Part shown: positions 1-24,413 of the stretch, piece after piece
Position numbering within the stretch: position 1 is the first letter of the stretch
How the letters are laid out: each line of letters starts with the position of its first letter
IMG/VR virus record: IMGVR_UViG_3300025296_000125
Span: 1 to 24,413 of that record
Source: a virus
Lineage: Duplodnaviria; Caudoviricetes
Reading direction: 5' to 3' (one strand)
DNA: 24,413 nt
Program-made: the position numbers and the translations under genes
The notes under the pieces: generated by a model
What the model was told of the DNA's origin: nothing
What the model saw: only the letters and a program-made list of their open reading frames with translations
The model's database searches: none

Positions 1-869
1 GAAGTCTGTTCAGCGGAATCGGCGGGATTGATCTTGGCTTTGAGTGGGCGGGTATCGAAACCAGGTGGCAAGTCGAAATTGACGACTATTGTCAGAAACT
101 TCTTTCAATCCGGTTTCCTCATACTAAAAAATTTACCGATGTTCGTAAAGTTGGTTCACATAATCTTGAAAAAGTGGACATTATTAGCGGTGGTTTTCCT
201 TGCCAAGACATTTCAGTTGCCGGGAAAGGTGCGGGGATAGAAGGTGAAAGGTCTGGTCTTTGGACAGAGTTGCACCGCGTTATTAGCGAGTTACGACCAA
301 GATTCGCGTTCATTGAGAATGTCCCAATGCTCACTATTCGGGGGGGGGTCAGAGTTATTAGCGACCTTGCCGAAATCGGGTATGGTGCAGAATGGCAAAT
401 TGTGGGAGCAGACGATGTGGGTGCGTGGCACAGAAGGAAACGGATTTGGATTGTGGCCTACCCCGAACACAATGGATTATCTGCCACCGATGGACAAAGA
501 AAAAAGACTAAATCACCCAAGCCGACCGGGAAGAAAAGTGTCGGGGAATTTGAGGGAAGAAGTGATTTACAGGATGTTCCCGACACCTTCAGCAACACCA
601 AGAGGACCACATACGGGGAAGGAATCGGGGAGCATCAACATATCAAACAATTCCAGAACATCAGCAAAGGGAGTAAAATTCGGAGCAACATTACAGACAG
701 TCGTGGGTTCTGGTCAGTTGAATCCGACGTGGGTCGAGTGGCTCATGGGATACCCAAGCGGGTGGACAGACTTAAAGGTATCGGAAACGCAGTTGTCCCG
801 CACATCCCCTATATCATCGGAAAGCGACTTAAAGAATTATGCCAAAGAAACCAAGCCGAAAAACATTAG
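1..869 (+). CDS. C5 DNA cytosine methyltransferase, main polypeptide (5' end outside the window)
   Basis: The frame is open from position 3: SLFSGIGG (motif I), GGFPCQ (IV), FIENV (VI), HRRKRIWIV (VIII) and DRLKGIGNAVVP (X). No motif IX is visible in this frame. Confidence 0.92.
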   Translation, partial: SLFSGIGGIDLGFEWAGIETRWQVEIDDYCQKLLSIRFPHTKKFTDVRKVGSHNLEKVDIISGGFPCQDISVAGKGAGIEGERSGLWTELHRVISELRPRFAFIENVPMLTIRGGVRVISDLAEIGYGAEWQIVGADDVGAWHRRKRIWIVAYPEHNGLSATDGQRKKTKSPKPTGKKSVGEFEGRSDLQDVPDTFSNTKRTTYGEGIGEHQHIKQFQNISKGSKIRSNITDSRGFWSVESDVGRVAHGIPKRVDRLKGIGNAVVPHIPYIIGKRLKELCQRNQAEKH

Positions 870-882
870 TCAGAAACCTTGA
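244..882 (+). CDS. Overlapping alternative-frame ORF, probable second (motif IX-bearing) polypeptide of the methyltransferase
   Basis: A 212-codon open frame lies almost entirely inside the MTase gene. It has LWPTP/MFPTP segments and LNPTWVEWLMGYPSGWT, which resembles C5-MTase motif IX. The start codon is uncertain. Confidence 0.7.
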   Translation: MKGLVFGQSCTALLASYDQDSRSLRMSQCSLFGGGSELLATLPKSGMVQNGKLWEQTMWVRGTEGNGFGLWPTPNTMDYLPPMDKEKRLNHPSRPGRKVSGNLREEVIYRMFPTPSATPRGPHTGKESGSINISNNSRTSAKGVKFGATLQTVVGSGQLNPTWVEWLMGYPSGWTDLKVSETQLSRTSPISSESDLKNYAKETKPKNISQKP

Positions 883-1210
883 CAAAGCCGTATCAGAATA
901 CATCAGAAACCGAGATGAATACTGTGTCGTTTGCGGCTCTCCAAAAAATCTCACGAATGGACATCTATTCTCACGGATCGCATATTCAACCAGGTGGGAC
1001 GTATCGGCTGACGGGAATAATCATTGCCAATGTCTTTCATGCAATTTTAAACACGAGTTCGATCCGTACCCGTTTTCCGAATGGTATCGACAGAAATTCG
1101 GAGAAGAAAAATATCACGAACTTCACAGGCGGTATAAGACCGTGCGAAAATTCAAGAACTATGAACTACAAGAATTATTGAAGGAAATTAAAAATGTTAA
1201 TACGCAATGA
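839..1210 (+). CDS. ninG: NinG/Rap-like recombination endonuclease (HNH-like, Zn-binding)
   Basis: The pattern LDKAVSEYIRNRD..CVVCG...GHLFSR...TRWD...N.HCQC.SCN is typical of the lambda NinG family. Confidence 0.8.
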   Translation: MPKKPSRKTLVRNLDKAVSEYIRNRDEYCVVCGSPKNLTNGHLFSRIAYSTRWDVSADGNNHCQCLSCNFKHEFDPYPFSEWYRQKFGEEKYHELHRRYKTVRKFKNYELQELLKEIKNVNTQ

Positions 1211-1586
1211 ACTTAAAAATTATGATTTTGAAGCCAATGAGAGGGTTCGGCTATATCGAGAAAAAGAAGGTGTGTATGCTCTTACTGTCTTTGATATTGT
1301 GACTTGCGATGGACTAACTGTTTTGTGGACATTTTGGAATAATTATGATCGGGAAAACGACGTATCCCGTTATACTTCTTTTTTTGAATCAATCCATTTT
1401 CATTTTCTGGAATATGGTTGGATTTCTGATAAACAAGTGAGAAAAATGAAAGACCTTTTTATAATTCCTGATTTATGGACTGGTGGCGAAATCCCAAAGC
1501 TGCCGGGTGAGTGCGATTTGTCAGAATTAAATGGAGAAACGCTTATGATAGAAACAGCAAAGAGAGAGATTGGCTTTAGTTTGTAA
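1194..1586 (+). CDS. Hypothetical protein
   Basis: 130-aa ORF overlapping the previous gene, with AAGGA upstream. Confidence 0.65.
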   Translation: MLIRNELKNYDFEANERVRLYREKEGVYALTVFDIVTCDGLTVLWTFWNNYDRENDVSRYTSFFESIHFHFLEYGWISDKQVRKMKDLFIIPDLWTGGEIPKLPGECDLSELNGETLMIETAKREIGFSL

Positions 1587-1662
1587 TGCCGAAGGAATCC
1601 ATGAATTATTATAAAAGAATTAGCATGATGCTAATAATCAAAAACAAAACAAGGAAAAGAAA

Positions 1663-2379
1663 ATGCAAACAGTAAATCAAGTCAAGATGACCCATGATTA
1701 CGGAAAATTCTCATTTCTTGAAGGAAATAGAATGGTAAACCCGTTAAACATAAGGCGATTAAGTGCTTCAATGGTTGAAAAACAAATACAAAATCCAATC
1801 GTTGTAAATGAAAATCACCGTATAATTGACGGTCAACACCGTTTTAGGGTTATGCTTGAAAACGAACTGCCCGTTTATTACATCGTTGTTGACGGTTTAG
1901 AATTGGAAGATGTTCACAGATTGAACACCAATCAAAAAAACTGGAACGCCGATGATTTTATGAATGGGTATATCCGGCTCGGAAATAAAGAGTATAAAAT
2001 CTATCGTGATTTTAAACAACGCTATGGATTCGGACATAAGGAATGTCAAGCGATGTTAACCGGAAGAAAACGGAACAACGCAGAAACATCAGAATTGTTT
2101 CGTAATGGCGGTTTCAAGGTTAAAACAATGTCAGAAGCAAAACGATGGGCGGAACAGATCGAAATGGTTGAACCGTACTATGATGGATATAAACGAAGAA
2201 CGTTTATTTATGCTATGCTTGATATGTTTGATGAACCGATATATGACCATGCTGAATTTATTCAGAAACTTGGTTATCAATCCGGGAAGTTGACAGATCA
2301 AACAACGGTAGAACATTACAAAATACTGATTGAATCGATTTTTAACTATCGCAGAAATCCAAAAGTAAGACTATACTAA
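1663..2379 (+). CDS. ParB/Srx-like N-terminal domain protein
   Basis: GNR..N motif and NPIVVNE..RIIDGQHR motif; AAGGA RBS. Confidence 0.8.
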   Translation: MQTVNQVKMTHDYGKFSFLEGNRMVNPLNIRRLSASMVEKQIQNPIVVNENHRIIDGQHRFRVMLENELPVYYIVVDGLELEDVHRLNTNQKNWNADDFMNGYIRLGNKEYKIYRDFKQRYGFGHKECQAMLTGRKRNNAETSELFRNGGFKVKTMSEAKRWAEQIEMVEPYYDGYKRRTFIYAMLDMFDEPIYDHAEFIQKLGYQSGKLTDQTTVEHYKILIESIFNYRRNPKVRLY

Positions 2380-2412
2380 ACAAAAAAACAGGGGGGCGGA
2401 AAACCGCCCCCC
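2380..2412 (-). terminator. Intrinsic terminator-like hairpin with its U-tract on the minus strand
   Basis: GGGGGGCGG-AAAA-CCGCCCCCC forms a 9-bp stem (2391-2412). It is preceded by an A-tract on + and has no T-tract after it on +. Confidence 0.65.
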
Positions 2413-2419
2413 GATAATT

Positions 2420-2791
2420 ATGGATAAACAAGTAGCAATAAGTCTAAAACGTGAAGCGGAAATAACGGCTGAAAAGTTTTCTAATGTAAACAGGGATAAC
2501 AATTTCAACGGGGAAACATTTTGGATTAATGAGATCATACCATTATCCGCACAATCGGCAATGGTAGTATATGAAAAGACAACCGGGAAAAAAGCGTTGG
2601 CACATTTTATTCATATCAGAAAACAAAAAAGATGGATTTATTATTTTATGGGGGCAGCACACTTCTTAAATTTAGATTTATTAACTGAAAAATATGCAGA
2701 GATAGAAGAATTTAATTTTCATTTGAACTTTGACCACATACCAAAGGAAAACAATGAGAGCAATATGTCCGAAATGCACCTCGACACATAA
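2420..2791 (+). CDS. Hypothetical protein
   Basis: 123-aa ORF in operon context. Confidence 0.65.
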   Translation: MDKQVAISLKREAEITAEKFSNVNRDNNFNGETFWINEIIPLSAQSAMVVYEKTTGKKALAHFIHIRKQKRWIYYFMGAAHFLNLDLLTEKYAEIEEFNFHLNFDHIPKENNESNMSEMHLDT

Positions 2792-3692
2792 TAGAAAAAA
2801 AGGTATAAGATATTCGCCTTCATTTGAAGGCAACGTACAAAGATGGTATTGCCATAGTTGCGGAAAACACTTTCAAACTCCGATAGATTCGCCGAAACAG
2901 GAATTACCAAAGATTCTTTTATTCGATATTGAAACTGCACCAATGGAAGTTTATGTGTGGCAGATAGATTATAAGCAATTTATTCCGCATACCAATATCA
3001 TCAAGGACGAGAATGGCGAGGAAAAATCTTGGTTTGTTTTATCGTGGGCCGCAAAGTGGCTATACGATGAAAGTGTTGTTTCTGATATAGTTACACCGGA
3101 TGAATCAATAAATAGAGATGACAAGCGAATTTTAAAATCTATCTGGAAACTACTCGATGAAGCCGACATTGTAATTGCTCACAATGGGGACCGGTTTGAT
3201 TTAAGAAAATTGAATGCACGTTTTATAGATAACGACATTAAACCGCCATCACCTTTCCGGTCCATCGATATGCTAAAGGTCGCCCGGAAGGAATTTGCCT
3301 TTGTATCAAACAAGCAAGATTATCTAACCAAACATCTCAAATTAAAACAAAAACTTGAAACGAATTTCCAACTTTGGGTGGATTGTATTCATGGATGCCA
3401 AAAGCAATTAAATAAAATGGAAGAATATAACCGACACGATGTAATGGGATTGGAACAAGTATATTTAAAACTTCGTCCTTATATCAAGAATCATCCGAAT
3501 CTGGGTGTATTGGTAGATATGGACGTTTGCCCGAATTGCGGTTGCGAATATTTAGACGAAACCGATTCAGTCTATTTCACAACGGCTAATAAATTCCCTG
3601 TGTATAGATGTCAAGGCTGCAAGACTCCTTACATTCGGGGCAAGAAAAACGTCAACCAGGACGATACAAATATGAGAAGTGTAGCAAAATGA
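2754..3692 (+). CDS. RNase H-like/DEDD (YprB/DnaQ-like) exonuclease with N- and C-terminal Zn ribbons
   Basis: ILLFDIET, IAHNGDRFD, SIDMLK and YNRHDV motifs, plus CPKC..CHSC and CPNC..CQGC. The ATG at 2754 follows AAGGA. Confidence 0.85.
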   Translation: MRAICPKCTSTHNRKKGIRYSPSFEGNVQRWYCHSCGKHFQTPIDSPKQELPKILLFDIETAPMEVYVWQIDYKQFIPHTNIIKDENGEEKSWFVLSWAAKWLYDESVVSDIVTPDESINRDDKRILKSIWKLLDEADIVIAHNGDRFDLRKLNARFIDNDIKPPSPFRSIDMLKVARKEFAFVSNKQDYLTKHLKLKQKLETNFQLWVDCIHGCQKQLNKMEEYNRHDVMGLEQVYLKLRPYIKNHPNLGVLVDMDVCPNCGCEYLDETDSVYFTTANKFPVYRCQGCKTPYIRGKKNVNQDDTNMRSVAK

Positions 3693-3898
3693 AGATACTA
3701 AAGCAAAAAGATTATGATGGAATGATTGCCGAAATCGGTGCTTTGAATGAAGAAATCGAAGAATTAAAAAAAGAAAAATTAAATCTTCAGAAGATATTGG
3801 GAATGATTCATCAACATATCCAGAAGTGGGGAAACAATAAGATCGGAAATTTAAGGGCGGTTGTTGAGATCGCAAAGTTTTTCGGGGTTGAAAAGTGA
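3689..3898 (+). CDS. Small coiled-coil hypothetical protein
   Basis: ATGA overlap with the exonuclease stop; MKILKQKDYDGMIAEIGALNEEIEELKKEK... Confidence 0.65.
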   Translation: MKILKQKDYDGMIAEIGALNEEIEELKKEKLNLQKILGMIHQHIQKWGNNKIGNLRAVVEIAKFFGVEK

Positions 3899-3947
3899 TA
3901 ATCGACATGGCAAAGGGCTGATTACTTGCCTAATCCCGGAAAGAATT

Positions 3948-4076
3948 ATGCCAAATAGAAAAGCAAAACAAAGAAAACGTGCAAAGATGCTTAAACGAAA
4001 GAGCATTGCCGAATACAAATCCAAGAAACGAAGGGAACGCAAGGATGCCAGAAAAGAAACAAATACAATTATCTAA
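3948..4076 (+). CDS. Small, highly basic protein
   Basis: MPNRKAKQRKRAKMLKRKS..., 42 aa and Lys/Arg rich. Confidence 0.55.
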   Translation: MPNRKAKQRKRAKMLKRKSIAEYKSKKRRERKDARKETNTII

Positions 4077-4270
4077 TGTGTAACCTTCACATATTCAGGC
4101 AATTAATTATGAATAAGAAAATAAAATCAAAAATTCACAAGGAATTGAAATTTCCCTATTATAAACGAATAAGAACAAGGGAAGGATTGATTGTTGAAAG
4201 AGTTGCTAATAAAAAAGATGAAAAAAGACTGAAAAAATACTTTCCAGAATCGTTTGAAAATAATAAGTAA
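4076..4270 (+). CDS. Small basic hypothetical protein (start may be a downstream ATG)
   Basis: TAATG overlaps at both ends. Confidence 0.5.
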   Translation: MCNLHIFRQLIMNKKIKSKIHKELKFPYYKRIRTREGLIVERVANKKDEKRLKKYFPESFENNK

Positions 4271-4581
4271 TGGATCAGGGTTACAATTTAGAAGCGGCGG
4301 AACAAGTAGAACTAAAGTTAAAACGATTGAATGTTACCGTTCTTGCGGCTGAATACCATTTTCACCGGGATCAATACGATTCAGATGAAATGAGATTCGC
4401 AATTGCAACTGAAAAGGCGTGGAAAATGATGACACAGAACCAAAAAGATGTATTTTATATGCACTTGGTACAACGTTTTTCATTTGCTGCGATTGCAGAC
4501 CTTCAAGGCAAAGACCCTTCGACAATTAGCCGCACATTCTCCGCAGCGTGTAAAAAAACACAAAAAAAAATCAACGAATAA
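4270..4581 (+). CDS. Sigma70 region 4-like HTH protein, putative late-gene regulator
   Basis: MTQNQKDVFYMHLVQRFSFAAIADLQGKDPSTISRTFSAACKK fits a region-4 HTH pattern. It is the last gene before the packaging operon. Confidence 0.7.
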   Translation: MDQGYNLEAAEQVELKLKRLNVTVLAAEYHFHRDQYDSDEMRFAIATEKAWKMMTQNQKDVFYMHLVQRFSFAAIADLQGKDPSTISRTFSAACKKTQKKINE

Positions 4582-4615
4582 CGTCAAAAACTATACACGT
4601 TTAGCCTATATATAG

Positions 4616-4702
4616 TAGAGGGGTATCCCGTTGCCCTACCCGGACCGTCCGTAAAGTCGGACATTAATTAGCCGGAAAACAGGAAAGATGGGCGTACCTC
4701 TA
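4616..4702 (+). promoter_or_regulatory. Candidate structured RNA leader of the late operon
   Basis: Nested complementary segments TAGAGG/CCTCTA, CCCGT/ATGGG, CCT/AGG, CCGG/CCGG and GTCCG/CGGAC lie in the non-coding gap, with a TATA-rich segment just upstream. Confidence 0.45.
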
Positions 4703-4711
4703 ATCGATTAG

Positions 4712-4858
4712 ATGATACGAAAACAAGGAAATAAATATATCCTTTATTCAAAAACTGGCAATCGCCGGTTAGGCACATTCCGTACCCGTGCCGCCGCAAC
4801 TCGCCGTGAAAGACAAGTCAAACGTGTAACATCAAAAGCAAAATATGGCAAAAGATGA
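4712..4858 (+). CDS. Small basic phage protein (not in ORF track)
   Basis: MIRKQGNKYILYSKTGNRRLGTFRTRAAATRRERQVKRVTSKAKYGKR, 48 aa. Confidence 0.6.
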   Translation: MIRKQGNKYILYSKTGNRRLGTFRTRAAATRRERQVKRVTSKAKYGKR

Positions 4859-5021
4859 AGGCGTTGCGCTCAATGTGGAACTGGTTGGCATCAAAAATCT
4901 CAAAACAACGCATACTTGGAGGTTGGAATTCGATGTGTATGAAATAGACTCCCACAAAGTAAAAGATTTGATGGACAAAATAGATCATCCTTTAGTAATG
5001 GCGTTAGTTGATAATGGATAA
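4845..5021 (+). CDS. Small hypothetical protein (not in ORF track)
   Basis: MAKDEGVALNVELVGIKNLKTTHTWRLEFDVYEID..., 58 aa, overlapping both neighbours. Confidence 0.65.
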   Translation: MAKDEGVALNVELVGIKNLKTTHTWRLEFDVYEIDSHKVKDLMDKIDHPLVMALVDNG

Positions 5022-5346
5022 AACGGAGGTAAATCGGAGAACTAACGGGCAGTTCGCCAAAGGATATTCTGGGAATATTGAAACACAATTCAAGGCAAAC
5101 AACAATGCTAATCCTAATGGGCGACACGGTGCAATGGCGGACCTATTCAAAGAACTTGCTGAAGTAAAAGATGGCAAAGGCAAGACCAGGAAAGAAAAGA
5201 TTTTAGATAAGATTTTAAAGATGGCAGAGAATGGATCGTTAAAGGCTGCCGAAATATACATGAACCGAGTGGAAGGCAAACCTACTGAATTTAGGGAAAC
5301 AACGGTTAAGACTGATCCTATCAAGGTGTTTGATTTTGAAGATTGA
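5014..5346 (+). CDS. terS: Terminase small subunit (putative)
   Basis: GQFAKGYSGN..., NPNGR and AENGSLKAAEIYMNRVEGKP motifs; lies directly upstream of TerL. Confidence 0.75.
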   Translation: MDKTEVNRRTNGQFAKGYSGNIETQFKANNNANPNGRHGAMADLFKELAEVKDGKGKTRKEKILDKILKMAENGSLKAAEIYMNRVEGKPTEFRETTVKTDPIKVFDFED

Positions 5347-6545
5347 AGTGGCAAAGAAACGCAGTACGCAAGGAAATAATAAACGATCCGCATCGGTTCA
5401 AGGTAATCGTGGCGGGGCGAAGATGGGGAAAAACTCACCTTGCTATAATGTGGCTGCTTTCGGAAGAAATTATGGAGAACAATTCCCTATGGTACATAGC
5501 ACCGACCTATCGCCAGGGGAAGATGATCGCGTGGCCGGTATTGAAACGACTCTTTCGTCATCATTCGGAAGCCAAGATCAACGAATCAGGGTTATCGGTT
5601 ATTTTATCTAATGGGGCAGAGATATGTATAAAGGGTGCTGACAATGAGGACTCATTAAGAGGTGCGGGAATCAACAAAGTTATCCTGGATGAATACGCTT
5701 ACTTCAAGCCTTATGTCTGGGAAGAAATCATACTGCCAATGTTAGCCACATCCAAAGGCCAAGCCATGTTCATCGGAACACCGTCTGGATATAACGCAAT
5801 GTATGATCTGTATCTAAAGGGGCAATCCGATACCGATTGGAAGTCCTGGCAGTTTAAGACAGTTGAAGGCGGGTTCGTTGAAAAAGATGAAATCAAACGT
5901 ATCCGATCTAATATGGACGGAAGATTATACCGTCAGGAAATGGAAGGATCGTTTGAAACCACAGGCAATCGCGCTGCTTATAACTTTGATCGTGAGATAC
6001 ATCTAAAGAAGGCAGAAGATATTGCACCGACTAAATGGATCGGGATGGACATGAATGTCGATTATATGACTGCCGTCCTTGCTTGTGAATACACCGATGG
6101 AACGGTTCATTATTATGATGAGATAAGACAATCCAATTCTAATACGGAAGCAATGTCAAAGGCTATGCGAAAGAATTGGCCTGAAGTTACCACGATATAT
6201 CCGGACCCGGCCGGTAGTGCCAGATCAACAACTTCACACCGCAGCGATCATTCAATACTTCGTGATTATGGTTATGCAGTCCGGGCAAAGAAATCCCATC
6301 CATCGCATATTGATCGGCTGAACGCATTGAATCGGAAGTTGGTTAATGCTAATGGGGATGTAACTATGACCATTGATCCGAAATGTAAGTATCTCATAAA
6401 AGATTTAGAGCAAGTACAACGGGACAAGAAGGGCGGGATCGATAAATCTAATATCGAATTAACACACGCGCTTGATGCCTGTTCCTATGCAATCGAATAT
6501 AAATGGCCTATAATTCGCCGTATTGGGGAGTCCGTTATATGGTAG
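5343..6545 (+). CDS. terL: Terminase large subunit
   Basis: Walker A AGRRWGKT, Walker B VILDEYA, coupling motif GTP, and nuclease motifs IGMD, YPDPAG and HALDA. Confidence 0.95.
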   Translation: MKWQRNAVRKEIINDPHRFKVIVAGRRWGKTHLAIMWLLSEEIMENNSLWYIAPTYRQGKMIAWPVLKRLFRHHSEAKINESGLSVILSNGAEICIKGADNEDSLRGAGINKVILDEYAYFKPYVWEEIILPMLATSKGQAMFIGTPSGYNAMYDLYLKGQSDTDWKSWQFKTVEGGFVEKDEIKRIRSNMDGRLYRQEMEGSFETTGNRAAYNFDREIHLKKAEDIAPTKWIGMDMNVDYMTAVLACEYTDGTVHYYDEIRQSNSNTEAMSKAMRKNWPEVTTIYPDPAGSARSTTSHRSDHSILRDYGYAVRAKKSHPSHIDRLNALNRKLVNANGDVTMTIDPKCKYLIKDLEQVQRDKKGGIDKSNIELTHALDACSYAIEYKWPIIRRIGESVIW

Positions 6546-6706
6546 CGTTCATTCTGGGTGCATCGGTAATGTTCAATCTTCTGTTTATAAGTATGTGGAT
6601 ATACGGAATGTGGATGCAAAAAAAGGACTTTAGAAATATGAAAAAGATTTTACGCAACGCACAGTTGCGACCTGACTTATACCAAGATTGGATGTTCGAA
6701 GCATGA
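6539..6706 (+). CDS. Small membrane protein
   Basis: Hydrophobic N-terminus MVAFILGASVMFNLLFISMWIYGMW; GGAG RBS; overlaps terL and the portal gene. Confidence 0.6.
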   Translation: MVAFILGASVMFNLLFISMWIYGMWMQKKDFRNMKKILRNAQLRPDLYQDWMFEA

Positions 6707-8025
6707 TGTCCGTAAACGATGTTGTCCTTCCAAGTTATTCTGAAGATATTGTACTTGATTCAATACGCCGCGCACAAAAGGGATTGGAAGAAAAGGAAAA
6801 CGCTGAACGTGCAACTGCTTTGGATTTCTATTATCACAAGAACGTGGACACACATATCGAACAATGGTTTTCAACTTCTACACTACAACAAGTTCCGGTA
6901 TTCCCACAAAAAATCGTTCCCCGCTTCGCCCGTGCCAGAAATATGATTTTCAAAAATTCCCCGAAGCGTATGATAAACGGCGAACAGGCAGACGATTATT
7001 TAGACATGACACATCATTTGGATACCAGGGCAAGAGAGTTCAATGAAACATCGTGGCTTACTGGACAGATGGGATTCCGCAGCCGGTGGGGAAAGGAAAG
7101 AGTTGAATACGATCTTATTCCATTCTTTAAAAGATATTATGTCCAAGGCGAATCAGAACCGTTTGGCGTATCGTATGAAGTTGGAAGGGATCATAAAAAC
7201 AATCGCATCTATGTATTCTGGTCTGTGGGAAGGGATGGAGAGCCTGGGATTCACCTAAAATTCGATCAAGCGGGGAGAACCATTCAAGTAAATTCCGAAA
7301 ATCGCAACCCATATTCGTTACTCCCTGTAACCTTTGTCGATTATAGTACAAGTGCAAGTGATGTAATCCGTGCTGCTATACAGATCGGGATTGCTAATAC
7401 TGAAATCGCTTTGGCTGAACGCTTTTCTTTTGGGCAGCCGGTAGCAACGGGTATCGAGGAAGCAACCAAGATGAAACTGGGAATAGACCGTGTACTGTTA
7501 CTCCCGGAAGGTGCAACATTCTCATTCGTGGGAAATCCCGGATCGTTAAAAGATATGATGGAAGTCGTTAAAGGCTTTGCCAATCAAGCAGCGGTGAACA
7601 ATCATCTGCGTATCAGGTGGGATGAATCAGGTAATCCGCCAAGCGGGACGGCATTGCGTTTACTTGAGATAGAAAATTTAGAATCAAGAATATCAGATAT
7701 ACCTAAATGGAAGGATTGGGAACATGAGAGGTATGAAGTGGATCGCGAGATTATACGCGTTCATACGAATAAAGATATGGGCGAAAATTATGCGGTAGAT
7801 TTCGCAGAGGTAGAGTTTCCTCAATCGCCACAGGATGAAAGAACACACCTGGAATGGATGATGGACAAAGGATTAATGAGCCGTGAAGATTTGATAAAGC
7901 ATTATAACCCGGACATAACCGAAGAAGATTTACAGTCACTTATGGAAAGAGTGGACCAAAGCAAACAGGCAGAAGCCGAAGCACAACGCCCGGAAACGGG
8001 ATTGGAAGGTATCTTTGCCGGATAA
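6703..8025 (+). CDS. Portal protein (SPP1-like)
   Basis: About 440 aa after TerL, with LDFYY, SGTALR and VDFAEVEFPQS..GLMSRED segments typical of SPP1-type portals. Confidence 0.8.
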   Translation: MMSVNDVVLPSYSEDIVLDSIRRAQKGLEEKENAERATALDFYYHKNVDTHIEQWFSTSTLQQVPVFPQKIVPRFARARNMIFKNSPKRMINGEQADDYLDMTHHLDTRAREFNETSWLTGQMGFRSRWGKERVEYDLIPFFKRYYVQGESEPFGVSYEVGRDHKNNRIYVFWSVGRDGEPGIHLKFDQAGRTIQVNSENRNPYSLLPVTFVDYSTSASDVIRAAIQIGIANTEIALAERFSFGQPVATGIEEATKMKLGIDRVLLLPEGATFSFVGNPGSLKDMMEVVKGFANQAAVNNHLRIRWDESGNPPSGTALRLLEIENLESRISDIPKWKDWEHERYEVDREIIRVHTNKDMGENYAVDFAEVEFPQSPQDERTHLEWMMDKGLMSREDLIKHYNPDITEEDLQSLMERVDQSKQAEAEAQRPETGLEGIFAG

Positions 8026-8239
8026 AATTGTTCAACACCTTAAAAAACTTGATACGCTTCGGGATAGAATTGATGAAAAGACGGATAGTATGTTTGAATT
8101 AATGGCTAAAAATGTTGATTTATTAATGAAAAATCCGAAAAACTTTATGAAAGCAATTTCTGTTGAATTTCTAAAGGAAGAAAAAGACCTATTCTCGAAA
8201 GCGAGAAAAGAAGGAAAGCAGTTAAAAAAGATTCTATGA
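8015..8239 (+). CDS. Hypothetical protein
   Basis: 74-aa ORF overlapping both neighbours. Confidence 0.55.
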   Translation: MPDKIVQHLKKLDTLRDRIDEKTDSMFELMAKNVDLLMKNPKNFMKAISVEFLKEEKDLFSKARKEGKQLKKIL

Positions 8240-8661
8240 TAAAACTTGAAAGAAACTTTAAACCTTTAGATCGGGTAATCCCCGCTGATTTACATGAGCA
8301 AATTAATGTTGGAATTGATTTGATTGCTAAAGATATACAGAATGGAATCGAAGGGGGGGCGCAGTTCGGTAAGAGATTTACGCCTAATTCACCGACAACG
8401 GAGAAAAGTAAAGGCTTTAACCATCCTTTAAAAGCAACTGGTCTTATGATGGATAAAGATAGAATGATTAAAACCAGAGCAACAAAGCAGAAACAAGAAG
8501 GAACATTGCGACCTAATGAAGAACGTATTGATATTGGTTTTTATCATAACGAAGGTAAAGGAGTTCCACTTCGTCCCTGGTTTGGAATATCAGCGGATGC
8601 AGAACGAAAAGTAATGACTAAAATAGAAAAAAGTTTTGATCGTGCCATCAACCGACTCTGA
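8236..8661 (+). CDS. Virion morphogenesis protein (Mu gpG/P2 gpS-like)
   Basis: PLKATGLM and IGFYHNEGKGVPLRPWFGIS motifs. Confidence 0.7.
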   Translation: MIKLERNFKPLDRVIPADLHEQINVGIDLIAKDIQNGIEGGAQFGKRFTPNSPTTEKSKGFNHPLKATGLMMDKDRMIKTRATKQKQEGTLRPNEERIDIGFYHNEGKGVPLRPWFGISADAERKVMTKIEKSFDRAINRL

Positions 8662-9145
8662 AATACCAACACATTTAAGCGATATGTGGATTGTTTTAAC
8701 AAACGCATTGAATATTGGTGCGCTGCGACAATCATTATCATTGGAAGAAATCATAATGAGAATGAGTTCAAGTGGTATGTCAAAAGGTGTTATTAAAGAA
8801 GCATTAATCCGTGATCTTCAAGAAGGTGGGCAAATATTTGGTGATTTTAGGAAACAATTTAAAACTACAATGAAGTGGGGTGTCGAAGAAACATCAAGGC
8901 GGGAATCGTTAGATGGTTTGGATGTTAATGCAACCAAATGGGAATGGCTTGGGATCGGCGATAAAAGTATATGCGATAATTGTAAAGATCGCAATGCAAT
9001 GGGTATAAAAGAATGGACAGATTGGGAAGCAATGGGATTACCGGGTGGCGGTTCAACTATTTGCGGGGCAAATTGTAGATGCAGAATGGTAATTGCTGAA
9101 TCAGTAGATAAACCGGTAGGTGGAATTGTATTAAAAAAATTATGA
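8636..9145 (+). CDS. Minor head morphogenesis protein (SPP1 gp7/Mu F-like C-terminal domain)
   Basis: WEW...ICDNCKDR...LPG...CGANCRC motif. The start codon is uncertain. Confidence 0.65.
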   Translation: MIVPSTDSEIPTHLSDMWIVLTNALNIGALRQSLSLEEIIMRMSSSGMSKGVIKEALIRDLQEGGQIFGDFRKQFKTTMKWGVEETSRRESLDGLDVNATKWEWLGIGDKSICDNCKDRNAMGIKEWTDWEAMGLPGGGSTICGANCRCRMVIAESVDKPVGGIVLKKL

Positions 9146-9176
9146 AAGATTTAATCAACTCAAACAAGAGGTTAAA

Positions 9177-9734
9177 ATGACAGAAGAAAAAGTCGAAGTC
9201 CCAGACGTAAAACAGGACACCACTCCCGTTGCAAGTGAAGAAAAGCAACCCGTCAGTCAAGTTCCTTATGCACGATTCAGCGAACTTGTGGACGAAAAAA
9301 ACACGTTAAAGGTTGAACTTGATTCTATTAAAAAACAGAACAAGGAACAGGCTGAAAACCGGAAACTGAAGGACATGGAAGAAAAGGGCGAATACGAAAA
9401 GATCATGGCGGAAATGACTTCCAAACTTCAAACTGCCGAAACAAAAGCCAAAGCCTTTGATGATTATCAGGCATCCCGGCGAGAGTCGTTATTATCGAAA
9501 CTGCCTGAAGAAGATCGTGCCGTTTACGATGGACTTCCGTTAGAAAAGTTGGAAGTTCATGTGGAAAAAGTCAATACGAAACCTTCACCGGCTTCCGTTG
9601 ATAACTCAAAACCAACATCCACCGGCGGATATTCTTCGTTTGAAGAATGGGCAACACTTGATCCTGAAGGATACAAGAAAGCCAACGATCCGCAGCAATC
9701 TGGAAAGATTAGACTTGGATATGGATCAGACTGA
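9177..9734 (+). CDS. Head scaffolding protein (putative)
   Basis: Acidic coiled-coil with VPYARFSE and EEKGEYEK; GAGG RBS; lies upstream of the capsid gene. Confidence 0.7.
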   Translation: MTEEKVEVPDVKQDTTPVASEEKQPVSQVPYARFSELVDEKNTLKVELDSIKKQNKEQAENRKLKDMEEKGEYEKIMAEMTSKLQTAETKAKAFDDYQASRRESLLSKLPEEDRAVYDGLPLEKLEVHVEKVNTKPSPASVDNSKPTSTGGYSSFEEWATLDPEGYKKANDPQQSGKIRLGYGSD

Positions 9735-9960
9735 TATATTTAAACAGAAACTCGACCCGGATAATGACTTGCGCCATGAGAAAATAGATGGTGGCGAAGA
9801 TATTAAGTGTACTTATAAAGGATCACGAGTTACTTATGACGATTACCTCGACATTCACGAAGAACGCGGGGAAAGAGTCCAGAAGGGCAAACCGCCCAGA
9901 AGTATTGGTATGTTTAGTGGGTTCGGACCTGGAACAATGAAGAAGCCGTATGATGACTAA
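9721..9960 (+). CDS. Hypothetical protein
   Basis: MDQTDIFKQKLDPDNDLRHEK..., 79 aa, between scaffold and capsid genes. Confidence 0.55.
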   Translation: MDQTDIFKQKLDPDNDLRHEKIDGGEDIKCTYKGSRVTYDDYLDIHEERGERVQKGKPPRSIGMFSGFGPGTMKKPYDD

Positions 9961-9992
9961 ATTTTTAACCTACTTAATAGGAGTTTAAGCAA

Positions 9993-11380
9993 ATGGCTTT
10001 AACTAATACCTCAACCGCTGCCGGTGGACTCGGAAGAACCATTGGCGATGCGGTTATTGCGTTCAATCATACTAATGTGATGTACCCGCTTGTAACTGTT
10101 AAACAGGCTGCAAGGGGATCGAATCATGTTCAGTTCTCTGATTGGACGAAACTCACTTCAAGCAATGTAACTGCCGCGACACAGGCAACTGCTACAACCG
10201 CAGTCGCTATTACTACCGCAGCAAGGACGGCAACCATTTCGGAACACGTTATCGAATCACAAGTAAGTGATCTGGTTTTGATGGGTTCTGGAGATGACGT
10301 AGAAAATCAAGCCGGTCCGGCTCTTGGTAACGCAGTAGCAGCAAAACTTGATGATGATCTTGTGGAACTTGGTATGGAAATGCCGTCTGCGTAAGTGATT
10401 ATGCAGATTATTATTGGAATATTAAGCGGGAAACCTAAATGCAAAAGCACAAGGCAATCCGAACCGAAGGCTATTCAAAGAATAGTCAGGGGCAGAGCAT
10501 AGGCGATGAAAAGATATAATTCGCCCAAGAGATTCCAACAACTCATAAGAGTTGAAAAGATATGCCGATACTTGTTAGAAATGACAAGATGTAAGATAAA
10601 AAACTTACTACAACAAATGAAAGGTTTCTCACAAACTGAATGTGGTGCGGGAACGTCCCTGGCACTCTCTCATATCTTTGGTGCAATGCGTCAAAAGGCG
10701 CAATTGTTAAGAAATTAATGATTAAAAATCGGATGAATTGCTGGAAATCTAAATTGTTTAAAACAACACGACAATCAGCAGCCAAGCCACAAACGCTTTT
10801 GTGGAAGGTTCAGAGACTAATGGGTTTAACAAGCGTGTTATGTAATACCATATTAGCGTCCGACACCGTAGCATTTAATGCCGGTGATGATATAGTCCGT
10901 TCCATTGGGAAACCTATGGGTAAAACGCAAATGAGAGCAGCCGGTGCGCCAATGCCGTATTCGTTAGTTTTATCCCCAAAACAAGTTTGGGGTGGAAAAG
11001 GAATCATATCCTTGCTTCATAATGTTGCAGTAGATACAACTGGAACTTCAACATCTAACACCGGTAAAGCCGCACCAGTTGGCTTAATGGGTTCTAAAGG
11101 TGAAGAAGCCTTCCAGACGGGATTCGTTGGAAATCTCGCAGGATTTTCAATTTACTGGAGTGATCAAATTGATGAGAATGTCAGTTCTGGCGGGGATGCA
11201 GCCGGGTTCTCAATGTCTAAAGGCGCAGTTGGTCTTGGCGTGGGTGCTGATGGTCTATTTAGGATCGCAACCCAACGTGAAGAATCAGAACGTATGACAA
11301 AGTACGTTGCTACCGGATTTTGGGGCGAAATTGAAGTAAAAGATACCTACGGTGTCTATATCTTGAGTGATGTTTCTTAA
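9993..11380 (+). CDS. Major capsid protein, spliced: join(9993..10373,10620..10691,10928..11380), 301 aa
   Basis: AGGAG RBS. The exons join in frame: ...LGNAVAAKLDDDLVELG|KGFSQTECGAGTSLALSHIFGAMR|QMRAAGAPMPYSLVLSPKQVW...GFVGNLAGFSIYWS... This matches the usual HK97-fold capsid pattern, size and gene position. Confidence 0.88.
10374..10619 (+). ncRNA. Group I self-splicing intron 1 (246 nt, ORF-less) in the capsid gene
   Basis: P1 GGUAU-GGAA-AUGCC with U10373.G; P2 10386-10407 (GUGA loop); P3 UUGGAAU(10414-20)/AUUCCAA(10532-38); P6 arm 10469-87; P7 G-A-GCAUA(10495-10501)/UAUGCC(10561-66); P7.1 GGCGA/UCGCC; P8 CAACUC/GAGUUG; P9 with GAAA loop; terminal G10619. Removal restores the reading frame. 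Confidence 0.87.
10692..10927 (+). ncRNA. Group I self-splicing intron 2 (236 nt, ORF-less) in the capsid gene
   Basis: P1 UGCGUC-AAAA-GGCGCA with U10691.G; canonical elements P AAUUGCUGGAAA, Q AAUCAGCAGCC, R UUCAGAGACUA and S GAUGAUAUAGUCC; P3 UCGGAUG(10729-35)/CGUCCGA(10857-63); P9.0 GU(10899-900)/AC(10925-26); terminal G10927. Confidence 0.93.
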
Positions 11381-11399
11381 TCTTAACTGATTAAATGGT

Positions 11400-11426
11400 G
11401 ATGGGCGGGGTTTATCCCCGCCTGTT
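11400..11426 (+). terminator. GC-rich hairpin after the capsid gene (weak terminator or mRNA-stabilising stem)
   Basis: GATGGGCGGGG-TTTAT-CCCCGCCTGTT, with no long U-tract. Confidence 0.5.
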
Positions 11427-11440
11427 CCAAAGGAGAAAAA

Positions 11441-11596
11441 ATGAGCAAATATTTTAAAAAACCATCGGGTGCTATCGTTGAATACGATGAAATAAATCAC
11501 GATCTGAAATCACTTCAAGATCGATTCGAAGAATGCAATGCAGACGGAAGTAAAGTCGAGCCAAAGCCGAAGCCTAAAAAAGAAAAAAAAGATTAA
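11441..11596 (+). CDS. Small hypothetical protein (not in ORF track)
   Basis: AAGGAG RBS; MSKYFKKPSGAIVEYDEINHDLKSLQDRFEECNADGSKVEPKPKPKKEKKD, 51 aa. Confidence 0.7.
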   Translation: MSKYFKKPSGAIVEYDEINHDLKSLQDRFEECNADGSKVEPKPKPKKEKKD

Positions 11597-11607
11597 TTAT
11601 TAACCAA

Positions 11608-11642
11608 AATGCCCATGAGATCGACAGGCTCGGTAAGGCATT
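11608..11642 (+). promoter_or_regulatory. Stem-loop motif, copy 1 (CCAUG...CGGUAAG)
   Basis: AAUGCC/GGCAUU stem, CAU/GGUAA internal loop and GAG/CUC stem, directly before the AAGGAG RBS. Confidence 0.55.
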
Positions 11643-11656
11643 AAAGGAGAAACAAT

Positions 11657-11998
11657 ATGTCAATGAGAGAATATGGCGTTGTTGAAGCGCAGAATTTAGC
11701 GATGGGACAGGCCGGATCAATATTCGTAACGGGAACAACTGCCGTTACTTGTGGGGCGGGTTCGGGTGTCTTTGTTGCAATCCAATTTATTGAAGATACA
11801 GTATTCGCTTCCGGTAGTGGGGGACTAATCGCAGAAACAGAACAATTATACCCGGATGATACGGGTGCGGGTACATTGATCGATGCTAACGGCGGGGCAG
11901 CAATCGATGGTGAAACTTTCCCACAGGGAATGACGATTTACGGAAGATGGACCGGATTTACTTTGGCATCGGGTGCTTGTATAGCATACGTTGGTTAA
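11657..11998 (+). CDS. Putative virion structural protein (possible head decoration)
   Basis: Strong RBS; Gly-rich, beta-type 113 aa; located after the capsid gene. Confidence 0.6.
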   Translation: MSMREYGVVEAQNLAMGQAGSIFVTGTTAVTCGAGSGVFVAIQFIEDTVFASGSGGLIAETEQLYPDDTGAGTLIDANGGAAIDGETFPQGMTIYGRWTGFTLASGACIAYVG

Positions 11999-12124
11999 AT
12001 GTTAAAATTAGGACTATCAGTATTAACAATACCTAACCAGGTTGCACGATTAGTGCGAGATTTATGGAGAAGTATTAATGACACTTGGGATTTGGAAGAA
12101 CGCAAGTGGCAAAACATTGTTTAA
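11999..12124 (+). CDS. Small hypothetical protein (not in ORF track)
   Basis: MLKLGLSVLTIPNQVARLVRDLWRSINDTWDLEERKWQNIV, starting immediately after the previous stop codon. Confidence 0.55.
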   Translation: MLKLGLSVLTIPNQVARLVRDLWRSINDTWDLEERKWQNIV

Positions 12125-12129
12125 AAACA

Positions 12130-12170
12130 CTTATAACCATGTCAGACAATTTCGGGCGGTAAGTTATAAG
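12130..12170 (+). promoter_or_regulatory. Stem-loop motif, copy 2 (CCAUG...CGGUAAG)
   Basis: CUUAUAAC/GUUAUAAG stem, the same CAU/GGUAA internal loop, and GUC/GGC stem, upstream of the fibre gene RBS. Confidence 0.55.
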
Positions 12171-12195
12171 ATTAAAAAGGAAATAGGAGAATAAA

Positions 12196-14409
12196 ATGGC
12201 AGCTTTAGGCGCACAATCAATCGCCAGTTCGTATGAGCAACTTTTACACGTTGATCGGGACGGTGGCGGTAATTCTACAACACACGTTAGCGTAAAGGAC
12301 GGCGATAATGGAACGACCTTCGGGTTTACTATCGCATCCGATGCGTTAATGATGTCAAGCACAAACCGATTAGAATTTGGTGATACTGGAACGTATATAC
12401 ATCAGTCCGCTGATGGTGTACTTGATTTAGTATCTGATACAGAGATCGAAATAAACGCAACCACAATCGATATGAACGGTGCGTTGGATTTATCCGGGAA
12501 TGCACAATTAAGCGGGACAGTAACCGTTGGTGCTGATGGAAGCGGAACAGATGTAATCTTTTATAGCGGAACGGCGGGTGATAATCTTACTTGGGATGCT
12601 TCAGCGGAGAAACTAACTATCACCGGGACTGATGGACAAACCTCATTAGATGTTGCCGATGGAAATGTTTCGATTACAGATAATTTAGACGTTGACGGCA
12701 CAACCAATTTAGATGCCGTTGATATTGATGGGAATGTTCAATTAGATGGCACATTCACGGTAGGAACTGATGGTTCAGGACAGGATGTCATTCTTTATAG
12801 TGGTACAGCGGGGGATAACTTTACATGGGATTCATCTGAAGAAAAATTGACTATTACCGGTACAAACGGGCAGACGGCTTTAGATGTTGCCGATGGAAAC
12901 GTATCGATCGCAGATGATTTGGCAGTTGATGGAACTTCAAATTTAGACAACACAGATATTGATGGAACATTAGCGGTTGACGGCGCAACTATTTCTTTAG
13001 ATGCAACAACATCTTTTAATATTGATAATACAAATACTTCAAATGGAGTTACTATTAATACGGCAACTTCGGGCGGTCCAATCTCAATCGGGCATACCAC
13101 TTCAGAAACGACAGTTAATGATAATTTAGTTGTTACTGGTGATATTGATTTAGCGGGAAGTATAGACTGTGATGGAACTGCGAATCTTGATAATACAGAC
13201 ATAGACGGAACATTAACACAAGATGCCGGGAATGTTGTATTTAATGAAGATTCTGGTGATTATGATTTCCGGGTAGAATCAAACGGCAATGCCAATATGT
13301 TATTTGTAGATGGCGGCACAGACTCGATAGGTATTGGAACAAATGCACCAATGCAATATTGGCCTCTCCATGTTTATCAAGGGGATGCCGGAACTGACCC
13401 AAGTTGGGAAACTACAGAAGCAAGAAACCTTGCGCTTTTTGAAACAGATAATACTGAAGGGTCAATCGCTATTTTTGCACCGGCTAATGCTACCGGACTT
13501 ATGTATTCGTTTGCCGAACCAGGTACACGAATAACTGGTGGTATGATGTATAGTAATAATACAAATACAATGACACTTCAAACGAATGCAAACGATAGAG
13601 TTGTCATTGACTCCTCCGGCGCAACTTATATCGGCGACACCGCAAACGGCAGTATGACGACTGGTCTTACCATTAATCAAGGTGCTTCCGATGATGAAAT
13701 CATGGCTTTTAAATCAAGTGATGTGGCTCACCCAATGACGGCTGAAGCTGAAGCTGATACCTATGGTAAGTTTTTCAAACACACAGCGACTGCCGGTGGA
13801 CTGCAAATAAGCGGGTTCAAGGATGCCGATGGTACTGCAGAAGGTGCTTTGGCTCTCACGGGGTTTTTAGGTGAAGCCGCTGATACAACCAAATCAAATT
13901 CGGGTGGGGCCGTAATCAATCTCACATCTATAATAACTGACGGTAGCACAGGTGCAACGGTTGTAGGGTCTGACGGAAACCTCGTCGCGATTCATAACGC
14001 CGGAAATGCGCGGTTCATTTTTGATGCTGAAGGTTCATTCCATGCAGACGTAGAAAGCACAACTTTCGACCATTATGAAGATGCACAACTGGTTCGTGCT
14101 TTTGATTTATCTCATGGTAAAGATGTAATCGTTTCAAAGTTTGATGAGTTTATTGATTATAACCATGAAACACTTGCTGATTTAAAACTTGTTGGTAGAG
14201 AAGAAGATGGCACACCAAATAAGTTCTTAAATGTTACGAAGTTACAACAGTTACATAATGGCGCAATCTGGCAACAATATACCGAAATGCAGAAGATGAA
14301 AGAGTTGATGTATGATACGATGGTTGAAATGCTTGGCAAAGAAAAGGCAGATCAGAAATTAACGGATCACGATATTCAATTACTTGATAATAAAACCTTG
14401 CTTAATTAG
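12196..14409 (+). CDS. Fibre-like virion protein with beta-repeat shaft and possible C-terminal chaperone-like region
   Basis: 737 aa, G/T/D-rich, with repeated VDGTTNLD.DIDG units and the fibre-type segment DFRVESNGNANMLFVDGG..IGIGT. Confidence 0.75.
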   Translation: MAALGAQSIASSYEQLLHVDRDGGGNSTTHVSVKDGDNGTTFGFTIASDALMMSSTNRLEFGDTGTYIHQSADGVLDLVSDTEIEINATTIDMNGALDLSGNAQLSGTVTVGADGSGTDVIFYSGTAGDNLTWDASAEKLTITGTDGQTSLDVADGNVSITDNLDVDGTTNLDAVDIDGNVQLDGTFTVGTDGSGQDVILYSGTAGDNFTWDSSEEKLTITGTNGQTALDVADGNVSIADDLAVDGTSNLDNTDIDGTLAVDGATISLDATTSFNIDNTNTSNGVTINTATSGGPISIGHTTSETTVNDNLVVTGDIDLAGSIDCDGTANLDNTDIDGTLTQDAGNVVFNEDSGDYDFRVESNGNANMLFVDGGTDSIGIGTNAPMQYWPLHVYQGDAGTDPSWETTEARNLALFETDNTEGSIAIFAPANATGLMYSFAEPGTRITGGMMYSNNTNTMTLQTNANDRVVIDSSGATYIGDTANGSMTTGLTINQGASDDEIMAFKSSDVAHPMTAEAEADTYGKFFKHTATAGGLQISGFKDADGTAEGALALTGFLGEAADTTKSNSGGAVINLTSIITDGSTGATVVGSDGNLVAIHNAGNARFIFDAEGSFHADVESTTFDHYEDAQLVRAFDLSHGKDVIVSKFDEFIDYNHETLADLKLVGREEDGTPNKFLNVTKLQQLHNGAIWQQYTEMQKMKELMYDTMVEMLGKEKADQKLTDHDIQLLDNKTLLN
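12496..12966 (+). repeat. Diverged tandem duplication, period 234 nt (78 aa), within the fibre gene
   Basis: GTVTVGADGSGTDVIFYSGTAGDNLTWDASAEKLTITGTDGQTSLDVADGNVSI (12514) versus GTFTVGTDGSGQDVILYSGTAGDNFTWDSSEEKLTITGTNGQTALDVADGNVSI (12748). Confidence 0.85.
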
Positions 14410-14418
14410 GAGATAAAA

Positions 14419-14625
14419 ATGGCAAAAGAAATCACAATCAGTATGGAAGATTCGCAGTTTGAAAGTCTGCAAGAAGCATACGCAAAAGATGATAATTCGG
14501 TTGAAAAAGCCGATGTTGATGTGGCCTATGTAAAAGGCCGGTTAGTGAATATCCTGAAGGCTAAAGTCAGAAATTATGACGATGCCAAACAGGAAGTTAG
14601 TTATTCAACATTCGATCCATCATAA
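14419..14625 (+). CDS. Hypothetical protein
   Basis: AGGAG RBS; 68 aa. Confidence 0.7.
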   Translation: MAKEITISMEDSQFESLQEAYAKDDNSVEKADVDVAYVKGRLVNILKAKVRNYDDAKQEVSYSTFDPS

Positions 14626-14644
14626 AATAATGGGAGGCAATGAC

Positions 14645-14797
14645 ATGGAAAAAAGAATCGAGCAACTGAAGGCAGATCGCCAACAGTTGAATATGCGATT
14701 AGCAGAAATCAATTTCTTGATTAACGGTTATGAAACCACAATTAAGGCTGAAAAAGAAAAGCCAAAAGAAGAAAAGGATGAACAAACCGCAGATTGA
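14645..14797 (+). CDS. Small coiled-coil protein
   Basis: GGAGG RBS; MEKRIEQLKADRQQLNMRLAEINFLINGYE... Confidence 0.65.
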   Translation: MEKRIEQLKADRQQLNMRLAEINFLINGYETTIKAEKEKPKEEKDEQTAD

Positions 14798-15011
14798 CGA
14801 ATACCGCGTGGAAGTAGTGGACCGTCTGGCACGGATCGAATCTAAAATTGAATCGATCTTTCAGGAATCCAGGGATACGAAACTGCAACTGCAAATGCAG
14901 AATGGACGGGTGCGAAAACTTGAAGGCGGTATGTCTGCGATCCAAGCGATCGGTTCGGTGGTTAGTATTGTTTTCGGTGGATTCATTGCATACTTGTTTA
15001 AAGGGAGATAA
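14778..15011 (+). CDS. Coiled-coil protein with C-terminal TM helix (XhlA/holin-like)
   Basis: DRLARIESKIE...NGRVRKLE followed by a hydrophobic C-terminal helix; lies next to the lysin gene. Confidence 0.6.
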   Translation: MNKPQIDEYRVEVVDRLARIESKIESIFQESRDTKLQLQMQNGRVRKLEGGMSAIQAIGSVVSIVFGGFIAYLFKGR

Positions 15012-15013
15012 AT

Positions 15014-15250
15014 ATGAGTGATTGGTTTAACTGGACGAATTTCTTTTACCTGGCGGGATTGGTTCTTGCCGGTGGCGCGACATTTGTTGGCTTGAGATAC
15101 AAGAAATTAGTTGATGAAATAAAAGAGGTTTTCAAAGTACTTCAAGAAGCGTATGCCGATGACGGAAAACTTGACAACGAAGAACGCAAGAAAATAATGA
15201 AGGAAGTTCTGGATGTTATGGGTGCGTTATTAAAGATTGCTTGGAAGTGA
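15014..15250 (+). CDS. Putative holin
   Basis: N-terminal TM helix; GGAG RBS; immediately upstream of the lysin gene. Confidence 0.55.
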   Translation: MSDWFNWTNFFYLAGLVLAGGATFVGLRYKKLVDEIKEVFKVLQEAYADDGKLDNEERKKIMKEVLDVMGALLKIAWK

Positions 15251-15732
15251 TAAGTCCGACACAAATTAAATCGCTCATCAAATCCACTTGTGAAAAGATA
15301 GGCGGGAAATTTGCTTCTGATGATGCAGTTACACTTGTTCACGAAACGGGTTTAGTTGAATCTGGGTATAAATACCTTCGTCAGTTGGGAGATGGACCGG
15401 CAAAAAGTTTCTGGCAGATTGAACCGGCTTCGGCAGTTGATAATTTGATGCACTATTTAAAACATCGTAAATCATTAATGAGCAAATGTGCGGAAGCAAG
15501 TATGGTTGATATAAAGCATTGGCAGAATTACGATGAAAACGCATGGGCGGATATATTGGAAAAGAATATTGCTGCCGGGATAGTTCATTGTCGTTTGAAG
15601 TATTGGCGAGTGCCAAAGAAAATGCCGAACACATTAGAAGGCCGTGCAAGATACTGGAAGAAATATTACAATACGGATCAGGGAAAAGGGACGGAAGAAA
15701 AATACATGGATACGGTAAAGGAATATTTATGA
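15247..15732 (+). CDS. Lysozyme-fold endolysin (putative)
   Basis: VESG..YLRQLGDGPAKSFWQIEP and YWKKYYNT..GKG motifs; GTGA overlap with the holin stop. Confidence 0.7.
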   Translation: MISPTQIKSLIKSTCEKIGGKFASDDAVTLVHETGLVESGYKYLRQLGDGPAKSFWQIEPASAVDNLMHYLKHRKSLMSKCAEASMVDIKHWQNYDENAWADILEKNIAAGIVHCRLKYWRVPKKMPNTLEGRARYWKKYYNTDQGKGTEEKYMDTVKEYL

Positions 15733-15914
15733 GTCTTGGAAAAAGCATAAATACAATAAAAGACAAAGCCAATGATATTGATCTGAATGTTTTGTTTGAA
15801 AACCCGGAAACATATTTCAACGACATTGTAGAATTGCTGCATCTTATCAGAAAGATCGAAGAACCGACACGAATTAATTTTAAAGATTTAAAGAATAGGA
15901 TATTTCAATCATGA
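15729..15914 (+). CDS. Hypothetical protein
   Basis: ATGA overlaps at both ends; MSLGKSINTIKDKAND... Confidence 0.6.
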   Translation: MSLGKSINTIKDKANDIDLNVLFENPETYFNDIVELLHLIRKIEEPTRINFKDLKNRIFQS

Positions 15915-16906
15915 GTACATACGAAGCCACCTATTGCAACACGAATACAGACCTTCAATTTATTGAACCGAATATAAATAATTATAATTTAAGAAGAATA
16001 TTGCCCGGTGATTGGGTAGCATCCGGAACGACTGATTTATATTATCTTTATTCAGCGGGATATGTAACACAACTTTTTAAAGACGGCGAAGAAATGACTT
16101 CCGTTACCGATACACCAGATGCAAATAAAGAATTTAATTACGCAACGGGGACAGGATTATTGAGTTTCTTTTTAGAAAATTCATCAACATCGCTTTTGGA
16201 TAGTGCCGTGATCGAAGCCGGTCGCGATTGGTTGGAAACGAAACAAGAAAGCGTTCGTAAATCGAGCGACTTATGCCGCAATGTTTTGCCCGTTCCGATC
16301 TATCCACGCAAAGGTGTGGGAATGTCATCTGCTTCATCTGCTTCCACAAGTTCAGATTGGCCGGAGATTATTGTAAGAAGCGCGGCGATTATTGCCTGTG
16401 CTGATTTAATCCGTCCTTATGATAAAGAAAAAGGCGATGAATTAATGGCGATGGCGATGAATCCAGAAGGTACGGGATACCTTGATATGGTTCGTACCGG
16501 CCAGATCGCTCTTTCACAGGATGAAGGCTTGGCGAAACATTCTGGAATCATACGTGAGATCGCAATTAATGCAAGTACCACTGGAAGTATAATTGATGTA
16601 CGCGGAACGCCAACTGTCGATTGGGATGTTATAAAAATTATTTGCAGTACGGCGGGAACATTTACTTCTGGTTCGGCTTCGGGTGTGAAATACGATACTT
16701 ATGTTAAAGATGATACTGGATTAAAGATTGATAAATCAAGCGACGCAGAAACAATCGATGGCGGATTCCAAGATGTAGGTCATGGGATGCAAGTTCGATT
16801 TTCTCCTGGTGTTTACACAATTAATGATGAATGGGAATTAGAGGTATCTGGTATAGTTGATTCAAGAACAATGGCAATTAAATACGCAACGGCGGAAAGA
16901 ATTTAA
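15911..16906 (+). CDS. Putative head-tail adaptor/neck protein with extra domains
   Basis: YCNTNTDL start and central WPEIIVRSAAIIACADL...YLDMVRTGQIAL resemble Mu gp36-like adaptors; gene position fits. Confidence 0.55.
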   Translation: MSTYEATYCNTNTDLQFIEPNINNYNLRRILPGDWVASGTTDLYYLYSAGYVTQLFKDGEEMTSVTDTPDANKEFNYATGTGLLSFFLENSSTSLLDSAVIEAGRDWLETKQESVRKSSDLCRNVLPVPIYPRKGVGMSSASSASTSSDWPEIIVRSAAIIACADLIRPYDKEKGDELMAMAMNPEGTGYLDMVRTGQIALSQDEGLAKHSGIIREIAINASTTGSIIDVRGTPTVDWDVIKIICSTAGTFTSGSASGVKYDTYVKDDTGLKIDKSSDAETIDGGFQDVGHGMQVRFSPGVYTINDEWELEVSGIVDSRTMAIKYATAERI

Positions 16907-17421
16907 TGCCCTTAAATATTCGATCACCGCTTTGGGCAGATACACACGAACTTTGGAGTTCTATAACAGGAACAACATTTGCAACTGGTACTGATGATTC
17001 AGATAGTTATGTAAATGTAGTTTATGATAACGTAATCGAATCCCTACAAGATATAATAAATACAGAATTTAAAATTCCCATATTTGACGAACATCGTGGG
17101 AATCAATCGTTTGTGATTGATCCAAACGAAGATACACTAATTGAATATTTTGCATCTGGACAGACAAGGAATTATGATGTAGATATTATCTATACATTAA
17201 TACGCGGCGGGGGATGGAAAAGTGTCAAGACACAATTAACAAGCACCGCTGAACATTTGAAAAGATTAATACATAACAATTCTCATTATTCGCCGTCTGG
17301 TATTTACAAATATCACGATGGGCGGGTTGAAACTGTCGCATACGAACAGGATGAAGATGATCTGGATGTATGGAGAGCAAATGTTTCATTTAACTGTACC
17401 GTAATGGAGATATTTACATGA
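16906..17421 (+). CDS. Putative tail completion/terminator protein
   Basis: 171 aa, acidic, located before the tail tube gene. Confidence 0.5.
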   Translation: MPLNIRSPLWADTHELWSSITGTTFATGTDDSDSYVNVVYDNVIESLQDIINTEFKIPIFDEHRGNQSFVIDPNEDTLIEYFASGQTRNYDVDIIYTLIRGGGWKSVKTQLTSTAEHLKRLIHNNSHYSPSGIYKYHDGRVETVAYEQDEDDLDVWRANVSFNCTVMEIFT

Positions 17422-17594
17422 GATATAAAATAAGTAAAAAAATTACATCGTTCTCTGCTATGGATGATTGGCAAGGTCTTGGTAAAGAAACTGCTGAAAA
17501 ATTAGAAAATGGAGAAGATGTTGAAATTAAGAATCCCCCTAAACATTTGGTTGAAGGTGGATACATCGAAAAAACACAAAAAGGAAAAAAATAA
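17418..17594 (+). CDS. Small hypothetical protein (not in ORF track)
   Basis: GGAG RBS and ATGA overlap; MRYKISKKITSFSAMDDWQGLGKETAEKLENGEDVEI..., 58 aa. Confidence 0.65.
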   Translation: MRYKISKKITSFSAMDDWQGLGKETAEKLENGEDVEIKNPPKHLVEGGYIEKTQKGKK

Positions 17595-18584
17595 ATGGCA
17601 AGTTTAGACAAGACAGTCTATTCCGGAAAGCAATTTGAATCTTATGTTTCGCTGCAATCAGATGCTTTAGGGACGAATGATGTATCCGGAACGCTGTATA
17701 AAATAAGGACACCTGAAGTTAATGATATTGACACTTCTGCCGGTTCTGCTTTTGCAGATGTGGAAAGATCGGGACAAAGAGTTTTACGACCTACGGATCA
17801 TATCGCAGTTTACAAGGGCGGAACATTCACCTGGTCTTTTGATAATTATGCGGTCGAGAGTGAAGCGGCTTTACAATTATTAATTCAGTTAGCGACAGAA
17901 GATGATTCACCCGCAGCAACGGCAGCAATTACGGGCAATCAAGGAACAGTTGTTTATGAGGAAGGTGCATCGACAGGCGAATATGCTTGTGTTGTTATTT
18001 CTTCGCCGGATGCGGATGAAGATAAATTAATGTTTTCTTCAATATTGGAAGAATTGACATTAACGCTTGATCCAACCGTGAACGGGGGAAGATTGACGGC
18101 ATCGGGTAGATTCTGGTCTGGCTATCAACCCGTAATCGGAACAGAAGGGACTTCAGCAAACGCAACATCGGTTGATTGGACTAAAGGATTTTTTGACTGT
18201 ACGACAATGAGTATTGGCGGTGATGACGTAGTGTTAAGCAAATTCGATGTAACAATATCTAATCCCGCAACGCGAGTCGGATATTCAACGGTCAATTCTA
18301 TTACACATGAACCTTCTGCATATATGCGGGGCGGACAGATTTCCGTAACCGGGAATGTGAGTGCGAAATTAGATGATAACGTAACTGATACAATAGATGA
18401 TTTCAGGGATGGGAATTCTGTTAATATCAGTATCGGGGACGGATCAGCGATTGACTTCGATATTCCAACGGCAAAATATACAGGATATACACATACGAGT
18501 ACAGATAGTGGCGTATTCATCGACCTTCCTTTTATGGGAACGGCAGACGGATCGGGTGCGCTAATTACAATAATCGCAACTTAA
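17595..18584 (+). CDS. Major tail (tube) protein
   Basis: 329 aa, acidic and beta-rich (FDVTISNP..R, VTGNVSAK, FDIPTAKY); lies upstream of the chaperone and tape measure genes. Confidence 0.75.
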   Translation: MASLDKTVYSGKQFESYVSLQSDALGTNDVSGTLYKIRTPEVNDIDTSAGSAFADVERSGQRVLRPTDHIAVYKGGTFTWSFDNYAVESEAALQLLIQLATEDDSPAATAAITGNQGTVVYEEGASTGEYACVVISSPDADEDKLMFSSILEELTLTLDPTVNGGRLTASGRFWSGYQPVIGTEGTSANATSVDWTKGFFDCTTMSIGGDDVVLSKFDVTISNPATRVGYSTVNSITHEPSAYMRGGQISVTGNVSAKLDDNVTDTIDDFRDGNSVNISIGDGSAIDFDIPTAKYTGYTHTSTDSGVFIDLPFMGTADGSGALITIIAT

Positions 18585-18601
18585 TTAAATCGGGAGGTTA
18601 A

Positions 18602-18874
18602 ATGGTTGTTAAAGTTGGTAAAAAAGAATGGGATGTAAATGATTGCACATACGCAGAACGGCGAGAGTTACACAAACTCAACGCAAAAGTCTGGTGGGAT
18701 GGCAAAATGGAAGTGGAATTATATTACAATGTCTTGGAAAAAGTGGGCGAGATCGCCGGACTTGGAGAAAACGACTTCAAAGATATGGGTATGCCGGAAG
18801 TCGATTCAGTTCTTCAGGCGGTTTTTCTTGAATATCTGGGACTTGAACCGTCAAAAAAAGATTCCGGGGGTTGA
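18602..18874 (+). CDS. Tail assembly chaperone (gpG-like)
   Basis: GGAGG RBS; lies between tail tube and tape measure genes; slippery A AAA AAA near the 3' end. Confidence 0.75.
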   Translation: MVVKVGKKEWDVNDCTYAERRELHKLNAKVWWDGKMEVELYYNVLEKVGEIAGLGENDFKDMGMPEVDSVLQAVFLEYLGLEPSKKDSGG

Positions 18875-19275
18875 GCCTTGCGGTTTGGTGTTGGCAGTTT
18901 GGGATGCCAGAACCGCGTGATGTTTATAGATGCCTCCCCTATACTGTGGTCCGACTCCCGGTTACTTACAAGCATGATCCGGTGCGAGTGCAAACAAAAG
19001 AAGATATATGGAACATCATAGATGAAATATGCAAACCAAGTGAAAAGTTTACCGATGGTCAAGCCTTGTTTCACATGGTCCCGTTCTTTGCAGACTGCAA
19101 TCAAATTGTCGAACCCTGGATGATGGAAATGATAAACGAATTTAATTACGTTACGCGGTTTAATATATCGCTTGGGAATCTGGATGATATTTCGGCACAT
19201 CGTTTGGATTGTTTTTCAATTATTGATATGGAAATAAATGCCTGTATGAATTTTAAATCGGAACAAAATAACTAA
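18859..19275 (+). CDS. gpT-like extension reached by -1 frameshift (gpGT)
   Basis: The -1 frame after TCA AAA AAA (18851-59) reads RFRGLSLAVWCWQFG... through to 19275. Confidence 0.7.
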   Translation, partial: RFRGLSLAVWCWQFGMPEPRDVYRCLPYTVVRLPVTYKHDPVRVQTKEDIWNIIDEICKPSEKFTDGQALFHMVPFFADCNQIVEPWMMEMINEFNYVTRFNISLGNLDDISAHRLDCFSIIDMEINACMNFKSEQNN

Positions 19276-20717
19276 TGGCAAATATTAAAGACCTTTTTAT
19301 TAAACTTCGTCTAATTGGTGGCAAGAAAACAAAAGATGATTTAAAGGGTGTTGATAAAGGACTGAAATCTGTCGGAAAATCTGCCCTTAAAGTTGGGGCA
19401 TCCTTTTTTGCTGCAAGAGGTTTAATTACTGGACTGACTCGTTCTATTGAACTTGCGGGAAGATTTGAAAAAGTAGAAAGAGGATTCAGTAATCTTGCGA
19501 AAGCATCAGGTTTTTCTTCTCAATCATTAGGAAAATTGCAAAAAGCAACGGATGGCACAATGTCGTCAATGCAATTAATGACACAGGCTAACAATGCGAT
19601 GCTTTTGGGAATTGTTGATTCCGAAGATCAAATGGCAGAACTATTTGATATTTCACAAAGACTTGCTTCATCCCTGGGAAAAGATACGACTTTCGGGATC
19701 GAATCAATGGTTACTGGTCTTGGTCGGCAATCAAAGTTAATGTTGGACAATCTTGGTATAATGGTTGATACTAACAAGGCATACAAAGACCATGCAAAGG
19801 CACTTGGCGTTACGGTTGGACAATTATCAGATCAACAAAAGAAACAAGGCTTCGTAAATGCTGCGATGGTACAGGCGAATATGTTAGTTTCAAAATTAGG
19901 AATCGAAACAATGACATCTGCCGATCATATAGACCGGATGAAAGTTGCCCTTGAAGAATCCGCCATTGAATTGGGAACAACTTTTTCTGGGGCTGTTGAA
20001 ACGGCAGCGGATTCATTGGTTAGGCTTTTAAAGTTTACACAAGACGCAATAAAACAATTTGGATTTTTAACCTTGCCAAAAGAATCAAGAGAGTTTGTTA
20101 AGCAAATGGCGATTGATGCAAGGACGGTAATTGAAGAAGGAAATATTGATATAATCCAACAACAAATTGCTTCAATTTCAAACATATTAGAAAAGTTCCC
20201 AAGAACCGGGGAAATATTATCACCAGTATTAGCGGAATTACAAAAGACGGCTCAAAGTTTAAAGGAAACAACACAGGGCGCAGAAAATATTGCGAATACG
20301 ATTTCCTTATCTGCAAAAGCATCTGAAAACCTGGCGAAGTTTACCGCGCAAACATCGACATCATTGATGGTTTCCGCCGCAATGGGTGATAGTGTGGCAG
20401 ATGCGTTTAAAAGAGCATTGTTTCAGCAAGTTTTAATTACGGCTCAATTAAAAATACAAGAAGCCATTCAAGAAAAAATGAAAGGGATGCAAGTTCTTGC
20501 CGGTGGTACTGGTGGCTTTTTAATGGGAGTTGCTAATTTTCTTTTCGGTGCATCACCTACTCGGACCGCACCAAGTGCGGGAATGGCATCTGCCAGTAAA
20601 ATTACAATCAATCAAAACTTCGGCGGTATGGGTGTTATCGACCATAATTTTGCCGCCAACAGTATTATTCCCGCCATAAATAAAGCGATTTCGACAGGAC
20701 AGGCGAGGATTGGGTAA
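19275..20717 (+). CDS. Tape measure protein (short, 480 aa)
   Basis: Ala/Leu/Gln-rich helical protein with LQKATDGTMS and GLGRQSKLMLDNLGI segments typical of tape measure proteins; position after G/GT. Confidence 0.85.
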   Translation: MANIKDLFIKLRLIGGKKTKDDLKGVDKGLKSVGKSALKVGASFFAARGLITGLTRSIELAGRFEKVERGFSNLAKASGFSSQSLGKLQKATDGTMSSMQLMTQANNAMLLGIVDSEDQMAELFDISQRLASSLGKDTTFGIESMVTGLGRQSKLMLDNLGIMVDTNKAYKDHAKALGVTVGQLSDQQKKQGFVNAAMVQANMLVSKLGIETMTSADHIDRMKVALEESAIELGTTFSGAVETAADSLVRLLKFTQDAIKQFGFLTLPKESREFVKQMAIDARTVIEEGNIDIIQQQIASISNILEKFPRTGEILSPVLAELQKTAQSLKETTQGAENIANTISLSAKASENLAKFTAQTSTSLMVSAAMGDSVADAFKRALFQQVLITAQLKIQEAIQEKMKGMQVLAGGTGGFLMGVANFLFGASPTRTAPSAGMASASKITINQNFGGMGVIDHNFAANSIIPAINKAISTGQARIG

Positions 20718-23213
20718 ATGCTCTCATTCGATACTGCGCTTACCAACGCCTTAAAAAATAGAAATACAACGGCGTTTTGGGTTCTTAAACTATATTACAA
20801 CGATGAATCTGCGTTCATAGGTGTAAGCGACCGCCATCGACAAGACGGAACTGATATTTATTATGGCATTGTGGCTTCATTTGGGAATTTTCGGCAGTCT
20901 TTAAATTTTTTTAATTTTACAACTTCAATCGGGAATATCGGAGTAACACTTATCAATACTGAAAAGTGTATCCAGGGCGATCGTTTTTCCGATCTTCTTT
21001 CCAGTTACAACTTCTCAAACCGCAAGTGGGAATTGTTTTTAAATACAAACGAAACATCCACTTTAGATACTGCCGCCCGAATGATTGGATCGGGTGTAAT
21101 CAGCGGTGAAATCTCATACGATGAAAATAATGTTACTTTAACTTTATTCGATTACAGTTCAAAATATCATAAACGCGTTCCTGTTAATACTGTCGATTCA
21201 TCTACATATGCAAATGCACCGGCGAATAATGTGGGGAAACCGATTCCAATGGCTTACGGGGATTTCCATGCAAAGACAGATATTGGAACGATTCCAACTT
21301 CACACTTTGATCGTTTTTACAATTTTTACAAAGGCGCATTCCCCGCAATCATAGCCGATGAATGGGACGTGCAAGAAGAAGGTTCTGAAGCATTAGCCGA
21401 CAGTCAAGCAATCAATACAATGGATGATGAAAATGTCTATATATATAAAAACGGACATTATCCAACTCTAACGGCGGCAAATGTCGATGTAACTGGTAAT
21501 CCTGAAATCGAATACAAGGGAAGCACGGCTTCGGTGTATATTCCATTAAGTTCTTCAAATCAAGCATCTGCATCTGGTGATGGTACGGGACAAGTACAAA
21601 ACGCAACAAATGCCGTTGATGGGGATTTTGGTTCTGTTTCTCTATTTAAAGCAGACGGGGCGAGTGCATCAAATTCAAACATTGCCATTAATTATGCAAT
21701 TCCAAAGGTTAATAAGCTTGGCGATTATACAGGAATTTCTTCATTAATTAAATTTGGAACATCAACAATAGCGACTGATGCAGATTCAGATGATTATTTT
21801 AGAATCGGCGGTTCGGTATCCTTAACTTCAATTACTGCCGCATCTGAAGTAAAAACAAGTATTTCTTCATTATTTACAACCGCGAACCAAGAAGGTTTTG
21901 ATTTTGAAAAAACATTAGAATATAAATTATTTTCTGGAACTTCTGATGAATCGTTGCAAATATATGAATCGGGAATTGTGATTGATTTTAATATTGAAGA
22001 CATAGAAACACACGTTGAAGAAATCATTGAAACTTCGCCGATTACACAAATAGTTTCCCCAATATTAGGACCGCCGGTTTTGCTCAATATTGGTTATCAT
22101 GAAACTATACTAAAAACATCACAATTTGCACCTTCTAAAATTGATTATGTTTATTATTCTGGAAAAGGCAGACAATACGGCGCGTACATAGATGCTGATG
22201 ATAGAGGAAATAGTGAAAGCGGCGATAATGGATATGCCACAAATGCCTTAATTGAAAACCCGGTTTATATTATTGAAAGTATTTTACGATCTGAATTAGG
22301 TGTTCTTTATTCGGGATCGGCAACAGGCACGACTTCAAATAAATTAGTGGATTCTGGTGCATCGTTTGCTACAAGTATTGTTGGACAGACTGTTTATAAT
22401 CTAACCGACAAAACAAGCGCAATGGTTACGGCAAGAGATAGCGGAACGACATTAAGTATTGATGCGAATATTATGGCAAGTGGTGAAGGTTATATTATCA
22501 GCGGATTAACTTCAGATGAAATCGATTATGCCACTTTTGATACTTCTGGAAATACAAGTAGTGGATACCTGGGCGACATATATGAAGATGCGGTCGGTGA
22601 TATAAAATTTGCTTTTTCACAATACAAGTTTATTAATTCAAAAGATTTAATTAACCGATTGGCTCAATTATGTTTATCTTATATCTATATCGGTGGGGAT
22701 GGAAAATTTAAGATCAAGACGTTACGCCGGACCGGTGATTATTCTTCATCAGATCAAACAGTTAATTTTCGTGATATTACTTTAGATAAGATCGGGAAAA
22801 CATCGCTTGGAAATATTAAAAATTCTATTGTTGTAAAATACAATCACGATTATGGGGCAAAACAAAATCTTTCAGAAGCAACCGCAACCGATTCAACTTC
22901 ACAGGGAACGACAGTAAACGGCTATAACCAAACTACGAAACTTGAAATCGATGCGAATGAAGTATTGGATTCAACAACTGCAACGAAACTGGCAGAAGCA
23001 TATTTGGAAGTAATGAAAGATAGAAAAAATACAGTTGATTTTAGTTGTATGAGTCCAAAATATAATCACTTGGAAATCGGGGACATAATAGATTTTAGTA
23101 ATTGGGATGCGGGTTTAAAAATTTATGGCAGCGCAATGGCGGGTTATTTTATCGTTTCAGATATTACTAAACGGGTTAACGGCTGCTCAATTAAAGCAAT
23201 AAAGGTATCATAA
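20718..23213 (+). CDS. Tail tip/baseplate hub-like protein
   Basis: 831 aa with GKPIPMAYGDF, NPVYIIESIL and HLEIGDIIDF motifs common in tail-tip proteins. Confidence 0.7.
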   Translation: MLSFDTALTNALKNRNTTAFWVLKLYYNDESAFIGVSDRHRQDGTDIYYGIVASFGNFRQSLNFFNFTTSIGNIGVTLINTEKCIQGDRFSDLLSSYNFSNRKWELFLNTNETSTLDTAARMIGSGVISGEISYDENNVTLTLFDYSSKYHKRVPVNTVDSSTYANAPANNVGKPIPMAYGDFHAKTDIGTIPTSHFDRFYNFYKGAFPAIIADEWDVQEEGSEALADSQAINTMDDENVYIYKNGHYPTLTAANVDVTGNPEIEYKGSTASVYIPLSSSNQASASGDGTGQVQNATNAVDGDFGSVSLFKADGASASNSNIAINYAIPKVNKLGDYTGISSLIKFGTSTIATDADSDDYFRIGGSVSLTSITAASEVKTSISSLFTTANQEGFDFEKTLEYKLFSGTSDESLQIYESGIVIDFNIEDIETHVEEIIETSPITQIVSPILGPPVLLNIGYHETILKTSQFAPSKIDYVYYSGKGRQYGAYIDADDRGNSESGDNGYATNALIENPVYIIESILRSELGVLYSGSATGTTSNKLVDSGASFATSIVGQTVYNLTDKTSAMVTARDSGTTLSIDANIMASGEGYIISGLTSDEIDYATFDTSGNTSSGYLGDIYEDAVGDIKFAFSQYKFINSKDLINRLAQLCLSYIYIGGDGKFKIKTLRRTGDYSSSDQTVNFRDITLDKIGKTSLGNIKNSIVVKYNHDYGAKQNLSEATATDSTSQGTTVNGYNQTTKLEIDANEVLDSTTATKLAEAYLEVMKDRKNTVDFSCMSPKYNHLEIGDIIDFSNWDAGLKIYGSAMAGYFIVSDITKRVNGCSIKAIKVS

Positions 23214-24247
23214 TGGCAAATATGAATATTAGAACGCCACGATTTTATACGGATCAAATTTCGTATCTAATGTCCAGAGGTTTAGCACAAAATGGAAATT
23301 TTGATGTAAAAGCAACCGGTGGTTCTGGCACAAGCGCAAGTCGAGGAATACAAACGGGAACAGAAGCAGAATTATTTGACATGAATCCATTAAATAAGGT
23401 GGATTTTGACACTTCAGGTGATCCAGATAGCCAAGTTTTAATTACAATAGATACACAAAGCACATCAACCGTAAAATCTTTTGTAGCAATTTTAAATCAT
23501 AATACAGATGCGGCAGATGCAAAAATAAGAATTAATGCAAGTAATACAGAATCTCACGTTACAACCGTTGATATGGGAAGTGCTACTTTATCTCCAAGTT
23601 GTACTAACGTGGTAAATGGGGCAGCATCAACCAATATCATTACACCAGGTGCTGACGGAAGCACAATAGTTACCTTTGCAGAGTCAGCATTGCGATATTG
23701 GGGAATCCAATTTGAAGGCGATGGCGGTAATGAATTTGGATCGACTGATTTATTTGTGGGAAGTATCTTAATTGGAGAATATTTTGATATGCCACACGCA
23801 CCCGATTTGAATGTAACCCGGATGATTTCTTATAACAGAATGAACGATTTACAAGAATCAAACGGTGGACAACGATTCAGTAATTTAAAGACCTTTGGAA
23901 GAACTGCATCAAGTACATCCAAATCGCCGTTCACAACTGCTTCCAACGGATATGATTCTTATGGTGGACGAATTATTTATGATATGAACTTTAGTTTTTT
24001 AAGTGCGGCTAATATGATGCCAGACGAATATCGTACTATTTCAGCGGATGATAATTTTGTTTCCGATGTTTGGAATATGACTAACGGCAATCATCTTCCA
24101 TTTATCTTTTCGATTGATTCTGGATCGGAAGGTGCGGATGCGGAGTCGGAACATATCTTTGCCAGATTCGCAAACAATTCTTTAGACATGGCACAAGTCG
24201 CCCCGGACTTATACAATATATCTTTAACCGTTGAAGAAGAATTTTAA
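23213..24247 (+). CDS. Tail protein (possibly distal-tail-like)
   Basis: 344 aa, TAATG-coupled, ending YNISLTVEEEF. Confidence 0.6.
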   Translation: MANMNIRTPRFYTDQISYLMSRGLAQNGNFDVKATGGSGTSASRGIQTGTEAELFDMNPLNKVDFDTSGDPDSQVLITIDTQSTSTVKSFVAILNHNTDAADAKIRINASNTESHVTTVDMGSATLSPSCTNVVNGAASTNIITPGADGSTIVTFAESALRYWGIQFEGDGGNEFGSTDLFVGSILIGEYFDMPHAPDLNVTRMISYNRMNDLQESNGGQRFSNLKTFGRTASSTSKSPFTTASNGYDSYGGRIIYDMNFSFLSAANMMPDEYRTISADDNFVSDVWNMTNGNHLPFIFSIDSGSEGADAESEHIFARFANNSLDMAQVAPDLYNISLTVEEEF

Positions 24248-24413
24248 TGAATCAGAAATTCGGAAATCTATATGCGACACTTTTAGTCTTATTAATGATT
24301 GGTGCTTTGTCTGGTCAATCTGACACGCTAACATTTAAGGTCAAGGGTTTAGTTTGTAGTTTTTGCGCACACGGACTAAACAAAGGAATTGGTAAACTAC
24401 CATTTACAGATGA
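24247..24413 (+). CDS. Secreted heavy-metal-associated (HMA; MerP/CopZ-like) protein, truncated by the window edge
   Basis: MNQKFGNLYATLLVLLMIGALSG (signal-like) followed by QSDTLTFKVKGLVCSFCAHGLNKGIGKLP, matching the HMA GxxCxxC motif. Confidence 0.7.
   Translation, partial: MNQKFGNLYATLLVLLMIGALSGQSDTLTFKVKGLVCSFCAHGLNKGIGKLPFTD

Follow-up and report, generated by a model that had tools for sequence, protein, structure and literature searches.

When the reading frame of a phage capsid gene is broken into three pieces, the question arises whether the gene is dead or whether the two gaps are removed, and, if they are removed, how they came to lie there. The gene considered here belongs to the window, the whole stretch of 24,413 nts of DNA that was analysed. 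This 24 kb fragment of a tailed phage carries terminase, head, neck and tape-measure genes, and its close relatives, as well as the RNA runs holding parts of it, are marine according to their records.

The capsid gene and its splice junctions

The locus is read as follows:

9979-9983, plus strand: Shine-Dalgarno-like AGGAG ahead of the capsid start codon, read from the sequence, with a putative function
9993-10373, plus strand: capsid exon 1, 127 codons with a terminal U, placed by homology (PHROG 544, E 0.009)
10374-10619, plus strand: intron 1, 246 nts, phase 0, ORF-less group I intron of a clade missed by Rfam
10374-10394, plus strand: in-frame read-through of intron 1, six codons (MEMPSA) and a stop inside P2, with a putative role as a degradation tag
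10620-10691, plus strand: capsid exon 2, 72 nts (24 codons) with a terminal U, placed by homology
10692-10927, plus strand: intron 2, 236 nts, phase 0, ORF-less group I intron related to cyanophage psbA introns
10928-11380, plus strand: capsid exon 3, 150 codons and a stop, placed by homology
11395-11430, plus strand: strong hairpin 3′ of the capsid stop (-22.8 kcal/mol), read from the sequence, a possible terminator or processing signal

The hairpin was absent from the output of the terminator scan, and both promoter and terminator scans of the window remained at chance level.

Profile matches and position in the head module identify the host gene as a major capsid gene, in agreement with the original prediction. 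The match of exon 1 to the PHROG 544 major head protein is weak, a homologue (L045) matches PF25209 (E 9e-5), and tblastn of the intronless homologue L004 retrieves Pelagibacter phage capsid proteins (E 1e-10, 95% of the query). In addition, neighbours in the ESM Atlas carry a capsid name at 0.98, and the gene lies after the terminase as the sole capsid-like gene seen in the head module. As to the HK97 fold of such proteins, a profile search of the PDB gave nothing significant (best E 0.018), and an AlphaFold model built from a 20-row alignment of intronless homologues was of low confidence (pLDDT 32) and was not used.

Excision of 10374-10619 and 10692-10927 yields 301 codons and one stop, so that the coordinates, lengths and junctions first proposed proved exact. 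The joined protein aligns without gaps over residues 1-301 with intronless homologues (91% for L004, 81-88% for many others), as the proposed colinearity with intronless capsids had implied. Sliding of the junctions against 19 gap-free intronless alleles gave peaks at offsets 0 to +1 for intron 1 and 0 to +4 for intron 2, and offset 0 alone leaves a terminal U on both 5′ exons together with a terminal G on both introns. It is worth noting that both introns are in phase 0 and that exon 2 measures 72 nts: skipping of exon 2 would preserve the frame and shorten the protein by 24 residues.

With exon 3 as query, 80 related loci were fetched, of which 73 have no insert of any kind. Inserts occur in the remaining seven and are spread over four different sites: three loci from other assemblies (L001-L003) are identical to the window, L005 carries only intron 2, the insert of L027 lies at codon 148, and those of L044 and L046 lie at codon 165. 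Intron 1 is found alone in the alleles L087 and L091. Codon 148, which lies in exon 2 of the window, is an empty site there and is filled by introns of the intron 1 clade in other alleles. One intronless homologue contains a one-base frameshift (L033:2821-2824), possibly a sequencing error.

Parts of the window were also sought in RNA. Five RNA runs (X1-X5), all in the form of contigs, contain small shares of the window sequence. X1, X2, X3 and X4 gave short pieces with no junction, and one X5 contig joins both junctions. Because this contig shows many differences and has a base other than U at both exon ends, it is attributed to an intronless relative, and among the contigs of the five runs there was no spliced junction from an intron-bearing allele. 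Self-splicing of both introns is predicted from their folds and junctions.

Group I folds and the clade of intron 1

The structural elements are given below:

10382-10385, plus strand: intron 1 guide
10386-10394/10399-10407, plus strand: intron 1 P2
10415-10420/10532-10537, plus strand: intron 1 P3
10422-10430/10458-10463, plus strand: intron 1 P4, with a 3-nt bulge as modelled
10469-10474/10482-10487, plus strand: intron 1 P6a
10495-10501/10561-10566, plus strand: intron 1 P7
10502-10506/10521-10525, plus strand: intron 1 P7.1
10538 to 10554, plus strand: intron 1 P8
10571-10577/10582-10588, plus strand: intron 1 P9
10619, plus strand: intron 1 terminal G
10697-10701, plus strand: intron 2 guide
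10729-10733/10859-10863, plus strand: intron 2 P3
10738-10744/10775-10781, plus strand: intron 2 P4
10813-10819/10893-10898, plus strand: intron 2 P7, with a hairpin between P7 and P3
10864-10868/10881-10886, plus strand: intron 2 P8
10902-10919, plus strand: intron 2 P9
10927, plus strand: intron 2 terminal G

The original prediction held that both gaps fold as group I ribozymes and named covariance models as a check. Intron 2 is recognised by RF00028 (98.5 bits, E 1e-24). Intron 1 is not (16.4 bits, E 0.059, under the 50-bit cut-off), nor were the intron-1-type copies of L027, L044 and L046 listed by the RF00028 search at E 0.5, yet covariation supports the fold. The miss is likely due to the three-base bulge in P4 and to a P7 that departs from the Rfam consensus. 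Because the Rfam match is weak, intron 1 was assessed with a clade profile built from eight seeds and with covariation over 48 aligned copies. The structure modelled comprises P2, P3, P4, P5, P6, P6a, P7, P7.1, P8, P9 and one extra 3′ helix, and it is 97.4% paired over the 48 relatives, as against 30-39% in slid controls, with 38 of its 59 pairs changed on both sides. All six pairs of P3 are compensated, as are P8 and P9; P7 is 100% paired, with one pair compensated in 16 of the 48 rows. P4 and P6 are nearly invariant and hence fall outside the covariation test. The P3-P7 pseudoknot core, with a bulged base and a G-C pair as guanosine site, is recognised in both introns, along with P4-P6, P8 and P9. 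In P1 of both introns, a guide G pairs with the U that ends the exon. Homology, Rfam for intron 2 and covariation for intron 1 hence agree with the proposal of two ORF-less group I introns around a 72-nt exon.

An extra helix, P7.1, between P7 and P3 defines subgroup IA (IA2, typical of phages). In intron 1, P7.1 is present and compensated, and intron 2 has a hairpin at the equivalent place. Neither intron (246 and 236 nts) carries an endonuclease ORF in a peripheral loop, and a 70-aa ORF overlapping intron 1 has no Pfam match. IStrons are group I introns fused to IS200/IS605 elements, with TnpA/TnpB inside and one fixed target motif. This reading was dropped, since there is no ORF or transposase here and the target varies with the guide.

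The two introns of the window are unrelated and belong to separate clades. The nearest relatives of intron 2 share 70-80% identity in the core, and 32 of the 56 distinct loci with its core motif, among the matches listed, are psbA genes; the other hosts are capsid, polymerase, reductase and rIIA genes. Among cultured-phage matches, the psbA intron of S-PM2 is 71% identical to it over 94 nts. Many cyanophage-type psbA loci (within L092-L171) contain two closely spaced group I introns, at no fewer than three sites. Among cultured phages intron 1 has no close relative, just three partial matches, and no further intron of its clade was found within the window.

The clade of intron 1 was searched with intron-internal patterns only and then with the eight-seed profile. 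Among the matches listed, there are at least 154 distinct intron-1-type copies, at least 69 of them close (138 bits or more). Four of these 69 were left out, namely the second copy of L381 (an apparent chimera), L273 (unclear ends), L409 (at a contig end) and L405 (no clear 3′ site), leaving at least 65 curated members, all of 220-264 nts; for about a dozen, protein homology guided the manual placement of ends and phases. The shortest member (L216:1345-1564, 220 nts) apparently lacks P2 and has a stop directly after the splice site. Among the matches listed, 61 of the 65 curated copies lie in major capsid genes, at no fewer than 25 capsid sites. The capsid groups concerned are the PHROG 544-like group of the window, 267, 1328 and 9953, with some assignments (C-terminal exons of the window's family, L298 and short N-terminal flanks) resting on visible homology with no PHROG match. 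Of the non-capsid copies, two interrupt a gene resembling a terminase small subunit, and two a gene with no assignment. Of the 84 distant copies, 47 flanks were tested, again among the matches listed: 6 of the 47 are capsid and 7 of the 47 have endonuclease ORFs, and the other hosts are mostly ribonucleotide reductase, helicase, terminase and topoisomerase genes. The capsid bias may come partly from descent within related marine phages.

Single capsid genes can hold two or three copies of the clade (L083, L090, L285). Among the matches listed, phase 0 is seen in 40 and phase 2 in 25 of the 65 curated copies, with no phase-1 insertion among them. The guides follow the sites: when a motif defines the guide and the reading frame alone decides the splice site, guide and exon pair at positions -2 and -3 in 37 of 44 copies, compared with a mean of 19.7 and a maximum of 27 for 2000 permuted guides. 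Of the 69 close copies, 23 were lost to this test through ambiguous frames, and three of those listed had no 3′ motif match. Several of the seven misses come from the longest-ORF rule choosing the wrong frame. Three different guides occur among copies at one N-terminal site.

Signs of movement and possible routes of spread

Near-identical introns are found in divergent alleles. In L091, intron 1 is identical at 246 of 246 positions, in a capsid gene whose exons are 62% identical to those of the window; of the 30 bases flanking the intron on either side, 26 and 21 match. Intron 2 of L005 is identical at 234 of 236 positions, with exons at 79-84%. In L027 a copy with 95.5% identity to intron 1 is located 21 codons further downstream; the tree places the two as sisters with good support. 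In L087 and L091, the scaffold-like and downstream genes are 93-95% identical to those of the window, as opposed to 62% for the capsid gene, indicating that the capsid gene itself was swapped between lineages.

In AU tests, for which the site groups were named after the tree had been viewed, a single clade was rejected for the introns of the window's capsid family (p 4e-6) and for those of site 148 (p 0.033), and was not rejected for the two introns of site 127 (p 0.3). The trees are weakened by the mosaic appearance of the introns; L375:1384-1641, for instance, has the ends of the window's intron 1 and the middle of a 258-nt type. Separately, the third intron of L090, the first intron of L375 and L381 are flanked by exons from distant parts of the capsid, the joins lying between codons 219 and 293 and between 148 and about 171. 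Such joins reflect either deletion between near-identical intron copies or assembly collapse, and they imply more copies per gene.

Taken together, these comparisons suggest that the two unrelated introns, predicted to self-splice, were probably gained recently and separately as endonuclease-free mobile passengers. In the proposed splicing, free guanosine bound in P7 would cut at the U paired with the guide G in P1, and the terminal G would mark the 3′ splice site; full-length capsid protein would then need both introns out. The intron 1 clade would cross sites and capsid families with merely 3-4 bases of target pairing: most simply, excised intron RNA would reverse splice into the highly abundant capsid mRNA, and enzymes from the host or another element would then carry out reverse transcription and recombination. 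Near-identical copies, distant alleles, many sites and the lack of a mobility gene point to a route that needs few matching bases, and the abundance of capsid mRNA could explain the capsid bias under an RNA route. Neither a homing endonuclease nor a reverse transcriptase was found in the tested ORFs of the window, or in the flanks of 40 loci (mostly of 1.5-3 kb), whose ORFs formed 54 clusters with 29 representatives searched against Pfam. Reverse splicing is described as requiring four to six complementary bases, and transposition by this route as lacking direct experimental support (PMC3984707). The balance is about even for reverse splicing as the way in which the intron 1 clade spread.

A free-standing endonuclease encoded elsewhere could instead cut intronless alleles, the ORF-less intron being copied in by recombination and reaching new sites through relaxed cutting or recombination between intron copies. 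ORF-less phage introns are known to move by such collaborative homing (PMC3984707), the psbA intron of S-PM2 is a relative of intron 2, distant relatives of intron 1 carry endonuclease ORFs, and the mosaic introns and two-site joins (L090, L375) show exchange at the DNA level or collapse. However, no nuclease adjoins the capsid gene in the 40 loci, within the flanks of mostly 1.5-3 kb; an identical intron in a 62% allele, with flanks matching at 26 of 30 and 21 of 30 bases, leaves scant homology for recombination; and one endonuclease per site would be needed for the 25 or more capsid sites of the clade. Homing in trans is hence given the lesser weight, as a serious candidate that is somewhat unlikely to be the answer. 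That the gene is a pseudogene or an assembly artefact with unspliced inserts would fit the score of intron 1 far below the Rfam cut-off, the lack of a spliced read among the five RNA runs and the possible assembly collapses in some related contigs. It is exceedingly improbable given the identical structure in three other assemblies, the occurrence of each intron alone elsewhere, exons intact and free of stops, full covariation, and the gene's place as the only capsid-like gene of the head module; that both introns are genuine is almost certain.

The original prediction also proposed that two splicing steps could time or limit head assembly. The comparison of alleles does not support this: 73 of the 80 loci are insert-free, the introns occur separately, and their gain appears recent. 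Splicing is coupled to translation for T4 introns (PMC3073962), and the loop length and stop frame of the clade are tuned to the host gene, as would suit introns retained because they regulate capsid synthesis by delaying or limiting it. However, a conserved control would keep one site, whereas here the sites vary by allele, and near-identical copies are spread across divergent alleles. Near-identical copies and mostly insert-free alleles indicate recent passengers rather than a timing device, and retention for regulation is very unlikely.

Read-through tails and known systems

Translation of unspliced RNA would run into the introns. In intron 1 the read-through peptide ends in Ala before its stop; that of intron 2 ends in Asn (stop at 10716-10718), and in three capsid introns of the intron 2 type it ends in Lys. 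Across the intron 1 clade, loop length modulo 3 tracks the phase (35 of 40 phase-0 and 17 of 21 phase-2 copies), so that the stop in P2 falls in frame. That group I introns have an in-frame stop shortly after their 5′ end is an established rule (PMC3073962; PMC3984707). Ala precedes the stop in 41 of 45 copies at internal sites and in none of 20 at N-terminal sites (roughly the first 60 codons), a split that was made after the data were seen. In three capsid groups the Ala-stop is found in 41 of 41 internal copies, and the four exceptions belong to the PHROG 1328 and terminase-like genes. The Ala codon keeps its first base (G) in 37 of 37 internal capsid copies, in 12 of which that base is mispaired; at N-terminal sites the same codon base is variable and always paired (18 of 18).

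This pattern suggests that the peptide is under selection at sites where unspliced RNA would yield a long fragment, and the Ala-stop at internal capsid sites is possibly a weak degradation tag. It is about equally probable that only the early in-frame stop is selected, and that the Ala merely follows from the P2 stem and from shared ancestry: that stop already follows a rule, the C of the codon pairs in 37 of 37 copies, and a phylogenetically independent test of tail against site was not significant, being underpowered with two well-supported pairs. This is countered by the constancy of the G in the 12 copies where it is unable to pair, by wobble at the third position, by the Ala still present at the end of three copies whose P2 is shifted and of one whose P2 differs, and by the preceding Ser, which is kept in both codon families. 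The tails of the clade end in Ser-Ala, Phe-Ala or Leu-Ala (the usual forms), in Cys-Ala or in Ile-Ala, and none in Ala-Ala, the key element of the ssrA-type ClpXP degron (PMC7652416). An ssrA-type degron, judged by a C-terminal Ala-Ala, was hence rejected.

Group I introns in the major capsid gene have already been published from crAss-like phages (Yutin et al. 2021, PMC7886860), so that the original prediction had taken capsid introns to be rarer than they are. The resemblance extends to several introns per gene in one of the examples described there. Unlike those introns, found via endonuclease domains in large gut phages (PMC7886860), the introns of the window are ORF-less and of 236-246 nts, and they lie in a marine phage with a 301-aa capsid protein. 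Orf142 of Staphylococcus phage Twort holds three introns (PMC10136302, PMC3073962) and shares with the window several group I introns, a short exon between them and possible skipping, which here would keep the frame. According to the same accounts, two of the Twort introns are near-copies, whereas the pair of the window comes from unrelated clades and its host is the major capsid gene. The ORF-less psbA introns of the S-PM2 type (PMC3984707) are related in sequence to intron 2 but lie in a different gene, and the window has a capsid gene as host with no adjacent endonuclease found. In the Jug jumbo phages of the gut, introns of about 206 nts split essential genes and metatranscriptomes show splicing (PMC12880540), a likeness in short introns fragmenting essential phage genes. 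Their hosts, unlike those of the clade, are terL, nrdD and polymerase genes with many stand-alone endonucleases, and the part of that report consulted describes no capsid bias (PMC12880540). Fungal rDNA group I introns have spread to new sites, with reverse splicing proposed (PMC1299323), and there too related introns occupy different sites of one highly abundant RNA. Here the target is a phage mRNA, and different-site copies reach 95.5% identity.

A term search of the Bastillevirinae intron survey (PMC11878797) did not return the word capsid, and PMC11835236 and PMC10580990, as far as consulted, added nothing on capsids. In this literature, mostly open-access main texts, neither an ORF-less capsid-biased clade nor intron-encoded degradation tails were found. 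What is new, on the sequences compared, is a group I clade that is missed by Rfam, ORF-less and capsid-biased, with signs of recent movement. A bolder reading, which we consider unlikely, is that of an endonuclease-free clade specialised on phage capsid mRNA, jumping by reverse splicing, retargeted by single guide bases and carrying Ala tags that destroy poisonous partial subunits. If true, RNA-based transposition of a group I intron would have a natural and still active example here. The clade offers copies 95-100% identical at different sites and in divergent alleles, together with natural guide variants, so that the way in which endonuclease-free introns arrive at new sites becomes testable with one 246-nt ribozyme. 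The in-frame Ala-stop would further suggest how introns are tolerated in a gene whose product is required in hundreds of copies. A practical consequence is that the clade escapes Rfam and that gene callers fragment the capsid gene, a common marker in phage taxonomy.

Elsewhere in the window, two same-strand ORFs (174-869 and 244-882) overlap almost fully in different frames and match DNA methyltransferases (PHROG 363 and 1008). They resemble two-subunit cytosine methyltransferases with overlapping frames.
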